This document shows positions 1 to 64,000 of a stretch of 64,000 bases of DNA, one piece after another. The translations under genes and the position numbers were made by a program. How positions within the stretch are numbered: position 1 is the stretch's first letter; every line of letters begins with the position of its first letter. Below the pieces are notes generated by a model. That model was not told the origin of the DNA. It made no database searches and saw only the letters and a program-made list of their open reading frames with translations. The DNA comes from Thermoplasmatales archaeon (GTDB lineage Archaea > Thermoplasmatota > Thermoplasmata > Thermoplasmatales > GCA-001856825), in assembly GCA_027343225.1 (NCBI GenBank), contig DAHWMK010000005.1:98630-162629 (forward strand). The letters run 5' to 3'.

Positions 1-427
1 TCATTGGTCTATTTAGCCGTTGGGCCAACCTTTCGCTCCTCTTGTTGCATCCTCTTCTGCATCTTGCATTTTTTGTTTCTATTGCATCGTATATATCTCT
101 AAATTTTGATCCTATCCCGTTTACACTTCTATAGGGGTGAGCACAGACAGCTATTCCGTTCCTGCTGTGGATCGCGTCAACTGTCTCCTCCTGACTCAGT
201 TTAGATGGGATTTCTCCATTGATGAAAAGTGCAAGTATATGTCCGTCTCTGGAGGAAACTTCCTCCCCACGTATTATTAGTAAGTCTCCCTTGTGTTCAA
301 CAAACCTGTTGTGATCGGAAATTGCAATAAAATCAAGGCCCCTTTCCTTGGCAGTCTTAATGATCTTATCAGGTTCAAGCGTCGAATCTGGAGAATACTT
401 GGAATGAATATGAAGGTCTCCTTTCAT
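1..427 (-). CDS. PHP-domain metal-dependent phosphoesterase; the C-terminal part runs off the window start
   Basis: Absent from the ORF track because there is no stop inside the window. The reverse-strand ATG at 427-425 opens MKGDLHIHSKYSPDSTLEPDKIIKTAKERGLDFIAISDHN..., the canonical PHP N-terminal His-x-His motif. The frame stays open to position 1. Its ATG overlaps the metG stop (ATGA). Confidence 0.75.
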   Translation of the reverse strand, partial: MKGDLHIHSKYSPDSTLEPDKIIKTAKERGLDFIAISDHNRFVEHKGDLLIIRGEEVSSRDGHILALFINGEIPSKLSQEETVDAIHSRNGIAVCAHPYRSVNGIGSKFRDIYDAIETKNARCRRGCNKRSERLAQRLNRPM

Positions 428-2526
428 TTTATTCTGATCCCTTCCTTCGGCGACCCGTCAAGGACCAATGTGCCACTTGGAACTTCCAAGTAAATGGGCT
501 TCTCTTCAATGAAAAGGGCAGGAACTACCTTCGAATTTCTGGAGGTTGTTTTAATAACAAACTTCCTGAATTCCTCTATCGAAATCTCTGACGGATCTAT
601 TTGCATATCACCAATCCGGACTTCCTCTCCAGGTGTTGCTCCATCCGGGGCCAGTACCAGGTGAATTCCTGTCTCATCCTCAGCAGCTAGAAGCATTCCG
701 TTAGATGCTTCTCCCCTGATCGTAGCGGGTTTAAGATTCGAAACGATGACTATTTTTTTGCCTCGCAAGGAATCCTTGTCATAATAATTCTTTATGCCGC
801 TCACTATTCTTCTCTTGCCATCTCCCAAGTTCAGATCCAGGAGATATAATTTCTCTGCATTGGGGTGGTCCGTAACTCTCTCGACTTCGGCAACTCGAAG
901 TCGGAGGCTCAACTGCTTGTTGGTAATCTTTTCATATAGCCTGTCTGGTTTGGTAACTAATTTAGCAACGGGGAAATAGAGGTCTTCTTTCAGTTCAACG
1001 GGCTCCTCATATCCAAGCCAGGAGAGTATTTTCTTTGATGTCTTCGGTAGAAAGATTTGGCCTGACACGGCAAGCGCATAGACAAGTTTTACTCCAGTAT
1101 ATATTGCCGCATTGCAGTTTGCATCGTCCTTTCTGCATGCGTCCCAGGTCTTCCGATTTGTAATGTAACTGTTACCGTAGTAGGCAAGATCTAACCACGT
1201 TCTAAAGGCATTTCTTATATGAATTTCTTCCATATCTTTTATTATTTGCGACATTGACTTCCTAATGATCATTTCCGCTTCTCTGTCCACCTCATTTTGC
1301 GCAATCTGATCTGAACTAACAGGTCCTTTCTTGAATGCGAGGACGAGGGCCCGGTTGACAAAGTTTCCGAACTTGTCAATTAGCTCCGTGTTAACTCTGT
1401 TTTCAAATTCCTCTACAGAGAAGTCTGAATCGTGTTCTTCGGGCAGGTTATAGAGCACTCCAAATCTCAGGAATTCGGGATCATACTTTTCCAAGAGTTG
1501 GAGTACGGTATATCCAGTGCCTCTACTCTTCGAGAACTTTTGCCCTTGGTAGTTTAGAAACTCATTTGCAGCCACATAATGAGGTAGAGTCATTTCTCCG
1601 TGTGCAATCAACATTCCCGGCCATATTATTGAGTGAAATACAATATTATCTTTTCCAATAAAGTGATAATATTTAATGCTCTTGTCCTTCCATAGGTTCA
1701 GTGCATCTTCCTGGTTTCCAAGTACGGACGCAACTCCAGTCAGGTATCCCAAGAGAGCTTCAAACCATACATATATTCTCTTATTCTCATAACCCGGAAA
1801 AGGCACTTCCACTCCCCAGTTTAAGTCCCTGGTAATGGGTCTATCCTTTAGACCGCTTGCTATGAAGTTTCTTGAAAAATTCAACACATTTTGTCTCCAT
1901 GTCACTTTTGAGTTGATGTATTCCATCAAATCTTTCTGTAGGTTTGAAAGACGGAAGAACAGGTGTTTTGTCTGCCTGAAATCGGGGGTTGTCTGGTCAA
2001 AAATACAGATGGGATTGAGGAGTTCGTTGGGTTCTAGTGTTCTTCCACAATTCTCACACTGGTCACCAGTGGCTAACTCATATCCACAGTAAGGACACTT
2101 TCCTTGTACGTATCTATCAGCTAGAAAGATGTCCTCCTTTACACAAAATGGTTGCGTCATTTCTGCTTCATAGATGTATCCATTATCCATCAGCTTCTTT
2201 AGGAATTTTGCCGTTATTTCCTTGTGAAGAGTCGATGACGTCTCTATATAAGCGTCGAATTCGATGCCTAAACTCTTGAATATCTCTAGATCCAGTTCGT
2301 GGAATTTCTTGACGATCTCCTCTGGAGGTACACCTTCTCTTATTGACTTGACCGTTATTGGAGTACCATGCTCATCACTGCCGGAAGTAGCAATCACATC
2401 ATATCCCCTTAGTTTCAGGAATCTCCTGAAAACATCGTATGGGAGATATGCTCCAGCTATCTGCCCGAGATGGAGACTGCTATTTACGTAGGGGAGGGCA
2501 GCAAACACCAGTACCTTTTCTTTCAC
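424..2526 (-). CDS. metG: Methionyl-tRNA synthetase with a C-terminal Trbp111/EMAP-like tRNA-binding domain
   Basis: 700 aa. HIGH-type motif (SSLHLGQ), KMSKS-type motif (KFSKSRG), zinc knuckle CPYCGYELATGDQCENCG, and a C-terminal HPNAEKLYLLDLNLG tRNA-binding fold. GTG start with a TATA-like TTAATATA about 21-28 nt upstream. Confidence 0.95.
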   Translation of the reverse strand: MKEKVLVFAALPYVNSSLHLGQIAGAYLPYDVFRRFLKLRGYDVIATSGSDEHGTPITVKSIREGVPPEEIVKKFHELDLEIFKSLGIEFDAYIETSSTLHKEITAKFLKKLMDNGYIYEAEMTQPFCVKEDIFLADRYVQGKCPYCGYELATGDQCENCGRTLEPNELLNPICIFDQTTPDFRQTKHLFFRLSNLQKDLMEYINSKVTWRQNVLNFSRNFIASGLKDRPITRDLNWGVEVPFPGYENKRIYVWFEALLGYLTGVASVLGNQEDALNLWKDKSIKYYHFIGKDNIVFHSIIWPGMLIAHGEMTLPHYVAANEFLNYQGQKFSKSRGTGYTVLQLLEKYDPEFLRFGVLYNLPEEHDSDFSVEEFENRVNTELIDKFGNFVNRALVLAFKKGPVSSDQIAQNEVDREAEMIIRKSMSQIIKDMEEIHIRNAFRTWLDLAYYGNSYITNRKTWDACRKDDANCNAAIYTGVKLVYALAVSGQIFLPKTSKKILSWLGYEEPVELKEDLYFPVAKLVTKPDRLYEKITNKQLSLRLRVAEVERVTDHPNAEKLYLLDLNLGDGKRRIVSGIKNYYDKDSLRGKKIVIVSNLKPATIRGEASNGMLLAAEDETGIHLVLAPDGATPGEEVRIGDMQIDPSEISIEEFRKFVIKTTSRNSKVVPALFIEEKPIYLEVPSGTLVLDGSPKEGIRIK

Positions 2527-2583
2527 TCCCGTTGATAAATAGATACTATATTAAGACTTCAGAACCAACTAAAAGAAACGAAG

Positions 2584-2602
2584 GAAATAAAAAATAAAAA
2601 AA
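2584..2602 (-). terminator. Oligo-T tract (TTTTTTTATTTTTTATTTCC on the reverse strand) immediately after the stop of the 126-aa gene
   Basis: Archaeal intrinsic terminators are T-runs, and this one follows the ftsZ/membrane-protein pair and precedes the metG TATA box. Sequence-only inference. Confidence 0.4.
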
Positions 2603-2983
2603 CTAATGGGTCTTGAGACCCAACTTGCTCACGTTTCTATGGTAGCCGGTCGAATATGCTGCATATAGGTAGCTGATTGCCGCAACAACTGCAGTCGTTA
2701 TTGTAAGGTACAGGAACATGTTGTGCCCTCCAGCCAGTACAACTACTGTGTACACCATTGCTAAGCCCGCGCCTAGGTATACAAAGGGTATTACCCTTAC
2801 TATCTTGTTTGCCGAGTTAGATAGTAGTAGATACGAAGCGAGCGAATACGCTAGGAAGGCAAATGAGGTATAGAGTACTGCTTGAAGTATTCCGTGTCCA
2901 AGCTGAAAGACATAAACCACCAAGAGAATCGAGGCAAGTAATCCAAACAGGCCAGAAGCCAGTCTAAATCCTTTCTTCTCCAT
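2603..2983 (-). CDS. Small polytopic membrane protein (about 4 TM), co-transcribed with ftsZ
   Basis: 126 aa, almost entirely hydrophobic helices. The ATG lies 2 nt after the ftsZ stop (TAG-AG-ATG). No recognisable family. Confidence 0.6.
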   Translation of the reverse strand: MEKKGFRLASGLFGLLASILLVVYVFQLGHGILQAVLYTSFAFLAYSLASYLLLSNSANKIVRVIPFVYLGAGLAMVYTVVVLAGGHNMFLYLTITTAVVAAISYLYAAYSTGYHRNVSKLGLKTH

Positions 2984-2985
2984 CT

Positions 2986-4095
2986 CTACATCACCGAGTC
3001 GATTTCTGCATCTAATCCCTTAGCTCCTTTTATTGCAACACCCTTGGAGGAGCTAAGAAAGTATGGAGAGTTAACACCTGTAAGAACAACGAGTACCTTG
3101 AATTCTCCAGCGAGAGCAGGATCAACGGACGCACCCCAGACTATCCTAGCCATGGGGTTCACTTTTTCTTGAACCATTCTGACTGCAGTTTCTGCCTGCG
3201 ATACCGTCATATCTTCTCCGCCGACAATTCTTACAAGTGCTCCTTTTGTCGTGGATATGTCTGCCTCAATGAGGGGGGATGTGATTGCCTCGGAAACTGC
3301 CTCCTCTACGGTAGCTTTTCCTCCAGTGCTCTCCCCTATTCCTATCATAGCGACTCCTCCTTCCTTCATAACAGTCTGAATGTCTGAATAGTCGAGATTT
3401 ACCAATCCTGGTTTCGTAATTATCTCGGTAAGACCCTTTAGGGATTCCATCAGGATTTCGTCCGCTACTTTGAAAGCTTGGTCCAGGGGCAGCCTTGGAA
3501 CAATTTCCAACAGTTTATCGTTTGGGATAACGATTGTAGTATCTGAGACCTTCCTCAGTTTTTCTATTCCATATATGGCATTGTCCATCCTTACTCTTCC
3601 TTCTGCTGAGAATGGTAGGGTGACAATGCTTATTACCAGTGACTTCTGATGTTTTGCAGCCTCGGCTACAACTGGTGCGACTCCTGTTCCAGTTCCTCCA
3701 CCCATTCCTGATGTGACAAAAACTATTTCAGAATTCCCCAGTGTGGACTGGATGTCGTTGTAGTCCTCACGTGCAGCCTCTTCTCCAACTTGAGGGATAG
3801 CGCCTGCCCCAAGCCCTCTAGTTGTCCTCTTTCCCACCAGAATCTTTCGATTTGCCTGTACGGTTAGGAGATGAGGAGCATCGGTGTTCATGGCAATTAG
3901 CTCTGCACCAAAGATGCCGGATTTTGCGCAGCGGTTTATTGTGTTAGTTCCCGCTCCGCCGCAGCCGACGATCTTGATGTTCACCTTCATTGACTCGACT
4001 AGCTTCGCAATCTCTTCATCATCGGGAGAGATGAAGTTCCTCTGATTTTGAATGGTATAATCGTTTGGCATAATCATACGTATGTCAGACGGCAT
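2986..4095 (-). CDS. ftsZ: Cell division GTPase FtsZ
   Basis: 369 aa. Tubulin signature SGMGGGTGTG, N-terminal IKIVGCGGAGTNTINR, and T7-loop region LVNLDYSDI. Confidence 0.93.
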   Translation of the reverse strand: MPSDIRMIMPNDYTIQNQRNFISPDDEEIAKLVESMKVNIKIVGCGGAGTNTINRCAKSGIFGAELIAMNTDAPHLLTVQANRKILVGKRTTRGLGAGAIPQVGEEAAREDYNDIQSTLGNSEIVFVTSGMGGGTGTGVAPVVAEAAKHQKSLVISIVTLPFSAEGRVRMDNAIYGIEKLRKVSDTTIVIPNDKLLEIVPRLPLDQAFKVADEILMESLKGLTEIITKPGLVNLDYSDIQTVMKEGGVAMIGIGESTGGKATVEEAVSEAITSPLIEADISTTKGALVRIVGGEDMTVSQAETAVRMVQEKVNPMARIVWGASVDPALAGEFKVLVVLTGVNSPYFLSSSKGVAIKGAKGLDAEIDSVM

Positions 4096-4124
4096 ATTTA
4101 TACTTTTCTTTATTTATTGTGATT

Positions 4125-4892
4125 CTACCGCTTTTCCAAGTCGTCAGACCCGAAGAAGATTTTCTGAAGGAATGAATAAATGTCTTCCATTCCCTCATCG
4201 TTTTCTGAAGAAGCAAATACGCTCTCTCCCAGTATGTCGAGACTTTCGCTCCCCCCCAATATTGCCTCTGATAGCTGTACGTTTAAGGAAGCTGACCCCT
4301 CTCTTAGGTCTTTAATCAACTCATTCCTATTCCTATCCCATCTCTCTATCCTATTCCTTTCAGCCGGTTCAAGCAAATCGGCCTTCGATACCACGTTTAG
4401 AAATGGAATGTAAAATCTGGTCATCACGCTCAGTGCAAGAAATCTAGATGAAACATATGACTCAGGATTTTTCATTAGTACCGAATCAAAGAGGTATAGC
4501 ATAGCATTGCTCTCATCTCCAAGGCTCGAGATCAGCTGTGAGGAAGACCCTCTGAATGCAAACAGTTCGAGCTGCCCCGGAGTGTCGATTAGAGTGTAGT
4601 CAGAATCGTACGAGTCCACTAATTCCCTTATCCTATCAGCTTCCTGCACAACAAGGTCAGCTGCAACGATCTGAGCCCCGTTAGGCCCAAGATTATAATT
4701 CTGCATCACGCTTTCAAGCGATATATTCTCCCTAATGTCTATGTCAGGAGTATATGGTAAGAATTCTGCACCTGGATCCAAATTTACAGTTATCGCGTCG
4801 TAGCTAAGGTTCTCCATCCATTCCTTCATCGTATTAACCAGCGTGGATTTTCCAGAACCTGCAGTCCCTACAAAATATACCCTAGGTATCAT
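4125..4892 (-). CDS. GPN-loop GTPase
   Basis: P-loop GTAGSGKST and the eponymous GPN motif (NLGPNGAQIV). I prefer the start at Met15 of the track ORF (MIPRVYFVGTAGSGKS), which overlaps the DP2 stop by 11 nt. Confidence 0.85.
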   Translation of the reverse strand: MIPRVYFVGTAGSGKSTLVNTMKEWMENLSYDAITVNLDPGAEFLPYTPDIDIRENISLESVMQNYNLGPNGAQIVAADLVVQEADRIRELVDSYDSDYTLIDTPGQLELFAFRGSSSQLISSLGDESNAMLYLFDSVLMKNPESYVSSRFLALSVMTRFYIPFLNVVSKADLLEPAERNRIERWDRNRNELIKDLREGSASLNVQLSEAILGGSESLDILGESVFASSENDEGMEDIYSFLQKIFFGSDDLEKR

Positions 4893-7800
4893 CGAAATCC
4901 TCCAGCGTCTTGAAGTTGTTGTCTTTTGCCTCAAATATTGAATTGACCGATTCCCTCATTATCCTTATCCTCTGTCTGACGTAGTTGCTGACCTCGAACT
5001 GATTGGTAATTTTGAAACTGGTTTCCAGGTACTTCGTAATGTTCCCTTTGTGGACTGTGCCCACCAGTTTCGTTCCACACTTTCTGCACTTACCTGTGAT
5101 TGGCAGTCGCCTGTATATTCTGTTGCAACTTGTGCATCTGAATGTTTGGGACCCGAATTTGTTCAAGTTCCCCATTATATCCGGTATGAAATGAGACTTG
5201 AGAATTCGTTCCGCCATGTCTGAAGCGTCAACTGCCCTTATCTTTTGCCCTAGTTTCAGAGTCAACTCCAGTTTTTGCTCCATGCTGGGAATAGTCTTGT
5301 AGCTCGATTCGAGCGTCCCCGTATTTATTGAAGAAGTGTCATCAGAGAACCCACACTTAGGGAACAGCTCCCCCTTCTTCACCTTGGAACCCGCAGTCAC
5401 GACATATTTTGTGATCTCAGATGGATCAGGGAACTTCATGGTCATTTCCAGCAGTTCCAGAGGGTATTCTCCAGTAATGTCGAGATTTAGAGCTTCCTTG
5501 TCTATTTCTGCTGGGTTGATCCTGAGAGATAGTACGAGGGGGGCATCCATAAAACTTCCTCTCGAGTTTGGCAGGTAGTCAAGTGAGAAATTGAGCAGAC
5601 CGTCCAGCAGTAGCATTATAGAATCTTCGTCTCCGTCGCAGTTTCTTCTTTTGGCAGCATGGAAAAAAGGGTGTGCATAACATACACTTCCGTCGGTATA
5701 ACCTATGATCCTTCCTAGTATTCCGCCGGAGGTGTGTGGTGCGAGTCCAATTACAAGAGTACCTATTAGGTCTTCTTTGCTTCTTGCTCTGTAGAAAGGC
5801 TCAAGGCCATAAAATTTTTGCAGGAGATCGTCGACGAAGTTAGAGACTCTTAAGAGGTACTGTCCTGCCTTCTTGCTAGGAACGACGTCTTGCGGATAGA
5901 TCTCAATTATCTGAGAATCATCGGTCAGCTCTGCTCCCGTATGGTCCTTAGAATACCCAAGAGATCTTGCCTTTTCCGGCGTCAACCCAATCTCGCTGAG
6001 TCTTGCGTGGGTCAATGGTACGTCTGACATGTCAAACCTGCAAGTTCCATCCTTGAATGGATAGACAGAATAAGAGGCCCTCAAAATCCCCTTCTCGATA
6101 GGCTCTGGTGTCTTGTGTGTCGATGTGAGCCCCCTTACTCCGTTTACCTTTTTTGGCACCACAACACCTAATTGTTCCACCTTGGTTCTAAGAATCTCAG
6201 ATATGTTGATATCGAATTCCTTGGTCCGGTCAGTCGGATTGGTATGGGAACCGCATTTCTCACAAACATTGCTAAACGTTATGGCTCCGCATCCAGAACA
6301 CTGTCTCACTTGCATCTCGGTACCTTGAAGTTCCTCGTACTGATTCAAGTCCCTCCTATTTTTCTGGACGTTCCCAATGGGAAAAAGAACGTGAACTGGA
6401 GGGTTCATCTTTCTTTCCTCTGCCTTCTCTGGTCTTCCCATTCTTGCACCGATTCTGGTTAGTCCTCTTGGAAGTATGGGGAATCCTGCCAGTGCATTTA
6501 TGGTTCTCATGGCATCGCTACCTGTGACCTTCTTTCTTGATACTACCTTATTGTTTTCATTCCTCATACCCAAGGGAGCTATCAAACTCCGATAATTCTT
6601 AATTCTGATTCTATCAGTAACTTCGAATTCACAAAGGATGTCAGTCAAGAATCTTGTGCTGAAATCAGTCACAGGTAACTCCAGACAGTCGTCTCTTATG
6701 ACAGAGTCGTTTTCGACTATTTCAGAGAACAGTTGAATGTCTTCGACGCTGACATCGTGCCACAGGTAAGTGAAGGAGGGATGAAGTGGAATCCCTAGCG
6801 AGATCGATGCTTCTACTGCCTCTTTTTCTGAATTAACCTCAGGAATTCTGCCAATCGTCCTGACACAGAGTTGTCTCCACCAAGATTCAGTGAACGATCC
6901 CGGAAATAGAACCTTATTGTTCTCAATAAACTCCCCAAACGAAATCATTATTTCTCCTAGATCTACTATTTCCTTAATGTTTTCACGATTCGTTTCATAC
7001 ATCATTTCGTTCTTTAGGTTGACGAGACTCCCAGACTCAAGAAGAACGGTCGGTCCATCAAGATTAGAATTGGCAACAACCGCTCCCGCTTTACCTGGTC
7101 TTTCCATCTTTATTTGCGTCCCAAGAGCTATGAAGTCATCGAGTACCTTCATTGTTACCGGACTAATTGCAACTGCTGCCAGCCCAGTGTTCCTCGACCT
7201 CCCATATCTCAGTCGAAACCCTCCTTTCCTTGAGGGGTACGATAGGGCAGGTCGACCTGCCAGCATTTCCTTGAGGTAGTTTGAATTTGGGAACAGGTTC
7301 TTTTCTTCTTTCTTTTCTGAAGAGAAGGACCATCCTTCCAGTCCAAAAGTACTCACATATTTCTTGAGTTTCGGCCCCTTGAGAATGAGTCCTTCCGCAA
7401 TGACAAGGGCCATTCCTCCGCGAAGTCTGTTTGTCTCGATATCTGGAAGATTCCTGTGTCCAGTTATTTCTGTTTCTTCGGTACCTTCTCCAGTTATGCA
7501 AACTGGTGAACCCTTCACAGCAGTCTCAATCTCCTCGTTTGTTGGGATGTATTGGAGGTGTTGCACTCTTGCGTAGAGTGGTATTTCTTCCTTACATCTC
7601 TCGATTTCCTCGTCGGTGGCAACGTACTTTCCTATCCCAAATTTCCTTCTCAGTAGGTCTCCTACGAAAACGCTAAGAGCCTGAGCTGTTCCTCCAGCGC
7701 TCCTTATAGGCCCTGAGTAATATATTGCAAGATAGCTGTCTCCATTCCTTTTCTTTACCCTGACTCCCGTTATGCCTTCCAGTGGTGCAACAAGTATGCC

Positions 7801-8130
7801 CTCTGTCAGAATAGCAAGTGCGACCCTTATTCCTTTCTCTATTCTGACCTCGTCTGGACCGTCGAAACGATCCGATACCGAAATTGCAGCCTCAATTGCA
7901 ACTCTTTCCCTGTCATATTTCTTAGAGAGTTCCTTTATTATTTCTGATGCTTCAATTCCCGTCAGGGCCTGGACCCGTCCCGCAAGATCCTCTGCTTGTG
8001 GAATCTCCACCTTTGTTTCACAATCTCTGCCTTGCGCCCTGGCCTTCGTGGCAATATCGTACTGAAGGCTTGCTTCGTTCTTCAATCTTAGAAAATAGTT
8101 TTCGAGCGCCTCAGGCATGTTAATACTCAT
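4882..8130 (-). CDS. polC: DNA polymerase D (PolD) large catalytic subunit DP2
   Basis: 1082 aa. Conserved DP2 blocks (LAPHTSGG, RRNCDGDEDS acidic catalytic block), two Cys4 zinc fingers (CSGCGAITFSNVCEKCG and CTSCNRIYRRLPITGKCRKCG), and no intein. Confidence 0.93.
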   Translation of the reverse strand: MSINMPEALENYFLRLKNEASLQYDIATKARAQGRDCETKVEIPQAEDLAGRVQALTGIEASEIIKELSKKYDRERVAIEAAISVSDRFDGPDEVRIEKGIRVALAILTEGILVAPLEGITGVRVKKRNGDSYLAIYYSGPIRSAGGTAQALSVFVGDLLRRKFGIGKYVATDEEIERCKEEIPLYARVQHLQYIPTNEEIETAVKGSPVCITGEGTEETEITGHRNLPDIETNRLRGGMALVIAEGLILKGPKLKKYVSTFGLEGWSFSSEKKEEKNLFPNSNYLKEMLAGRPALSYPSRKGGFRLRYGRSRNTGLAAVAISPVTMKVLDDFIALGTQIKMERPGKAGAVVANSNLDGPTVLLESGSLVNLKNEMMYETNRENIKEIVDLGEIMISFGEFIENNKVLFPGSFTESWWRQLCVRTIGRIPEVNSEKEAVEASISLGIPLHPSFTYLWHDVSVEDIQLFSEIVENDSVIRDDCLELPVTDFSTRFLTDILCEFEVTDRIRIKNYRSLIAPLGMRNENNKVVSRKKVTGSDAMRTINALAGFPILPRGLTRIGARMGRPEKAEERKMNPPVHVLFPIGNVQKNRRDLNQYEELQGTEMQVRQCSGCGAITFSNVCEKCGSHTNPTDRTKEFDINISEILRTKVEQLGVVVPKKVNGVRGLTSTHKTPEPIEKGILRASYSVYPFKDGTCRFDMSDVPLTHARLSEIGLTPEKARSLGYSKDHTGAELTDDSQIIEIYPQDVVPSKKAGQYLLRVSNFVDDLLQKFYGLEPFYRARSKEDLIGTLVIGLAPHTSGGILGRIIGYTDGSVCYAHPFFHAAKRRNCDGDEDSIMLLLDGLLNFSLDYLPNSRGSFMDAPLVLSLRINPAEIDKEALNLDITGEYPLELLEMTMKFPDPSEITKYVVTAGSKVKKGELFPKCGFSDDTSSINTGTLESSYKTIPSMEQKLELTLKLGQKIRAVDASDMAERILKSHFIPDIMGNLNKFGSQTFRCTSCNRIYRRLPITGKCRKCGTKLVGTVHKGNITKYLETSFKITNQFEVSNYVRQRIRIMRESVNSIFEAKDNNFKTLEDFDDT

Positions 8131-8151
8131 TTAGTTTAAGAATAAATAATT

Positions 8152-8766
8152 TCAATAGTCATCAAGAGTTGAAGTTATTGCGTCAACAGTTTTCCATGAC
8201 CTTCGAACGTGAGCAGGGAGTTTCTTGTTCTTTTTGAAGTATTCCTTCAGGAAGAGAACTGTTCTTGCATCCGATGGATATCCTGACCCAAATTCTCCGA
8301 TTTCTTCTTTTATCTTTGAAAGCTCCCTCTCTCTGGTAACTTTTGCTATTATTGAAGCGGCAGAAACGAGAGGATAGTCGACATCTGCTTTGTGTTTTGC
8401 AATTATTTTTTGGTTTCCACTCAGATCTTTCATTAGTCTTTCGAATCTCTCTTCGTTGACGTCTGGGCAATCAATCACGTATTCATTGTCCGCTCTGATC
8501 AGTTTAGAGATTACTCTTGCCTCAAGGAGATTAAGTTCATTTTTGTAGGTTGATTCATCAATTTCCTTTTCTGTCACTACAACGAAATCAACCAAATCTG
8601 CTGAATTCATGATCAGGTCAAACATTGATTCCCTAGTTGACTCTGAAAGTGCCTTCGAATCTTTAACACCTATTTTCTTAATTTTGTTAGGGTCTCCACA
8701 CACCACAGCTATAACCATAGGCCCAATTACTGGTCCTCTCCCAGCTTCGTCACATCCACATAACAT
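8152..8766 (-). CDS. rnhB: Ribonuclease HII
   Basis: 204 aa. N-terminal GCDEAGRGPVIGPMV catalytic motif and a DSK motif. Confidence 0.92.
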   Translation of the reverse strand: MLCGCDEAGRGPVIGPMVIAVVCGDPNKIKKIGVKDSKALSESTRESMFDLIMNSADLVDFVVVTEKEIDESTYKNELNLLEARVISKLIRADNEYVIDCPDVNEERFERLMKDLSGNQKIIAKHKADVDYPLVSAASIIAKVTRERELSKIKEEIGEFGSGYPSDARTVLFLKEYFKKNKKLPAHVRRSWKTVDAITSTLDDY

Positions 8767-8844
8767 TTACTGTTGGATGCATTCCCACTCTATTAGCTTA
8801 ATTGGTCCGATTCCTTGTAAATGAACGTAACCAAGTTCAGGTTT

Positions 8845-9774
8845 TTAGGAAAGCGGAATGGATTTCTCAAGAGAAATACCAGTTCCTACGTTAAGCGCCT
8901 GATCACTTACTATGTTGAGTTTACCAAATTCAGTCTCAACAAGATAATTGTGTTTAATCCCCTTTTCTTCATAAATTACTTTCACTTTGATTAGCCCACC
9001 AAATACCACCTTGCTTGGATGGATAGCATATTTTTTATCACCGACATTGTAAATATTGTAACCTAGGATTTTTGCTATATCCTCCGTCTTTGGGCGATTA
9101 AGAATACGGTCCTTTTCACCGTCATCAAGTATGGACCCGTCGTGGAGGATAGCAATGCTGTCTCCCAATATTTCAGCATCCGCAAGATCATGCGTCACAT
9201 AGATAATTGAAACCCCAAACCTCCTTTGAATATCCTTAATGTACCATCTCATGCTGTTCCTGAGGAAGGAGTCTAGGGATGACAGTGGTTCATCCATCAG
9301 GATTAGATCGGGTTCTGTTATCAGTGTTCTGGCAAGCGCAACCAGTTGCTTTTCTCCACCACTGAGTTGAGAAGGGAACTTGTGCAATTGGTTTTCGACT
9401 GAAAGGGTCTCGCTGACTTCATGCACCTTCTTGTTGATTTCATCTACATTTTTAGATCTGATTCTTAGTCCGTATGCAATATTCTCCGCTACGTTCATCG
9501 AGTAGAATAATCCCAGGTCCTGGAAGACGAAACCTATATTCCTTTTCTCGATCTCAAGATCCGTGATGTCTTTTCCATCCTTGATTATGGCGCCTGAGTC
9601 TGGTTTTATGATGCCTGCGATTGAATTGAGGATGCTCGTTTTTCCACTGCCGGACGCGCCAAGGATTACTTTTATCTCTCGTTCCTTTAGGGAGAAACTG
9701 ACATTTTTCAAAATGTCCTCGGAACCTATTTTCTTAGAAATTGCCTGAACTCTAAGTTTGTCCAACCGAACCAC
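8845..9774 (-). CDS. thiQ: ABC transporter ATPase (ThiQ/FbpC-like) with a C-terminal regulatory domain
   Basis: Walker A GASGSGKTS, signature LSGGEKQ, Walker B LILMDEP. Last gene of a 3-gene operon preceded by a TPP riboswitch. 23-nt overlap with the permease gene. Confidence 0.85.
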   Translation of the reverse strand: MVRLDKLRVQAISKKIGSEDILKNVSFSLKEREIKVILGASGSGKTSILNSIAGIIKPDSGAIIKDGKDITDLEIEKRNIGFVFQDLGLFYSMNVAENIAYGLRIRSKNVDEINKKVHEVSETLSVENQLHKFPSQLSGGEKQLVALARTLITEPDLILMDEPLSSLDSFLRNSMRWYIKDIQRRFGVSIIYVTHDLADAEILGDSIAILHDGSILDDGEKDRILNRPKTEDIAKILGYNIYNVGDKKYAIHPSKVVFGGLIKVKVIYEEKGIKHNYLVETEFGKLNIVSDQALNVGTGISLEKSIPLS

Positions 9775-11257
9775 TCTTTCCCAAATGGTTTATGATTAAA
9801 GAGGAAATAAATATTACAATCAAGAAAATCTCAGTCAGATTGTAAGTATCTCTGAGATCCCTAAGATAAAGCAGATTATAAATCCCGATCGTTATTGTCT
9901 CTGTCGACTGCGTATAGACGGTCACTATTGAAGAAAACTCTCCCATCACCGTTATGAACATTAGGGAGAGTATGGTCGACATCTCCCATTTTATCCTGGG
10001 TAGTTGAACTTTGAAAAAAGTTGCGAAGGGGGAGTCACCTAGGATTCTAGAAGAATTTGATTCTGAAGGCATGATTGTTCCGGTCGATTGGATCATCATC
10101 CTAAGATTTAGAGGTATTATTATGGCAGCAAAAATCAGGATGATGAGAATGCTAGTAGGAATGTGTTCCCCATAAATCAGGAAATATGAAAGCGCGAGAG
10201 TAACTGGGGAGAAGATCAACGGGAGAAGGATCAAGAATTGATTCCTGAGAGTTGGGCGATATACGGTAATAATAATCGATATCATAAATGCAATGAACGT
10301 GCTAGCAAAAGAGAAAAGAACTGTGTTACTGATTAAAGCGGAAAATGATATCTGCAGTTTTGAAGTGACGGAATGCAAGTCCAATAGCCATATCGGGTAT
10401 TTCACAAACATTCCAAAAAAAGGAACCGATATGAAAAATATGAAAAGGACTAGACCGACAAGAGCAACCACGTTATAGCGCTTTAGTGGGGGAGGGAGAT
10501 TTGAGTCATCTCTTCTTGATCTGGATCGAATCGTGAGGTATGCATACAGAGGAACTATCAGGATTGCGATTTGAATAAGCCCCAGTAGAGATGCGCCCGA
10601 GAAGGGGACTTGAGAAATGGTGGGAAGGATAGATTTCAGTTCGTATATCATAACCTCCATCGTGGAGTAGGATGGTCCTCCTATAATGAGTGGAAGGCTA
10701 AATCCCTCAAAAGAAAGAATGAATGTGAGTATTGCTCCCAGCATCCCCCCTCGAAGACTGCTCGGTAGGTAGAATTTAGAAATTATCTCTGAGTCCTTTG
10801 CTCCCAGCGTCTTTGCAGAATAGATCTCACGTAAGTTGGCAGAATTACCGGTCGAAAAAGCAAGAACGGAAATCATAGGAGCGTTGTATACTACATTCCC
10901 GTAGATTATTTCCCAAAACCTTGACGAGTATCCAAAAATCGAAATAATGCCAATTGCCATCACTATCCCTGGCATTACATATGTCACCAGCAGCAAGGAG
11001 ATAAAGATGTTTTTCATCTTGCCGTTGTATACTATCAACAGCAGCCCGAATAGAAGACCAACTGAAAGAGATATAATGGTTGATAATGTCGCTTGCATGA
11101 GTGATTGCTCAAGTGATGCCTTCAAAACTTCAATCATTAATCGGTCTAAGGACGAGTGATATGCGTAATATGCAAGATAGAGCAACGGAGCTATTACTAC
11201 GGCAACTGCGTATATGCTTACGAACGCAAGAGGCAGTACTCCTCTTCTAGCCCTCAA
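9752..11257 (-). CDS. thiP: Fused two-domain ABC permease (ThiP/FbpB-like, about 12 TM)
   Basis: 501 aa, a duplicated binding-protein-dependent permease architecture typical of ThiP/FbpB. Overlaps the binding-protein gene by 11 nt. Confidence 0.8.
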   Translation of the reverse strand: MRARRGVLPLAFVSIYAVAVVIAPLLYLAYYAYHSSLDRLMIEVLKASLEQSLMQATLSTIISLSVGLLFGLLLIVYNGKMKNIFISLLLVTYVMPGIVMAIGIISIFGYSSRFWEIIYGNVVYNAPMISVLAFSTGNSANLREIYSAKTLGAKDSEIISKFYLPSSLRGGMLGAILTFILSFEGFSLPLIIGGPSYSTMEVMIYELKSILPTISQVPFSGASLLGLIQIAILIVPLYAYLTIRSRSRRDDSNLPPPLKRYNVVALVGLVLFIFFISVPFFGMFVKYPIWLLDLHSVTSKLQISFSALISNTVLFSFASTFIAFMISIIITVYRPTLRNQFLILLPLIFSPVTLALSYFLIYGEHIPTSILIILIFAAIIIPLNLRMMIQSTGTIMPSESNSSRILGDSPFATFFKVQLPRIKWEMSTILSLMFITVMGEFSSIVTVYTQSTETITIGIYNLLYLRDLRDTYNLTEIFLIVIFISSLIINHLGKSGSVGQT

Positions 11258-12350
11258 TCGAGCTCCACTCTAGTGACCAAGTGCTTATGTTGTTGGCCGC
11301 AACACTCATGTTTAGGTAGAAATTCAAAGGGATTATTGATGAGACTGGAGGGTTTACCGAGTATACATGAGGCAAAATTATGTTTTCATTGGCTGGGTAC
11401 ATCCACTCATTGAGAGGTATAAGATTCTGGACTTTATTTCCTAGAAGCCAATTGACGAATTCTTCATCTATGTTATGATACTTAGAAGAATTGAGAATCC
11501 CAACTCCAAGTACCTGCATCCATGCATAACTTTTTCCGCCGTAATGGAAGGGAGTGGTTCCAATCGGAGACTCATTGAAGTATGCGTTGTAAGCCGGGTC
11601 TGTTGCATATGAAAAGAACATTTGCCTTTGACCATTTTCAAACAAGGTAAAACCGGAACTCCAATCAGAAGTTATCTGGATTCCCTTGCTTGATTCCCAG
11701 AATGTGGTCCAGTTTTCGTGAAGTATCCCGGTATAGAAGGCGATCTGACCAAGCAAGAAATCCTCTCCATTAATGTTCAGGGTGCCCGGGTTCTCAAGTA
11801 TGTATTGATTTGCAATGGTCGAATTGTAGAAATCAGAGAATGAGAGGTTCTGGATGATAGACGTGTTTATTGGTCCAGAAAGGTTGTAGTCCGTTGTCAG
11901 AGGCGAATACTCGTAGGGGATTACGTACCCAGACGACTGTATGAAAGAATAAAGGGTCTTGTTCACGTAAGATGCATTACTCACGTTGAAATGATAGAAA
12001 TAACCACTCTTCGCTGCTAAATAGGAGTCAAGATTGTTGAGTCCAATGACGATATCATAGCCGGTTCCCTTTGTCTCGACAATCTGACCAAACAAGTCGG
12101 TTGATGCATAGGATATCTTGATTTTTACGTGGTGCCAATTCTCAAAATTGTCAATCAGATACTTGAGAGTCTGATTTGGGTTTGCACCAGAATCGAAGAA
12201 GGAACCATAAGTCAGAATATTGATGGTTGGTTCCTGTGATGTCACAATATCCGGATAAGTAAAATATACCAGTGTTCCGGCCAGCACTACTAATCCAATA
12301 ACCACGTATACGACGTAGTTTGTCTTTTTCTTTATTATATCTTCACTCAT
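11247..12350 (-). CDS. thiB: Membrane-anchored substrate-binding protein of the thiamine/iron(III)/polyamine SBP superfamily; probably binds thiamine or a thiamine precursor
   Basis: 367 aa with an N-terminal signal anchor. First gene after the THI-box. The substrate assignment rests mainly on the riboswitch context. Confidence 0.7.
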   Translation of the reverse strand: MSEDIIKKKTNYVVYVVIGLVVLAGTLVYFTYPDIVTSQEPTINILTYGSFFDSGANPNQTLKYLIDNFENWHHVKIKISYASTDLFGQIVETKGTGYDIVIGLNNLDSYLAAKSGYFYHFNVSNASYVNKTLYSFIQSSGYVIPYEYSPLTTDYNLSGPINTSIIQNLSFSDFYNSTIANQYILENPGTLNINGEDFLLGQIAFYTGILHENWTTFWESSKGIQITSDWSSGFTLFENGQRQMFFSYATDPAYNAYFNESPIGTTPFHYGGKSYAWMQVLGVGILNSSKYHNIDEEFVNWLLGNKVQNLIPLNEWMYPANENIILPHVYSVNPPVSSIIPLNFYLNMSVAANNISTWSLEWSSIEG

Positions 12351-12445
12351 TTTTTTCCCTCCGCCAGTATTATCTGGGTCAGGTTCGACGGGTCGATCTC
12401 ATCGATCCTCTCAGCCCGCTTCGGCGAGCTCCCCTGTGATACTGG
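12351..12445 (-). promoter_or_regulatory. TPP (THI-box) riboswitch
   Basis: The reverse-strand RNA reads CACAGGGGAGCUCGCCGAAGCGGGCUGAGAGGAUCGAUGAGAUCGACCCGUCGAACCUGACCCAGAUAAUACUGGCGGAGGGAAAAAAAUG. This matches the conserved blocks GGGGnGC / GCUGAGA / ACCC / GAACCUGA / AUAAU / GCGnAGGGA in the correct order. Compensatory stems are present: P3 AGCUCG/CGGGCU and P5 CCAG/CUGG. Confidence 0.88.
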
Positions 12446-12550
12446 ATTGAAATAGCCTATAAAACTGTTGTTAACCCAATAAGCTAAATGCGGCTCTTGT
12501 GATTGGCCTACAGTCGGATAACATTTTATTATCACATATATTACCGTCAT

Positions 12551-14008
12551 ATGTTTATATCAAAGCTCGAAGAAGCTAAGATAGGATACACTTACGACGA
12601 CGTCCTATTGGTACCTGGTCCAAGCAGGGTCGAGCCAGTAGGTGTTAACGTTGAATCCTCACTCACTAGAAATATTAAACTCAATATTCCAATAGTCTCA
12701 TCCCCGATGGATACAGTCTCCGAGGCAGAAATGGCAATTGCTCTAGCGAGGCTAGGAGGAATAGGAATAATTCACAGAAATAACAGGAGGGAAGTACAGG
12801 CTGAAATGATCAAGAAAGTTAAGCGAGAAGAATCGCTTATTATAAGGGACCTATACACAGTCAGCCCAGGGACAACAGTGCAAGACGCAATAACGCTGAT
12901 GAGAGAAAAGAGGATTGCAGGTCTCCCCGTAATCCGCAATAATAAACTGGTAGGAATACTAACGAACAGAGACATTAGGTTCTTGAAAGGAAGCAACAAG
13001 AAAGTCGAAGACGTAATGACGAAAGAAGTTGTCACCGGAAAAGAGAACCTGTCTATGGACCAAGCACTTAGCATCATGAACGAAAGGAAAATAGAAAAAC
13101 TTCCACTGGTCGATGATTCAGGAAACCTTGTTGGTTTGATTACTGCGAAGGACATAATGAAGAGAGAGCAAGACCCGCTTGCAGTAAGGGATGAGGAAGG
13201 TAAGCTTTTGGTCGGTGGCGCGGTTGGAGCTTTTGACTTAGAACGGGCAAAGGTACTGGAGGAAGCAGGTGCGGATGTGATTGTAGTCGACAGTGCTCAT
13301 GGCCACAATCTAAATCTAATCGACTCAGTCAAAAAAATGAGGAGAGAAATAGATATCGACATAATAGCAGGAAATATAGCTACTTCTCTAGCTGCGGAAG
13401 ATCTTATCTCGGCAGAAGTGGACGGTCTCAGGACTGGTATTGGACCTGGCTCCATTTGTACTACCAGAATAGTTGCCGGAATAGGCGTTCCTCAGCTAAC
13501 CGCGGTAGCAGAAGTAGCAGAAATCGCAAATAAGCATGGTGTACCAGTTATTGCTGATGGCGGAATCCGGTACTCAGGAGATATTGTAAAGGCTATAGCT
13601 GCAGGTGCAAGCAGCGTAATGCTTGGGTCACTACTGGCAGGGACAGACGAAGCGCCTGGAACAGAAATTAACATCTCAGGTAGAAGGTACAAAACCTACA
13701 GAGGAATGGGCTCCTTAGGGGCAGTCATGGGAGGAGAAAATGACAGATACGGCAAAATAGGTTCGAGCAAGTTCGTGCCTGAGGGAGTGGAAGGAGCAGT
13801 GCCATACAAAGGAAAGGTGGCCGATACCGTATTCCAGTTGATCGGAGGATTGAAGTCTGGAATGGGATACACAGGTTCTCCAACAATTCAAAAACTCAGA
13901 GAAAGTGGAAGATTCATTCTTATAACTCAAGCAGGTATCAGTGAGAGCCATCCGCATAATGTGATGTTGCTAAGTGAACCACCAAACTACACAAACAGAA
14001 CCTTCTGA
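12551..14008 (+). CDS. guaB: Inosine-5'-monophosphate dehydrogenase with a CBS pair
   Basis: Catalytic loop [11 protein letters not shown], a CBS tandem, and [12 protein letters not shown]. The start is moved from 12503 to the ATG at 12551 ([23 protein letters not shown]). The upstream 16 codons overlap the divergent riboswitch/promoter region. Confidence 0.93.
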
Positions 14009-14362
14009 AACATCGTGATCCAGTTGGGGCTGCGAGGTACGGGACTAGCTTCCTTTAGAGGTGCCATGTTTTGATGGTCGATTCGTTGACCAATAGGCCA
14101 GGGATTATGACAACCGTTCACTTTTAATCCTTAACTCTTCAATATTTACGCAATATAGCTAGGTCTATCTTCATTTCAAATACCAACTCCCTCGCATTCT
14201 TTGGGTCATCTATTGCAGTATTTTATGGACATATGGTAATTTTGGTTGCCCCAAGCTTAGCTACTGGAGTCGCCGTTCTCTTTCTAGAATACCAATATCA
14301 TAGATGGGTTACAGTTCCCTAAGTTTTAAATTGGGATCGATCGGAGGAGCATGAGATGAGCC

Positions 14363-14863
14363 ATGTTCCTAGGAATCAGATGTGCCTTTTGTATTTCTAA
14401 TCTGAAGAGAACTTTGGCAAGCAATATTCCCAGGTACATCAAATACTCAATTGTGAACGGCATTGGATTTCTTATAGTAGAGTTCTTCAGTTATTTGACT
14501 ATCGTGTTCAGCGTCAATGAACTCCTAGGAGTATCCATTGCTTATGGAATAAGCTTCTTTGTTACGTTCTTAATCAACTCTCTGGTCACGGTACGATCTG
14601 GAACGTCAGACAGGTCTCATATACCATACAGTAAATTCCATCTTTACGTTGTTTCGGGAACAGCAGCCAATGTTGGCTATATTTTGCTTCAGTTCGCACT
14701 CTGTGCTGAGCTAGGTGTAAGTCCATTAATCGGTAACATGTTAGGGGGCATTTATTACTCCTATGAACTACTACAGGATGAGGAAAGTGTGGAGAAAAGA
14801 AGTGGTATTCTGAATGATAATGAAAAAGGAGTCATGGACTCGTCCATGATCTTCGAGAGGTAA
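14363..14863 (+). CDS. GtrA-like small membrane protein
   Basis: 166 aa with 4 predicted TM helices and the GtrA-type N-terminus (YIKYSIVNGIGFLIVE). The hydrophilic C-terminal tail convergently overlaps the next ORF. Confidence 0.6.
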   Translation: MFLGIRCAFCISNLKRTLASNIPRYIKYSIVNGIGFLIVEFFSYLTIVFSVNELLGVSIAYGISFFVTFLINSLVTVRSGTSDRSHIPYSKFHLYVVSGTAANVGYILLQFALCAELGVSPLIGNMLGGIYYSYELLQDEESVEKRSGILNDNEKGVMDSSMIFER

Positions 14864-15093
14864 GGGAATATTTCCCTTACGAAGGGGATGATCTTCTTGC
14901 CTGCCACCTGATAGAGGAATGCAACGTTCCTGTAGTCATAGTCTCCTCTAATTTCAGTCAAGGACTGTTTTTTGACTATTCCTCTTATCGAGACTACTCC
15001 TAGATACTCATCCGTTATCTTCACCGCACTCTTCTTTTTGATGTCCCTGTGGCTGCTCACCCTATAGGCATAGTAGCGGCTACTGAATTCCAT
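14761..15093 (-). CDS. Hypothetical protein (110 aa), basic
   Basis: ORF only, with no family recognised. The last roughly 100 nt overlap the opposite-strand GtrA-like ORF, so one of the two 3' ends is probably over-called. Confidence 0.35.
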   Translation of the reverse strand: MEFSSRYYAYRVSSHRDIKKKSAVKITDEYLGVVSIRGIVKKQSLTEIRGDYDYRNVAFLYQVAGKKIIPFVREIFPYLSKIMDESMTPFSLSFRIPLLFSTLSSSCSSS

Positions 15094-15150
15094 TATCTCT
15101 ACTCCCCTTGGACTTCCATCTCTTGACCCAATCGGGAAGCACCATAAAAC

Positions 15151-15176
15151 GTATACAAATGTAATATGTATACAAA
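15151..15176. repeat. Direct repeat GTATACAAA-N8-GTATACAAA in a divergent promoter region
   Basis: An exact 9-nt repeat with a 17-nt period; each copy contains the palindrome GTATAC. It lies between the 110-aa ORF (-) and the thermopsin gene (+). Confidence 0.6.
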
Positions 15177-15327
15177 CAATTCTATGATCAGAACTGGTAA
15201 AAGACCATCAGGAATAGCCAAGTTCCAGGACAGAGACCAGAATAAAGAGATATCTATCCAGTAAAAAACAGTGAGTTAAGGTTTAAAAGCAAAAATTATA
15301 TCGAAATCTTCATTAACGGCCCAGGGA

Positions 15328-17409
15328 GTGGATTCTCTGCATAGACGACTGCATTTAATCATTGTAATCTCGGTTATGCTCTTGTTGATATTGACATCAG
15401 CCGGTACCATCGTCGAACATAGCCATCAAAATGAGTCGACATCCCATGTGAATCTTAGGGTATCACAATCGTACAACGGAGTGTTGGGTCTTTATAATAA
15501 GTCAAGCCAGCAAGTTGACCCGTACAGATCCTATATTTCTGAGCCCGCTCCCATCGGAATAGCCGATTATGGAATAGGAAATCGAGGGTTGCCATACAAT
15601 TATTCCACTTCCTCTTTCATGGGAAATGTCACCATCGAGTCCATCTCCATGTATAGCCCGTCAGTTCATTCATATAACGTGACCTTCCAGCTCAACGTAA
15701 ACCTAGTTTTCTCGTATCGTTCAAACCAATACGACTACTGGATACAGGACGTAGCCTATCTTAATACATCGTCTTTGCAGATAACTTTCATAGACAATAT
15801 ATGGAATCTATCAGCGCCCAACGCAAATATGTACAACTCAACCATATTAGGGAACGGAACGATCGGCAATACAGGAAGTAAATCAGGACCTTCACAGTTT
15901 TATTACGACTTCGCGAACTCTTCTCTACCAGGGAATAACATCTCGCTCACTACCAACTCTTCATTCTTACTGAAGGTAAATACAAACCTAGGGCCTGGGA
16001 ACTCTCCTGAGGTTTCGTTTCTATATAACGACGGGCATGGATGGGTTGTTTACGACAAAGCTGTTTTTTACTTTGCTTCGAAACTGAACCATAATCCCTA
16101 CTTTTATGTGAGTGGGTACAGCTACAACCCAGCAAATACTTACTATGATGCCGAACTCATAATAGGTGGACCTGGAAATTCAAGCCAGAGTGAAGACATC
16201 AGTTCTTCAATACTGCTTATGCTTGAATACTATAATGGAAATAACTACCAGACGATTCAGAATGCCTTCAATTTCGGAGGAGACACCGGTGAGACGGTCT
16301 ACAACGCAATTGGAGGATGGACTTATGGAAGCATCACAGGGAGAGTTGCCGCTTACGTTCAAGGTGGGTCAGGTCCACTTGGCCAACTATACAACTCTAG
16401 TGAACTCTCTTCTCTTAAGATAATCACGAACATATCAAGTGGAGCCTTGTACGTAAAAAGTCTCAACTATACTGGGAAACCGTTAAATGTCACTTCGTTC
16501 GTTGGAGGTATTCTCAACGTGACTCTTTTCCCCGGCAAATACTCCATCGAGATTTACGATTTTGCTACTGGAGAGGTTAAGAATTATGGAAGCGTCACAC
16601 TTTCAGCAGGTAAAGAAACTTTACTACCTAATAGTACGTACGAAGTTAGTTTCCAAGAAAATGGCCTTCCAGCAGGAGCATCGTGGTATCTTAATGTATC
16701 TGGAATAAATTCTGGTTCGATACTTACTGATCAATACTCCGTCTATCTCCACAATGGCACTTACAATTTTACGACATTCAGCACGGATAAAGATTATCGA
16801 GATCTTAATGAATCAGGAGTAATTGTGGTCAACGGTACTTCACTTCAGGTAGAGATTAGATTTGTACCGTATCTTTTCAACATTTCATTCGTGGAGTCTG
16901 GTCTTCCCAGTGGTACAATGTGGTCAGTATCCCTTAACGGAAAAGGAACTGTAAATTCCACTAATGATGTGATCAATTTTTCAGTCCCCAACGGGACTTA
17001 TAATTTTGTAATTCCAAGGACCGGTAACTATGCTCTCAACTCGTCAACTGGCACTGTCATCGTAAATGGAACAAATATAACCAAACTTGAAGTATTCCAA
17101 ATACTGGATGGCTACCTGACTGGAAAAATCAGGCCTTCTACCGCAGTGATTCTAGTCAATGGGACTTCTTACAATGCCATAAATGGCAAGTACAACATTT
17201 CCCTAAAACCAGGTAACTATTCTGTAAAATTTATCGCTCCAGGATACTTGAATTACACCACAAACGTAACAGTGACGTCTCTTAACTCTACGAATCTTAA
17301 GACCATCGAGCTGATTCAAAAATTCGATTACACATTCTTGCTCATAATCCCGCTAATAATATTCCTTGTTTTGGGAGCTTTAGTGATGCGGCATAGAAAA
17401 AAAAGGTGA
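15328..17409 (+). CDS. Thermopsin-family (peptidase A5) secreted acid protease with C-terminal repeat modules and a membrane anchor
   Basis: 693 aa. Signal anchor, thermopsin core blocks (EPAPIGIADYG, YWIQDVAYL, ELIIGGPG), very many N-x-S/T sequons, two roughly 75-aa repeats (F-x-E-[NS]-GLP-x-G-x-x-W ... NGTYNF ... VNGT), a carboxypeptidase-regulatory-like domain, and a C-terminal TM plus RHRKKR. GTG start. Confidence 0.82.
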   Translation: MDSLHRRLHLIIVISVMLLLILTSAGTIVEHSHQNESTSHVNLRVSQSYNGVLGLYNKSSQQVDPYRSYISEPAPIGIADYGIGNRGLPYNYSTSSFMGNVTIESISMYSPSVHSYNVTFQLNVNLVFSYRSNQYDYWIQDVAYLNTSSLQITFIDNIWNLSAPNANMYNSTILGNGTIGNTGSKSGPSQFYYDFANSSLPGNNISLTTNSSFLLKVNTNLGPGNSPEVSFLYNDGHGWVVYDKAVFYFASKLNHNPYFYVSGYSYNPANTYYDAELIIGGPGNSSQSEDISSSILLMLEYYNGNNYQTIQNAFNFGGDTGETVYNAIGGWTYGSITGRVAAYVQGGSGPLGQLYNSSELSSLKIITNISSGALYVKSLNYTGKPLNVTSFVGGILNVTLFPGKYSIEIYDFATGEVKNYGSVTLSAGKETLLPNSTYEVSFQENGLPAGASWYLNVSGINSGSILTDQYSVYLHNGTYNFTTFSTDKDYRDLNESGVIVVNGTSLQVEIRFVPYLFNISFVESGLPSGTMWSVSLNGKGTVNSTNDVINFSVPNGTYNFVIPRTGNYALNSSTGTVIVNGTNITKLEVFQILDGYLTGKIRPSTAVILVNGTSYNAINGKYNISLKPGNYSVKFIAPGYLNYTTNVTVTSLNSTNLKTIELIQKFDYTFLLIIPLIIFLVLGALVMRHRKKR

Positions 17410-17520
17410 CCAGTTTCAGACGATTAAGATTCTGATTGACTCAAGGTCTGACTCTTCTAATCACTTTTTCCACTCTCCTACCCCTATTGTACTACCTATG
17501 AACGTCGAAAGGAGCTCTGC

Positions 17521-19011
17521 CTAATTTTCATTCACGTACTTTTCTCTCAGGTATCTGATCAGATGACTCGGATTATACGTTTCCCCGAACGTTCGGAACA
17601 GGAGGTCTTTTGGCGAGTATATAGATCCAAATTTATGGATCTTCTGGTAGAGTGACCCCTTAATGCCAGCAAAATCATTGTCTCGTATCATTTGTTTATA
17701 ATTCCCAGAGTCCCAGACCATTCCTGCAACGACGTTTCCAAGGGTATACGTAGGGAAATATCCAAATCCGCCCTGAGACCAGTGAATATCTTGGAGAATC
17801 CCTTCTGAATAATTCTTGGGCCTTATTCCAATGTACTTATCCATCAGGTCATTCCAGGCTTCTGGAGAGTCAGAAACGCTCATCTTTCCGGATATTAACT
17901 GTTTTTCTATCTCGTATCTAACGGCAATATGGAAATTGTAGGTCACCTCGTCCGCGTCCACTCTTATCATGGTTGGATTTACCTTGTTGAAATATCTGTA
18001 AAGCTCATCGGAAGTATATTTGCTTAAGAATTTCAGATGTCGTTTGAGAATTGGTGTCACAAGCTCTGTAAACATCCTGCTCCTGCCTACAAAATTCTCC
18101 CAGAATCTAGACTGTGACTCGTGGATTCCAGTAGACGCTCCACCCCAGACAGGTGTTGTAGAAATATCTTCTGGGATCTGAAGATCATAGATTGCGTGAC
18201 CGGATTCGTGAATGGTTGAGTAGAGCGAAGCTTTGAAATTTACTCCTTCGTATCTTGTGGTGATTCTGACGTCATTCGGAGATATTCCGATTGTGAAAGG
18301 ATGTGTCGATATGTCCATTCTGAACCTATCTTTGGGCATAAGTAGTAGGTCGACTATTTCTGAGTTAACTTGATACATTTTCTTAGTGTCATATTTTTTG
18401 GATTCCAGTTCGTGTTCGCCTGAGAAATAAGCTCTCTGAGACACTTTATCAAATATCTCTTTTGAAGCGGGTAGTAGAAAAGAAAAAACTGCATCTGCAT
18501 CATCTGTTGTAAACCCCTCTTCGTACTGATCAATAAGTGCATTGTATGGGTGATTCTTATAGCCCAATTTTTCGGCTATTTCTCGCTGGATTTCTACTAT
18601 TTGTTCTAGGTAAGGTTTGAAAATGGAGAAATCAGATACCTTCCTAGCCTTTCTCCATACAATCGCCGCTTCTGCAGAAGTTCTATCCTGTCTTGCCAGC
18701 AGCTCTGGAGGTATTGCAGTAAAATAGTGAATCCTCCTGTTAAGTACCCTCAGGATACCTCTCTCGGGATCGGAAAGATCGTGTTTCTCCTGAGCTCTTT
18801 TCACTTTCTCTTTCAATGGGAGATAGGCTTCCTGTTCCATCAAAGACAGTCTTGCGTATGCGTCTCCTCTTCGTTTAGCTGCCGCTTCTGGCATATAGGT
18901 CTCGAGGTCCCATCCCATAAGACTTTGAGCTTGCCTAATTGACCAAATTTTATCATAATCTGCCAGAATCTCATTTATCAGTTCATTCATAGAACAAGAA
19001 TCCGCTTCCAA
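17521..19011 (-). CDS. Carboxypeptidase Taq-type metallopeptidase (M32)
   Basis: 496 aa. HESGHA (HExxH) plus the M32 motifs HPF (STHPFT), DVRITTRY, IRVDADE and GILQDIHWS. Confidence 0.9.
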   Translation of the reverse strand: MEADSCSMNELINEILADYDKIWSIRQAQSLMGWDLETYMPEAAAKRRGDAYARLSLMEQEAYLPLKEKVKRAQEKHDLSDPERGILRVLNRRIHYFTAIPPELLARQDRTSAEAAIVWRKARKVSDFSIFKPYLEQIVEIQREIAEKLGYKNHPYNALIDQYEEGFTTDDADAVFSFLLPASKEIFDKVSQRAYFSGEHELESKKYDTKKMYQVNSEIVDLLLMPKDRFRMDISTHPFTIGISPNDVRITTRYEGVNFKASLYSTIHESGHAIYDLQIPEDISTTPVWGGASTGIHESQSRFWENFVGRSRMFTELVTPILKRHLKFLSKYTSDELYRYFNKVNPTMIRVDADEVTYNFHIAVRYEIEKQLISGKMSVSDSPEAWNDLMDKYIGIRPKNYSEGILQDIHWSQGGFGYFPTYTLGNVVAGMVWDSGNYKQMIRDNDFAGIKGSLYQKIHKFGSIYSPKDLLFRTFGETYNPSHLIRYLREKYVNEN

Positions 19012-19447
19012 GATATAGTTTTAATTTTTTTTACGCTAGTTTCAACCCAAAATAGGAGTTTCAGATGAGCACTATCACTGAACAAGGCGTAAGTTTATTA
19101 GATGCTTGTGAAGATCGTTACATGCTTCCAACTAATACCATTCTATATGGTAGAGCGCTGCTTTATCTCTAGAATTATGTGAAGATGTGTAAGATTTGAG
19201 AAAGTTTCTCTATATTCTTCACCATAGGAAGGATACATAAAGCCAAAGCTTAAGTTCGCTAATTCCATTAAAAAAAGTGGCATCTCATCGGCTCGGGTGC
19301 GGATCTAGGGACCGGAGTTTTGAAACGGAATATAATGAGAATGTTCGTATTGGAAATACTATGGGATTCCTCTCCTTGAAGGGGAAAGGAACTCGTGCTG
19401 GGGCAGATTTTTCTGTGTTCTGACGGGGAATATCAGAGGGTCGAACC

Positions 19448-20677
19448 TTGACAACTAACTTGAGTTTTATCAGGGATTTCTCCGGTATCACAAAGGACTC
19501 TAAGTTGTTGATTGGGGGCAGTTTCCTTGGAAACCTTGCGCTAGGACTAATTTTTACCGACCTTTCCTATTTTCTTCACACTGTAAGAGGAATTTCCATT
19601 GTCTACGCGGGACTTGTATTCACTATCGAAGGGATAGCTGGCTCTATACTGGCGGTGCCTCTAGGCATAGTTTCTGATCGAAATGGCAGAAAAAAAATGA
19701 TAGTCTATGGCAACCTGATTCTTGGCATATCAGTAATACTGATCGCGTTCGCAACAAACATTATCCAACTTTATACTGCTGCCGTGCTGATAGGAATCAC
19801 TGATGCTGCGTTCACTGCATCTGGGGGTGCAATGCTCTCAGAAATAGCAACGGACGAAAAAAGGACAGCAACGTTTTCTCTCTATTCCTTGGCTTCTAAT
19901 GGAGCTTGGGCAGGTGGAGGTTTCATGCTGTATCTTGTCAACCCCCTTTCCAAAATTGGAATAAATGAACTCACATCCCATGTGCTACTGTATGTTTCAC
20001 TGGGAATAGCAACTATGATTGCGACTATAATGTTCGTCAAAATGAGGGAACCCCCAAGAAAGAACGTCGTGCCTACAAGAGAAATCATAACGTCCTGCAC
20101 TAGAAGTATCATTACCAAATACGTACTTTCCAACGTCGGCATAGCCATTGGCGCGGGGTTATTCGTACCCCTGATGAGTCAGTGGTTCAACTACAGATAT
20201 TCCATCCCGGATACGATTAGCGGACCAATTTTAGGACTTTCTGGATTGTTGCTAGCATTTTCTGCCTTGATTGCACCGGCACTCGGCAGGAGACTGGGGA
20301 TCATTAATGCGATGGTTATCACAATGCTCGCATCCACAGTATTCATGGTTCTGACACCGATTCCAGGAAATTACCAGACTTCAGCACTCTTCTACATAAT
20401 GAGGTCTCTTCTGATGAACGTTTCAGGTCCGCTCTCAAGTTCTCTGATAATGGGCATTATTCCTCAGGAAGAGAGAGGGATCGCTTCGGGAATATCCAGC
20501 ATCTTCTTCAGAATGCCGAATTCACTCAGTACTTATCCCGGTTCGTTGATGATGAAAGAGGGACGGCTAGCTCTACCATTTTATATTGCCGCAATACTGT
20601 ACATTGCGTCTATAATTTTATTCTTCGTGTGGTTCAGAAAGGTGAGACCGCCAGAAGAGGTAGCAAAGACCAGATAG
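19448..20677 (+). CDS. MFS transporter (12 TM)
   Basis: 409 aa, MFS loop motif GIVSDRNGRKKM between TM2 and TM3. TTG start per the track. Confidence 0.85.
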   Translation: MTTNLSFIRDFSGITKDSKLLIGGSFLGNLALGLIFTDLSYFLHTVRGISIVYAGLVFTIEGIAGSILAVPLGIVSDRNGRKKMIVYGNLILGISVILIAFATNIIQLYTAAVLIGITDAAFTASGGAMLSEIATDEKRTATFSLYSLASNGAWAGGGFMLYLVNPLSKIGINELTSHVLLYVSLGIATMIATIMFVKMREPPRKNVVPTREIITSCTRSIITKYVLSNVGIAIGAGLFVPLMSQWFNYRYSIPDTISGPILGLSGLLLAFSALIAPALGRRLGIINAMVITMLASTVFMVLTPIPGNYQTSALFYIMRSLLMNVSGPLSSSLIMGIIPQEERGIASGISSIFFRMPNSLSTYPGSLMMKEGRLALPFYIAAILYIASIILFFVWFRKVRPPEEVAKTR

Positions 20678-20759
20678 AGCTGAGGCAACGGAAATCAGAT
20701 GAAGGGCATGAATAAAGCCGGATCTAACTTATCGTGCAATAATTAGATAAGATTTTGAT

Positions 20760-20966
20760 CTATTTTCCCATTTTTCTCTTGTATTCCTCTCTATATTTTT
20801 TCCCTTCTCTAAGAATCCTGTTGTACTCTTCTTCTCCCCCAGGAACTTTATCTTCTTTTCTTTCTTGATCTATGTTTATTCTCCTCCTTCTTGCAAAGGG
20901 TAGCCAGTAAAAGAATATGAAGAGAATGATCAGAATTACAAGAAATACTGCAATATAAACGTTCAT
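20760..20966 (-). CDS. Small single-TM protein with a Lys/Arg/Glu-rich tail
   Basis: 68 aa: an N-terminal hydrophobic helix followed by a charged tail. ORF evidence only. Confidence 0.4.
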   Translation of the reverse strand: MNVYIAVFLVILIILFIFFYWLPFARRRRINIDQERKEDKVPGGEEEYNRILREGKKYREEYKRKMGK

Positions 20967-21031
20967 GCTACTTGAGAAAAATGGAAGTCGAAATCATAAG
21001 CTTTTCTTTTATGCTACCGACAGGATGCCAA

Positions 21032-21427
21032 TCATTCCCAGCGTTCTCTCATCTTTGAACCTATGAATAGGCATAGAACCTCCAAAAAGAAGTAAACAAA
21101 GAAATAGAAGAAACCTGGAGCGAGAAGGGACGATAAAAGTGAGTAAGCCTCGTATCCTTGGTAGAGGTAAGGGCTTATTATCAGAGAGATTAGTGACCTA
21201 AAAAGAACTAAATATGCTCCAGCAGAAACTATCGCAGCAACAAATATGTCCAACACATTGGTGAGCCTAGAACCGGCCGTTATAGAAACTGCGATCAGAA
21301 GAGCGATATTTGTGTAAATATATCCAACCGAATCTGGAAAGACTGCGTGGAAACCTGTGATGAGCATAGCAGGCTGAACTGCCAACGAAACCAGGATGAC
21401 ATCCCTTGCCCTAATCATCCATTCCAT
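21032..21427 (-). CDS. Polytopic membrane protein (131 aa)
   Basis: 4 hydrophobic segments. 13-nt overlap with the upstream ORF. Downstream of and co-oriented with the opp operon. Confidence 0.5.
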   Translation of the reverse strand: MEWMIRARDVILVSLAVQPAMLITGFHAVFPDSVGYIYTNIALLIAVSITAGSRLTNVLDIFVAAIVSAGAYLVLFRSLISLIISPYLYQGYEAYSLLSSLLAPGFFYFFVYFFLEVLCLFIGSKMRERWE

Positions 21428-21900
21428 TCAAAATGCACTCCAGAAAAATACTTGACGTATTGGTAATCCCCTACAAAGGGGTTGGGTTTCCAATTCCCTA
21501 CATAATAGTCTATTTGACAGAAATAACTAATCTCAGTCTTAAAAGAGATAGTTATGTTCAAGTATACCGTCTCCGAATTTCCAGGTAGAATGGTTTTTGG
21601 GATAATTTTTGAAAGGGTGTAATTGGTCGTAGAGGTCCTGTTGAATCCAGTATACACTATCATTTCAGGTCCTGAAAGGTAATTCAGGGGGAGACTGCCG
21701 TTGTTATAGATTACAATTTTGGAAAACAACGTGGTGCTACCGTTGTGGGTTTCATTGTATTCCATAACGACAGGAATTTCGTCAGAGCAAGTAGTTGAGG
21801 TTTTTCCAGTCTGAACGAGAATGTTAAGATAGAGCGATGCGAGTATGATGGAAATAATTGTGAAAATTACAAACGCAATTTTGAGATATCTTGCAAGCAT
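21415..21900 (-). CDS. Membrane-anchored extracellular beta-rich protein (161 aa)
   Basis: An N-terminal TM helix followed by an N-x-S/T-rich beta-type sequence. Lies 58 nt downstream of oppF. Confidence 0.5.
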   Translation of the reverse strand: MLARYLKIAFVIFTIISIILASLYLNILVQTGKTSTTCSDEIPVVMEYNETHNGSTTLFSKIVIYNNGSLPLNYLSGPEMIVYTGFNRTSTTNYTLSKIIPKTILPGNSETVYLNITISFKTEISYFCQIDYYVGNWKPNPFVGDYQYVKYFSGVHFEWNG

Positions 21901-21958
21901 AGTGAACTAAACCATCCCAGACCTAGGCTCTCGAGTCCTTAGCACCGTTATGTCTCCT

Positions 21959-22960
21959 CTATTTAGCGGCTATTTTTTCTGCGAAGAAACAGCTGACTTT
22001 ATGTCCTTTGGAAACCTCTCTTAGCTCTGGCTCCTTGGCATCGCAAATTCCCCTCTCAAAATATGGGCATCTGGAACCAAATCTACAACCTTCTGGAATG
22101 TTTACCGCGCTCGGTAGTTCTCCTTTAATCTCAACCTCCCCCCTCTTAACGTCCGGGTCAGGAATCGGTACAGCTTCAAGCAGAGCTTTGGTATACGGAT
22201 GCATAGGGTTTCTTATTACTTCTTCTGTCTCTCCCATCTCTACTATCTTGCCTAAATACATGACGATTATCCTATCGCTCATATAACGGGAAACGGCTAT
22301 GTCGTGGGTGACAAAAATCATGGGAACACCATACTTGTCCCGAAGATCCAGTAGAAGGTTCATGATTCCAGCCCTTATGGAAACATCCAACATCGATACG
22401 GGCTCGTCCGCAATTATCACCTTTGGTTGCGCCACGAGTGCCCTCGCTATTGCAACCCTCTGTCTCTGTCCCCCAGATAGTTCATGAGGAAATCTTTCCA
22501 GAAAGTCCTCCCCAGGTTTCAGTCCAGCTTCTTCTATCGCTTTTATAACCATCTCTCTCTTCTCTTCATATGTTTTCCCTATGTTATGCACATAGAGTGG
22601 CTCTGATACCGATTTGAAGATGGTAAGTCTTGGATTTAGTGACTCATAAGGATCTTGGAAAATCATCTGGATATCTTTTCTCATCCCCTTAAGTTCCTTT
22701 CCTTCTAGTGACGCAATGTCAACGTCGTTTAGAAGAATCTTGCCTTCGGTCGGGTCTTCCAACCTGACAATCAATCTAGCGGTTGTTGTTTTTCCGCATC
22801 CCGATTCTCCTGCAAGGCCTATTATTTCCCGCTGGTGCAGCTCAAAATCTATCCCATCTACTGCGTGGACATATAATGGCTCTGCAAAAGAAAGCCAGCT
22901 TTTTTGGAGTTGGAAATGCTTCTTGAGCCCAGTTACCTTTAGTACGACTTCTTCCTCCAT
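21959..22960 (-). CDS. oppF: Oligopeptide/dipeptide ABC transporter ATPase (OppF/DppF-type)
   Basis: Walker A GESGCGKTT, LSGGQRQR, Walker B IIADEP, and a C-terminal oligo_HPY-type extension with 4 Cys. The start abuts the oppD stop. Confidence 0.9.
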   Translation of the reverse strand: MEEEVVLKVTGLKKHFQLQKSWLSFAEPLYVHAVDGIDFELHQREIIGLAGESGCGKTTTARLIVRLEDPTEGKILLNDVDIASLEGKELKGMRKDIQMIFQDPYESLNPRLTIFKSVSEPLYVHNIGKTYEEKREMVIKAIEEAGLKPGEDFLERFPHELSGGQRQRVAIARALVAQPKVIIADEPVSMLDVSIRAGIMNLLLDLRDKYGVPMIFVTHDIAVSRYMSDRIIVMYLGKIVEMGETEEVIRNPMHPYTKALLEAVPIPDPDVKRGEVEIKGELPSAVNIPEGCRFGSRCPYFERGICDAKEPELREVSKGHKVSCFFAEKIAAK

Positions 22961-23962
22961 CTACTTCCCTCCAAATATTTCTTCGGTAAAGTGGCATGCA
23001 GCACTGTGGTTCGACGAGACCTCTCTAAGCACCGGCCTTTCGGTCGAGCATCGTTCCTTGGCAAATGGACACCTTGGCATAAACCTGCACCCCTTGGGTG
23101 GGTTTATCAGATCAGGAGGGGAACCAGGGATAGTTGAAAGACGCTTCTTTTCACCCCTTATCGAGGGAAATGCCCTAAGAAGAGCCATAGTGTATGGGTG
23201 TCTGGGTGCTTTGAAGATTTCTCTTGTCGGGGCGTTCTCTACGACCTCGCCTGCATACATTATCGCTATCCTCGTCGACAGTTGAGCGACTATACTTATA
23301 TCGTGAGAAATTATGATCATTGAACTGTTTGTGCTCTGTTGTAGCTTGACCAGTTCAGCCAGAATCTTGTCCTGAGTTATTACGTCTAAGGCAGTTGTTG
23401 GCTCGTCGGCAATGATTAGTTTTGGATTCAGTGCGATTGACATAGCAATCAAAGATCTCTGTCTCATCCCGCCACTGTATTCGTGTGGGAAGGAATCCAT
23501 TCTGTCCTTGGGGATACCAACAATATCGTACAGTGCCTTAATTCTCTCCTGTGTCTCTTCTCTTCCAATCTTTTCGTGAGTTTGAATGGCCTCCGCGATC
23601 TGTTCGCCAATCGTCATTACCGGATTGAAGGAATTCATGGCTGATTGAAAGATTATGGAAATCTCCTTCCATCTTATGTTCCTCAATCCCTCAGCGAACA
23701 TGTTGATTCTTCCATCTTTTTTGACCGCAATCGCAGTTAGATCCCTGTCCTCAAATTTGATTGTGCCATTCTTCAGGTGTGCATTGTTGGGTAGCAAAAA
23801 TGTTATAGAATACGCAAGCGTTGTTTTTCCGCATCCCGATTCTCCCACTAGTCCAAGTCTCTCTCCGTGTTCAAGATTTAGGTTCACGTTCTCGATTGCG
23901 TGGACCCATCCTTCCTGCAGCTTGTAATATATTGAAAGATTCTTTATTTCCAGTAGGGGCAT
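22961..23962 (-). CDS. oppD: Oligopeptide/dipeptide ABC transporter ATPase (OppD/DppD-type)
   Basis: Walker A GESGCGKTT, YSGGMRQR, Walker B IIADEP, and a C-terminal 4-Cys extension. Confidence 0.9.
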   Translation of the reverse strand: MPLLEIKNLSIYYKLQEGWVHAIENVNLNLEHGERLGLVGESGCGKTTLAYSITFLLPNNAHLKNGTIKFEDRDLTAIAVKKDGRINMFAEGLRNIRWKEISIIFQSAMNSFNPVMTIGEQIAEAIQTHEKIGREETQERIKALYDIVGIPKDRMDSFPHEYSGGMRQRSLIAMSIALNPKLIIADEPTTALDVITQDKILAELVKLQQSTNSSMIIISHDISIVAQLSTRIAIMYAGEVVENAPTREIFKAPRHPYTMALLRAFPSIRGEKKRLSTIPGSPPDLINPPKGCRFMPRCPFAKERCSTERPVLREVSSNHSAACHFTEEIFGGK

Positions 23963-23963
23963 C

Positions 23964-26216
23964 TTACCTCCTCCTTAGTCTAGGATTGACTATTTCATCA
24001 AACGCCCTTCCCACCAGATAGAAAGAGAGCGAAAGCAGTATTATGGCTATACCAGGAGGAAACAGCCACCAAGGAGCAAGTAGGGTGTATCCTGTAGTCT
24101 GGAGGAATTGCAGGAGCATTCCCCACGTGACCGCAGATGGATCTCCGAAACCAAGGAAGTCTAGGGTTGCTTCTGTTATTATTACACCTCCAACTCCAGT
24201 GCTCATGTAGAAGAATGTCAGAGGAAGGACGTTCGGCAGGATGTGGGCAGTCATTATCCTGCTGTTCGAAGCTCCAGTTGCTCTTGAAGCATCAACGTAT
24301 GGCCTTGTCTTTAGAGTGAGGGTCACTGCTCTCACAACCCTCGCGATGCCAGCCCAGCTGAAAACAACGATTGCTACTACCACGTACCAAATATTGGTGC
24401 CAAGTAGTGATACCAGCAGTATAACGAATATGAGAAACGGGAGGGAAAGAAAGACATCAACCAACCTCATAAGAAGGGCATCCATCGCCCTTCCGTAATA
24501 ACCGGAAAGGATTCCAATGAACACTCCTATTAATACCGCGCTGGCGGCAGCCGCTATACCAATTATCAGTTCCATTCTTGCTCCATAGACTATCCAGGAG
24601 AGTATGCTGTGCCCCTCATAGTCAGTCCCTAAGGGATACGAATAGTATTTTCCGGTGACCGGGTCTTTGTAAGTTCCGGGGGGAAGTGGTGAAACCTTGT
24701 AACCGACTGCGCTCTCATAGAAAATACTGTCATTTGCTGTAATAGTTATTACGTAATTTCCGGAAATAGTTGTAGATGCTCCTCCCAAAAGAATGTTGCC
24801 TATGTAAAGAGGATAATAATTGCTCCCAGAAGGCATGGGGAGTATTGGTGTACCTGAAGACTTTGCAGGCGCAATGATATTCATGTAGTACGCATAGTCT
24901 CCGGCCGGTATCATCAGAACGCCTGCAGACTCTATGAATTGTGCCTGACCGTGAATCTTCCCCGGGACACTGACAATATATCCGAGATCGGAGAATTCGG
25001 ACTGATCAGGGTTCCAAAATGTAACGTATGTGGTTCCTGATTTATAAAAGCTGATTGGCATTTCTATCTGTTTCGTAACATAGATCCCAGACCACAGAGA
25101 CTCCAAGGTAGAGCCCTGAATTGAGACGGGACCCGCATCTATGAGAGGTGTAAGCTTGACTTCTGACATCAGGGTGCCATTTCTTGCGCCGTACTCTAGA
25201 ATTTCCCCACCTGTAGTCGGGACAACTATCACATTCTTCCCTTGGTTGTAATCAACCGAGGCTGAAGAGTCCGGAAAGACTATACCACTACTCAGGATTG
25301 AATATGGGCTTCCGTCCTGCAGTTTCAAATCCTGGGACCATAGGACCTGTCCAGCACTCAGGTTGTAGTAGGACATTTCATTCGTCACATTTATTGCGAA
25401 ATCGTAGATTTTCTCCGAGGTCGGAATTACTATGCTTGGCGAATGATCTATGTACAGGTAGGGAAGCGGGTTGGAAATTACTGGATAGGTTGTATTGAAG
25501 TACAGCCCAAATCTATAGAAAGACAGATAATTTGTGAATACTGAAAAATTTCCTTCTTCGACGAACAGGAATGTATGATTCCCCCCTGAAACTGCAAATC
25601 CCATAGTAGGAACGTAGGGATCGTAAAGATATCTATCGAAAATTCCTGAAAAGTAAGTGATATTAAATCCAAGTGAGTACTTGTAATGGACAGAAAGATT
25701 GCCGTAGAGGAGATATACCGTGCTTTCTCCCAGTCCTATGTACGATATCCCAACCGACTTCTCATAAACAACGCTATAGAGAGCCTTAATCCCCTTAGGA
25801 ATGAGGTGATAACTGGAGCCTTTTATATCGAGTTTCAGTTGCGAATGATTCCCTCCTGTTATTCCTATTCCATAAGTCATGGATTGACCATTCTCATTGA
25901 AGACCATAATGCCGTCAGTGACGACGGAACTACCAACTCCACCACCGAGACTTGATACAATACTCAGCGGTTGCTCAATGGAAGAAATATTAACTGGGAT
26001 TGTACCCATATCTCCAGAAAACTGTATTGAATATGGGGCGGTCTGTTCGGGCGTATAAGGGCTTATTATTGGAGCGAATATTGCCATTATCAGAAATGCA
26101 ACAATAATAGCCAATCCGAACATTCCTGAAGGACTCCTTCTGAAAGCGCCCAGGATTTGCTTGGAAGATCTCCTGAATGACCCAAGAGTCTCTCTTGAAC
26201 TCAGCTTCTCAGCCAT
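23964..26216 (-). CDS. oppC: OppC/DppC-type ABC permease carrying a roughly 470-aa extracellular insertion after TM1
   Basis: 750 aa. The N-terminal OppC-type TM1 (aa about 32-55) and the last 224 aa (YPLGTDYEGHS... to the end, with an EAA-type loop) form a normal OppC. Residues about 57-526 are an extra beta-rich domain. Confidence 0.85.
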   Translation of the reverse strand: MAEKLSSRETLGSFRRSSKQILGAFRRSPSGMFGLAIIVAFLIMAIFAPIISPYTPEQTAPYSIQFSGDMGTIPVNISSIEQPLSIVSSLGGGVGSSVVTDGIMVFNENGQSMTYGIGITGGNHSQLKLDIKGSSYHLIPKGIKALYSVVYEKSVGISYIGLGESTVYLLYGNLSVHYKYSLGFNITYFSGIFDRYLYDPYVPTMGFAVSGGNHTFLFVEEGNFSVFTNYLSFYRFGLYFNTTYPVISNPLPYLYIDHSPSIVIPTSEKIYDFAINVTNEMSYYNLSAGQVLWSQDLKLQDGSPYSILSSGIVFPDSSASVDYNQGKNVIVVPTTGGEILEYGARNGTLMSEVKLTPLIDAGPVSIQGSTLESLWSGIYVTKQIEMPISFYKSGTTYVTFWNPDQSEFSDLGYIVSVPGKIHGQAQFIESAGVLMIPAGDYAYYMNIIAPAKSSGTPILPMPSGSNYYPLYIGNILLGGASTTISGNYVITITANDSIFYESAVGYKVSPLPPGTYKDPVTGKYYSYPLGTDYEGHSILSWIVYGARMELIIGIAAAASAVLIGVFIGILSGYYGRAMDALLMRLVDVFLSLPFLIFVILLVSLLGTNIWYVVVAIVVFSWAGIARVVRAVTLTLKTRPYVDASRATGASNSRIMTAHILPNVLPLTFFYMSTGVGGVIITEATLDFLGFGDPSAVTWGMLLQFLQTTGYTLLAPWWLFPPGIAIILLSLSFYLVGRAFDEIVNPRLRRR

Positions 26217-26224
26217 GTTCTCAC

Positions 26225-27190
26225 CTAGTACCTCACTCTTGGGTCAAGGAATCCGTAGAGTATATCTGCAAACAGGTTAAACAGCAGAACGAGGATGGCG
26301 ATGATGAATGTGAGAGCATATACAACTGGCATATCAAGCCTGTCGACCGAGCTAATGAATAAATAACCAATTCCTTGATACGAAAATATGGTCTCGGTGA
26401 CGACTGCGCCGCTGACTATTAATGGAAGAGATAGAATAAAACTGGTTATCAAAGGCAGAATTGCATTACGGGAAGCATGGGTGAAAAGGACGTCCCTTTC
26501 TTTCAACCCCTTTGCTGCTGCAAGGGTTATGTACTCTTCCCCGAGGACGTCGAGCATGCTGGTTCTCATGAGTAAGAGAGCCCCTGCTAGAGATATAAGA
26601 ACCAGAACTATCATCGGCAATAGCGCGTGATATTGTAGACTCAAAAATGTCTGGATTGATCCACTAACTCCAGGAGTGATGTAACCTCCCAGAGGAAAAA
26701 TAGGGAACATGAAAGCAAACACGTACAACAATACTATCCCTAACCAGAAGGTTGGAATGTTGTAAAAGACGAAAGAGAAATATATTGAAGAGTTGTCAAG
26801 GGCGCCTCCCCTTTTCCATCCAGCAAGTGTGCCGATAATGTAGCCAATGACGTATGATATCACGGTAGATTCCCCAAGCAGTAGTAGCGTCCTTGGGAGC
26901 GCCTGCCCTATGAGATTAATCACCGGTATGCCATAATAAAATGAGTTCCCATAATTGAAAGTTAGCATGTGGGAGAAGAAAATGATAAAGGCTTTTCCGA
27001 GAGGCAGTCCAATCCCCAGTTGATATTCGAGATAAGCTCTCTCCGCAGGAGTCATATGAGAAAACGCAAGGAGACCGACGAAATTACTTGGAAGCAAGCT
27101 TACCATTAAAAAAACGAATATTATAATAATGATATAGGTAACGACGATCTGAATTGCCCTCCCTGAAATATAACGAAGGACTCCCGCCAT
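26225..27190 (-). CDS. oppB: OppB/DppB-type ABC permease
   Basis: 321 aa, 6 TM, typical OppB N-terminus (RYISGRAIQIVVTYIII) and an EAA loop (AAAKGLKERDVLFTHASRNA). Confidence 0.9.
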   Translation of the reverse strand: MAGVLRYISGRAIQIVVTYIIIIIFVFLMVSLLPSNFVGLLAFSHMTPAERAYLEYQLGIGLPLGKAFIIFFSHMLTFNYGNSFYYGIPVINLIGQALPRTLLLLGESTVISYVIGYIIGTLAGWKRGGALDNSSIYFSFVFYNIPTFWLGIVLLYVFAFMFPIFPLGGYITPGVSGSIQTFLSLQYHALLPMIVLVLISLAGALLLMRTSMLDVLGEEYITLAAAKGLKERDVLFTHASRNAILPLITSFILSLPLIVSGAVVTETIFSYQGIGYLFISSVDRLDMPVVYALTFIIAILVLLFNLFADILYGFLDPRVRY

Positions 27191-27204
27191 CGAAATACCC
27201 TGTT

Positions 27205-27225
27205 GTTTGTATAATTAATGCGCAT
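27205..27225 (-). promoter_or_regulatory. Candidate internal promoter (TATA-like ATTAATTAT) for oppBCDF
   Basis: An AT-rich box 21-29 nt upstream of the oppB ATG, with the same spacing seen at other genes in this window. Inference only. Confidence 0.35.
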
Positions 27226-27299
27226 TTAACCTTTTCTACATTCATTACCCTTAATAAAAAATAAAACTTTAATCATGTAAAATAATTTTAAGTATTATT

Positions 27300-27336
27300 A
27301 AAATTAAAATAAAAATATATAAAAAAGAAAAGAGAG
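27300..27336 (-). terminator. Oligo-T-rich tract right after the binding-protein stop
   Basis: The reverse strand reads CTCTCTTTTCTTTTTTATATATTTTTATTTTAATT directly after the stop. Multiple T-runs are typical of archaeal termination or attenuation. Confidence 0.4.
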
Positions 27337-30300
27337 TTAAGTTGTCTTGGTAGGGGGTGGTGCTCCTTTCTTTTTCTTTGAACTCGAATACGCCACTGCG
27401 ACTACTGCGATTATCACTATTAGAACCACTACTATGAGACCAATGATTAAAGTCCAGTTGTAGGAAGGAGGAGGTGGTGCTGTTGGGGAATAGACTATGT
27501 TGTATGTAGATGTTACACGGGCTCCTTGCGAATTATACACTATGAGATGAATAGTGTTGTTTCCCTTTACGAGTCCAGAGATATTGGCAGTCCAGTTCAC
27601 AGAGTTTCCAGTACCAAGTAGTGTTGCGTTAACCGCGCTGCCGTTATTCACGGATATTTGGACTCCAGTTATTGCACCTAGACTGAATGCTGTGCCGGTC
27701 AACGTGAAACTACTATTTTTCACTACAGAGTTGTTTTGCACCGAGCCGGTAAGTGAGTGGGTAATCGGATAGCCGCCAGTATGATTCAGTGGATTGTATG
27801 CCATGAACACATCGGAGAATGCTGATAGAGTGGTAGAATAGAATCCAGGTATCAGGACCTGGGCATTGAGACTCAGGAAGGAGAATGTGGTGTTTGAGGA
27901 AAGGGTGATCGGTATGATGGATGCAGATGTGCTTGTCACGTTGAATTTGGAATTCTGAATAGAAACTCCACCAGAAGGCGAGAGCAGCGTGATCTGAGCA
28001 GTAGATCCCGTAGGTAGGTTACTGACGGTCAGAGAGGCATTGGAAGCACCAGAAAGTGCATAGTCAGGCATCGAAAGATTTGCATCGATGAATGCAGGAT
28101 TTTCAACTAGACTGTTCGTCTGCAGGATTGAATAGGATCCCCATGGCGCTGCAGAAGAAGCTTGTGAAGCCGGCTTGTAGTACGCCCCATAGTACATTGT
28201 GTATGTTGTAGGAGCAGTTACCGCTGGCAGGTTGAAGCTGAACGAAGCTACTCCATTCGTGTCTGTTGGAGCATAGGACTTGAACTCAACAACCTTGCCA
28301 ATCATTCCCCAAACTCCAACCTTCACATTTGAGATGGGTACTCCATTTTGGTCTGTGAGTTTGACACTACCGTTAAGAACCTCAGTTGTACTTGAGGAGT
28401 TGTAAGAAGAGAGAGAGGTGTCTGCGATACTGTAACTCACTAGATCTAAAGATTGTGCTCTCTGGTCGGCAAACTGGTTTTCATAGAGACCCGTACCGTT
28501 AACCTCGAGATATCCCACACTTATGCTATCAGATACAAAGTAGTACAGCTGAGATCCTACAAGTACATAAACAGTCTGAGGAAGATCTCTGTAACTGGAG
28601 AATGTCCCCAGAAGATCATATGTTCCCGTTCCATTTATTACGTACGAGGGTCTCATGTTGATCCCATAACCAGTGGAGATGTACTGCCAGGTTGTTGTTG
28701 TATTGATTCCGTAATCTGCAGCGACTGCAGAAGCATTCTCACCAAAATCCCACATGGCAAGATTTGGAGTTGACTCGTTCGAGGCAGCGCCTGCGTAATC
28801 GCCTGCAATGTTTATCGAAGGCTGATTGACGTAAGTGCTTGATAGAACCATGCCGGTGTATTCCCACGCGCTGTTGAAGTAGCTGTTTACCGAGGCATTC
28901 CAAGATGGGTCGCTAAAGTCAGATAGCTGTCCGTCAGGTGTAGTTCCCGTAATAATGCCCACTGGAACCATACCCGAAACCGGTGTATTGTTTCTGTCGT
29001 ATAGCTTTAGAATCATTTGGAGAGATCCTGGACCACCCATGAAATTGGATTCCGTTCCGTTGTAAGTGAAGTAGAGATAACCTCCATAAAGACCAGCGAC
29101 ATTAGATTGCGAGCCATAGTAAGCAATTGTTACTGAGGTTTTTAGTCCAAAAGTCGAGGCCTGCTGGAACCCAATCACTTCCGCTTGTGGAGACAATCCT
29201 GGAACAAAGGTGAGATTCAGATATGCAAGACCATTTGCGTTGGAAGTCAGGCTGTAGACTGGATTCGATACGTAGGACGAATTGCTGTAATAGACGACAA
29301 GCTTCTGGTTTCCAGTGATGGTTCCCGTTGTATCCCTTGTACTCACTACCAAAGAGATATTGCCCCCGTTCCCCACGGAATAAGAAGACGCACTTTGCAG
29401 TTGTGTAACTATCCATTGTGATTGGACGTTGTTTGGAACGAGAAGCTGCAGTTGCAAAGAGTTCGAAGACGTGAATCCAGCTGCAAAGTCTGTAGCATTG
29501 AATTGCAGTATTGGAAGCAAATGCTCGTTCATATAAATGGTTGAAAGTTCGCTGGCTGTTGGAGCGGTGTAAACAAAGTCAGCAATACCATTAGAGTTGG
29601 TAATTGCGCTGCTGGGAGTTATGGACCCATAGCCAACTATTGAACCCAGTACAGTAACCTTAGCTCCTGCTACCGGTGTTCCGTGTTGGTCAACCGCCTT
29701 CACTGGAACAGTGATACTGCTTCCCGCAGTAACAGAAAGATTGGTTAGTGACGTGGTTAGGACAAGATTAGAACCTAATGATTGGATCAATTCGGATGAT
29801 ACTGATTGACTGCCTCCGTACGATGCAGTGGACGTAATAGTAACGAAATCAGTGCCAGTTCCGGTGATTCCGAAGTACATTACTCCGTTGGCGTTGGTTA
29901 CCCCGGAAGAAGTGGAGAGTGTTACATTAGAATTCGATGCAGCTAGTGAAACAGAAGCACCTGAAATTGGATCACCCAGCGAGTCAGTTACCATAACCTT
30001 TCCTGTCACCGTTTGTCCAACACCCACTGCAGAAGGTACAGATAACTGGCTGTTTACCGGCTGAACTTGAACAGGAGTGACTGCTGAGGTATGAATTGCC
30101 GCAAGAGAGTACGTATTGAATACCGTTCCATCAAATACAAATCCGGACCATCCTGCCCAGTGGTTATTGGTAGCTTCTATATTTGCTTGGTAGTATAGGA
30201 CATTCACCGGCAATGCCTCGGTCGCAATTCCCTGCATTTCCTTCGTATAATAAATCATCTGGCTGATATTGAATGTGCCATAAGCCTTGGCTTGAGCAGC

Positions 30301-32034
30301 CTCAAATTGAAGTGCAAGCTGGGACGAGGCATTATCCGCAAGAGTCTTTACACTTGGAAAATTAGGATTAGTCTGGTTGTTAGGCCACCAAGCATAAGTG
30401 TTCTGGTAACCCATTGGACCAAGTATGTCTGCAACGTTTCCGATCGGATCCAAAGATAGCGACCAGCCCAAAGTAAGCATCTGATAGTTGAACGATGTGC
30501 TAGCAGCAACGAGTTTATCAAACGATACGGCCGTTGCGACAGTGGGTATCCCCATCGCAGACATTTCGGATGCGATCATCTGTGCGGCCTTAATTCTGAC
30601 TGGGTCGTATGACGCGGGCGGAGTGAGTATTGTTATCGGAGGAATAGGCTGGCCATTTGGTAGCGTTCGCAAACCATTTGGTCCCATTGGGAGACACTCG
30701 TTGAATAATTGTTCTGCCTTGACGAGATTATAAGGATACCTCGTAACAGAATTGTTATACCACGCAGTCCAGAACGGCGGCTCTGGTGAATCACCTGCAC
30801 TTCCAAATCCTGATAGATAAGTGTTCACGATTGTGCTTTTGTCTATCAGATAGGATACGGCCTGCCTAAAAGTCAAGTTGTTCATGGGTTGCTGGTTTTC
30901 ATTAAAGGCGAGATAAAAGTAGCCGTTCTGAGAGTTGTAATGAAGTGTCAGTTCCGGATCCTTTGCGAGGATTGGAACATAAGCAGGAAGCAGAGGCCAG
31001 GCAACATAGTCAACCTGTCCACTCTCTAGCGCAAGCATTGCAGTATCCTGGTCAGTGTAGATTTTAAACTCCATGTAAGAGATGTTCTGAGGGTAGACGT
31101 GATACCCGGCGGGAGTCGTGAAGTTCTTTCCCCAGTAACCTGTGTATGGTTTCTCTATCCTGTATGCAAATTGGACTCCTGAAGAGTAGTACCACGGTCC
31201 AGTTCCTATGGTTGCGGCAGGATCGGTATTCCAGTGAGTATCAACTATTCCGTTTGTCACACCTGTCTGAGGATTTACGTACACAGTCCCATTTGTTATA
31301 TCCGGCACTCCAGAAGTTACAAGATGACTATCCCATACATGCATAGGAATTATGATTGCACCACCTAGAGTGGTGAGATAGAATTCTCCGTACGTGTTCC
31401 ACATAGTGAACTTTACAGTATACTCGTTAACATAGTGGACTGAGAGTTGCTCTTCCTGGAATGTCAGGAACCCATTCCCAAATACGTCAAATGGAGTTGT
31501 CGTAGCAGTTCCGGAGTAGGTCGTTCCATACCTTTCTGCGAAGTATGAGAAGACCACATCAGTGGCATTCATTGGGGTACCATCTGTAAACGTTACTCCG
31601 TGTCTTATGTTAACAGTTACATTGTATCCAGTTAGTCCACCTGTGGATGAAAACTGGATTTGACCGCTCTTTATGCCCGCGGAATTCGTTGTAGGATTTA
31701 CAATGTTATAGTGAAATTGCTGTGGTTGAGTCCAGTTGGAAGCAAGCCAAGGTACAGCAGCACCACTGAAGTCTACTCCAGAAAGTGCCTCAAAATTCCA
31801 ATCTCCGAAAGCGTAGGCTTTCCAGACAGTATTGCTTCCGAGATCAAAGAAGTTGTAGTTTGGCATGTCTTCCTGCATTCCTATAAAAAGAGGTTGCGGA
31901 GACTCAGGGGTCTGGGCAAAGGTGACCGATAGCGAATTGAGAGCCGTTAAGACAAAAACCAGAACTACTGCTGTGGTTAGTAAGGAAACAAAAATACTTT
32001 TTCTTTCCATTATTTCCACCTTTGCGTTTTTCAA
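27337..32034 (-). CDS. oppA: Giant membrane-anchored family-5 (OppA/DppA-type) substrate-binding glycoprotein with a roughly 880-aa Ig-like C-terminal extension
   Basis: 1565 aa. Signal peptide, SBP_bac_5-like region to about aa 650, then repeated beta-sandwich modules (for example VTGKVMVTDSLGDPISGASVSL... and VKAVDQHGTPVAGAKVTVL...), a Pro-rich linker, a C-terminal TM helix and a KKKK tail. Very many N-x-S/T sequons. TTG start in the track; an internal ATG lies 8 codons downstream. Confidence 0.85.
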   Translation of the reverse strand: MKNAKVEIMERKSIFVSLLTTAVVLVFVLTALNSLSVTFAQTPESPQPLFIGMQEDMPNYNFFDLGSNTVWKAYAFGDWNFEALSGVDFSGAAVPWLASNWTQPQQFHYNIVNPTTNSAGIKSGQIQFSSTGGLTGYNVTVNIRHGVTFTDGTPMNATDVVFSYFAERYGTTYSGTATTTPFDVFGNGFLTFQEEQLSVHYVNEYTVKFTMWNTYGEFYLTTLGGAIIIPMHVWDSHLVTSGVPDITNGTVYVNPQTGVTNGIVDTHWNTDPAATIGTGPWYYSSGVQFAYRIEKPYTGYWGKNFTTPAGYHVYPQNISYMEFKIYTDQDTAMLALESGQVDYVAWPLLPAYVPILAKDPELTLHYNSQNGYFYLAFNENQQPMNNLTFRQAVSYLIDKSTIVNTYLSGFGSAGDSPEPPFWTAWYNNSVTRYPYNLVKAEQLFNECLPMGPNGLRTLPNGQPIPPITILTPPASYDPVRIKAAQMIASEMSAMGIPTVATAVSFDKLVAASTSFNYQMLTLGWSLSLDPIGNVADILGPMGYQNTYAWWPNNQTNPNFPSVKTLADNASSQLALQFEAAQAKAYGTFNISQMIYYTKEMQGIATEALPVNVLYYQANIEATNNHWAGWSGFVFDGTVFNTYSLAAIHTSAVTPVQVQPVNSQLSVPSAVGVGQTVTGKVMVTDSLGDPISGASVSLAASNSNVTLSTSSGVTNANGVMYFGITGTGTDFVTITSTASYGGSQSVSSELIQSLGSNLVLTTSLTNLSVTAGSSITVPVKAVDQHGTPVAGAKVTVLGSIVGYGSITPSSAITNSNGIADFVYTAPTASELSTIYMNEHLLPILQFNATDFAAGFTSSNSLQLQLLVPNNVQSQWIVTQLQSASSYSVGNGGNISLVVSTRDTTGTITGNQKLVVYYSNSSYVSNPVYSLTSNANGLAYLNLTFVPGLSPQAEVIGFQQASTFGLKTSVTIAYYGSQSNVAGLYGGYLYFTYNGTESNFMGGPGSLQMILKLYDRNNTPVSGMVPVGIITGTTPDGQLSDFSDPSWNASVNSYFNSAWEYTGMVLSSTYVNQPSINIAGDYAGAASNESTPNLAMWDFGENASAVAADYGINTTTTWQYISTGYGINMRPSYVINGTGTYDLLGTFSSYRDLPQTVYVLVGSQLYYFVSDSISVGYLEVNGTGLYENQFADQRAQSLDLVSYSIADTSLSSYNSSSTTEVLNGSVKLTDQNGVPISNVKVGVWGMIGKVVEFKSYAPTDTNGVASFSFNLPAVTAPTTYTMYYGAYYKPASQASSAAPWGSYSILQTNSLVENPAFIDANLSMPDYALSGASNASLTVSNLPTGSTAQITLLSPSGGVSIQNSKFNVTSTSASIIPITLSSNTTFSFLSLNAQVLIPGFYSTTLSAFSDVFMAYNPLNHTGGYPITHSLTGSVQNNSVVKNSSFTLTGTAFSLGAITGVQISVNNGSAVNATLLGTGNSVNWTANISGLVKGNNTIHLIVYNSQGARVTSTYNIVYSPTAPPPPSYNWTLIIGLIVVVLIVIIAVVAVAYSSSKKKKGAPPPTKTT

Positions 32035-32257
32035 CGCTGTGTATTCATGAATAACATTATATTTATGTGTATGGATTTATTTAGGAATACAAAAATCTTT
32101 AGGTTCAACTAATCATCTAAATAACTATAAAAAACAAATTGAATCGATAACCAAATCAGCTCCGGAATTGACGATGTTGTATTTCTAACTTTATGTAAAA
32201 GATTCCCTTAATGCCAAGAGATTTTAGCTCGGTTTTTGAATTCTTGGCCCGACTTTG

Positions 32258-32299
32258 TTTACCCTGGCCCCTTTATAAAGATATCTCTTTACCCTCGCC
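32258..32299. repeat. Direct repeat TTTACCCTGGCC ... TTTACCCTCGCC (30-nt period) flanking a TTTATAAAG box
   Basis: Read directly from the 611-bp ORF-free region upstream of the opp operon; 11 of 12 positions are identical. Confidence 0.5.
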
Positions 32300-32645
32300 T
32301 TCTAAACTAGTCGTTTCAATTGGAAAGGACCTTTTTCTTGCATCTTCTCAATAGGTTCTTTATGGTTGAATGATGATAATTTTTTTGAATGCCCTTGTTG
32401 TTTTTTTTCACTATATAGAAATAACAATTCCATACTCGTGTGTGTGAAGACGGAACTAGAGATTCTTGCAAAGTAGCCAAACTTTCATTCTTCAGATCCT
32501 TCTGTTACGACAATTGAATCTTAATTGTCATCTATCTGTTTAGAACTCCGATTTTTCTAAAAATTTCAAAGAGTATGTTATAATGATTCTACTCACAGGT
32601 AATGCTGTAGGTGCCCGCCATCCGAACCAATTATCCTATTTAGCA

Positions 32646-33401
32646 TCAACTAGAATTATCGTAATAATAGATAAATTCCAATGTCTGGTTGACATAGAAT
32701 ACTGTACCCCAAAATGATAAATCGTAAGAGCCAGGATAATAGATTCCATTATTCAACCCAAATTTGATCAGGTATGGTCCAGAAGCGGAAGTCGAAAATC
32801 TTTGTCCGTTGTCGCTTGTTAGTGATATACCATAATTACTTTTGGCATAAAGGGAACCAACCAGAATTGCAGGTTCACTTAGGTTTAATGAGAATGACGA
32901 TGTGCCATTGTAATCATAAAAATAGCTTCCAGCAGGTATTTTAAATGACCCTACTTTGAAAGGGTTGTAGCTTGTTTTAATGGAAGAAGTTATTAATATT
33001 CTGTCGCCTATATATCCACCTATTATAAGAGTGTAATAACCTGCAAAAATAGTCTGATTTAAGACGCCGTGAGTTTCCCTAGGAGTTGGAAGTTCCATAT
33101 AAGTGACATTATCATTCATCAACCATACTATAGACTTGTTGGTGGAACTCCAAGTTCCTGAGAGGATGAAATTTCCCTTCAAATCCAAATTGTAAGTAAT
33201 CCCATAATATTTAGTGGGTATTGCGGCACCACCAACCATCTCTTTGTCCAATGAATTAATAACAATGACCGAGCCAGCATTTAAAATATTCAGAGGGGAT
33301 TTTCCGCTTAATGCTCTAATATTCATTTCGCAATTGAAAGTCAGGCCTCCTGCTATTACTATCAAGATGATTGCAATAGTCATGGCGACCTTCCCCTTCA
33401 T
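32646..33401 (-). CDS. Secreted or membrane-anchored beta-rich hypothetical protein (251 aa)
   Basis: Clear N-terminal signal anchor (MTIAIILIVIAGGL) and a Tyr/Gly/Ser/Asn-rich body. No family recognised. Confidence 0.5.
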   Translation of the reverse strand: MKGKVAMTIAIILIVIAGGLTFNCEMNIRALSGKSPLNILNAGSVIVINSLDKEMVGGAAIPTKYYGITYNLDLKGNFILSGTWSSTNKSIVWLMNDNVTYMELPTPRETHGVLNQTIFAGYYTLIIGGYIGDRILITSSIKTSYNPFKVGSFKIPAGSYFYDYNGTSSFSLNLSEPAILVGSLYAKSNYGISLTSDNGQRFSTSASGPYLIKFGLNNGIYYPGSYDLSFWGTVFYVNQTLEFIYYYDNSS

Positions 33402-33613
33402 CGGTGTAAAAATGAATCAGAATATATGCCATTTTCCCAAATCTCTACAGGTTCATAAATTACTGTTTTCAGGTATAGGTCTGGATGTCTATCTTCAGAG
33501 ATTATGAACCTCTGAAAATTCTCAGTTACCCCCAAGCCCAAATCTCTTGTGATCTTAAAAATTCTCCATTCCCTTACACTGTAGGCCTTCTCCTTTCCGT
33601 CTCGAGGGAGCAA
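33398..33613 (-). CDS. Hypothetical 71-aa protein
   Basis: TTG-start ORF whose TGA overlaps the ATG of the downstream gene (ATGA). No ATG codon and no recognisable family. Confidence 0.25.
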   Translation of the reverse strand: MLPRDGKEKAYSVREWRIFKITRDLGLGVTENFQRFIISEDRHPDLYLKTVIYEPVEIWENGIYSDSFLHR

Positions 33614-33651
33614 GATTGATAAGCCCTAATCTGGGAAAACCGTAAGTAAGT

Positions 33652-33912
33652 ATGTTTCATGAAACATTGATGGCAAGCAGGAAGTTGATTGCCGCTGTAA
33701 TCGCCATTGCTGTAGTGGCTTTCGTATTCTTTGTCCCAATTGTCCCTACTACTGGTTCCTTAAGAGGCATCTACGATCCATTGGTTATTCACATCTATTT
33801 TTACAGGTCTGTGAGTACCTTATTTACTCCGATTGGGACAAGCCTCTGGGGTTGGCACTACTATTTCGCCCCTCATCCTCAATCTCTTGGTGCTGCTTAC
33901 AGTCCTGACTGA
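33652..33912 (+). CDS. Small membrane-anchored hypothetical protein (86 aa)
   Basis: One strong TM helix (LIAAVIAIAVVAFVFFVPIV). ORF evidence only. Confidence 0.35.
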   Translation: MFHETLMASRKLIAAVIAIAVVAFVFFVPIVPTTGSLRGIYDPLVIHIYFYRSVSTLFTPIGTSLWGWHYYFAPHPQSLGAAYSPD

Positions 33913-34055
33913 ATTGGTTTCTCACTTCTTATGGGTGTTCAAGGACTAGGTCCCTTAAGAGCAAGAGAGTCCCTTCGTAGTAATCTTTAGTGAAAACTTC
34001 CATTTCGCTTTTCTTGGTCATTCATCCCATGTACTAATTTACGCTTTCTGCCTGA

Positions 34056-34157
34056 TCCCGGCTGCCGGATTTGAACCAGCGACCTGTGGATGGCGGCGGT
34101 TGCGCCACAGCGCTATCCCTCTACAGTCCACCGCTCTACCAACTGAGCTAAGCCGGG
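34056..34157 (-). tRNA. tRNA-Tyr (GUA) with a 29-nt intron at the canonical 37/38 position; CCA not encoded
   Basis: Hand-folded cloverleaf. Acceptor CCCGGCU/AGCCGGG with the archaeal Tyr identity pair C1-G72, discriminator A73, D stem GCUC/GAGC, anticodon stem GUGGA/UCCAC, loop CUGUAG|intron|A, T arm GCUGG-UUCAAAU-CCGGC. A TATA-like AAAAATATTTTT lies about 21-33 nt upstream. Confidence 0.9.
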
Positions 34158-34360
34158 TAATGGGTTATCATTCAAGACAAAAATATTTTTCCTATGAAAT
34201 TACCATACTAAGGAAGAGAATTGTGAGTTCAGGGATTTTTAAAGTGGAACTGTTTCCTAGTTTGACTAAAAAAAGTTCCTATTATGCAAGTCCCGAAAAT
34301 TAACTAAGAGGAGGAAAATATTAATTAATACGAAATATATTTATTTGCAGGTGAACACCG

Positions 34361-34738
34361 ATGCCAATGACGTTCAGAAAAAAGACTGTTATTAAAACAG
34401 ATAGACCACCAAAAGAGCCCAGAAAATACATAGACCTCAATGAATATCAGTTTGCAGATGAACCTGGAGCGGGCACATCTGTAAAGATAGGTGAATTGGT
34501 AAAATTTGAGGAGGTTCCGCAATTCTCGGAGATAGTCCTCAACGGAGATGTCTTGATTCTTGACACTGCTGCGATTCAATCTGACGAACTTCAAATGAGG
34601 AGAATAGTGAGTGAATTAAAGAGATCAGCAGGTGACAACGGAGGAGATGTTGTTGCACTTGGTAACAGATATTTGATTGTGACTCCAAGAGGAATGAAGA
34701 TAGACCGAAACAAGGTGAGGGCTCCTTCCTCCCTCTAA
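34361..34738 (+). CDS. sepF: Archaeal SepF (FtsZ membrane anchor)
   Basis: 125 aa. The pattern YIDLNEY..., SVKIGEL...FEEV, GDVLILD, ...GGDVVALGNRYLIVTPRGMKIDRNKV matches the archaeal SepF core as I remember it from haloarchaeal SepF. Confidence 0.75.
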   Translation: MPMTFRKKTVIKTDRPPKEPRKYIDLNEYQFADEPGAGTSVKIGELVKFEEVPQFSEIVLNGDVLILDTAAIQSDELQMRRIVSELKRSAGDNGGDVVALGNRYLIVTPRGMKIDRNKVRAPSSL

Positions 34739-34875
34739 TTTTATTTATTATAGACCACTAATACCCTCCATAGAAAAGACAAAAGTTATCATCGCGTGAG
34801 TCGTTGCATATTTCCCAATTTTCTACGACCAGTACACGAAGTAAACGTTAATAACGATTGGAAAATTCGGGGTAG

Positions 34876-36960
34876 ATGACATACCTACTGAGCTGGGAAC
34901 TATTCATACTGGCAACAGCACTAATCGGACTTGCTTATGCCGCTGTGCAGAGTTTCTTACTTCTAAGAATACCAGTTACGGAACAAAAGCCGGAAAAAAT
35001 TTCGAAGTCAATTCGTCAAGGAGCCAACGCATTCATGCGAAGGCAGTACACTAATGTCTTCATCTTTGCTGCAATACTTGCGGTAATAATATTTGTGGCG
35101 TTCTATTTTGAGTCTGGTCTCGGAGATGCGTGGAAGTTAACTACTGGGTTTCTCGTCGGAGCGATTGGATCAGCGATAGCTGGTCTCATAGGAATGAGCA
35201 TATCGGTAAGGGCAAATGTGAGGACTGCCATCGAAGCAAAGAAAGGACTTAATCCTGCCCTGAAACTTGCGTTCAGAGGTGGGACAGTCACTGGTCTAAT
35301 GGTTGCTTCACTTGCGCTCCTTGGATTAGTACTCTTTTACATGTGGTTTGGTAGTCCTATTCCAATGATCGGCTATATTTTTGGTGCTTCTCTCGTGAGC
35401 CTTTTTGCCAGAGTGGGTGGAGGGATATACACGAAGGGGGCAGATGTAGGGGCCGATCTTGTGGGGAAAGTCGAAGCAGGCATCCCGGAAGACGATCCAA
35501 GGAATCCTGCCGTTATAGCTGATAATGTAGGCGACAACGTGGGTGATTGTGCGGGAATGGGTGCGGACTTGTTTGAGACATATGTGGTTACTGCCCTTTC
35601 CGCAATGCTGGTGGGGTATTTCATCTACATCAACCATCTCAGTGCAAACGTATCGCAGAGTTTGGTAATCATGCCTCTGGCAATCGGTGGAACTGCAATA
35701 CTTGCTACCATCGTTGGATCATTCTTCGTAAAAAAGGGAGCAAAACAAAGAATAATGACTGCGCTGTACAAGGGGCTGATAGTTACAGTCATTTTGTCCG
35801 CCATCGGATTCTATGTCATAGACTACTATCTGATGAATGGAAATCTTGCAATATATTTTGATGCGATAATCGGGATGGTCATCATGGGAGTGATTGTCTA
35901 TGTCACCGAATACTATACTTCTGAAAGGTTCTCGCCGGTCGCAAAAATAGCCAAATCTTCCGTAACCGGAACGGGGACTAACATAATTACAGGCCTTTCG
36001 TACGGACTGCAAGCTGCGTTCATTCCTGCTGTAGTCATTATAGGAGGGATTGTGATTTCTTACTTCATAACCTTTAGTTCTTTTGGAAGCGACTCTTCGA
36101 TGGGCCTATACGGTATAGCAATTGCTGCTGCAAGCATGCTTTCTGCAACGGGCATGATAATTTCAATAGATTCATACGGGCCGATAACAGATAATGCTGG
36201 TGGAATAGCAGAGATGGCTGGTTTTGACAAGAAGACAAGGGATGAAGTAACGGATCCTCTGGATGCAGTGGGAAACACGACCAAGGCCGTCACGAAGGGA
36301 TATGCTATAGGAAGTGCAGCCCTCGCAGCATTGACTCTCTTTGCTGCATATCAATTCTCTATAGACAAAATAGTCAAGTTCCAAAGCATCCAGCTCACCG
36401 ATCCGATCGTGGTGTCAGGACTCATAATAGGCGGATCCCTGCCGTTCTTCTTTACCTCCTATCTAATGAATGCCGTTGGAAAAGCCGCGTCTGCGATTGT
36501 TGAAGAGGTCAGATCACAATTCAAACTGAGGCCAAAGATTCTTACAGGTGAAGACGAACCAGACTATGGAAAGGCGGTCGATATCGTGACGAAGGAGGCC
36601 CTTAAGCAACTGATGGTCCCTGCGTTGATAGCAGTTCTAACGCCCATAGCAGTGGGATTCATTCTGGGACCTCTTGCAGTAAGCGGATTATTAATGGGAG
36701 TGATCATAGCTGGATTTCCACTCGCTATAATGATGACAGTTGGGGGTGGAGCTTGGGATAACGCAAAGAAATACATTGAGCAAGGTAAGTATGGTGGAAA
36801 GGGATCAGAGGCCCACAAGGCGGCTGTCGTAGGAGATACTGTTGGAGACGCGACAAAAGATACCGCAGGTCCTGCCATAAATCCTCTAATAAAAGTGGTC
36901 AACACTATATCCATTCTGTTCGTTTCTATTATAATGTACCACTACCTTCTTCACATCTAG
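34876..36960 (+). CDS. hppA: Membrane-bound proton-translocating pyrophosphatase; K+-independent signature
   Basis: 694 aa. GGGIYTKGADVGADLVGKVE, DNVGDNVGDCAGMGADLFE, and GNTTKAVTKG (Lys/Thr version of the K+-dependence motif). Confidence 0.95.
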   Translation: MTYLLSWELFILATALIGLAYAAVQSFLLLRIPVTEQKPEKISKSIRQGANAFMRRQYTNVFIFAAILAVIIFVAFYFESGLGDAWKLTTGFLVGAIGSAIAGLIGMSISVRANVRTAIEAKKGLNPALKLAFRGGTVTGLMVASLALLGLVLFYMWFGSPIPMIGYIFGASLVSLFARVGGGIYTKGADVGADLVGKVEAGIPEDDPRNPAVIADNVGDNVGDCAGMGADLFETYVVTALSAMLVGYFIYINHLSANVSQSLVIMPLAIGGTAILATIVGSFFVKKGAKQRIMTALYKGLIVTVILSAIGFYVIDYYLMNGNLAIYFDAIIGMVIMGVIVYVTEYYTSERFSPVAKIAKSSVTGTGTNIITGLSYGLQAAFIPAVVIIGGIVISYFITFSSFGSDSSMGLYGIAIAAASMLSATGMIISIDSYGPITDNAGGIAEMAGFDKKTRDEVTDPLDAVGNTTKAVTKGYAIGSAALAALTLFAAYQFSIDKIVKFQSIQLTDPIVVSGLIIGGSLPFFFTSYLMNAVGKAASAIVEEVRSQFKLRPKILTGEDEPDYGKAVDIVTKEALKQLMVPALIAVLTPIAVGFILGPLAVSGLLMGVIIAGFPLAIMMTVGGGAWDNAKKYIEQGKYGGKGSEAHKAAVVGDTVGDATKDTAGPAINPLIKVVNTISILFVSIIMYHYLLHI

Positions 36961-38027
36961 ATTTCTTTTATTTTTTTCACAATTTTTATCAATTTTGAAT
37001 TGTCTCTAACGTCATGGACCCTGATTATATCAGCTCCATTCATAAGCGCTATCGTATTCAAAATAAGAGATGATTCTCCCCTCTGGTCCACCGATTCACC
37101 CATAATCTCTCCTATGAAGCTCTTTCTTGATAATCCGATCAAAAGTGGATGACCGAGCTTTAGGTCTCTGAGATTTCGAATTATTGAAAGGTTGTCTTCG
37201 ACCCTTTTTCCAAATCCAATCCCGGGATCAAGAATTATATTGCTTTCTATTCCAAGCTCAGCTGACTGAGAAATTTTTTGATAGAAAAAATCGATGATTT
37301 CATTAATGACATTTTGGTATGACGGCGAGTGCTGCATCGTTTTAAAATCTCCTTTCTTGTGCATTAGGACTATTGGAACTTCGTACTTCTTTGCGAGCTT
37401 TCCCACTTCTGGATTATCCATACCGGTGACGTCATTGATTAAGTGTGCACCCATGTCCAGACATTCCCTCAGGACCTCAGGTGCATACGAATCTACTGAC
37501 ACGATGAAATTCCTATTTAGAGAGATTTCAACAGCTTTCAATATTCTTTTCATTTCTTCCTGCGGCGAGATCCTCTCGCTACCAGGCCTTGTGCTCTGAC
37601 CCCCTATGTCGACTAGTTTCGCTCCCGCTTGCTCAATTTCATCGAGCCTTCCATCGACTTCACCCTCCTTTGTTCTACTCTCAGCGTAAAATGAATCTGG
37701 CGTCAGGTTCATGATGGCCATAACCTCAGGAAATCTCAAGCCGGACTGTTTCCCTTTAATTGTGAGTGAAGGTGCAGACCTCCAGAAGTTCTTTAAGAGT
37801 GGACCGTGAATTTTAGTGATAACATCGTTCAAGTCGCTCAGAAACATTGGATAGATGTTCATACTACCTGACTCTAATCCCCTGGAACAGAATTCTAGTG
37901 GTTCAGGGGATACCAAAAAAGCGTCAAAATCCGCCAATTCATTGTATTGGATGTTGAATTCTCTTGAAATTGAAAGGGGATTGAACCTGAAGTAGACGTT
38001 CCTATTCCATCGTCGTGAACTGGGCAT
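36957..38027 (-). CDS. folP: Dihydropteroate synthase with a roughly 100-aa N-terminal extension
   Basis: Pterin-binding core from VMAIMNLTPDSFY, then DIGGQSTRPG, INDVTG and GIGFGK. The preceding roughly 100 aa have no recognised family. Later Met codons exist, so the start is uncertain. Confidence 0.85.
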   Translation of the reverse strand: MPSSRRWNRNVYFRFNPLSISREFNIQYNELADFDAFLVSPEPLEFCSRGLESGSMNIYPMFLSDLNDVITKIHGPLLKNFWRSAPSLTIKGKQSGLRFPEVMAIMNLTPDSFYAESRTKEGEVDGRLDEIEQAGAKLVDIGGQSTRPGSERISPQEEMKRILKAVEISLNRNFIVSVDSYAPEVLRECLDMGAHLINDVTGMDNPEVGKLAKKYEVPIVLMHKKGDFKTMQHSPSYQNVINEIIDFFYQKISQSAELGIESNIILDPGIGFGKRVEDNLSIIRNLRDLKLGHPLLIGLSRKSFIGEIMGESVDQRGESSLILNTIALMNGADIIRVHDVRDNSKLIKIVKKIKEI

Positions 38028-38328
38028 GTGGAATACCTTGAATATAGATTATATTCTCCTTGGATATGAGACCAAGGTCCAAAGCCAGACCTACACTTCT
38101 TCTTCCAACCAAGTTTGCGATCGAGCACATAGATAGCAGATCTCTTAGTGCATTATCTTCCACGAGAACTTCCTTGTAAAAATTTTCAGAAACGTTTAGT
38201 TTGAATTTTTCGTCTCGTAGTACCTTACCTATCAACTCTTCGTCTGCAGCTGCAAGGAGTGTGTCAGTTGGCGTTCTAAACACGTGTGTCCAGATCAATT
38301 TGTTCGTCCCTTCTTCACTTGTCGGCAA
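38002..38328 (-). CDS. DUF424-family archaeal protein
   Basis: 108 aa. LLAAADEELIGKVL ... FYKE ... NLVGRRSV ... GIPHAQ matches my recollection of DUF424. TTG start; a second TTG 10 codons in is equally plausible. Overlaps the annotated folP start by 26 nt. Confidence 0.6.
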   Translation of the reverse strand: MPTSEEGTNKLIWTHVFRTPTDTLLAAADEELIGKVLRDEKFKLNVSENFYKEVLVEDNALRDLLSMCSIANLVGRRSVGLALDLGLISKENIIYIQGIPHAQFTTME

Positions 38329-38577
38329 ACTGAAATGGAATCAACGTATATGTATTATTAGTTTACTCTTTATCATACATTACTTCTGACTTAATGATGG
38401 GGCAACTCTCGAGCCGCGATCATAATATCACTTTCGCTCCGAAAGTATCAGAAAAGTGAAGTCGTATGTTACTAGAATAGAACTGTAAATATACTCGAGA
38501 GTCCAAACCAGCTCTCTGTTTTCCATCTGGTTAATTATTTTCGGAGGGTTAATGACGGTGTTTCTAAGTATTTGCAT

Positions 38578-40686
38578 CTACTTCTTTACAACGCGGTAAG
38601 CCATTCCGTTATTGTGTTCCGTAATGTCCCCGCTATCGTGTAATTTCTTGAGAGTAGTTTCCACGAGTTTTTCATCAATCCCTGCCTTCTTTGCCTCTTC
38701 CATGATATCATCAATCGAAGCAAGTTTGTTTGGATTGGATTCCTGAAGTCTCTTTATTACATCCGTAATTGAGAAAGCAGATTTCCGGTCTTTAGAACTG
38801 TATCCAGACAAAATGATGTCCACGTCCGGTATCCCGTTTACTACTGTTGTCTGGTTGAGGAAAGAATCCATCAGATTCTCGGCTCTTTCAACGTCCTGTA
38901 CATCAACTCTATCGGAAAGTCGGACTCTTGCAGAAGCCTCCGATAACCGAACCAGAGCTTCTAGTTGTCTGGGCGTGATTGCGACAGTGCCTTGCTTTGC
39001 GGTGGATGCCCTTTTATCAACATAGTATTTCTTGATCATCTCACTTGCCTTGGATGACATAATCGGAAAACTGGACTTCCTTGCATAGACAATGTACTTC
39101 TTTAAGAAGTCACGCTCGAATACAGGGTATATTTGCGCTTTTTCCCCACCACGTCCTCCAGCTATGCTCTCACCAGCCTTGTGTACCTTGAGAATATAAT
39201 CAGCCATTTTGCTATCAACATTCCCGGGCCTGTCAACAATGACGAAAATCAGGTCGAATCTTGACAGCAATGTCACAGGAAATTCGGTTTGGCTTGGAAA
39301 TGGCTCGCTCTCGTCATATCTCCCAAATTTCGGATTAGCAGCTGCCAGTACAGCGCATCTTGACATCAGCGTGGCATTGATGCCCGCTTTAGATATTGAA
39401 ATAGTCTGTTGCTCCATTGCCTGGTGCATTGCGCCGCTATCTTCTTTATCCATCTTGTCTAGTTCATCAACTGCAGCTAATCCGCCGTCCGCAAGGACTA
39501 GTGTTCCGGCTTCGAGGGTCCACCTTCCCTCTGAGAGTTCATCCTTGACTGCGGCGGCTGTTAGTCCGGCTGCAGAGCTCCCTTTTCCTGAGGTGTATAC
39601 AGCTTTAGGAGATATGTTGGCCGCATATGTCAGTATCTGCGATTTCGCGACTCCCGGGTCTCCAAATAAAAGGACGTGGATATCACCCCTGATGTAGGTC
39701 CCGTCGTCAAACGCTTTTCTCTCCCCTCCGAAGAGTTGCAGTATCACTGCCTCTTTGACAATCTCGTTGCCGAAAACTGCTGGGGCAACGCTTCCGACCA
39801 ACTTGGAGTATATTTCCGGGTCTTTGGCGGCCCTTTCAATTGCCTTTATGTCCTCATCATCAAGCATTACCTCCTCATACTCGGATGATTCCCTCTCTAC
39901 ATACATTGCGTCGAGATAGATGTCAAATTGCCTCGAAGGATTCTGGGGATTTTGGGATTTCTGTTTTCCCTTCAATATCCCGTTGACTGTTATTCTATCA
40001 CCCGGATTGTTCTTCCCGCACAGCTCGTCTTCCAAATGAATTACAAGTCTCGCAGGCTGAGCAGCACCTCTCAGGAACTCTGGTTTCTCTTCTATGGTAA
40101 TTATCTGGGTGTCGTAGTAGATTGAACGTTCTGGAATGAATTTGAATCTAGCTTCTTCCTTTGGTTTGCCACACCTTTCGCAGTTAATTGGTTCGAGAAT
40201 CCTCGTACCCATCTGAGGGTAAAGAATAATTTCCTTGCAATAGCTGCATCGATATGCAGCACTGACTATCGTCGGCACTACCTCCGATACTCTCTTGACC
40301 ACCCCGTCTACCTGAAGGAATGTGTTTAGGTCTTCACTTCTGAGCTCTCTTATGTTCCTCTTTATGTCAGGAAGCTTTGAAGATATCGAGATTCGTACCC
40401 TGTTATCCTTCCGGGATTTGAAGTCATCCGAAAGAAGACCATCATGTACAGACTTGCCTTCTTCCCATCCATTCAAAACTTCCCTCAGGCGATTTAGGTA
40501 TTCGTCAGGGTACCGTAGGAAATTTAGGGCAAAGTCCATGTTTATCTTATCCATCTCTTCATAACTTATAGATAATGTCTTGTCCTTGGAATCTTTTGAA
40601 TTGATACGGGCAATGTCAGCAGTCTTGGATTCAAGAACTGTACTCCACAGAGCCCTCAGCTCGTCATCTCTGAAATATTCCCTCAT
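38578..40686 (-). CDS. mcm: MCM replicative helicase
   Basis: 702 aa. Zinc finger CSYCKE...CERCG, Walker A GDPGVAKSQ, Walker B AAVDELDKM, arginine finger SRFDLIF, and a C-terminal winged helix. No intein. Confidence 0.95.
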   Translation of the reverse strand: MREYFRDDELRALWSTVLESKTADIARINSKDSKDKTLSISYEEMDKINMDFALNFLRYPDEYLNRLREVLNGWEEGKSVHDGLLSDDFKSRKDNRVRISISSKLPDIKRNIRELRSEDLNTFLQVDGVVKRVSEVVPTIVSAAYRCSYCKEIILYPQMGTRILEPINCERCGKPKEEARFKFIPERSIYYDTQIITIEEKPEFLRGAAQPARLVIHLEDELCGKNNPGDRITVNGILKGKQKSQNPQNPSRQFDIYLDAMYVERESSEYEEVMLDDEDIKAIERAAKDPEIYSKLVGSVAPAVFGNEIVKEAVILQLFGGERKAFDDGTYIRGDIHVLLFGDPGVAKSQILTYAANISPKAVYTSGKGSSAAGLTAAAVKDELSEGRWTLEAGTLVLADGGLAAVDELDKMDKEDSGAMHQAMEQQTISISKAGINATLMSRCAVLAAANPKFGRYDESEPFPSQTEFPVTLLSRFDLIFVIVDRPGNVDSKMADYILKVHKAGESIAGGRGGEKAQIYPVFERDFLKKYIVYARKSSFPIMSSKASEMIKKYYVDKRASTAKQGTVAITPRQLEALVRLSEASARVRLSDRVDVQDVERAENLMDSFLNQTTVVNGIPDVDIILSGYSSKDRKSAFSITDVIKRLQESNPNKLASIDDIMEEAKKAGIDEKLVETTLKKLHDSGDITEHNNGMAYRVVKK

Positions 40687-40796
40687 CGACTATTGATGCG
40701 TCTTCATTATTTTATCCTTTTTAGGGAGTCTGGCGAGAGTTACGCTACAGGCTAGGCACTTATTAAAAATAAAAAATAATTCAATTTATGATATGT

Positions 40797-41336
40797 TTAG
40801 AACTGCTGGATTGGTCTGTTCTTAGGTTTTAGAACAGCCCCAATGATCACCACGATAATCCCAACTATTGCTAGCAGCACACCGATAATGAGCAAGAGTC
40901 CGAAGATAACGAGCTGACTTAAACCTCCAGATTTAAGAACAGCGTAGTCCATTGTGGACGGCGGGGTACTCCCAAAAGTCACTACTACGTAACTTCCATT
41001 TAGACCAATGTAAACATAGGTGTTTGTTGATGATGCAGAATGCGTCGAAGGGGTTATTGCAAAACCAGCAACGTTGGCAGAATTTACTGAGTTTAGATCC
41101 TGTGAAGGGATCAGATAAGCTTGGACGCTAGAAACCACAATTAATTCATAATCAGGGCTGACATTCAGCGTATTTGAATAAAAGTCACCATTTGTCCCAG
41201 CTTTCATTATATTCCCAGCACCGCTTATGGAACGAACTGCTCCCCCTGTAACTTCATATGTCGAAAAACCTGCAACAATAACCCCGATAACAAGTAGTAT
41301 CAAGCCGATAATTAAGAGGTTTTTCCTCATACCCAC
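40797..41336 (-). CDS. Bitopic surface protein with N- and C-terminal TM helices (179 aa)
   Basis: Hydrophobic helices at both ends with a Ser/Thr/Asn-rich middle. No family recognised. Confidence 0.5.
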   Translation of the reverse strand: MGMRKNLLIIGLILLVIGVIVAGFSTYEVTGGAVRSISGAGNIMKAGTNGDFYSNTLNVSPDYELIVVSSVQAYLIPSQDLNSVNSANVAGFAITPSTHSASSTNTYVYIGLNGSYVVVTFGSTPPSTMDYAVLKSGGLSQLVIFGLLLIIGVLLAIVGIIVVIIGAVLKPKNRPIQQF

Positions 41337-41496
41337 CGAGTCCTAGTATCTATATCTAATTTTCTCGAGTTGTATTCGTTCAATGATTGTCGCCTTAAAT
41401 CTAATTTGGGGGTAAAGAAAATTCTGGAGATGAGTAAGGTTTAAACTGTATCTTGCAAACTTTTAATAGAATGACAAGAATTCACGGTGTGCCCTT

Positions 41497-41569
41497 GCAG
41501 GTGTTGTGTAGCCTGGTAGCACAAAGGCCTTCCAAGCCTTTAGCCCGGGTCCAAATCCCGGCACCTGCA
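41497..41569 (+). tRNA. tRNA-Gly (UCC), intron-less; CCA not encoded
   Basis: Hand-folded. Acceptor GCAGGUG/CACCUGC with A73, D stem GUGU/GCAC, anticodon stem AAGGC/GCCUU, loop CUUCCAA, T arm CCGGG-UCCAAAU-CCCGG. A TATA-like CTTTTAATAG lies about 30-38 nt upstream. Confidence 0.82.
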
Positions 41570-41783
41570 TCAAGATACGTTTTCACAAACTTTCCCTAAT
41601 GATCTCGAGGCGTTTTAAATTAACATCTGCAGATCTCGGAAGGAGATTAGTAAAATTCGTCAATTGAGCTACCTCTACCAGTAAGTAGATAATCTATTTA
41701 ATTACCCTAAAGTCAGTTTAAAGAAAAGAGATTAGAAAAATAAGAGGTCAAATTAAAGGTGTAGTGAGCATCTAGGGCTACCC

Positions 41784-43049
41784 TCAACCTGTAAGCTTCG
41801 AAACAGTGGTAAACTTACCTTCCCATATATCATCGAACAATTCAGTTAAGTTTTCCTTTGTGACCCTTCTCGGGTTGTTGGCCGGGAGGTTATATATGTA
41901 TTGCCTCTCATTCAGGAGGTATTCAAACATTTCGAAGAGTCTGTCTTTGCCAAATTTAGACGCATTTTTCAGCGCCACCGGCATCTCCAGACTCTTCATC
42001 AGTGCAACCACCGAACTTATGGCCTCTGAAGCGGCCTCTAGGTCCGATAGACCGTACGTGTCCACTCCGAAAGCCTCAGCTACTGGCCTCAGTCTTTGCG
42101 ATACCATAGGAAGATTGTAATCCATTGCGTGGGGCAGCATTATCCCGCAGGCAAATCCGTGTGGAATTCCAAATTTCGGACCCAATGCTTCGGACATGCA
42201 GTGCCCTATTGTTGCTGGTCCGCCGACCCAAGGGAAGGCTATCACCCACCCTCCCATCATTGCAGCGTACGACATATTGACTCTTGCCTCAACGTCGTTT
42301 CCGTTGTTATATGCTCTGGTGAGGTATTTGGAAATCAAATGGACGCCTTGATGTATCATCCCATCTGACAAAGGATTTGGCGCATTGGTTAGAACTCCCT
42401 CAATCAGATGGCTAAGTGCATCCATACCCGTGTTCCTAGTCGCGAATGGAGGTAGGCTAAATGTCAGCGATGGGTCTATTAACGAAGCGTTTGAGGTAAC
42501 CTTGGAACTCGTAATCCAGGTTTTGTATCCTGCCTCCGTGACCACAAGTGTGTTTGATGTTTCGCTCCCAGTCCCTGCAGTAGTTGGTATCAGGATTTTG
42601 TTGGAGCCAGGATTTGCAACTTTATCGGAGAATGCGTCGGGGGGCAGCGCATAGTAGTCTTTTGGTTCACCAATGTTTGTTACCATTATCGACATCAGTT
42701 TTGTTAGGTCCATTACACTCCCACCACCTACTCCTATGTAGAGATCCGGTTTATCCCTTCTTGCCTTGCTAACCAATTCCTTTGTCATTTCCGTGGTTGG
42801 CTCACCTACAGGAATCAGGAGTCTTTCGAATTCCAGTCCAGCAGTCTTAAGAGAGGTCTCTATCTTTTCTAGTGCCCCGGTCTTGGCAACTATGTCATCG
42901 CTTACCAAGACTGTCTTCTTGGACCCAAACTCCTTTACCAGCTGTGGTAAGTTGTTCTGGGACGTTCCAATACCAAATACGACCCTAGGCGGATTGCCAA
43001 AATCCAACCCCGTGTCGCTTCTAATCGGGTTGAAGTTATCGGAATTCAT
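41784..43049 (-). CDS. Iron-containing (group III) alcohol dehydrogenase
   Basis: 421 aa. GVGGGSVMDLTK dinucleotide-binding motif and a His-rich metal site (DALSHLIE, GHCMSE, PHG). Confidence 0.88.
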   Translation of the reverse strand: MNSDNFNPIRSDTGLDFGNPPRVVFGIGTSQNNLPQLVKEFGSKKTVLVSDDIVAKTGALEKIETSLKTAGLEFERLLIPVGEPTTEMTKELVSKARRDKPDLYIGVGGGSVMDLTKLMSIMVTNIGEPKDYYALPPDAFSDKVANPGSNKILIPTTAGTGSETSNTLVVTEAGYKTWITSSKVTSNASLIDPSLTFSLPPFATRNTGMDALSHLIEGVLTNAPNPLSDGMIHQGVHLISKYLTRAYNNGNDVEARVNMSYAAMMGGWVIAFPWVGGPATIGHCMSEALGPKFGIPHGFACGIMLPHAMDYNLPMVSQRLRPVAEAFGVDTYGLSDLEAASEAISSVVALMKSLEMPVALKNASKFGKDRLFEMFEYLLNERQYIYNLPANNPRRVTKENLTELFDDIWEGKFTTVSKLTG

Positions 43050-43057
43050 CGTTTCAC

Positions 43058-44563
43058 CTAATTTCCTCCATAAATTTGGTAGTACCAGCTTTTTCTGACT
43101 TTACCGGTCAAGTCAAAGTAGACGTGCTTTATGTAGGTAAACTCCTCCAGGCTGTAAGCAGAAAGTGAAGCACCGTGACCACTTTGTTTGTATCCTGCCC
43201 ACGGCATTTCAGATGGAACAGTCACATGTTCATTTACCCAGACCGTACCAAACCTCAGATCCTTTACAGCATTCATCGCGGTCGTTACATTCTTTGTCCA
43301 CACAGACGATCCAAGTCCATAGATGACACCGTTGCTCTTGGAAATGACTTCGTCGTACGTCGTGAAAGGCAGTATGCTGAATACAGGTCCAAATATCTCC
43401 TCCTGAACTATATCGGACTGTTGGTTTTCAGTGTAGATCACCGTGGGATTCAGAAAGAACCCATTTTCCATTCCCTTTATCGTTGGTCTCTTTCCTCCTT
43501 CCAGTAGATTTCCTCCCTGTTCGATTCCCTTCTCGATGTATCCCTCCACCCTGTCCCTCTGAGAACTGGACACAAGAGGACCCACATCCGTTTTTGGATC
43601 CATTGGATCCCCAACCTTCACTTTCTTCAACTTCTTTATAAGCAAGTTGGTAAATTTGTCTTTGACTGACTTGTGGACATAATACCTCGTGGAGTTTGCG
43701 CAATCTTCGCCATTATTGACCAATCCCCCAACTATCGCACTCTCCGTCGCAGCATCTAGGTCAGCATCTTCAAAGACTATGAAAGGAGCCTTCCCCCCAA
43801 GTTCGACTGATATCTTTTTTAGGGTAGAAGAACCAAGTTCGTGGAGTTTCTTGCCAACTTCTGTGCTTCCAGTAAACGCTATCATGTCTACGTTTCTGTT
43901 CCTTGCAAGTGCCTCTCCAACTCTTCCCCCAGGTCCGGTGATTACGTTGAATACCCCCTTTGGAACACCAACCTTTTCTATGATTTTAGCAAGTTCTAAT
44001 GTAGTTAGTGGAGTATAGCTAGCTGGTTTGACAACAACGCTGTTTCCCATTGCTAGTGCTGGGAATGCTCTCCATACCGCCATCATTAACGGGTAGTTCC
44101 AGGGAGTTATGACGCCAATTACTCCAATTGGCTCTCTCCTAATGGCGCTAGTACCTTCACCAACATATTCTCCCATAGCTTTCCCTTCCAGTACCCTTGA
44201 AGCGCCTGCAAGAAATCGAATGTTGTCTACCGTATAGGGGAGGTCATATCCCGTTGTTTGTTTTATCGACTTCCCCGAAATCTGGGTCTCAAGAATGGCC
44301 AGTTCCGACATTCTCTCCTCAATCATTGAAGCTACTTTGAGTAGCATAACGGATCTTTCTCCGGGACTTAGCTTACTCCAAACGCCCCTGTTAAAAGAGT
44401 CCCCGGCAGATTCAACAGCAAAATCAACATCGTCATTCGTAGCACTTGGCACTTCTGCAAATTGGGATCCAGTCGCAGGGTTAAGGACTGTGAAACTCTC
44501 TCCATTCGAAGAATTTTTCCATTCGCCATTTATAAACATTTGATAGGTCATAACAACACTCAA
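43058..44563 (-). CDS. NAD(P)-dependent aldehyde dehydrogenase
   Basis: 501 aa. ELGGKAP catalytic Glu block, Cys block NNGEDCANSTR, and GSTEVGK. Lies 8 nt upstream of the ADH gene, so they are probably one operon. Confidence 0.92.
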   Translation of the reverse strand: MSVVMTYQMFINGEWKNSSNGESFTVLNPATGSQFAEVPSATNDDVDFAVESAGDSFNRGVWSKLSPGERSVMLLKVASMIEERMSELAILETQISGKSIKQTTGYDLPYTVDNIRFLAGASRVLEGKAMGEYVGEGTSAIRREPIGVIGVITPWNYPLMMAVWRAFPALAMGNSVVVKPASYTPLTTLELAKIIEKVGVPKGVFNVITGPGGRVGEALARNRNVDMIAFTGSTEVGKKLHELGSSTLKKISVELGGKAPFIVFEDADLDAATESAIVGGLVNNGEDCANSTRYYVHKSVKDKFTNLLIKKLKKVKVGDPMDPKTDVGPLVSSSQRDRVEGYIEKGIEQGGNLLEGGKRPTIKGMENGFFLNPTVIYTENQQSDIVQEEIFGPVFSILPFTTYDEVISKSNGVIYGLGSSVWTKNVTTAMNAVKDLRFGTVWVNEHVTVPSEMPWAGYKQSGHGASLSAYSLEEFTYIKHVYFDLTGKVRKSWYYQIYGGN

Positions 44564-45110
44564 AATAGTATGGACTTTTATTTATTTAACAGTTTGGAAA
44601 TTGGCCATAACACGCAATTATCTGGTAGGCTCTATTTACCATTTATAAATCTGTAAAGCGAGTTTTAGATTAGTTTGCACATTTTCGGAGTTATTCCTCT
44701 CGGGATACGATAATGTTTTGATTTAATTGAAGTCACTCGATTCCTGTCATTTAGAATTAGCTCTCCACTGCAACGAAATCATACTTGATATAGTGCAGAA
44801 CCAAGCAGCCGGGTATCCAAAATAGTTATTCTTGTTGATGCGTCTTACATTCATTCCCTAAGATACAAATATATGGGTTTACCAGGAAACTGCTGTAATT
44901 GAAACATGAAACTACATCGCGACTTCATAAATGTAAATATTGATATCGTTCCTTCCAAATCGCAATCAATTTTCAGTGTTAGTCGGAGTGCAGTCAAGCA
45001 CCGTCTTAATAATGTTAATTTACTAAATATTTTAAATCTGCTCAAAATATATTATTCGCAGAACTTAATTATTTGAAGACGATTCTGTCATTGAAATTTG
45101 GTGATCTATA

Positions 45111-46454
45111 TTGACTGACGCAGTCTTAGTTAACAATCTATGGATGGTAATAGCTGCCCTTTTGGTTTTTCTGATGACAATTGCAATTGGATTTCTTGAA
45201 TACGGTGAACTAGGAAAACACTTTTCGAGTAGTATAATGAAGACATTATTAATCAGTGGTGGTGCCATTTTTCTAATGGCCCTTGTTGGCTTCAACATAG
45301 CCTTTGCCCCGACGTATCACGGCATAATTGGCATTCCTGCATACCATGGTCTGTTCTTTAGCGGTATGTTCTCTAATGCCTCCGGCGCCATAGAAGGTAC
45401 GTGGTGGTCGATGACTTCTCAGTACTTTGGTACTGGTCTAACCACGGGAACGTACTTTCTTTACGAAACGGCATTCGCGTCTGTCACCCTCGCCATAGTA
45501 GGAGTTGTGGCACTAAGGAAAATGAAAATGAGCGCTTTCCTTGCATATTCTGTCATATATTATGTTCTGATCTGGACCCTCCCTGCCGCTTGGATCTGGA
45601 ATCCAACGGGTTGGCTATACCAATTGGGCGTCAGGGATTTTGGTGGAGGATTAGTAGTACACGCCGCTGCTGGAATAGCCGGTCTTGCTATAGTTCTTAA
45701 AATTTGGAGAGAAGAAAAGGCAAAGGGACTGGCTGAGAGTCCACAGACGGCCGTCAGAATCGATCCTGCTTGGCTGACCTTGTCCATTTTGCTGTTATGG
45801 GCAGGATGGTTTGGGTTCAATGCAGGAAGCGTACTTGCATTTAACGGAGAGACTGTAGTCGTGGGGTTGAATACTTTTCTCGGAGCAGCTTCAGCACTTA
45901 TCTCAACTATGTTCTTTAGATTTTTAATTACAAAGAAAGACCCGGGATACATGTATGCTGTAAATGGTATACTCGTTGGTTTAATTCTCATGTCCCCCCT
46001 ATCTGGCTACATAAGTCCTGCCGTAGCTGTAGGGATAGGTCTTGTCGGTGGGCCTCTTTTTCTAGTCGGAGAGCGTGTAATGACTAGGAAATGGTTCAGT
46101 GATCCAATCGGTTTGTTTCCCACGCATCTCCTAATGGGTCTCTTCGGCTTCTTGATGATCGCATTCGTATCTCAAACCGGATTCTCTGTTGCATCTGGCG
46201 CAGCAAACCTTCCGAACGGTTTGCTGTTCGGTGGAGGGATAGCTGCTTTTAGACAGCTCGAACTGCAGGCTCTCGCAATTGTTGTGGTCGCTGCATTCGT
46301 CTTCTCACTAAGTTACGTTTCACTTTGGGTAATCGGGAAATTTACAAATGGAATAACTACGGTCTATGAAAAATCACTTTCAAAAAGTATCAGCATAGAT
46401 ACTCCTAGCAACCCTATTCCTGCGATTACTGAGGCAAGGGATGGCAAGAAATGA
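45111..46454 (+). CDS. amt: Ammonium transporter (Amt family)
   Basis: 447 aa, 11-12 TM, Amt blocks (NLWMVIAALLVFLM, DFGGGLVVHAAAGIAGL, GWFGFNAGS). TTG start; an upstream GTG runs into a stop. Confidence 0.9.
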   Translation: MTDAVLVNNLWMVIAALLVFLMTIAIGFLEYGELGKHFSSSIMKTLLISGGAIFLMALVGFNIAFAPTYHGIIGIPAYHGLFFSGMFSNASGAIEGTWWSMTSQYFGTGLTTGTYFLYETAFASVTLAIVGVVALRKMKMSAFLAYSVIYYVLIWTLPAAWIWNPTGWLYQLGVRDFGGGLVVHAAAGIAGLAIVLKIWREEKAKGLAESPQTAVRIDPAWLTLSILLLWAGWFGFNAGSVLAFNGETVVVGLNTFLGAASALISTMFFRFLITKKDPGYMYAVNGILVGLILMSPLSGYISPAVAVGIGLVGGPLFLVGERVMTRKWFSDPIGLFPTHLLMGLFGFLMIAFVSQTGFSVASGAANLPNGLLFGGGIAAFRQLELQALAIVVVAAFVFSLSYVSLWVIGKFTNGITTVYEKSLSKSISIDTPSNPIPAITEARDGKK

Positions 46455-46589
46455 CTTCTTGAACTCTCATATATTCAACATACCACACCTGAACTAAATC
46501 GTAATTAGGAAGAAAGACAGGCTCAGTAGATATGAGAAGTAGTTGGTTAGGAAATCGTACGAGAATCAACTTCCGGGACGGGTCTGATA

Positions 46590-47396
46590 TTATTCAAACT
46601 TTACTACAGCATTGTAGTACAGGGAATAGTCCCTAAAAACTTGGGGATATTTTTTTTGCTTGTTCTGGTTTACGAACCTCACTACGTGATTTGGCTCTCC
46701 AAATACTTCCTTTGAATTCTCATCCTTGAAATCAAATGTACAAAGATATTTCCCTCGAATCACGCCCGTCAACTTCTTGAGATCTTCGAGTGCCCTGATA
46801 TTGAAATCTACATCATACCAGCTCTTGCTTGTGTAAGGGGGATCTAGGTAGAAAAATACATTTTCTGCATGGTATTTCCTCATAAGCTCTCGAAAATCCA
46901 GATTCTCTATTGTCCACTTAGAAATTCTTGAACTAATGTCGCTGTAGTTGGAAAGGATTTTTAAGACCGTAGAATATGCTGATTTCTCCTTCTTGGTGCG
47001 ATAGGTGGATCCCATTCCTCCAAATCCCACGTTGAATTTATAAAAAGTCCTGAAGGCCGATTGAACCTCATCTTGAACATTCATTTTGCCCGAGCTGACC
47101 ATTTTGTAGTAACCATTGAACTGGTCCCTGCTTGAAGTCCACTTCCTCGCGACTTGAAGGAAGTTGTTTGGCCTTGACTTGATCACTTTGAACAGGTTAA
47201 AAATTTCTTTGTTCAAGTCGTTATATACTGTCTGGCTTGCATCAACATTGAGACACACTGCTCCAGATCCGCCAAAAACATCGATCAGAACAGATGCTCC
47301 AGTCTCAACAAATACCTTTTTTATAAGGGGGATTAATGTATTCTTAGTACCCGGATATTTGATTATTTTAGTAATAGGCACGTTCTCGCCAATCAA
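46590..47396 (-). CDS. dam: Dam-type (D12 class) N6-adenine DNA methyltransferase, with no adjacent restriction gene
   Basis: 268 aa. N-terminal KYPGTKN, motif I DVFGGSGAV, and motif IV LDPPY. Confidence 0.85.
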   Translation of the reverse strand: MIGENVPITKIIKYPGTKNTLIPLIKKVFVETGASVLIDVFGGSGAVCLNVDASQTVYNDLNKEIFNLFKVIKSRPNNFLQVARKWTSSRDQFNGYYKMVSSGKMNVQDEVQSAFRTFYKFNVGFGGMGSTYRTKKEKSAYSTVLKILSNYSDISSRISKWTIENLDFRELMRKYHAENVFFYLDPPYTSKSWYDVDFNIRALEDLKKLTGVIRGKYLCTFDFKDENSKEVFGEPNHVVRFVNQNKQKKYPQVFRDYSLYYNAVVKFE

Positions 47397-47479
47397 TCAT
47401 CAAATCTGATGCTGTTGCATCAAGTCGTCGAGCCTGCAATTATAATGATCGGTACAGTTACAGTTGGAATCCTGCTCTT

Positions 47480-47905
47480 TCATTTTAACCCTTGGTTCTG
47501 GTAATGGCCAGATCTGAGTTCATAGGTTTTGACAGCTTCCCTATCCATATTCAGGAATATCATTTGAAATACTCCTTTTTCTTTAACCACCTCTACAGTC
47601 TCCTCTCCGAGATTTTTAAGATAGAACCTAATCTTCCCCTTAAATCCGGCATCCACGAATCCAAAACTAGCCACCACACCTTTCCTAGCGTATGATGACC
47701 GGAGGAACATCATCGATCCCATGAACCCAGGAAGTGACACAGATTCAACAGTTTCTACCTGCGTGCCTTGATTAGGAGCTAAAATCACTTTATCTGTTAT
47801 GCTAAAATCATAGCCATTGGGAGTTAGTTTATTTGGATCAAACGGCTCAATAGACATCGTACCATGCTGAATAAGGTCCAGGATTGTTCCATCAGATACT
47901 ATCAT
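47480..47905 (-). CDS. dcd: dCTP deaminase / dUTPase-superfamily enzyme (short form)
   Basis: GYDFSI, RSSYARKGV and GFVDAGFKGKIRFYLKN blocks. The start is taken at the ATG (MIVSDGTILD) 2 codons inside the TTG-start track ORF. Confidence 0.8.
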   Translation of the reverse strand: MIVSDGTILDLIQHGTMSIEPFDPNKLTPNGYDFSITDKVILAPNQGTQVETVESVSLPGFMGSMMFLRSSYARKGVVASFGFVDAGFKGKIRFYLKNLGEETVEVVKEKGVFQMIFLNMDREAVKTYELRSGHYQNQGLK

Positions 47906-47945
47906 GCACAAAGAAAACTTTTATGTTTAAAATATTTGTCAAATA
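47906..47945. promoter_or_regulatory. Compact bidirectional promoter (back-to-back TATA boxes)
   Basis: A 40-bp spacer, GCACAAAGAAAACTTTTATGTTTAAAATATTTGTCAAATA, between divergent ATGs. TTTTATG and TTTAAAATATT are placed about 20-30 nt from each start, implying leaderless mRNAs in both directions. Confidence 0.5.
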
Positions 47946-49010
47946 ATGTTTGACGAAGAAACCGTAAACGCTTTTTCAGGTGGATATAAGGTTTCGGAGT
48001 CTGGTGTTGACACTTTGTTTGGACTACCAGCTTTTTCAAATCTGAAGAAGATTATAGCTTTTCCTGTCTCCATATCAATAAACGCCTTAGTTAGGAGAGG
48101 AAGTTCGGTTTCCTACCACGGCACGAACTCAATAGAACTTCCGTTCGAGATGTCCAAACTCTCCAATGATTGGTATGATCCGGTAAAGCTCATGACCAAT
48201 ATCGCAATTCAGAGAGGGTGGACTCATGCACCAACAATTCTAGTCGAAGAGAATCTTGGATATCAACTATCTATGGGTTATTATTCTGCATTCGTTGACC
48301 TGCTAGTTCAGTCCTTTTCGTTAGTCAATGATGTCACGCTCAGTACTTCGGAGTTCACTCAAATCAGTGGAGAAATTCAAGACAGAATTCGCGGACAGCA
48401 TTATGAACACGAGACAATAGCTAGGAAGCACGGAAAGGAAGGGAACCTGCTTTTCTATGATGTTTTAACAAGATCCTACAAGAATGAGAGTGTCAACTTC
48501 GAACCTTTCTCAATGTTCCTCATTTCTGAGAATTCTCTGACTTCGAACCAAAACTACTTGAATTTTCAGAAGAATTTCAAGAAATTTAACGAACGGAATA
48601 TGATAGGCAAGGATCCATCCTCTCTAGGTTATCCATACGTCGGAATAAGAAATCATCTTATGGCGGAAGAGGAGACGTATGGTCGAGCCATGGAGTCATT
48701 TTATGGCAATGACACAGAATCGTTCATCTCGATCATATCAAAATTTTCACAGTCTCTGGGATACAACCTTGGGGTAATTTCTGATTTTCAGCGGACAATG
48801 GCAAAACTCCTAGAAAGATATTCTGTAAAGACCTTTGTATTCAACATCAGTGAATATTCAGGTTCAATCTTGGTATTTGCTGATTCACTTGAGCTTTCAA
48901 GGATCAAGGACAATGTGATAAGAGACTATTACAATCTGGTAAATAGAACGATTAGATTAGATGAGCTTGTAATCTCGGGTAGTTCGACTAGCGAACTCAT
49001 CAGGATCTAA
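47946..49010 (+). CDS. Hypothetical protein, possibly a GHMP-kinase-like fold with degenerate motifs
   Basis: 354 aa. The size and layout resemble GHMP kinases, but the phosphate-binding motif is degenerate (ENLGYQLSMGYYSAFVDLL where P-x-GSGLGSSAA is expected). This is a weak, memory-based call. Confidence 0.5.
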   Translation: MFDEETVNAFSGGYKVSESGVDTLFGLPAFSNLKKIIAFPVSISINALVRRGSSVSYHGTNSIELPFEMSKLSNDWYDPVKLMTNIAIQRGWTHAPTILVEENLGYQLSMGYYSAFVDLLVQSFSLVNDVTLSTSEFTQISGEIQDRIRGQHYEHETIARKHGKEGNLLFYDVLTRSYKNESVNFEPFSMFLISENSLTSNQNYLNFQKNFKKFNERNMIGKDPSSLGYPYVGIRNHLMAEEETYGRAMESFYGNDTESFISIISKFSQSLGYNLGVISDFQRTMAKLLERYSVKTFVFNISEYSGSILVFADSLELSRIKDNVIRDYYNLVNRTIRLDELVISGSSTSELIRI

Positions 49011-49085
49011 AATTCGCCACAAGAATTCAAAGAACTTACTGACAGAGTGGGTAAAATATTAGTATTGACCTTAGAATGAGGGATA

Positions 49086-50417
49086 ATGCCTCTATTCGGA
49101 ACTAACGGTATAAGGGGAGTACTAAACGAAGACTTAATGGCCGACTTAGGTTATAAATTTGGAATGGCTGTCGGAACTCATTATCAAGATAGGGATATAG
49201 CACTTGCTTATGACAACAGGACTACCTCTCGACTGCTAAAGAACTTGGCAGAGGCGGGTCTTTTGAACTCCGGAAAGAATGCGATAGACCTTGGGATGAT
49301 ACCAACTCCAGCTATCCAGGTGTATTGCAAACTGAATGAAATTCCAGGAATTATGATAACCGCATCGCACAACCCACCAAATTTTAACGGGTTCAAAGTC
49401 ATAGCAAAGGATGGTACAAATCCTGGAAAGGCCGAAGAAGCAAAGATAGAAGAGTTAATCTTAAGTGAAAAGTTCAAAAATGCCAAATGGAACACTGTGG
49501 GTCTTTCTAGGGCAGACGATGCTATCACGCCCTACCTAAGAGAAATTATTAAGAATGTGGATCAAGAACGAATCAGGAAAAGGCAGTTCAGGGTGTTGGT
49601 GGATTGCGCTAATTCGACGACACTCGTAACGACTCCTAGGCTACTTAGCAAGCTGGGAGTGGAATATGTAAGCGTGAACGCGAATGAGGATGCCTTTTTC
49701 CCCGGTAGAGAACCAGAACCGACTGCAGAAAATATCAAGGAACTGATTTCTTTTGCCAAGAGTGTCAGATTCGACTTCTCTGTGGCTCACGACGGAGATG
49801 GAGATAGAGCAGTATTCATAAACGAGCTGGGCGAAATGATAGATGGAGATAAATTCGTTGCGCTAGTTGCAGACCACATATTAGAAAAAAAGAAGGGAGA
49901 CATAGTTTTTCCAGTCGCATCCAGTTTTCTGGTAGACAGGATAGCTGAAAAACACGGAGTAAATGTAATAAGAACTCCCGTTGGCGCACCAATAATATCG
50001 GAAACTCTCACTAAGACAAAGGGGGTAATGGGAGGAGAAGAAAATGGAAAGGTAATCCTACCACACTATCTCAACGGTGGAGATGGAGGACTGTCAGTTG
50101 CACTAGCACTAGATATAGTTGCCTCTAGGGGAAAAGAAATTTCAAGTCTAATCAAAGAACTACCTGATTACAAACTTAGAAGAATCAAAATCTCGAATAA
50201 ATACGACTTTGAAAGCATAAAAACAAAAATCAGAGATTTTTACCCCAGAATGACCCCCGACGAAATGGACGGTCTTAGACTTGTCGATAAAGACAGCTTT
50301 ATTCTCCTGAGGAAGTCAGGTACTGAACAGGCTATAAGAGTTTATATCAGTTCAATGAACTCGGAGTGGATTGAAATTAGGGAAAGAGAAATAATGAAAC
50401 TAATCGGCCCAAATTGA
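49086..50417 (+). CDS. Phosphohexomutase (phosphoglucosamine mutase / phosphomannomutase family)
   Basis: 443 aa. Active-site Ser loop TASHNPPNFNG, Mg loop AHDGDGDR, and sugar loop GGEENG. Confidence 0.9.
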   Translation: MPLFGTNGIRGVLNEDLMADLGYKFGMAVGTHYQDRDIALAYDNRTTSRLLKNLAEAGLLNSGKNAIDLGMIPTPAIQVYCKLNEIPGIMITASHNPPNFNGFKVIAKDGTNPGKAEEAKIEELILSEKFKNAKWNTVGLSRADDAITPYLREIIKNVDQERIRKRQFRVLVDCANSTTLVTTPRLLSKLGVEYVSVNANEDAFFPGREPEPTAENIKELISFAKSVRFDFSVAHDGDGDRAVFINELGEMIDGDKFVALVADHILEKKKGDIVFPVASSFLVDRIAEKHGVNVIRTPVGAPIISETLTKTKGVMGGEENGKVILPHYLNGGDGGLSVALALDIVASRGKEISSLIKELPDYKLRRIKISNKYDFESIKTKIRDFYPRMTPDEMDGLRLVDKDSFILLRKSGTEQAIRVYISSMNSEWIEIREREIMKLIGPN

Positions 50418-50830
50418 AGAAAGAAAGTACAAAAATCTTATATTATCTTCGTCTCTCTATAAGTATGCAAATAGGTATAGAGGGAGTAGCAAAGAGGGCT
50501 GGCCAAAGAATCAAAACAATATCGGAGGTCTTCTATCCACCCATAGACATTTCAGAGGAAGGAGAAGAGGTCCATATATATCTGGATCTGCCTGGATTCA
50601 AGAAAGAGGACGTCAAGATACTTAGTTCAAAGAATGGTTTGAAGGTGTCGGGAAAAAGGGAAAAAAGCATAGAAGGCAGGATAATCTATGAGGAGAGAGT
50701 CGAAGAATTCTCCAAGTTCATCAGGATAAGCAGCGAATTCGAGGCTGACTCTATTAGGGCCACAATGGAGAACGGCGTATTGGAAATTACTGTTAAGAGA
50801 AAGGAAGTAAAGAGTGTTCCAATAAGTTAG
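50414..50830 (+). CDS. hsp20: Small heat-shock protein (Hsp20/alpha-crystallin)
   Basis: Alpha-crystallin core VHIYLDLPGFKKEDVKI ... ENGVLEITV. The track start is a TTG overlapping the upstream stop; the ATG at 50462 (MQIGIEG) is an equally good start. Confidence 0.85.
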   Translation: MKKESTKILYYLRLSISMQIGIEGVAKRAGQRIKTISEVFYPPIDISEEGEEVHIYLDLPGFKKEDVKILSSKNGLKVSGKREKSIEGRIIYEERVEEFSKFIRISSEFEADSIRATMENGVLEITVKRKEVKSVPIS

Positions 50831-52353
50831 CCCCTAAATGAAAGCGCCACGAAAATGACTCCTCCGACAAACAGGAGAACTCCATAGACTGTACTCGTAA
50901 TGAGTATAGCGCCGGAGACAAGGAATCCCGATGCAATAATCGCGCTCGGGTAGTTCGGTTCTTTTTTACGGGGTTGGACCTTTACGGTGTTTCTCAATAG
51001 CTCTGGAATACTCAAGTAGTCGTTCACAATCTTCTGAATTTTCTTGGGCAGATCGAATAATCGCCGTTTCAATACTTTGTAAGAGGCTTTTTCCTCTTTC
51101 ATTATGTCAGCGACGACATCAACAAAATTAAAACTCGGATCAAGGGTCTTGCAGACACCATCCAGTATCACAGACATGCGGGCGAAAAGTGCTAGATTGT
51201 AAGGTAACCGAAATGGAAATCTAAACAGAACTGTATTTGCTCTATGAACGAGTTCCTGATATTCTATCTTGTTGATCTCCTTCCCTTCCAGATCCTTGAA
51301 GATAGTGCCCAACACTTCCTCCATAAACCTCCTGTCTGCCATCGGGTCTATCAGGTCGATATCTACAAGTACGTTCAGTAAGTGAGCAGCATCCAGAGTA
51401 GAGAGATAATAATATCCCATTAAGAGCTTGTCTCTCATCTGCTCAGTCAGTTCAGAGGTCATTCCATAGTCAAGTAAAACAAGTTTCTTGCTCTTGCTCC
51501 ATCCGAGATTTCCTGGATGAGGATCAGCGTGGAATCTGCCCTCTCTAAGTGCTAGTCTTAGAAAGAGCTCATCAATGATCTTCGCCAGTCGAACTGGATC
51601 TGCGTTGTTGCGCTTGAGTTCATCAACGTCAGTTATTTTAATGAAATCAATGAACTCCATCACAAGTACCCTGGATGTCGAAATCTCTTTGAAGACCTTC
51701 GGAACAATAACATCCATTTCAAGATCCAGTTCACTGATTTTGTCACCTATGATTTTAATGGACTCCGCTTCCCTTTCATAATCGAGCTCTAGTTCGAGAC
51801 TTGACAAAAACTGTTCTGTGAAGGTAGACAGTGAAAAAGTCTTCCCAGTGTATCTCTCTAACAGTCCTACGAAAGCTACAACCTTATCTCTATCTCTTCG
51901 AATAGTTTCTTGAATGTTTGGTCTGTTAACCTTTACCGCAACTACATTTCCCTTGTACTTGGCCTTGTAAACCAGACCCAAGCTAGCCCCAGAAACTCCT
52001 GTCTGGTCAAAATCTTCAAAGACCTCGTTGATCTTTCCAACTTCATTTTCTATAAGGTGTCTAACAGGCTCAAACGGTGGCATCGGAACCGAGTCCTGCA
52101 GATCGGTCAAAATCTCAATATACTCTTCAGGAACCACATCTCGCCTAGAGGATAGCAGTTGTCCCAGTTTTATGAAGAGGGGACCTGACTTTATCATGGC
52201 GTCCCTTAATTTGACTGCTTCCCTGATGCTTCTTTGTCTCTCAGGAGGCTTTCCGGTTTTCTCCAGCGTTTTTTGATAATATCGCAAATATCTAGCTCTT
52301 GGAAAGTATCTTAATGCTACTCCTAATCCTCGAAGCTTTCCAGTTAGAGTCAT
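50827..52353 (-). CDS. ABC1/UbiB-family atypical protein kinase with a C-terminal membrane anchor
   Basis: 508 aa. ABC1 blocks (KLGQLLSSRRDVVPEEY, HADPHPGN, LLDYGM) and two C-terminal TM helices. Confidence 0.88.
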   Translation of the reverse strand: MTLTGKLRGLGVALRYFPRARYLRYYQKTLEKTGKPPERQRSIREAVKLRDAMIKSGPLFIKLGQLLSSRRDVVPEEYIEILTDLQDSVPMPPFEPVRHLIENEVGKINEVFEDFDQTGVSGASLGLVYKAKYKGNVVAVKVNRPNIQETIRRDRDKVVAFVGLLERYTGKTFSLSTFTEQFLSSLELELDYEREAESIKIIGDKISELDLEMDVIVPKVFKEISTSRVLVMEFIDFIKITDVDELKRNNADPVRLAKIIDELFLRLALREGRFHADPHPGNLGWSKSKKLVLLDYGMTSELTEQMRDKLLMGYYYLSTLDAAHLLNVLVDIDLIDPMADRRFMEEVLGTIFKDLEGKEINKIEYQELVHRANTVLFRFPFRLPYNLALFARMSVILDGVCKTLDPSFNFVDVVADIMKEEKASYKVLKRRLFDLPKKIQKIVNDYLSIPELLRNTVKVQPRKKEPNYPSAIIASGFLVSGAILITSTVYGVLLFVGGVIFVALSFRG

Positions 52354-52586
52354 TACCGCATGAATTCAATCAAGTGTATAATTATATTTGATTTTCTCAT
52401 CCTGCTTAATATTTGAATATTCTGCGGATATTTGCAAGTAATCTTTGAGACCAGTTGGCTCAACTTCGAGCTGCCCTGAGAGGATCCGGCGATTTTTAAG
52501 TATGCCATTCTTAAGTAAAATCGATCAGCCATTCGATTGGGAATGAAAAGTTATTATCTGTTCATCGATATGGTAAAAAGGTTTGA

Positions 52587-53798
52587 ATGGAGACTCTGAC
52601 TCTGATTGGTTGCCAGTTTGGTGACGAGGGTAAGGGCAAAATTATAGATCATCTTTCAAAGGATTTCGATATCAATGTTCGATTTAATGGAGGAGAGAAC
52701 GCGGGTCATACAGTTGTCATTGGAGATAGAACAATAAAGTATCACCTTGTACCGGCCGGTTTTTTGAGGACCAAAACAGTTGTTATCGCTAGAGGGGTCG
52801 TCATAAATCTCAGCCGACTTATAGAGGAAATCGCATTCTTGAAAACTTTCAGATCCAGTTTTGACCTTAAAATCTCTAACCTCGCACATATTGTCACTCA
52901 GTTACACTTCAAAAGGGATAGCTATCTAGAGCAACTCAGGGGAGAGGGTAAGATAGGTACTACTCTGAAGGGTATCGGTCCAGCCTATGAATCTAAAGCT
53001 GGAAGGTATGGGATAAGGCTAGTTGACTTCAGAGACCCTGACGGTCTAGGCAAGCGACTTTCTCTTCTAAGTAAAATTTACCAGATCCCACTGGAAGAGG
53101 GATACGTTGCTAGTCTGATGGCAGATTATGCAAAAATAGAACCATACATCTCTGACACAAGAGCTTATTTGGAGGAGGAGCTAAACAGTGGAAAGAGGGC
53201 GTTGTTTGAGACGGCAAACGGGACGTTTATAGATCTTGACTCTGGCACGTACCCATTCGTGACTTCTTCCTATACTACTTCTGGCGGAGTGACTGTCGGT
53301 ACAGGTCTTTCTCCAAAGTACTTTTCTAAATTCCTGGGTGTAGCTAAGGCATACACAACGCGTGTAGGCGAGGGGGTCTTTCCAACAGAAATGAGTGGTC
53401 CAGAAGCGGACAAGCTCCGAAAGCTTGGTAATGAATTCGGAACAACAACTGGGAGACCCAGACGAGTAGGATATCTTGACCTTCCCATGTTAAGAAAAGC
53501 AGTCAAGCTGAATTCCCTTGACTATATTGCTTTGACAAAAGTCGACATTCTGGGGCGCATGGATAAGATAAAGATTGCAACTTCGTACGAATCCAATGGT
53601 TCAGAGATTCTGGAATTTGATCCTGCGGCTATTCCAGACAAAGTAAATTATGAAACCTTCGCTCCATGGCACGACGACCCGAATAAATTGGAAGACTACA
53701 TTGACTTCATTCAGGAGGAACTGAAAGTTCCAATAGTACTGATCGGAGTAGGAGAAAGGAGGGATGACATTGAAACCAGGGGACAGATAAATCTATAA
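52587..53798 (+). CDS. purA: Adenylosuccinate synthetase
   Basis: 403 aa. GCQFGDEGKGK P-loop, GGENAGHTV, and TTTGRPRR. Confidence 0.93.
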   Translation: METLTLIGCQFGDEGKGKIIDHLSKDFDINVRFNGGENAGHTVVIGDRTIKYHLVPAGFLRTKTVVIARGVVINLSRLIEEIAFLKTFRSSFDLKISNLAHIVTQLHFKRDSYLEQLRGEGKIGTTLKGIGPAYESKAGRYGIRLVDFRDPDGLGKRLSLLSKIYQIPLEEGYVASLMADYAKIEPYISDTRAYLEEELNSGKRALFETANGTFIDLDSGTYPFVTSSYTTSGGVTVGTGLSPKYFSKFLGVAKAYTTRVGEGVFPTEMSGPEADKLRKLGNEFGTTTGRPRRVGYLDLPMLRKAVKLNSLDYIALTKVDILGRMDKIKIATSYESNGSEILEFDPAAIPDKVNYETFAPWHDDPNKLEDYIDFIQEELKVPIVLIGVGERRDDIETRGQINL

Positions 53799-53893
53799 GG
53801 AAAGTATATGCCAAAAACCTAGGTTGTCAAACTGTGAGCTTGGGACCAGGCTTATTGCGCAATATTTATAGAGGGAGTGTTATTCATTAATCG

Positions 53894-54322
53894 GTGAAAA
53901 GGCACTTTCTTTCTAAACGGGAGACAAAAGAATTCAAAACGCTCTTGGATAGTTTTGGAATTTCAGTTGAGTCGAAAACCCTCGAGATCGAGGAAAACGA
54001 CCACTCAGTAATATATGACGGTTCAGTCCCTATCTTAGTCAAGTTCCAAGAGAAGTGGCTTCCTACCTTGAAAATCATGAATGCAAGGAATTTCCCGAAA
54101 GTAGTAATAGATCAAGGTGCCTATGAAGGGATCAAGAACGGTGCCAATTTGTATTCTGCAGGAGTAAAGAGCGTAGTAGGAACTCTTAGGAAAGGACTCA
54201 CCTGCATCATTGAAGACCCGGCAGGAAGACAGGTTGGGTCTGCTTCAGTTGAATCCGATGAGACAGATATCATAAGCAAGAAGCGGGGGTCCTACCTTAA
54301 AGTTTACGAACTTTACAAGTGA
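53894..54322 (+). CDS. PUA-domain RNA-binding protein
   Basis: 142 aa. The C-terminal half (VIDQGAYEGIKNGANLYSAGV ... GSASVE) is PUA-like. GTG start. Confidence 0.7.
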   Translation: MKRHFLSKRETKEFKTLLDSFGISVESKTLEIEENDHSVIYDGSVPILVKFQEKWLPTLKIMNARNFPKVVIDQGAYEGIKNGANLYSAGVKSVVGTLRKGLTCIIEDPAGRQVGSASVESDETDIISKKRGSYLKVYELYK

Positions 54323-54501
54323 TAACTTAGACACAGATTTTCATTAAGATCTTATTCTCGGGACTACATAATATGAGTATAGCGAAAATGCTCGACTAGC
54401 AAAGATAGAGGGATAACAATGAAAAAGTGATTGATCAAAACCTGATCTGATGAACTCTAGTCTGCCTGAAAAGTTAAATAATATCCAACTTCTCCTCAGT
54501 C

Positions 54502-55440
54502 ATGAGATTTATTGATCTTCATCAAGACTTAGGGATTACTTCTCAGCGTGCAGATATTATTTCATCCACCGAGCAATCGAGCCTTAAGGCAATTGAAAAA
54601 TTCGAGGATGCGGTCATTTTTGGCGTCTGCTTTCCACACATTTCCGTCGTAAATGATAGGTCTGAAGAGTTGACAAAGCAGTACGGTTTTCCAACTCGTG
54701 CCACAGTACCGCTGTGGGACGACCTGATGGAACAAATGAAATTCTATGGATATCTAGAAAGAAAAGGCTTTGTCTCCATTGTAAGAAATAATTCCGACCT
54801 CGCTAAACGGGGAACAAAACTCCTTTTGAGTCTAGAGGGAACGGACTGTCTCAAAGATCCATATGATCTTTATCTATTGCGCAACTTGGGGCTGAGAGCT
54901 ATAGGCCTCACCTGGAACTACGACACTAAATTCGCAGCTGCAGCGATGTCCAAGAAAGACTATGGGCTTACAGGCTTTGGAAATGAATTAGTCAATATAG
55001 CAAACACCCAGAATGTCTTGATAGATCTTGCCCATGCTAGTAGAAACACGATATTAGATACCTGCTCTGTGACTAAGAAGCCCGTTATCTCTTCTCACGG
55101 AAATGCAAAGAGCGTATTCGATCATGTTAGAAACTTGGATGATGATTCCATAGATGCCATAATCAAGACAGGAGGGGTTATAGGCATTACTGCCATCAAA
55201 TCGACGCTTGGCAAAGATCCGTCCATAGATGATATGATAAAGCACATCGAATACGTAGGGGACAACTTCGGATGGAATCATGTTGCACTTGGAAGTGATT
55301 TCCTAGGAATAGAAGAGACTCCAAGAGGGTTCGAGAGTGTGTCGAAGATCGAAGATCTTGCTAATAGGCTCGGAACCCACGCCACTCAAGTAATGTGGGA
55401 TAATCCCCTCAGAGTTATCTGTCAAGTGATTCCACCTTGA
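54502..55440 (+). CDS. Membrane-dipeptidase-family (M19) dipeptidase
   Basis: 312 aa. M19 metal-ligand blocks IDLHQDL, LSLEG, DLAHAS, SSHGNA and LGSDFLG. Confidence 0.8.
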   Translation: MRFIDLHQDLGITSQRADIISSTEQSSLKAIEKFEDAVIFGVCFPHISVVNDRSEELTKQYGFPTRATVPLWDDLMEQMKFYGYLERKGFVSIVRNNSDLAKRGTKLLLSLEGTDCLKDPYDLYLLRNLGLRAIGLTWNYDTKFAAAAMSKKDYGLTGFGNELVNIANTQNVLIDLAHASRNTILDTCSVTKKPVISSHGNAKSVFDHVRNLDDDSIDAIIKTGGVIGITAIKSTLGKDPSIDDMIKHIEYVGDNFGWNHVALGSDFLGIEETPRGFESVSKIEDLANRLGTHATQVMWDNPLRVICQVIPP

Positions 55441-55674
55441 ATTAGTAAGTAATAGTCTTCAACAAGGGTATTGAAACCTAACGGCTCTCCATTTTTGATT
55501 TTCAGGTCATCAAATACGCATCCTGGCAAGAGAGGCCTCTGCGAACGAACTTTGCAAAGGTTTTTGATGACACCGTTATATACAGCGCTCAGACCACTAC
55601 AGTAGATTACAGTTCATGTAATGAAAAGAACGGGATCGATTTCTATAAGCCAATGACTGATGGCTGGCTCGTTT

Positions 55675-55962
55675 CTATAGAAACCTGAGAGCTTCCCGTC
55701 CCTTCATTCCTTCCCTTACTCCCTTTTCCCGCGCCTTTGCACTAATTTTGCCGACATCTTTGTTTAGAAGGTCCTCAAAGGAGTTTACTCCAGAAATGGA
55801 GACGGCAATTGCGCCTGTTTTATCAGCTGCCTCCATGTTGAGATATCCGCACATCAGGAAACCATTCCTACCATTTATGACAACTATTGGTGCGGGCTTC
55901 GTTTCTATTTTGACCCCGGTATAAACTTCCCCGTCTATAGATAGGTTTTCAATCTGTATCAT
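55675..55962 (-). CDS. DUF1805 (YunC-like) protein
   Basis: 95 aa. VVINGRNGFLMCGYLNMEAADKTG ... GVNSFEDLL ... AREKGV matches my recollection of DUF1805. The start overlaps the polymerase stop by 14 nt. Confidence 0.7.
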   Translation of the reverse strand: MIQIENLSIDGEVYTGVKIETKPAPIVVINGRNGFLMCGYLNMEAADKTGAIAVSISGVNSFEDLLNKDVGKISAKAREKGVREGMKGREALRFL

Positions 55963-57931
55963 ACTCTTGGATACTCGTTTGGTGTATTATAGATTGATGT
56001 CTGTATGGGTATGATATGCTCTCCCAGGACATCTCCAATTTTCTGAGATAATAATTCTTGTCATACCTGTTCTCGAGGTTTTCAATGTCTACGGTCCCTC
56101 TTTTCTCGTTTATGACAAACATCGATAACTTGTCCCCAGGTCCAGCATTATTCGCCTTTTCAATGGCTCTTCTTCTTATTCCATTGACTTTGTAGAATTC
56201 TGGTCGACGTGTGGCAACTATTGACAGTCTAAGTTCCGAGTCCTCGACGTCACCGCTTATCAACCTTTCCTTGTATGAATCGTAAATGGCTCTAACCTCG
56301 TTGTAGTGGTCATGAAACTCTTCTATTTTCGTTACCCTGGCATAGATCTTTAGTATTTCCTCCTGCATCTCTTTGCATATTTTTGGAAAATCTGTTCGTC
56401 GAAGTTCTATTCCTCTAACCTTGAATTTTCCATTGTCCATTAGTCCAAAGTATCTGTTCAGAGCCCCGCTTCCATCTCTAGCGGGAAGGAAGACGATCCA
56501 CTTATAGAATCCTTCTAGTGAGATCTTCAGCCTGCTCATTTCATCTATCTGGCTTATTACCTTTTGTACATTCCCGTCTCCTTGAAGCCAGATTGAGTCG
56601 ACTATTCCGTGTATAGTTCTAAAGCCTTCATTTTCTGCTATCTTAACGCTCTCCGTAAGTATCTTTCTTCCAAGGCAGGTTATAGATTCGTGAACTTCTA
56701 TCCTGCCAAACTTTGCATTTTTGTAACCGGTATAGCCGAACGACGTCAAGAGGAGCCACTTGAGGACTGCATCCCTTCTTCTGAATCTCTCGTCCGAGCT
56801 CTTCTTGCTTTTGTAATAGAGCCTGAGATCAAGAAGGTCAGACAGAAAATCGGATAGCATACCCCTCTTGTCTAGGCAGATTTCGTAGCCGAGGTCTTCT
56901 ATTCTCATGGATTTTTGGCACCTTACGTTGATAGTTTCCGGTGAGAGATTATAGTTGACTATTATGGATGGATACATCGAACTGAAGTCTAGTTCATAGA
57001 CTTCCTCGTAAATGCCTGGTATGGGTTGAAGGTACAGTCCACCTCTATCTGCACTTATGAACGTGTCTAAATCCTTTATCATCTCGTGATCATCCTTGTA
57101 AAGAGGAATCATTATTCCCTTCTCCAGAGATTTTCTTACTTCATACGACGATACTGCAGTTCCGGGAGTAATGCGGGCGGAATGAAAAAGAGGCAGAGAA
57201 GTAATCTTGGAGATGGTCGCCAACCCTTCAAGTCCACCTTCGCTAAAAATAAACGATGTATCCCCGTCGATGTGAGGTATCCCATAAACATTGAAACCGC
57301 TAGTCCTATGACTGATCCTTCCGTACGAAGTGAACGTTCTTTCCCTGCTTCTCGAGGTTTTGGCGGAATATCCCTGCATCTTAGCAACTGCAAAGAACTC
57401 CGGAAAGTACCTATCTCCTCCTTCGGAAACAATCAGATTGGCTTCCTTCAGGTTTGAAAAGAAGAAATCGAACGAGGAGGAGAGATTGGTGAACAGCTCG
57501 CCATTGATCTCGATTTCTTCCAGAGAATTGATGAATTTTATGTTAAGTATGTTGAGATCAGGTATTTCGAAATCCTTCCTCACGTCATCGCCGAAAAAGT
57601 GTAAGTTGTTTTTGACCATGAATGACTGAACAACGTTTATATCTGCATTATAGACCTTATAATCTCTGAAATTTCCAATCTTTTCTATTGCAAGAATTAG
57701 GTCTCCTATCCTATTGGGTGGAATAGTTATACTCACTACTTTTTTTCTTGAAAAAATGTCTTCGTGCTCTTCCAGTTTCCATCTTATCCAGGGTACCAAG
57801 TCTATCTCATCTGTTAGTTTTTCTAACCGTTCCCCAGCAACGTATATTGTATGGTTGTAATTCCATTTCTTAATATTTCTGTATTCGTCTATGGTGTACA
57901 GGGCCTTTCCTCCCCAAGCATCAACGATCAT
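55949..57931 (-). CDS. Short family-B DNA polymerase paralogue (PolB2/Dpo2-like); the exonuclease motifs are degenerate and motif C is non-canonical
   Basis: 660 aa. Motif A LDFSSMYPSIIVNYNLSPET, motif B-like KWLLLTSFGYTGYKNAKFG, and motif C IHGIVDSIW instead of Y-x-DTD-[GS]. There is no FDIET-type Exo I (LNILNIKFIN at the equivalent place). Confidence 0.85.
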   Translation of the reverse strand: MIVDAWGGKALYTIDEYRNIKKWNYNHTIYVAGERLEKLTDEIDLVPWIRWKLEEHEDIFSRKKVVSITIPPNRIGDLILAIEKIGNFRDYKVYNADINVVQSFMVKNNLHFFGDDVRKDFEIPDLNILNIKFINSLEEIEINGELFTNLSSSFDFFFSNLKEANLIVSEGGDRYFPEFFAVAKMQGYSAKTSRSRERTFTSYGRISHRTSGFNVYGIPHIDGDTSFIFSEGGLEGLATISKITSLPLFHSARITPGTAVSSYEVRKSLEKGIMIPLYKDDHEMIKDLDTFISADRGGLYLQPIPGIYEEVYELDFSSMYPSIIVNYNLSPETINVRCQKSMRIEDLGYEICLDKRGMLSDFLSDLLDLRLYYKSKKSSDERFRRRDAVLKWLLLTSFGYTGYKNAKFGRIEVHESITCLGRKILTESVKIAENEGFRTIHGIVDSIWLQGDGNVQKVISQIDEMSRLKISLEGFYKWIVFLPARDGSGALNRYFGLMDNGKFKVRGIELRRTDFPKICKEMQEEILKIYARVTKIEEFHDHYNEVRAIYDSYKERLISGDVEDSELRLSIVATRRPEFYKVNGIRRRAIEKANNAGPGDKLSMFVINEKRGTVDIENLENRYDKNYYLRKLEMSWESISYPYRHQSIIHQTSIQEYDTD

Positions 57932-58146
57932 TTGAATTCTTTTTTTATTTCTATCAGCACAAAGAGAAGAAATGAGAAATAAGGATCTAGGCTCGTTATA
58001 GAGCCCTCTGGAATGTGAAGCTTGGTCTTTTTTATGAAGTCTTCCACTATATCTCTATCACGATTGTTCATCAATCTTTCAGCCTTTCTTATCTCTTCCG
58101 TTATACTTTCTATTTCCATTCTAAGGCTAGGGGTGTTTCTTCCCAT
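57928..58146 (-). CDS. Hypothetical 72-aa protein, translationally coupled to the PolB2-like gene
   Basis: ATG start. Its TGA overlaps the polymerase ATG (ATGA). Charged helical N-terminus with a hydrophobic C-terminal segment. Confidence 0.45.
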   Translation of the reverse strand: MGRNTPSLRMEIESITEEIRKAERLMNNRDRDIVEDFIKKTKLHIPEGSITSLDPYFSFLLFVLIEIKKEFK

Positions 58147-58580
58147 CTCTTAACGACCTCGAGTATCTTCCTGCGGAATACGTTGTCCAACCAAGGCGGT
58201 CTAAACTCCTCGTCTCCGACTAAATATACTATGCTGGGTGTCTCTGTCCGTCTAGATATCTCTTCTAGTGCGCTCGATATATTAAGCAACACGTCTTCCT
58301 TCCACTCCTTCAATTCAGAGAGCCTGACCACAATGAAAATAGAGAAATCGTCATAGTAAAAATCCTCAACTATGGTTTTCTGAAACTGATACATATTAAG
58401 AATCCTCTGTATGTATAATTGATTTCCAAGTTTCCTTTTTAAATAATGGGCATCAACAAACACCCCATCCCCAAGTAGCAGGAGAGTCTTTCCATAGCTA
58501 TTCACGAAATCTTCGAGGAGAATCGAATTGAACTCTTCCATTTCCATGAGATATGAATGTCTCGGATTCGCCCTGAACAT
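58110..58580 (-). CDS. Hypothetical 156-aa protein, first gene of the PolB2-like cassette
   Basis: ATG start with a TATA-like AAAGTTAAAATATC about 20-32 nt upstream. The 3' end overlaps the 72-aa ORF. No family recognised. Confidence 0.5.
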   Translation of the reverse strand: MFRANPRHSYLMEMEEFNSILLEDFVNSYGKTLLLLGDGVFVDAHYLKRKLGNQLYIQRILNMYQFQKTIVEDFYYDDFSIFIVVRLSELKEWKEDVLLNISSALEEISRRTETPSIVYLVGDEEFRPPWLDNVFRRKILEVVKRWEETPLALEWK

Positions 58581-58696
58581 ATATAAAAATCAGTGTGTCG
58601 ATATTTTAACTTTATAGCTCTTAATGAAAAATGAAAAAATTGAAAAAATGATTTTTTAGCAAAAACTCATAAATAAAGTCGAACTCCAACACAACA

Positions 58697-59170
58697 ATGA
58701 TAGAACTAATTCCAATGAGTGAAGAGGACCTAGAAGAATACCTGAAAACTGCCGTAGAGAACTATGCCAGCGAAAAGGTCAAGTCCGGAAACTGGAGGCA
58801 GAAAGAAGCCTTTGAAAGGTCGAAGAAAGAATATGCCAGACTTCTTCCGAATGGAGTAAAAACAGAAGGGCACCATCTCTTTACGATAAAAGATGGAGTC
58901 ACTGGCCGTAAAGTGGGAATGATCTGGGTGGGAGTAAGTGGGACAGACAATGAAATAGATGGAGCCTGGATTTGGGACTTCTCCATAAACGAAAGGGAGA
59001 GAGGGAAGGGGTTTGGCAAGGAGACACTGAAGGCTCTAGACGCCGTGCTCTCAGGTCTAGGTCAGAGAAGGATTTCATTGCAAGTATTTGGACACAACGA
59101 AGTAGCTATAAACCTCTATAAGAAATCTGGATATCACATAACTAATCTGGTAATGTCAAAGAACCTCTAA
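58697..59170 (+). CDS. GNAT-family N-acetyltransferase
   Basis: 157 aa. Acetyl-CoA motif A ERERGKGFGKETL. Confidence 0.8.
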   Translation: MIELIPMSEEDLEEYLKTAVENYASEKVKSGNWRQKEAFERSKKEYARLLPNGVKTEGHHLFTIKDGVTGRKVGMIWVGVSGTDNEIDGAWIWDFSINERERGKGFGKETLKALDAVLSGLGQRRISLQVFGHNEVAINLYKKSGYHITNLVMSKNL

Positions 59171-59370
59171 GAGATACAGTCCGACCCCTAGACGTCTTCC
59201 ATATCTAAGAATCTTCAAGATTATATTTCACTGACATGATCTAAATAGATCAGGCATATTTAGAAAGGTTTGATGGACTAATGAGTTAACAAATTTATGC
59301 CCGAAGGAACAATTGCAGAAATAATGAGGAAAAGGAATAAAAAATAAAAGAAGTCAAATTTGTTTTCGGT

Positions 59371-60651
59371 TTAGTACCAGCCTCGAATCTTCATTGCTTT
59401 TGCTACTCTGTCCACTGCAAGGATGTACGCTGCCATTCTTGGAGTCGTATTGTACTTGGTCATCGTCTCCGTGGTTTCCCAGAAACTCTTTGACACTTTC
59501 CTGTCCAGCTTGCTGTAGACCTCATCGATGTCCCAGTAGAATCCATTTATATTCTGAACCCACTCAAAGTATGATACTATGACCCCACCAGAGTTCGCTA
59601 AGAAGTCTGGGATGTCGAATACCTTGTTCTTGGCAAGAATTTCATCTGCTTCTGGTGTCGTTGGGCCATTTGCGAGCTCTAGGACGATTTTCGCTTTTAC
59701 GTTTGCAGCGTTCTTCCCGGTAATCTGGTTCTCAAGTGCGGAGGGCACAAGGACGTCCACCTTCAGCTCAAGTAGTTCTGCATTTGATATTTCCTTTGCT
59801 CCCTTAAATCCAACTACGCTTCCGGTTTTCATCTTGTGGGCCTTGACGGCTACAAAATCAAGTCCGTCTGCGTTGTAGATCCCTCCCTTACTATCGGATA
59901 CTGCGACAACTTTGGAGTGGAACATTTCTGTTATGAGCTTGTGTGCAAACTCTCCAGCATTACCGAATCCCTGGATTGCAACAGTGGCCTTTCCCAGATC
60001 GACGTGAAGATGTTTTGCAGCCTCTCTCAGGATGTACATTCCACCCCTTGCCGTTGCGTCTCCTCTTCCCAGTGATCCTCCCACTTCCAGTGGTTTTCCG
60101 GTAATGACACCCGGAACGTTGTAGCCCTCCATTACAGAGTACTCATCCATCATCCAAGCCATTATTTGGGGTGTCGTATAAACATCTGGGGCTGGAATAT
60201 CGATGTCAGGGCCTATGTACTCTCCTATTGCCCTTACATACCCCCTCGAAAGCCTCTCAAGCTCTCCAGCGCTGAGAGTTTTGGGGTCGCAAATTATTCC
60301 TCCCTTTGCTCCGCCGTAAGGAATGTCAGCCAGTGAGACCTTCCAGGTCATCCACGCAGCCAGAGCCTTCACCGTCGAAAGGCTCTCCTGTGGGTGGAAT
60401 CTGATCCCTCCCTTGGTAGGTCCTCTCGCAAAATTGTAGTGGACTCTGAATCCTGTGAAGACTTTGGTAGATCCATCATCCATCTTCACTGGGATCTGAA
60501 CCTGGACCATGCTCATGGGTTCTCGCAAAATGGCATGTGCCTGAGGATCCAGCTTCATTATTCCGGCCGCTTCATCCAGTTGTTTTTGTGCAATTTTAAA
60601 TGGGTCGAGTTCTTCGGGTTTCTTATCACTCTTAGGTTGTTGCATCATCAT
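59371..60651 (-). CDS. gdhA: Glutamate dehydrogenase
   Basis: 426 aa. Catalytic-Lys block [10 protein letters not shown] and dinucleotide fold [10 protein letters not shown]. Confidence 0.95.
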
Positions 60652-60783
60652 TTCACCTATAATGCGTAGGGATATCGCATTTTAATTCATAAAGGTTGTT
60701 GATTAATCGCAATTAATCTTATTTGTGGGTGCTGTAAGCCTCAAAATTCACAAAGGTTATTTTGTTCTATATCATAGAGAGGC

Positions 60784-61596
60784 GTGAAGATAGATTTGTG
60801 GTTCTCGGAACTTCAAAACGAAGACGTGAAATTTGGGGTCAGGGTAAAGTCCCACCTCTTCTCTAAAGAGTCAAAATATCAGAAGATAGACATTTTCGAT
60901 ACAGAGTTCTTTGGGAGAGTAATGATTCTCGACGGATGCTTCATGATAACAGAAAAGGATGAATACATGTACCAAGAGATGCTTTCCCACCCCGCAATGG
61001 TCTCGCATCCTGATCCGAAGAGAGTTTTAATCATTGGCGGCGGTGACGGGGGGGTAGCAAGGGAAGTGCTCAGATACCCGGTTGAGAGTGTAGATCTCGT
61101 TGAGATAGACGAGGAAGTTATCGCGGCCTCAAAGGCCTATCTTCCCAGCATAGCAGCTTCATTCAACGATAAAAGACTTAAGGTTCACAATATGGATGCG
61201 TTCGAATTTGTCGATGCCGATATGAGTTATGACATAATATTAGTGGATTCTACCGATCCGATTGGGTTTGCGGCATCTCTCTTCTCTGATGTGTTCTATT
61301 CAAAGGCCAGGAAGTTATTGAATAGTAATGGCATCATCGTCACTCAGAGCGGCTCTCCGTTCATGAACCCAGATTTCATAAAGAAGGCCTATCGAGGGTT
61401 GAAAGAACACTTCAAGACAGTGCGGCCCTACCTGTCGTTTGTTCCTTCCTATCCCTCAGGAATGTGGTCTTACGTGATGGCCTCTAATGGCAGAATAGAG
61501 AAGAGGCGCGATTTCACCGGAAGATACATGAACAGCGATCTTTACAAATCCTGCTTTGTGCTTCCGGAATTCGTCAAAAAGGTTCTCGAAAGCTGA
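60784..61596 (+). CDS. speE: Spermidine synthase (aminopropyltransferase)
   Basis: 270 aa. IIGGGDGGVARE, VEIDEEV and VDSTDP. GTG start. Confidence 0.9.
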   Translation: MKIDLWFSELQNEDVKFGVRVKSHLFSKESKYQKIDIFDTEFFGRVMILDGCFMITEKDEYMYQEMLSHPAMVSHPDPKRVLIIGGGDGGVAREVLRYPVESVDLVEIDEEVIAASKAYLPSIAASFNDKRLKVHNMDAFEFVDADMSYDIILVDSTDPIGFAASLFSDVFYSKARKLLNSNGIIVTQSGSPFMNPDFIKKAYRGLKEHFKTVRPYLSFVPSYPSGMWSYVMASNGRIEKRRDFTGRYMNSDLYKSCFVLPEFVKKVLES

Positions 61597-61631
61597 AGAC
61601 CAAGGATGAGTGGCCAGGAATACTACAGCGT

Positions 61632-62012
61632 TCACTTTACGTGGAATTGGTCTTTCTTTTCCTCGTATTTCTTCCTGAAGGACGGCCCTAGCCTAGTTGA
61701 TATCAAATCAAGTTCCCGCGCATTCTTGATAAATGTGGCTTTGCTGTCCGTATAGATGAGTTCTTCAAATTTTCTTCTCTGAAATACTGTTGCTGTGAAT
61801 AGATAGATGAAGTAAAGAAGTCCTGCTAGAGAGAGGATGAAGACGTAATCCCTCCAGTCGCCTATATAGAGGATGAATGACTGGAGATTGAGCGGAAGGG
61901 AGTTAAGTCCATAGAAGAAGTCTGCAACCGTAACAATAAATAGGAAGAGGGTTACTGCAAGCATGACCAGCGAAATGGGAATCTTAAACTCCTTGTATTT
62001 TCCTCGTTCCAT
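61632..62012 (-). CDS. Membrane protein (126 aa, 2-3 TM)
   Basis: Hydrophobic N-terminal two-thirds and a charged C-terminal tail. No family recognised. Confidence 0.5.
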   Translation of the reverse strand: MERGKYKEFKIPISLVMLAVTLFLFIVTVADFFYGLNSLPLNLQSFILYIGDWRDYVFILSLAGLLYFIYLFTATVFQRRKFEELIYTDSKATFIKNARELDLISTRLGPSFRKKYEEKKDQFHVK

Positions 62013-62031
62013 TCCACTGGATTTGAAAGGG

Positions 62032-62580
62032 CTATATTTCCTTTTTCTTAAGAAATTCGAGCAGAGCGGACGCTGCCTTTGACCTGTGAGACAGTGAATT
62101 CTTACTTTCTGTTGTCATTTCTGCATATGTTTTGTCTTCCCCCTCAGGAATAAATATTGGGTCAAAACCAAAACCGTTGCTGCCACGCATTTTCTCGGAA
62201 ATAGCACCCTTGGTCCTTCCTACAAAGAGATTCACCTTACCGTCATAGTATGCAATGCATGTCTTGAATTCAGCATTCCTATCCCGGATCCCTTCCATCA
62301 ACTTCAGTATGCCACCATTTCCAAGTGTCCTATTGACGTAAGAAGAGTAGACTCCCGGGAAACCACGAAGTGACTCTATGAACAGTCCGGAATCGTCTAT
62401 CAAAAAGTCCCCCTTGATCACTCCCTTTAGGTAACTCATAGATTTTTCTGCGACCTCCTCTATGGTGTCAAGCTGCTCCTCCGGGTAGCTCATTAACTTT
62501 AACTCTAGATCCAGTCCTGCCCTTTCCATCATCTCCTTGTATTCGACATATTTTCCTTTATTGGAAGTGACCAACATCAA
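62032..62580 (-). CDS. Non-canonical purine NTP pyrophosphatase (ITPase, HAM1/RdgB family)
   Basis: 182 aa. TSNKGKYVE, PGVYSS, FGFDPIF and SHRSKA. The start overlaps the kae1-bud32 stop by 4 nt. Confidence 0.9.
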   Translation of the reverse strand: MMLVTSNKGKYVEYKEMMERAGLDLELKLMSYPEEQLDTIEEVAEKSMSYLKGVIKGDFLIDDSGLFIESLRGFPGVYSSYVNRTLGNGGILKLMEGIRDRNAEFKTCIAYYDGKVNLFVGRTKGAISEKMRGSNGFGFDPIFIPEGEDKTYAEMTTESKNSLSHRSKAASALLEFLKKKEI

Positions 62581-64000
62581 GTATATCTCCTCCTATTTTC
62601 GATTTCTGCAACTTTCTTCATGACCTCGCCATATTTTGAAAATCTCCTGTAACCTTTAAGAAACCACCTAAATGATTCTTCTCTTCCGAGAGTGGTAAGT
62701 GATTCTTTCATGAGGTGGATATCAACCCCCAGATCCTCCGCTTCTGCATCGAGCTCTCCCATCGACGGGTCTATTAGGTATACTTCATCAGAAACTATAA
62801 CGTTTCCTAGGTTGAGGTCCCCATGGGAAATTCTCCTTTCGTGCATCAGGGCGACGACATTCCCGACTTTCTGCAAAGTAGTATCAAACTCGACGTCGTT
62901 GGTGAGTTGGCTGAGTACCTTTCCCTTTAATCTACTCAGCATGAGCGAGGAATTGGCCAGGTCAACATAGAGAACGTCAGGAGATCTTATGCCAATAGCC
63001 TTGAAGGAGTGAAGGATTCTCACCTCCCTCTTGATCCTCGAATTGTTTATGTTTCTGTTCAGCTGCTCGTTTCTGTACTCTCCTCCCATTCTCTTCTTTA
63101 CTATGCAGTCCAGTCCTTCAAATTTTGATTTGCATACTACGCTCTCTCCTCCTACCATCCCTCTTGGACGGAGCTCTCTCCTCCCAATCCACCTGCTGTC
63201 CCTCGAGTCTACCCTGTCAGTCTGTTCAAGCTTCACTCTATATGATGTCCGGAGGTCGCTCATGTATCCAGCCAGGGCTATCATTGCACCGTTGTCGGAA
63301 AGCAAAGAATCCTCAGGGAAATAGAACCTGTAGCCCCTCATCCTGGCCATGCCTGAGAGTAACTCACGTAATCTCCTGTTCCTTGCCACTCCTCCCGTGA
63401 TCGCAAACTCCTTGAGACCGAAGTGGGCCATCCCCCTTTCGACGATCTCTGCAAGAGCGGTAAAGGAATACTCCTGTGCATTGAAGGCGATATCTTCTTG
63501 TTTCTCTTTTGCTATTCTGTTCTTCAGGAACGTGTAAAGACCTGAGTAGGAGACGTCCATTCCCCTAACGGTATAGGGGCAGTCCATCACCTTAGTCCCC
63601 CTTTTAGCGAGTTTCTCAAGAACTGGGGCACCAGGAAAGGGTATGTTCAGGTCTCTCGCCACTTTGTCAAGGAAATTGCCAATTCCTATGTCTAGTGTTT
63701 CTCCCAGGACGGAATACCTATTGTCCCCTATGGTAATTAGCTGGGTGTTTCCACCTGATACGTAAAGAAAAAGGGGATTCTTGAATCCGGAAAACTTCCT
63801 AGCTATCTCGAGATGACCTACTCCGTGATTAACCGGTATCAAGTCCTTGGAATAACTTACTGAAAGATATCGGGCAAGTTCTACTCCCGTTTTGAGGGCA
63901 GGGCCCAGTCCTGGTCCTATGCTGAAGGCAATCCCGTTCACATCTTTAATTCTGATATTGTGTTCTTCGAGCAGGGCCGTCAAAAGATCTGGAAGAACTG
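62577..64000 (-). CDS. kae1: Kae1-Bud32 fusion protein (t6A synthesis); the N-terminus runs off the window end
   Basis: The track ORF starts at an internal TTG, and the frame stays open to position 64000 (...VLPDLLTALLEEHNI). Kae1 blocks GPGLGPAL and GGVARN are followed by a Bud32 kinase domain (HGDLNLGNVIV). Confidence 0.9.
   Translation of the reverse strand, partial: VLPDLLTALLEEHNIRIKDVNGIAFSIGPGLGPALKTGVELARYLSVSYSKDLIPVNHGVGHLEIARKFSGFKNPLFLYVSGGNTQLITIGDNRYSVLGETLDIGIGNFLDKVARDLNIPFPGAPVLEKLAKRGTKVMDCPYTVRGMDVSYSGLYTFLKNRIAKEKQEDIAFNAQEYSFTALAEIVERGMAHFGLKEFAITGGVARNRRLRELLSGMARMRGYRFYFPEDSLLSDNGAMIALAGYMSDLRTSYRVKLEQTDRVDSRDSRWIGRRELRPRGMVGGESVVCKSKFEGLDCIVKKRMGGEYRNEQLNRNINNSRIKREVRILHSFKAIGIRSPDVLYVDLANSSLMLSRLKGKVLSQLTNDVEFDTTLQKVGNVVALMHERRISHGDLNLGNVIVSDEVYLIDPSMGELDAEAEDLGVDIHLMKESLTTLGREESFRWFLKGYRRFSKYGEVMKKVAEIENRRRYT

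Follow-up and report, generated by a model that had tools for sequence, protein, structure and literature searches.

A TPP riboswitch that probably makes up nearly the whole 5' UTR of a ThiB-ThiP-ThiQ-like operon in a Thermoplasmatales archaeon

The DNA analysed here, referred to as the window, is a 64-kb stretch from a Thermoplasmatales archaeon in which three successive genes on the minus strand encode an ABC importer (all coordinates are window positions). The first gene, at 11247..12350 (-), encodes a thiB-like substrate-binding protein (SBP) of 367 aa with an N-terminal membrane anchor, matching PF01547, TIGR01254 and PDB 2QRY. The gene for a thiP-like permease of 501 aa (9752..11257, -; PF00528 on residues 67-243) overlaps it by 11 nt and is itself overlapped by 23 nt by the gene for an ABC ATPase in the thiQ position (8845..9774, -; PF00005, 118.9 bits). 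Divergent from this operon lies guaB (IMP dehydrogenase), whose likely start is the ATG at 12551 and not the TTG at 12503 of the list of open reading frames. Elsewhere the window is archaeal in character, with a DNA polymerase II large subunit (4882-8130), RNase HII and a tRNA carrying a 32-nt intron; its GC content is about 43%, and the DNA runs that contain its sequence come from mine-drainage and sediment metagenomes.

The best NCBIfam match of the binding protein is TIGR01254, the thiamine SBP subfamily, at 91.3 bits, 2.1 under the cut-off of 93.4. In addition, a profile built from 30 homologues aligns the binding-protein family with E. coli TbpA (PDB 2QRY) over the whole mature protein (profile residues 39-370, E 1.6e-35), the next-best match after 2QRY being an iron-binding protein at E 3.8e-9. 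The permease matches TIGR01253 thiP over its full length, if weakly (residues 43-484, 31.6 bits), and its two halves match single-domain NCBIfam models, PotC on residues 47-209 and ModB on 304-493; the ATPase is generic among the ABC ATPase families of NCBIfam. Equivalog cut-offs are not reached by any of the three proteins (thiB 51.9 vs 317, thiP 31.6 vs 395, ThiQ 150.9 vs 298 bits). Two traits of a ThiBPQ system are found at the locus, namely a binding protein homologous to TbpA/ThiB and a single two-domain permease encoded with an ATPase in one operon. Homologues of the binding protein were found only in Thermoplasmata/Thermoplasmatales MAGs, several of them already labelled as thiamine SBPs. 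The earlier note on this DNA had assigned a thiamine-type substrate to an otherwise generic importer by way of the riboswitch; the TbpA match and the near-threshold TIGR01254 score support that assignment independently of the RNA. The homology thus supports reading the downstream genes as a ThiB-ThiP-ThiQ-like thiamine ABC importer operon, whose cargo may be thiamine, TMP or TPP.

Between guaB and the thiB-like gene, on the strand of the operon, cmscan with 4227 Rfam families finds RF00059 (TPP) at 12445..12339 (-), with 57.2 bits (gathering score 54.3) and an E value of 1.5e-8. The match spans model positions 1-105 of 105, and two tRNAs are the only other hits above the gathering score in the whole window. 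The earlier note had described the minus-strand sequence 12351..12445, quoted there exactly as we re-read it, as a complete TPP riboswitch, and had proposed an RF00059 covariance search as a check, which the locus passes. The narrow margin of 2.9 bits is mainly due to a missing P1 stem, discussed below. Among 16 related Thermoplasmata loci scanned, 15 score above the threshold (54.7-70.5 bits), always on the coding strand and upstream of the SBP gene, and the strict core motif is present in 23 of 24 close loci; the element is therefore conserved at the same position in the orthologous operon. Its location, upstream of a TbpA homologue and kept in relatives, is the one expected of RF00059 members, which precede genes for thiamine biosynthesis or transport. 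Judged by family membership, the segment 12435..12356 (-) is a genuine TPP (vitamin B1) riboswitch of a known kind, and Rfam-based annotation of any sort would detect it.

For comparison, one genome per species was scanned, giving 80 loci that encode relatives of the binding protein. Apart from a single 2.7-kb contig labelled 'bacterium', their record titles read Thermoplasmata, Thermoplasmatota, Methanobacteriota or uncultured archaeon. In 70-71 of these loci the genes follow the order SBP-permease-ATPase, and the full arrangement of divergent guaB, thiB-thiP-thiQ and rnhB is retained in 22-23 of the 24 close-clade loci. With a regular expression for the core, the aptamer was found in 61 of the 80 loci as well as in the window. 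Two designs can be distinguished. Type A comprises the window and 24 loci (L001-L024) with an SBP identity of at least 55%, one of which (L012) is cut off 26 nt upstream of the ATG; its aptamer measures 78-82 nt and always ends in GCGGAGGGA, with the ATG 4-5 nt later. Type B, with an SBP identity of 32-42%, is described further below.

The aptamer core at 12356..12435 (-) is 80 nt long and consists of P2, P3, J3-2, P3a, J2-4, P4 and P5, with 61 invariant columns across 21 aligned relatives. All of the conserved blocks listed in the earlier note are present and were confirmed by coordinate: GGGGAGC, the P3 hairpin GCUCGCCGAAGCGGGC, CUGAGA, the GAUC/GAUC hairpin, ACCC, AACCUGA, P5 CCAG/CUGG and GCGGAGGGA. 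Pair counts were taken separately from the close-clade and distant-clade alignments; the joint MAFFT alignment, in which P3a and P2 are out of register for the distant group, was excluded from them. Across the 21 close-clade sequences, P2-P5 are paired in 84.5-100% of cells, with compensatory changes in P3.

The pyrimidine-sensor arm is present with all its parts, P2, P3 and the J3-2 CUGAGA. P2 has three invariant G-C pairs (GGG/CCC, paired in 21 of 21) and a variable outer pair, and P3 (GCUCG-CCGAAG-CGGGC, 12414..12429, -) is paired in 100% of cells, with two pairs altered on both sides among the 21 sequences (GC to AU/UA; CG to UA). The pyrimidine-sensing junction J3-2, CUGAGA at 12409..12414 (-), is invariant in all 21 aligned and all 25 distant relatives; its role in HMP recognition is known from the published thiM and thiC structures. 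The extra GAUC/GAUC hairpin, P3a (GAUC-GAUGA-GAUC, 12395..12407, -), is an optional stem already contained in the Rfam model; the stem is invariant in the close clade and has a different, still paired sequence in distant relatives, where four pairs are changed on both sides.

The pyrophosphate-sensor arm at 12358..12383 (-) is likewise found, with P4 (CCU/AGG and an outer G.G mismatch), P5 (CCAG/CUGG, loop AUAAUA), ACCUGA and GCG. Three of the four P4 pairs are invariant in 21/21, the pair next to J5-4 being G.G in all, and the P5 pairs are kept in every sequence, P5 itself being invariant in the close clade. Between the close and the distant clade both P3a and P5 covary (GAUC/GAUC vs GGCAGC/GCUGCC; CCAG/CUGG vs CCGG/CCGG). 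Helices P2-P5 of the window element are thus supported and P1 is not. The word 'complete' in the earlier note holds for P2-P5 and fails for P1; in the Rfam alignment of the window element, all five pairs of P1 and one pair of P4 are non-canonical.

A promoter profile was obtained from 20 type A loci aligned on the first aptamer base as +1. Upstream conservation is limited to four places, and the columns between them carry 0.1-0.5 bits: an A-rich, BRE-like element AACAA at -37..-33 (12468..12472, -; the A at -34 reaches 1.7 bits), a TATA box TTTTATA at -29..-23 (12458..12464, -; 1.7-2.0 bits per position), a promoter-proximal AT at -12/-11 (12446..12447, -; 1.5-1.7 bits) and the triplet taC at -3..-1. 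A BRE/TATA unit followed by a promoter-proximal element and an initiator is the canonical archaeal promoter layout. The first T of TTTATA is separated from the aptamer by 28 nt in all main-clade loci but one (19 of 20), L013 having 29 nt, and this distance is constant despite a guaB-thiB spacer that varies from about 200 to about 1000 nt. Because these conserved elements stand at fixed distances, the promoter layout (initiator taC|A) predicts transcription to start at the A that follows the conserved C, that is, at 12435 (-), the first base of the aptamer. TATA-like boxes also lie 26-29 nt before the ATG of apparently leaderless window genes, a weak calibration from a handful of clear cases. 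Assembled metatranscriptome contigs of the study behind such metagenome runs do not extend over the window or its UTR; at an I-plasma-like locus (L005) they span thiB/thiP coding sequence alone, beginning some 100 nt downstream of the thiB start.

With this start, the 5' strand of P2 would come first in the RNA, P1 would have no transcribed 5' strand, and the 5' UTR would amount to 85 nt, the 80-nt aptamer plus five bases. Neither the absence of P1 nor the start at the 5' edge of the aptamer had been mentioned in the earlier note. The helix that closes the three-way junction in RF00059 was not found at the window locus. In the close clade, 47% of cells are paired in the Rfam register of P1, which is at the chance level given by slid controls (32-50%). 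When the 12 nt before the aptamer were paired with the 22 nt after it, the best duplex in 19 main-clade loci equalled that of shuffled flanks (mean z -0.07). The window element hence seems to lack P1, the usual closing stem. If a longer leader is assumed, a 7-bp pairing of CCAGUAU (12441-12447) with the 3' side of P5 dominates the predicted fold; it was rejected because it lies upstream of the predicted start and is not conserved in relatives.

The most serious alternative is a conventional TPP riboswitch, transcribed from further upstream, whose leader would pair with codons 2-3 and enclose the AUG. Its P1 might be weak or irregular, as in UCAC (12436-12439) with GUGA (12342-12345), a pairing that is possible in the window, and once stabilised by TPP it would mask the start codon and not just the Shine-Dalgarno (SD) sequence. 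Several relatives permit 3-5 bp of a like kind by eye, with apparent UUAC/GUAA covariation in one of them (L003), but the flank duplexes of the main clade are no better than shuffles, as stated above, and the GUGA derives from conserved Ser-Glu/Asp codons. In a sister subclade within type A, two members (L023 and L024) do pair 6-7 bp in this way with codons 2-4 (-7.7 kcal/mol, z -3.1 and -1.9), and a TATA-like box stands about 10 nt further upstream in three of its four loci. In the main clade, however, the sequence where the aptamer begins is consistent with an initiator, having C at -1 and A at +1, and a TATA box fixed at -29..-23 would leave the pre-aptamer bases untranscribed. We therefore regard a conventional P1 at the window locus as unlikely.

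At the other end of the aptamer, the J5-4 G and the 3' strand of P4 together read GGAGG (12358..12362, -), the only SD-like element of the thiB-like gene. The AUG at 12348..12350 (-) follows the last aptamer base by 5 nt; this spacing is 4-5 nt in 24/24 clade loci, and GCGGAGGGA is invariant in the same 24. The earlier note had placed the SD within the 3' side of the aptamer, which stands, and had given the gap to the AUG as 8 nt, which is 7. At the second G of GGAGG the Rfam consensus has a U, and it is this U-to-G change in the window that creates both GGAGG and the G.G mismatch. Since several other long ORFs of the window have GGAGG, AGGUG or GGUGA 4-7 nt before their ATG, the organism uses SD sequences for some genes. 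GGAGG in P4 also occurs in three distant loci that have a separate platform (L031, L034 and L056), so that a G at that position does not by itself prove SD function.

Because the AUG follows the aptamer so closely, there is no room for a separate platform, and the aptamer would be its own expression platform, acting as an OFF switch. The published structures of thiM and thiC show J5-4 and J4-5 binding the pyrophosphate by way of Mg2+. Without TPP, the P4/P5 arm would be weak and the AUG unpaired, allowing the small ribosomal subunit to bind and the importer to be made. Binding of TPP together with Mg2+ would clamp the two arms, P2/P3 and P4/P5, onto each other and lock the SD inside the folded aptamer; initiation at thiB would then fall, and likewise at the overlapping, probably coupled thiP and thiQ. 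In a nearest-neighbour model of the ligand-free ensemble, about 3.4 kcal/mol is needed to open GGAGG at 37 C (2.7 at 45 C), and the probability that the AUG is unpaired is 90% or higher. The predicted MFE, in which the 3' strand of P2 pairs elsewhere, is 7.5 kcal/mol lower than the ligand-competent secondary structure. In the same model P4-P5 are already paired without ligand, and four of the five SD bases already have, at 85-100%, the paired or unpaired state of the bound form, which counts against this mechanism; the effect of TPP on SD access may be small or large. The occlusion of translation initiation proposed in the earlier note is nevertheless consistent with the invariant GGAGG and with an AUG 5 nt after the aptamer, and TPP-dependent occlusion of the SD is the likely mechanism.

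Rather improbable is the alternative that the aptamer is real and acts on transcription elongation, termination or mRNA stability instead of translation initiation. If the predicted start holds, P2 contains the first four bases of the transcript, so that the ligand would change the state of the 5' end; folding there might alter access for a 5'-to-3' exonuclease. In this regard, the fluoride riboswitch was by 2021 the sole natural archaeal riboswitch characterised experimentally (PMC8241225), so that no mechanism should be taken for granted. However, no terminator-like hairpin was found in the 5 nt between aptamer and AUG, and the UTR contains no run of four or more U and hence no oligo-U terminator signal. 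Moreover, an invariant GGAGG at SD distance with a fixed spacing of 4-5 nt is what translational control predicts, and control by stability does not need it. Together, our findings argue with fair assurance for a TPP riboswitch that would constitute nearly the whole 5' UTR of the thiB-thiP-thiQ-like operon, starting at 12435 without P1 and acting as a translational OFF switch through SD occlusion.

An open reading frame of 67 aa (12347..12550, -) covers the riboswitch and its promoter, and the earlier note had called it spurious. The relatives agree: in 23 of them the same-strand frame is absent (8 loci), without a start codon or limited to 27-60 aa, and in the closest relative, 91% identical, the counterpart has 31 aa. 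That it is nonetheless a real small protein, the RNA similarity being incidental, is barely conceivable: an ATG-initiated frame of 67 codons does exist on this strand, but it has no match in Pfam or NCBIfam and is not conserved, its start lies inside the promoter region upstream of the predicted transcription start, and conservation is uniform over all codon positions within the aptamer and collapses outside.

The more distant, type B relatives are built differently from the window element. A conserved GCU before the aptamer can pair with AGC just after it, forming a short P1, and this GCU/AGC closure is found in many loci. The 3' strand of P4 reads GCG[A/C]AGG, without GGAGG, in 40 of the 43 loci that have the ATG 36-50 nt downstream. 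In 25 of these loci that were aligned, the 36-50-nt platform contains a hairpin GGCAGGAG...AUGGAUCCUGC that encloses both the SD and the AUG. RNAalifold also pairs the P1/P2 5' strand (GCUAGGGG) with CUCUGGC of the platform, and one pair of this helix is changed on both sides in 8 of the 25 sequences. This suggests that the modelled helix serves as an anti-aptamer in type B, although the two-sided change follows GC content and could be of phylogenetic origin. The window element, being of type A, has no room for such a platform.

Sediments, soils and wetlands supplied at least 120 matching contigs in a metagenome scan selected only for the 3' half of the aptamer with GCGGAGGGA. Of the 120 matches listed, 88 have the start codon of a long ORF within 10 nt. 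The genes behind the listed matches include those for ThiT/YuaJ, ThiW, thiamine pyrophosphokinase (TPK; on contigs with a GC content near 70%), an ECF S component and a MinD/ParA-like ATPase, and for an NCS1 permease where the first long ORF starts at least 50 nt downstream. Complementarity of the flanks is at chance over 81 of the listed loci (mean z 0.02, with few exceptions). Two of the listed contigs carry archaea-typical genes, a methenyl-H4MPT cyclohydrolase or a ThiDN-type fusion, so at least some contigs with the compact layout carry such genes. With compact starts in at least 88 metagenome loci, the layout with the SD in P4 is widespread and not special to the clade of the window.

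These observations allow us to propose, at roughly even odds, a natural minimal TPP riboswitch in which the transcript would start at P2, P1 and platform would both be missing, and ligand and ribosome would compete for the SD bases in the pyrophosphate-sensor strand. If this is true, P1 would be dispensable for TPP sensing in vivo, and the window element would represent a widespread, so far uncharacterised subclass and a first tractable model of riboswitch mechanism in archaea. As an 80-nt aptamer that apparently works without P1 and carries its SD in the pyrophosphate-sensor arm, it would offer a very simple setting for the study of competition between ligand and 30S subunit. The operon family offers a natural comparison for it, with a short P1 and an SD/AUG hairpin in the distant relatives and a P1 formed with codons 2-4 in two members of the sister subclade. 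For annotation, the analysis removes a false 67-aa gene, names a substrate class for a generic ABC operon and places a predicted transcript start. It also points to a thiamine scavenging that is regulated by RNA rather than by protein in the Thermoplasmata of acid mine drainage. We consider the locus to be of moderate interest, which would become higher if the P1-less aptamer proves functional.

Rodionov et al. 2002 are said to be the source for archaeal THI elements. TPP and fluoride riboswitches are the commonest classes in archaea, which use riboswitches sparingly (McCown et al. 2017, PMC5473149). Thermoplasma and Ferroplasma are reported to carry TPP elements ahead of genes for multi-transmembrane proteins, and in the acid-mine-drainage A-, E-, G- and I-plasma such elements are expressed along with the downstream transporter (10.1101/538918). 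The rarity of archaeal riboswitches asserted in the earlier note agrees with both of these sources. Of the transporter genes that follow THI elements in metagenomes, thiB is the most frequent (PMC2211319). A phrase search of the literature, limited in reach, returned nothing relevant on TPP riboswitches without P1, and the minimal architecture is possibly undescribed.

The importer itself resembles E. coli ThiBPQ (TbpA-ThiP-ThiQ) in having a binding protein that aligns with TbpA, followed in the same order by a single permease of about 500 aa and an ATPase; it departs from the E. coli system in the N-terminal membrane anchor of its binding protein and in scores that stay below the equivalog cut-offs. 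With the known TPP/THI elements the window element shares the aptamer core (P2-P3 with CUGAGA; P4-P5 with AACCUGA and GCG), the kind of gene regulated (thiB) and the archaeal lineage, that of Thermoplasma, Ferroplasma and the acid-mine-drainage 'plasmas', from which TPP riboswitches were originally described and where they were seen to be expressed (10.1101/538918). It differs from them in the missing P1, the predicted transcription start at the first aptamer base and the U-to-G change in P4. In addition, it precedes the operon of an ABC binding protein, whereas the archaeal elements of 10.1101/538918 precede multi-transmembrane proteins.

The E. coli thiM riboswitch is an OFF switch on SD accessibility, as is expected of the window element. 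In thiM, however, a separate platform downstream of the aptamer contains the SD, and P1 determines how that platform pairs; here there is neither platform nor P1, and the SD is part of the aptamer. With their separate platform, the type B relatives resemble thiM in logic more than the window element does. Direct sequestration of the SD by the aptamer, without a platform, is also found in the SAM-II, SAM-III/SMK box, preQ1-II and type III preQ1-I riboswitches, whose folds and ligands are unrelated to those of the window element, so that the likeness is one of function and not of family. In type III preQ1-I, the SD sequence is reported to sense the metabolite directly (PMC10622847). Set beside relatives that retain a platform, what the window element adds is its architecture: P1 is apparently missing, the predicted promoter lies directly against the aptamer, and the SD is placed within the pyrophosphate-sensor arm.

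The compact arrangement, in which the Shine-Dalgarno motif lies inside P4 of a TPP aptamer and the coding sequence begins almost immediately after it, recurs in environmental DNA. Among the matches listed (L081-L200), 88 of the 120 metagenome contigs carry a start codon no more than 10 nt after an aptamer ending in GCGGAGGGA (for example L097, L082, L084 and L083), and the flanks of these aptamers are mostly devoid of complementarity. The genes that follow them in these matches include those encoding ThiT/YuaJ, ThiW, thiamine pyrophosphokinase and an ECF S-component. Two of the contigs with a compact riboswitch, L116 and L120, also carry either a gene for methenyltetrahydromethanopterin cyclohydrolase, matched at 408 bits, or one for a fusion of the ThiDN type, matched at 629 bits, and this gene content hints that the compact class also occurs in archaea beyond the window's clade. 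In at least six metagenome contigs (L110, L114, L136, L159, L180 and L191), the gene lying 5-7 nt after the aptamer encodes a MinD/ParA-like P-loop ATPase with AAA_31/CbiA/ParA domains, whose connection to thiamine is not obvious.

In L023 (3899-4020) and L024, two members of the sister subclade to the window's clade, as well as in the metagenome locus L185, the pre-aptamer bases GGUCCUUU are complementary to codons 2-4 (AAAGGAU) and would form a P1, the closing stem of the aptamer, with the AUG looped out. The TATA-like box lies about 10 nt farther upstream in three of the four sister-subclade loci. In the window itself, the segment CCAGUAU (12441-12447, minus strand), upstream of the aptamer, is a perfect complement of AUACUGG, which comprises the P5 loop and 3' strand, and this pairing dominates the predicted fold when a long leader is assumed. 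The segment lies, however, upstream of the predicted transcription start, and it is not conserved among the relatives.

As for the divergent guaB gene, the mechanically called ORF on the plus strand (12503-12553 region) starts at TTG 12503, and its match to the IMPDH Pfam domain begins at residue 28. A TTTTATTA box is located 27 nt upstream of ATG 12551, which suggests that the guaB mRNA starts at 12551 and would be leaderless or near-leaderless. Elsewhere in the window, a tRNA gene (34056-34157, minus strand; 60.2 bits) contains at the anticodon loop a 32-nt insertion that is an archaeal intron, and a 693-aa ORF (15328-17409, plus strand), with N-terminal and C-terminal hydrophobic segments and very numerous N-x-S/T sequons, looks like a glycosylated surface protein.

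The orthologous thiB-thiP operon is transcribed in situ, since acid-mine metatranscriptome contigs match, at low depth, both genes in an I-plasma-like relative (L005:4102-5600); these contigs end about 100 nt short of the thiB start codon.

In more distant Thermoplasmata, thiB operons (L026-L079) carry a TPP riboswitch of a design other than that of the window (for example L041:3722-3874 and L047:3724-3880). Their P1 is short (GCU/AGC), and a platform of 36-50 nt follows, in which a GCAGGA/UCCUGC hairpin covers both the Shine-Dalgarno motif and the AUG. In this design, GCUAGGGG and CUCUGGC are predicted to form an alternative pairing, one pair of which is altered on both strands in 8 of 25 distant sequences.

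What the first reader, a model, noticed from the sequence alone, without database searches (positions are those of the whole stretch)
55675..58580. Translationally coupled four-gene cassette: 156-aa unknown, 72-aa unknown, exonuclease-dead PolB2-like polymerase, DUF1805
Four co-directional reverse-strand ORFs overlap one another:
- 58580-58110: 156-aa unknown protein.
- 58146-57928: 72-aa unknown protein, overlapping the first by 37 nt (10 nt if Met10 is the start).
- 57931-55949: 660-aa family-B polymerase, with an ATGA overlap.
- 55962-55675: DUF1805 protein, with a 14-nt overlap.

The polymerase keeps motif A (LDFSSMYPSII) and a recognisable motif B. Motif C reads HGIVDS where replicative archaeal PolBs have Y-x-DTD-[GS]: the first Asp is replaced by Ile and the second is kept. 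The KKRY block is absent, and the Exo I position lacks acidic residues (LNILNIKFIN versus FDIET).

This is the signature of the short 'inactivated' PolB2/Dpo2 clade. Its Sulfolobales member has been reported to act in damage tolerance.

I do not recognise the tight coupling to DUF1805 and two small proteins as a described arrangement. By analogy with the small PBP1/PBP2 subunits of crenarchaeal PolB1, these could be dedicated accessory subunits of a specialised polymerase complex. This is my best candidate for an undescribed system in the window.
Basis: partly seen in the sequence, partly recalled or inferred. Interest (0 to 1): 0.7.

Follow-up and report, generated by a model that had tools for sequence, protein, structure and literature searches.

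The report
Known PolB2 repair-polymerase operon plus DUF1805
The four overlapping genes are real, but three of them are the already described archaeal iRadA-PPB2-PolB2 damage-tolerance polymerase operon, and the fourth (DUF1805) is attached to it only in this archaeon's close relatives, with no sign of a wider link to DNA repair.

Summary
All four reverse-strand ORFs and their overlaps (37, 4 and 14 nt) are confirmed.

- **660-aa protein:** a PolB2/Dpo2-type family-B polymerase. Motif A Asp is kept, motif C DTD is IVD, the PolB2-specific D-R motif is present, and the exonuclease half is not alignable.
- **72-aa "unknown":** PPB2 (arCOG07300). It has the N-terminal MGR..R9 arm, and its family matches haloarchaeal PPB2 (hhalign 97%, E 8.5e-11).
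- **156-aa "unknown":** a minimal RecA/RadA-fold protein without a P-loop (AF2 pLDDT 84; Foldseek top hits UvsX, RecA, RAD51, KaiC). It matches the published description of iRadA, in a very diverged form limited to Thermoplasmatales.

The order iRadA-PPB2-PolB2 is the published "type 1a" PolB2 operon (Makarova 2014; Timinskas 2025). It occurs in 78 of 78 Thermoplasmatales loci with upstream DNA, and two of these carry iRadA-PPB2 fusions.

DUF1805 (YunC/TA1206 family) follows PolB2 only in the window's own I-plasma-like clade: 22 of 23 genome loci, and none of 57 more distant ones. Elsewhere it sits beside unrelated genes.

A conserved direct-repeat element upstream of the operon was noticed in passing.

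The parts
58110..58580 (-). iRadA: a 156-aa inactivated RadA/RecA-fold partner of PolB2. It has no P-loop and no N-terminal HhH domain, and its C-terminal tail (residues 142-156) is disordered.
   Evidence: AF2 on 25 homologues: pLDDT 83.9, pTM 0.80. Foldseek top PDB hits are UvsX 9gbg (6e-5), RecA 2oes and 1mo6, KaiC, and RAD51 5nwl. No Pfam or PDB sequence hit. A homologue lies directly upstream of PPB2-PolB2 in 78 of 78 loci. It is fused to PPB2 in L024 and L046. Family invariants are D38, G39, R59, Q65 and W93, with no GxxxxGK[ST].
57928..58146 (-). PPB2 (arCOG07300): the 72-aa small helical 'partner of PolB2', with the N-terminal MGR(N/T)..R9 arm.
   Evidence: The N-terminus is MGRNTPSLR. 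M1, G2, R3 and R9 are invariant in 22 family members. The published hallmark is the 'MGRT' arm with Arg3 and Arg9 (PMC11791011 section 3.3.1). hhalign against haloarchaeal PPB2 gives probability 97%, E 8.5e-11, over 78 columns.
55949..57931 (-). PolB2/Dpo2-type family-B DNA polymerase, 660 aa, with a decayed exonuclease half. Motif A D315, motif C H441-GIVDS-446, D295-R296 motif.
56594..56611 (-). Codons for motif C, HGIVDS. The first Asp of the canonical DTD is replaced by Ile and the second is kept.
   Evidence: It aligns to 'YSDTDG' of KOD-type PolB and is invariant in 20 homologues. The same 'IVD' class is tabulated for PolB2 in the supplement of PMC11791011.
57044..57049 (-). Codons for D295-R296, the PolB2-specific D(K/R) motif. 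In published models this motif contacts the PPB2 N-terminal arm.
   Evidence: 'ADRGG': D295 is invariant and position 296 is R or K in 19 of 20. The motif is described in PMC11791011 section 3.3.2.
55958..55981 (-). C-terminal Q-T-S-I-Q-E-Y-D of PolB2 (residues 651-658), a PIP-box-like (QxxIxxYD) candidate PCNA-binding tail.
   Evidence: The pattern Q-x-x-[IML]-x-[ED]-Y-D is kept in all 9 close-clade sequences aligned. Reading it as a PCNA-binding motif is inference only.
55675..55962 (-). DUF1805/YunC-family protein, 95 aa, homologous to T. acidophilum TA1206. It overlaps the PolB2 stop by 14 nt. It is a clade-specific fourth gene.
   Evidence: Pfam PF08827 at 2e-22. PDB 1QW2 at 3e-17. AF2 pLDDT 95, with TM 0.95 to 1QW2. 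It lies downstream of PolB2 in 22 of 23 close-clade loci and in none of 57 distant ones.
58627..58651 (-). Three tandem direct repeats, TCATTTTT-TCAATTTTT-TCATTTTT, 47-71 nt upstream of the iRadA ATG. Candidate operator or activator site of the operon.
   Evidence: Unique in the 64-kb window, with 0 expected by chance. Nearly invariant in an otherwise unconserved intergenic region across 14 aligned loci. A two-unit version, CTCATTTnCTCATTTT, sits at the same place in distant Thermoplasmatales.
58601..58617 (-). TATA-like box, CTATAAAGTTAAAATAT, 21-37 nt upstream of the iRadA ATG. The position is compatible with a leaderless or short-leader transcript.
   Evidence: Conserved in alignment A9. 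The function is inferred from position only.

Best explanation
The cassette is the Thermoplasmatales version of the archaeal PolB2 (Dpo2) translesion-synthesis operon in the published gene order 1a, iRadA-PPB2-PolB2. In the I-plasma-like clade a DUF1805/YunC gene has been added at the 3' end.

**Likely mechanism, taken from the family and not shown here:**
- One promoter drives all the genes. It has a TATA-like box and an upstream direct-repeat element.
- Overlapping stops and starts couple translation.
- PolB2 lacks proofreading and carries an I-x-D catalytic motif. It assembles with one iRadA and a PPB2 trimer.
- The MGR..R9 arm of PPB2 inserts between PolB2 and iRadA, near the DNA.
- The complex extends primers past lesions or mismatches, probably after DNA damage. 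This gives damage tolerance at the cost of mutations.

**Shown here:**
- Identity of the three core proteins.
- Order-wide conservation of the gene order and overlaps.
- Natural iRadA-PPB2 fusions.
- The clade-limited presence of DUF1805.

**Inferred:**
- Complex formation, TLS activity, damage induction and PCNA binding through the QxxIxxYD tail.

DUF1805 is most likely an operon passenger, or a local accessory of unknown role.
For: **PolB2**
- Pfam and NCBIfam hits.
- Motifs checked against solved PolBs and 20 homologues.
- D295-R296 matches the PolB2 D(K/R) motif.

**PPB2**
- MGRNTPSLR, with invariant M1, G2, R3 and R9.
- The same N-terminus occurs in the haloarchaeal operon proteins.
- hhalign gives 97%, E 8.5e-11.

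**iRadA**
- A confident AF2 model with RecA/UvsX/RAD51/KaiC as top folds.
- It occupies the same operon slot as the haloarchaeal partner, which hits RAD51/RadA in the PDB at 5.6e-8.
- It has no Walker A.

**Conservation**
- 78 of 78 loci carry iRadA and PPB2 directly upstream.
- Fusions occur in L024 and L046.
- The overlaps are conserved: -37 nt, ATGA and -14 nt.

**Literature**
- The operon and the modelled complex: PMC4104785 and PMC11791011.
- Dpo2 is damage-inducible through Orc1-2 (PMC6061795).
- A 2026 review (PMC13324097) reports Dpo2 to be a mismatch-extending, mutagenic TLS enzyme, citing PMC8764526 and PMC7390963. I did not read those two papers.

**DUF1805 as an add-on**
-.
Against: - The 156-aa family has no significant sequence similarity to RadA or to haloarchaeal iRadA. 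Its assignment rests on predicted fold, operon position and a short shared block.
- Foldseek TM-scores normalised to the query are only 0.5-0.6.
- There is no transcript evidence. Three metatranscriptomes from a study holding this sequence have no contig on the locus.
- No orc1/cdc6, lexA, SRAP or DUF72 gene lies nearby, unlike many published PolB2 loci.
- All biochemistry is extrapolated from Sulfolobales.
- The conserved 14-nt overlap of DUF1805 with PolB2 across a clade that spans 53-85% PolB2 identity is more than a passenger strictly needs.
Confidence: 0.85

Rival explanations
1. DUF1805 is a genuine fourth subunit or dedicated accessory of the PolB2 complex in the I-plasma-like clade. 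It would act for example as an assembly, nucleotide-binding or clamp-related factor, which would make this a four-component variant of the mutasome.
For: - It overlaps the PolB2 stop in all 21 close-clade genome loci where the junction was measured (14 nt in 15 of them), in the window, and in 9 metagenomic loci. This holds across 53-85% PolB2 identity.
- DUF1805 has no assigned function.
- Its C-terminal ~25 residues recurrently resemble the 'ARKFGVxxGM' segment of Y-family polymerases. 14 of 24 members give weak IMS hits, best E 0.0029.
- Foldseek gives tight local matches to Pol eta, Rev1 and Dpo4.
Against: - It is absent from all 57 more distant Thermoplasmatales PolB2 operons, where a convergent gene follows PolB2.
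- It is cleanly missing in the clade member L017, although the three core genes remain.
- In 32 of 40 metagenomic DUF1805 loci with enough upstream DNA, no PolB2, iRadA or PPB2 is nearby.
- Its neighbours elsewhere are the Ta1207 family and L44e, M24 peptidase, ArgJ, a PLP enzyme, and FTR/FTCD/FTHFS.
- It is not among the neighbourhood enrichments of the 2025 survey.
- The Y-family resemblance fails significance: hhalign probability 2%, no Y-family hit for the family profile in the PDB, and Foldseek E above 1.
Confidence: 0.12
2. The polymerase is truly inactive. The three-protein complex would then be a structural or regulatory factor, for example at stalled forks or in replication initiation, as proposed in 2014, rather than a TLS polymerase.
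For: - The first catalytic Asp of motif C is lost and the exonuclease domain has decayed.
- Makarova et al. raised this possibility (PMC4104785).
Against: - The motif A Asp, the second motif C Asp, the motif B Lys and the KxY Tyr are all invariant. That argues for retained catalysis.
- As reported in the abstract of PMC11791011 and a 2026 review, S. islandicus Dpo2, with the same I-x-D motif, is required for targeted mutagenesis and extends mismatches.
Confidence: 0.08
3. The small upstream ORFs are chance or mis-called ORFs, and only the polymerase is a gene.
For: Neither small ORF has a significant Pfam, NCBIfam or PDB sequence match.
Against: - Both have homologues in the same position in 78 of 78 loci, with E down to 1e-59.
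- The AF2 model is confident.
- The profile match to haloarchaeal PPB2 is significant.
- Natural fusions exist.
Confidence: 0.01

Closest known systems
Archaeal PolB2 (Dpo2) operon, or 'PolB2 mutasome': iRadA-PPB2-PolB2, gene-order type 1a (Makarova, Krupovic & Koonin 2014, PMC4104785; Timinskas, Timinskas & Venclovas 2025, PMC11791011)
   Same: - The same three families in the same order and orientation, with overlapping genes.
- PolB2 with I-x-D in place of D-x-D, a D(K/R) motif and a decayed exonuclease domain.
- PPB2 with the MGR..R9 N-terminal arm.
- A P-loop-less RecA-fold partner.
- Occasional iRadA-PPB2 fusions.
   Different: - iRadA here is only about 150 aa. It is so diverged that HMM and HH comparisons to RadA or to haloarchaeal iRadA fail, and only 10 clusters are found among 1.84 billion representatives.
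- No orc1/cdc6, SRAP or DUF72 gene is nearby.
- In one clade, an extra overlapping DUF1805 gene follows PolB2.
Saccharolobus/Sulfolobus islandicus Dpo2 (SiRe_0614/0615): a damage-inducible, Orc1-2-dependent TLS extender polymerase (PMC6061795; PMC7390963 and PMC8764526 as cited in PMC13324097)
   Same: - The same polymerase group and the same Ile-for-Asp replacement in motif C.
- A short T-rich...C element upstream of the promoter. The Sulfolobales DDRE is ANTTTC; here the repeats are TCATTTT(T).
   Different: - A different phylum.
- No experimental data exist for any Thermoplasmatales member.
- The upstream element here is a 2-3-unit direct repeat, and its regulator is unknown.
E. coli Pol V mutasome (UmuD'2-UmuC-RecA-ATP)
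   Same: It works in a similar way: a specialised error-prone polymerase with a small dimeric or trimeric partner and one RecA-family protomer, expressed from a damage-controlled operon (the analogy is drawn in PMC11791011).
   Different: - The catalytic subunit belongs to the Y family, not the B family.
- RecA is the active housekeeping recombinase, not a dedicated inactive paralogue.
- The small subunits are not homologous.
PBP1/PBP2 small subunits of crenarchaeal PolB1
   Same: They are small proteins that bind a family-B polymerase and form a holoenzyme.
   Different: - They belong to the replicative PolB1, not to PolB2.
- The 156-aa and 72-aa proteins are assigned here to other families (iRadA, PPB2).
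DUF1805 / YunC family (Pfam PF08827; T. acidophilum TA1206, PDB 1QW2)
   Same: The 95-aa protein is a full-length member: 2e-22 to the Pfam model, and TM 0.95 to 1QW2.
   Different: In Thermoplasma-like DNA it lies between a Ta1207-family gene and ribosomal protein L44e. Only in the I-plasma-like clade is it fused into the PolB2 operon.

Membership tests
PolB2/Dpo2 group of family-B DNA polymerases | Family-B polymerase domain with motifs A, B and C recognisable. | tested here: met
   Pfam DNA_pol_B at 5.3e-22. NCBIfam NF004416 at 517.6 bits against a cutoff of 516. Alignment to KOD-type PolB over residues 236-648.
PolB2/Dpo2 group of family-B DNA polymerases | First Asp of the motif C DxD replaced and the second kept. 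This is typical of the group but not universal. | tested here: met
   HGIVDS aligns to YSDTDG and is invariant in 20 homologues.
PolB2/Dpo2 group of family-B DNA polymerases | Exonuclease active site missing, with the domain decayed. | tested here: met
   Residues 1-235 do not align to any solved PolB exonuclease domain. There is no invariant DxE or acidic pair; the invariant residues in 1-235 are G86, N95, F113, G187, S202, Y203, G204, G217, S226 and E231. No 3-D model of the polymerase was made.
PolB2/Dpo2 group of family-B DNA polymerases | Conserved D(K/R) motif in the loop before motif A. | tested here: met
   D295-R296 in 'ADRGG'. The motif is defined in PMC11791011.
PolB2/Dpo2 group of family-B DNA polymerases | Encoded together with iRadA and PPB2. 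| tested here: met
PolB2/Dpo2 group of family-B DNA polymerases | Translesion or mismatch-extension activity, and induction by DNA damage. | not testable with these tools
   Known only for Sulfolobales Dpo2. No transcripts were found in three metatranscriptomes.
PPB2 (arCOG07300) | N-terminal 'MGRT' arm with conserved Arg3 and Arg9. | tested here: met
   MGRNTPSLR. M1, G2, R3 and R9 are invariant in 22 members. Position 4 is N in the window and T in many members of the family.
PPB2 (arCOG07300) | Homology to recognised PPB2 proteins. | tested here: met
   hhalign against the proteins in the PPB2 slot of five haloarchaeal loci: probability 97%, E 8.5e-11, 78 columns. Haloarchaeal operons of this layout are classed as 1a in the paper's supplement.
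PPB2 (arCOG07300) | Small three-helix protein forming a trimer. | not tested
   The length of 72 aa fits. Oligomer state is not testable here.
iRadA (inactivated RadA paralogue; arCOG07763/04294/08101) | RecA/RadA ATPase-core fold. | tested here: met
   AF2 pLDDT 83.9, pTM 0.80. Foldseek top 50 hits are mostly RecA, UvsX, RAD51, DMC1 and KaiC, with E from 6e-5 and TMq 0.5-0.6.
iRadA (inactivated RadA paralogue; arCOG07763/04294/08101) | ATPase residues (Walker A) lost, and the N-terminal RadA domain absent. | tested here: met
   156 aa. There is no conserved GxxxxGK[ST]; the invariants are only D38, G39, R59, Q65 and W93.
iRadA (inactivated RadA paralogue; arCOG07763/04294/08101) | Detectable sequence relationship to RadA/Rad51 or to other iRadA proteins. 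| tested here: not met
   Profile against PDB and Pfam finds nothing. hhalign against haloarchaeal iRadA gives probability below 1%. Only a short block is shared (IQRILTsYQ ~ ARGFTaYQH ~ RAD51 YARGFNTDHQ). The 2014 paper notes that one iRadA arCOG is detectable only by HHpred. So this weakens the family claim but does not exclude it.
iRadA (inactivated RadA paralogue; arCOG07763/04294/08101) | Binds PolB2 through a Rad51-oligomerisation-like motif in PolB2. | not testable with these tools
   No multimer modelling is available. The PolB2 segment before D295-R296 is conserved (K279, D281, E283, K286), but no clear FxxA motif is present.
DUF1805 / YunC (PF08827) | Match to the Pfam model above the gathering score, and the TA1206 fold. 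| tested here: met
   79.6 bits against a cutoff of 29.5. 1QW2 at E 3.4e-17. The model has TM 0.95 and rmsd 1.1 to 1QW2.
Y-family DNA polymerase (IMS, PF00817), considered for the DUF1805 C-terminus | Significant similarity to the IMS domain. | tested here: not met
   IMS scores 14.6 bits against a cutoff of 23.2. The best of 24 members is E 0.0029. hhalign against 6 Y-family polymerases gives probability 2%. No PDB hit for the family profile.

The most novel reading that the evidence does not exclude
In the I-plasma-like Thermoplasmatales, the DUF1805/YunC protein has been recruited as a fourth, translationally coupled component of the PolB2-iRadA-PPB2 translesion complex. That would give this widespread orphan family its first functional context. 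A related possibility is that the conserved TCATTTT(T) direct repeats are the operator of a euryarchaeal DNA-damage regulon.
Probability: 0.12. Interest if true: 0.55.

Novelty: new member of a known kind. Interest (0 to 1): 0.3.

Why it matters
- The finding re-labels two "hypothetical proteins" that public annotation leaves unnamed. They become the iRadA and PPB2 subunits of a damage-tolerance polymerase in acid-mine-drainage Thermoplasmatales.
- The three-gene operon is universal in the 78 Thermoplasmatales loci examined.
- The iRadA here is a stripped-down RecA fold of about 150 aa. It may be useful for defining the minimal PolB2-binding surface.
- The DUF1805 linkage is probably not a new system. 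It is still a cheap, testable lead for an orphan family.
- The conserved upstream direct repeats offer a handle on DNA-damage regulation in Euryarchaeota. The only characterised archaeal DNA-damage regulator I found is Orc1-2 of Sulfolobales.

Tried and rejected
1. **Sequence-level identification of the 156-aa protein.** Pfam, NCBIfam, a PDB profile search, and hhalign to haloarchaeal iRadA all gave nothing significant. An exhaustive profile search of 1.84 billion representatives found only 10 clusters and no bridge to RadA. That search used the close-clade alignment A3, because the broader A2 contains sequences the tool does not accept.

2. **DUF1805 as a fragment or relative of Y-family polymerases.**
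   - The weak IMS hits recur in 14 of 24 members.
   - Foldseek lists local matches to Pol eta, Rev1 and Dpo4.
   - The family profile finds no Y-family chain in the PDB.
   - hhalign against six real Y-family sequences gives probability 2%.
   - Rejected as homology and kept only as a motif-level curiosity.

3. **Transcript evidence for co-transcription.** There are no RNA contigs on the locus in three metatranscriptomes. This is uninformative.

4. **Bacterial-type promoter and terminator scan.** Not applicable to archaea, and the counts were at chance level.

5. **Mobile element or horizontally acquired island.** Rejected. GC content is flat at 0.41-0.42, the flanks are housekeeping genes, and part of the downstream neighbourhood recurs across the clade.

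6. **Met10 as the start of the 72-aa protein.** Rejected, because residues 1-9 are the most conserved part of the family.

7. **Coverage of this clade by the 2025 survey.** The held, truncated supplement has no PolB2 with the Thermoplasmatales signature TSFGYTGYKNAKFG. I cannot tell whether the survey included it.

Full report
**1. Observation**

| Coordinates (- strand) | Length |
|---|---|
| 58580-58110 | 156 aa |
| 58146-57928 | 72 aa |
| 57931-55949 | 660 aa |
| 55962-55675 | 95 aa |

- The overlaps are 37 nt, 4 nt (ATGA) and 14 nt.
- Pfam calls the 660-aa protein DNA_pol_B (5.3e-22) and the 95-aa protein DUF1805 (2e-22). It finds nothing significant in the two small ORFs.
- NCBIfam places the polymerase just above the cutoff of NF004416, "type B DNA-directed DNA polymerase".
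- GC content is flat across the region.
- The flanking genes are housekeeping genes: M19 dipeptidase, a PUA protein, adenylosuccinate synthetase, an ABC1 kinase, GNAT, glutamate dehydrogenase and spermidine synthase.

**2. Source organism**

- The closest polymerase homologues (54-85% identity) come from uncultured Thermoplasmata/Thermoplasmatales genomes.
- A second tier at 36-43% identity includes Oxyplasma, Cuniculiplasma, E-plasma, Thermoplasma and Ferroplasma.
- One close locus is "Thermoplasmatales archaeon I-plasma" (L012, 78% identity).
- The DNA is found in mine-drainage and sediment metagenomes.

**3. The polymerase**

Alignment to KOD-type PolB structures and across 20 homologues gives this picture:

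| Feature | Finding |
|---|---|
| Motif A | LDFSSMYPS, D315 kept |
| Motif B | K391...TSFGYTGY |
| Motif C | HGIVDS: the first Asp of DTD is Ile, D445 is kept, invariant |
| Residues 1-235 | Not alignable to any solved exonuclease domain; no conserved acidic pair |
| D295-R296 ("ADRGG") | Matches the PolB2-specific D(K/R) motif described in PMC11791011 |
| C-terminus | QTSIQEYD(TD), a PIP-like pattern kept in the clade; PCNA binding is inference only |

**4. The arrangement is already described**

- Makarova, Krupovic and Koonin (2014, PMC4104785) reported that PolB2 genes sit in a predicted operon with two partners. One is a small (~90 aa) helical protein, arCOG07300. The other is an inactivated RadA paralogue, one version of which is "deteriorated so severely" that only HHpred detects it.
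- Timinskas et al. (2025, PMC11791011) renamed these partners PPB2 and iRadA. They catalogued the gene orders (1a = iRadA-PPB2-PolB2) and the fusions. They also modelled a PolB2:iRadA:PPB2x3 complex.
- In that model the N-terminal "MGRT" arm of PPB2, with Arg3 and Arg9, inserts between PolB2 and iRadA.
- Experimental work on Sulfolobales Dpo2 shows Orc1-2-dependent induction by DNA damage (PMC6061795).
- A 2026 review (PMC13324097) reports mutagenic, mismatch-extending TLS activity for Dpo2. It cites PMC8764526 and PMC7390963, which I did not read.

**5. The 72-aa protein is PPB2**

- It begins MGRNTPSLR.
- In 22 Thermoplasmatales family members M1, G2, R3 and R9 are invariant.
- On haloarchaeal plasmids, the proteins in the same slot of cdc6-(~230 aa)-(~90 aa)-PolB2 operons begin MGRTNPTYR.
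- The two families match over their full length (hhalign probability 97%, E 8.5e-11).
- The paper's supplement classes haloarchaeal operons of this layout as type 1a.

**6. The 156-aa protein fits iRadA**

- Sequence methods fail.
- An exhaustive profile search finds only 10 clusters, all close relatives.
- AlphaFold2 on 25 homologues gives a confident alpha/beta model (pLDDT 83.9, pTM 0.80). Its best PDB matches are UvsX, RecA, RAD51, DMC1 and KaiC, with E from 6e-5 and TMq 0.5-0.6.
- The family has no Walker A motif.
- The haloarchaeal protein in the same operon slot does hit RAD51/RadA by sequence (5.6e-8).
- One block is shared: Thermoplasmatales IQRILTsYQ ~ haloarchaeal ARGFTaYQH. In that hit the block aligns to RAD51 "YARGFNTDHQ".
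- I treat iRadA membership as well supported by fold and context, with the sequence criterion not met.

**7. Conservation of the core operon**

- I examined 80 genome loci centred on PolB2 relatives.
- All 78 loci that have upstream DNA carry the 156-aa and 72-aa families directly upstream, in the same order.
- In L024 and L046 the two families are fused into one ORF, as the 2025 paper describes for other lineages.
- The overlaps are conserved:
  - iRadA/PPB2: 37 nt in all 22 close-clade loci that have upstream DNA, and 19-25 nt in many others.
  - PPB2/PolB2: ATGA in 40 loci.
- The conserved "WEE" near the iRadA C-terminus is written by the same nucleotides as the PPB2 "MGR" in the other frame.

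**8. DUF1805**

- The protein is a full member of PF08827. It is homologous to T. acidophilum TA1206 (PDB 1QW2, E 3.4e-17) and is modelled at pLDDT 95 with TM 0.95 to 1QW2.
- It follows PolB2, overlapping its stop, in 22 of the 23 close-clade loci. L017 has lost it cleanly.
- It follows PolB2 in none of the 57 more distant loci, where a convergent gene of about 370 aa comes next.
- A metagenome scan seeded on TA1206 returned 80 DUF1805 loci. Only 9 have PolB2, iRadA and PPB2 upstream, and all 9 are of the window's type. Among the 40 loci with at least 2.1 kb upstream, 8 have PolB2.
- Its neighbours elsewhere are unrelated to repair:
  - the Ta1207 family and ribosomal L44e
  - M24 peptidase
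  - ArgJ
  - HTH regulators
  - a PLP enzyme
  - FTR, or FTCD with FTHFS
- The 2025 survey lists orc1/cdc6, lexA, SRAP and DUF72 as enriched neighbours, not DUF1805.
- I conclude that the adjacency is a clade-specific addition. A local functional link is possible but unsupported.

**9. A lead that did not hold**

- The DUF1805 C-terminus (...ISAKAREKGVREGMKGREAL) resembles the Y-family polymerase segment "...ARKFGVRSAMP...".
- The weak Pfam IMS hit recurs in 14 of 24 diverse members. Foldseek lists tight local matches to Pol eta, Rev1 and Dpo4 with E above 1.
- The family profile finds no Y-family chain in the PDB.
- hhalign against six real Y-family polymerases aligns the same segment at only 2% probability.
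- This is not evidence of homology.

**10. Regulation**

- The intergenic region upstream of iRadA is unconserved except for two elements:
  - a TATA-like box (58601-58617)
  - three direct repeats, TCATTTTT-TCAATTTTT-TCATTTTT (58627-58651)
- The repeats are unique in the window and present across the close clade.
- Distant Thermoplasmatales carry a two-unit version, CTCATTTnCTCATTTT, at the same position.
- The Sulfolobales damage-response element bound by Orc1-2 is ANTTTC, at -23 to -55. Some distant-clade repeats contain ATTTTC. That resemblance is a lead, not a test.
- No transcripts were found in three metatranscriptomes.

**11. Verdict**

It is wrong that the arrangement is undescribed.
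- The locus is a new member of the known iRadA-PPB2-PolB2 operon family. It has an unusually reduced iRadA and a lineage-specific DUF1805 gene at the 3' end.

Noticed in passing
window 58627-58651 (- strand); also L002-L023 about 70 nt upstream of the iRadA start, and L025-L069 (alignment A10): Three tandem direct repeats, TCATTTTT-TCAATTTTT-TCATTTTT, lie just upstream of a TATA-like box. They are nearly invariant in an otherwise unconserved intergenic region and are unique in the 64-kb window. Distant Thermoplasmatales carry a two-unit CTCATTTnCTCATTTT at the same place. This is a candidate regulator binding site, loosely reminiscent of the Sulfolobales Orc1-2 element ANTTTC.
   Followed up: partly
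L024:5243-5917 and L046:5237-5896: In two Thermoplasmataceae/Thermoplasmata genomes the 156-aa (iRadA) and 72-aa (PPB2) families are fused into one ORF of about 220 aa. The internal MGRT/VGRT motif is retained.
   Followed up: partly
window 58110-58146 (- strand): The conserved 'WEE' near the C-terminus of the 156-aa family is encoded by the same nucleotides as the invariant 'MGR' start of PPB2 in the overlapping frame. Its conservation probably reflects PPB2, not iRadA.
   Followed up: partly
L017:7989-8428: One close-clade genome (63% PolB2 identity) lacks DUF1805. The convergent 142-aa ORF (the same size and position as the window's 142-aa PUA-domain gene; not annotated here) directly follows PolB2, and the three core genes are intact.
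   Followed up: partly
window 55958-55981 (- strand), PolB2 residues 651-658: A PIP-box-like tail, Q-T-S-I-Q-E-Y-D, sits at the PolB2 C-terminus and is conserved as Q-x-x-[IML]-x-[ED]-Y-D in the clade. Its last codons overlap the DUF1805 start.
   Followed up: no
window 55675-55800 (- strand), DUF1805 residues ~62-93: The C-terminal helix-turn-helix '...SAKAREKGVREGMKGREAL' resembles the Y-family polymerase segment '...ARKFGVxxGMP'. Weak IMS hits occur in 14 of 24 family members, but hhalign probability is only 2%.
   Followed up: yes
L083:2321-3540 and L084:546-4291: In two distant lineages DUF1805 lies directly after one-carbon metabolism genes: formylmethanofuran-H4MPT formyltransferase in one, and FTCD plus formate-tetrahydrofolate ligase in the other. 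This could be a hint to the family's usual context.
   Followed up: no
L068-L071 (PolB2 region): In four distant loci the nearest in-frame PolB2 start lies 158-413 nt downstream of the PPB2 stop. This suggests frameshifted, N-terminally truncated or mis-assembled polymerase genes.
   Followed up: no
window 47946-49010 (+ strand): A 354-aa ORF has no Pfam match at E <= 1e-5, although it sits among well-annotated housekeeping genes.
   Followed up: no
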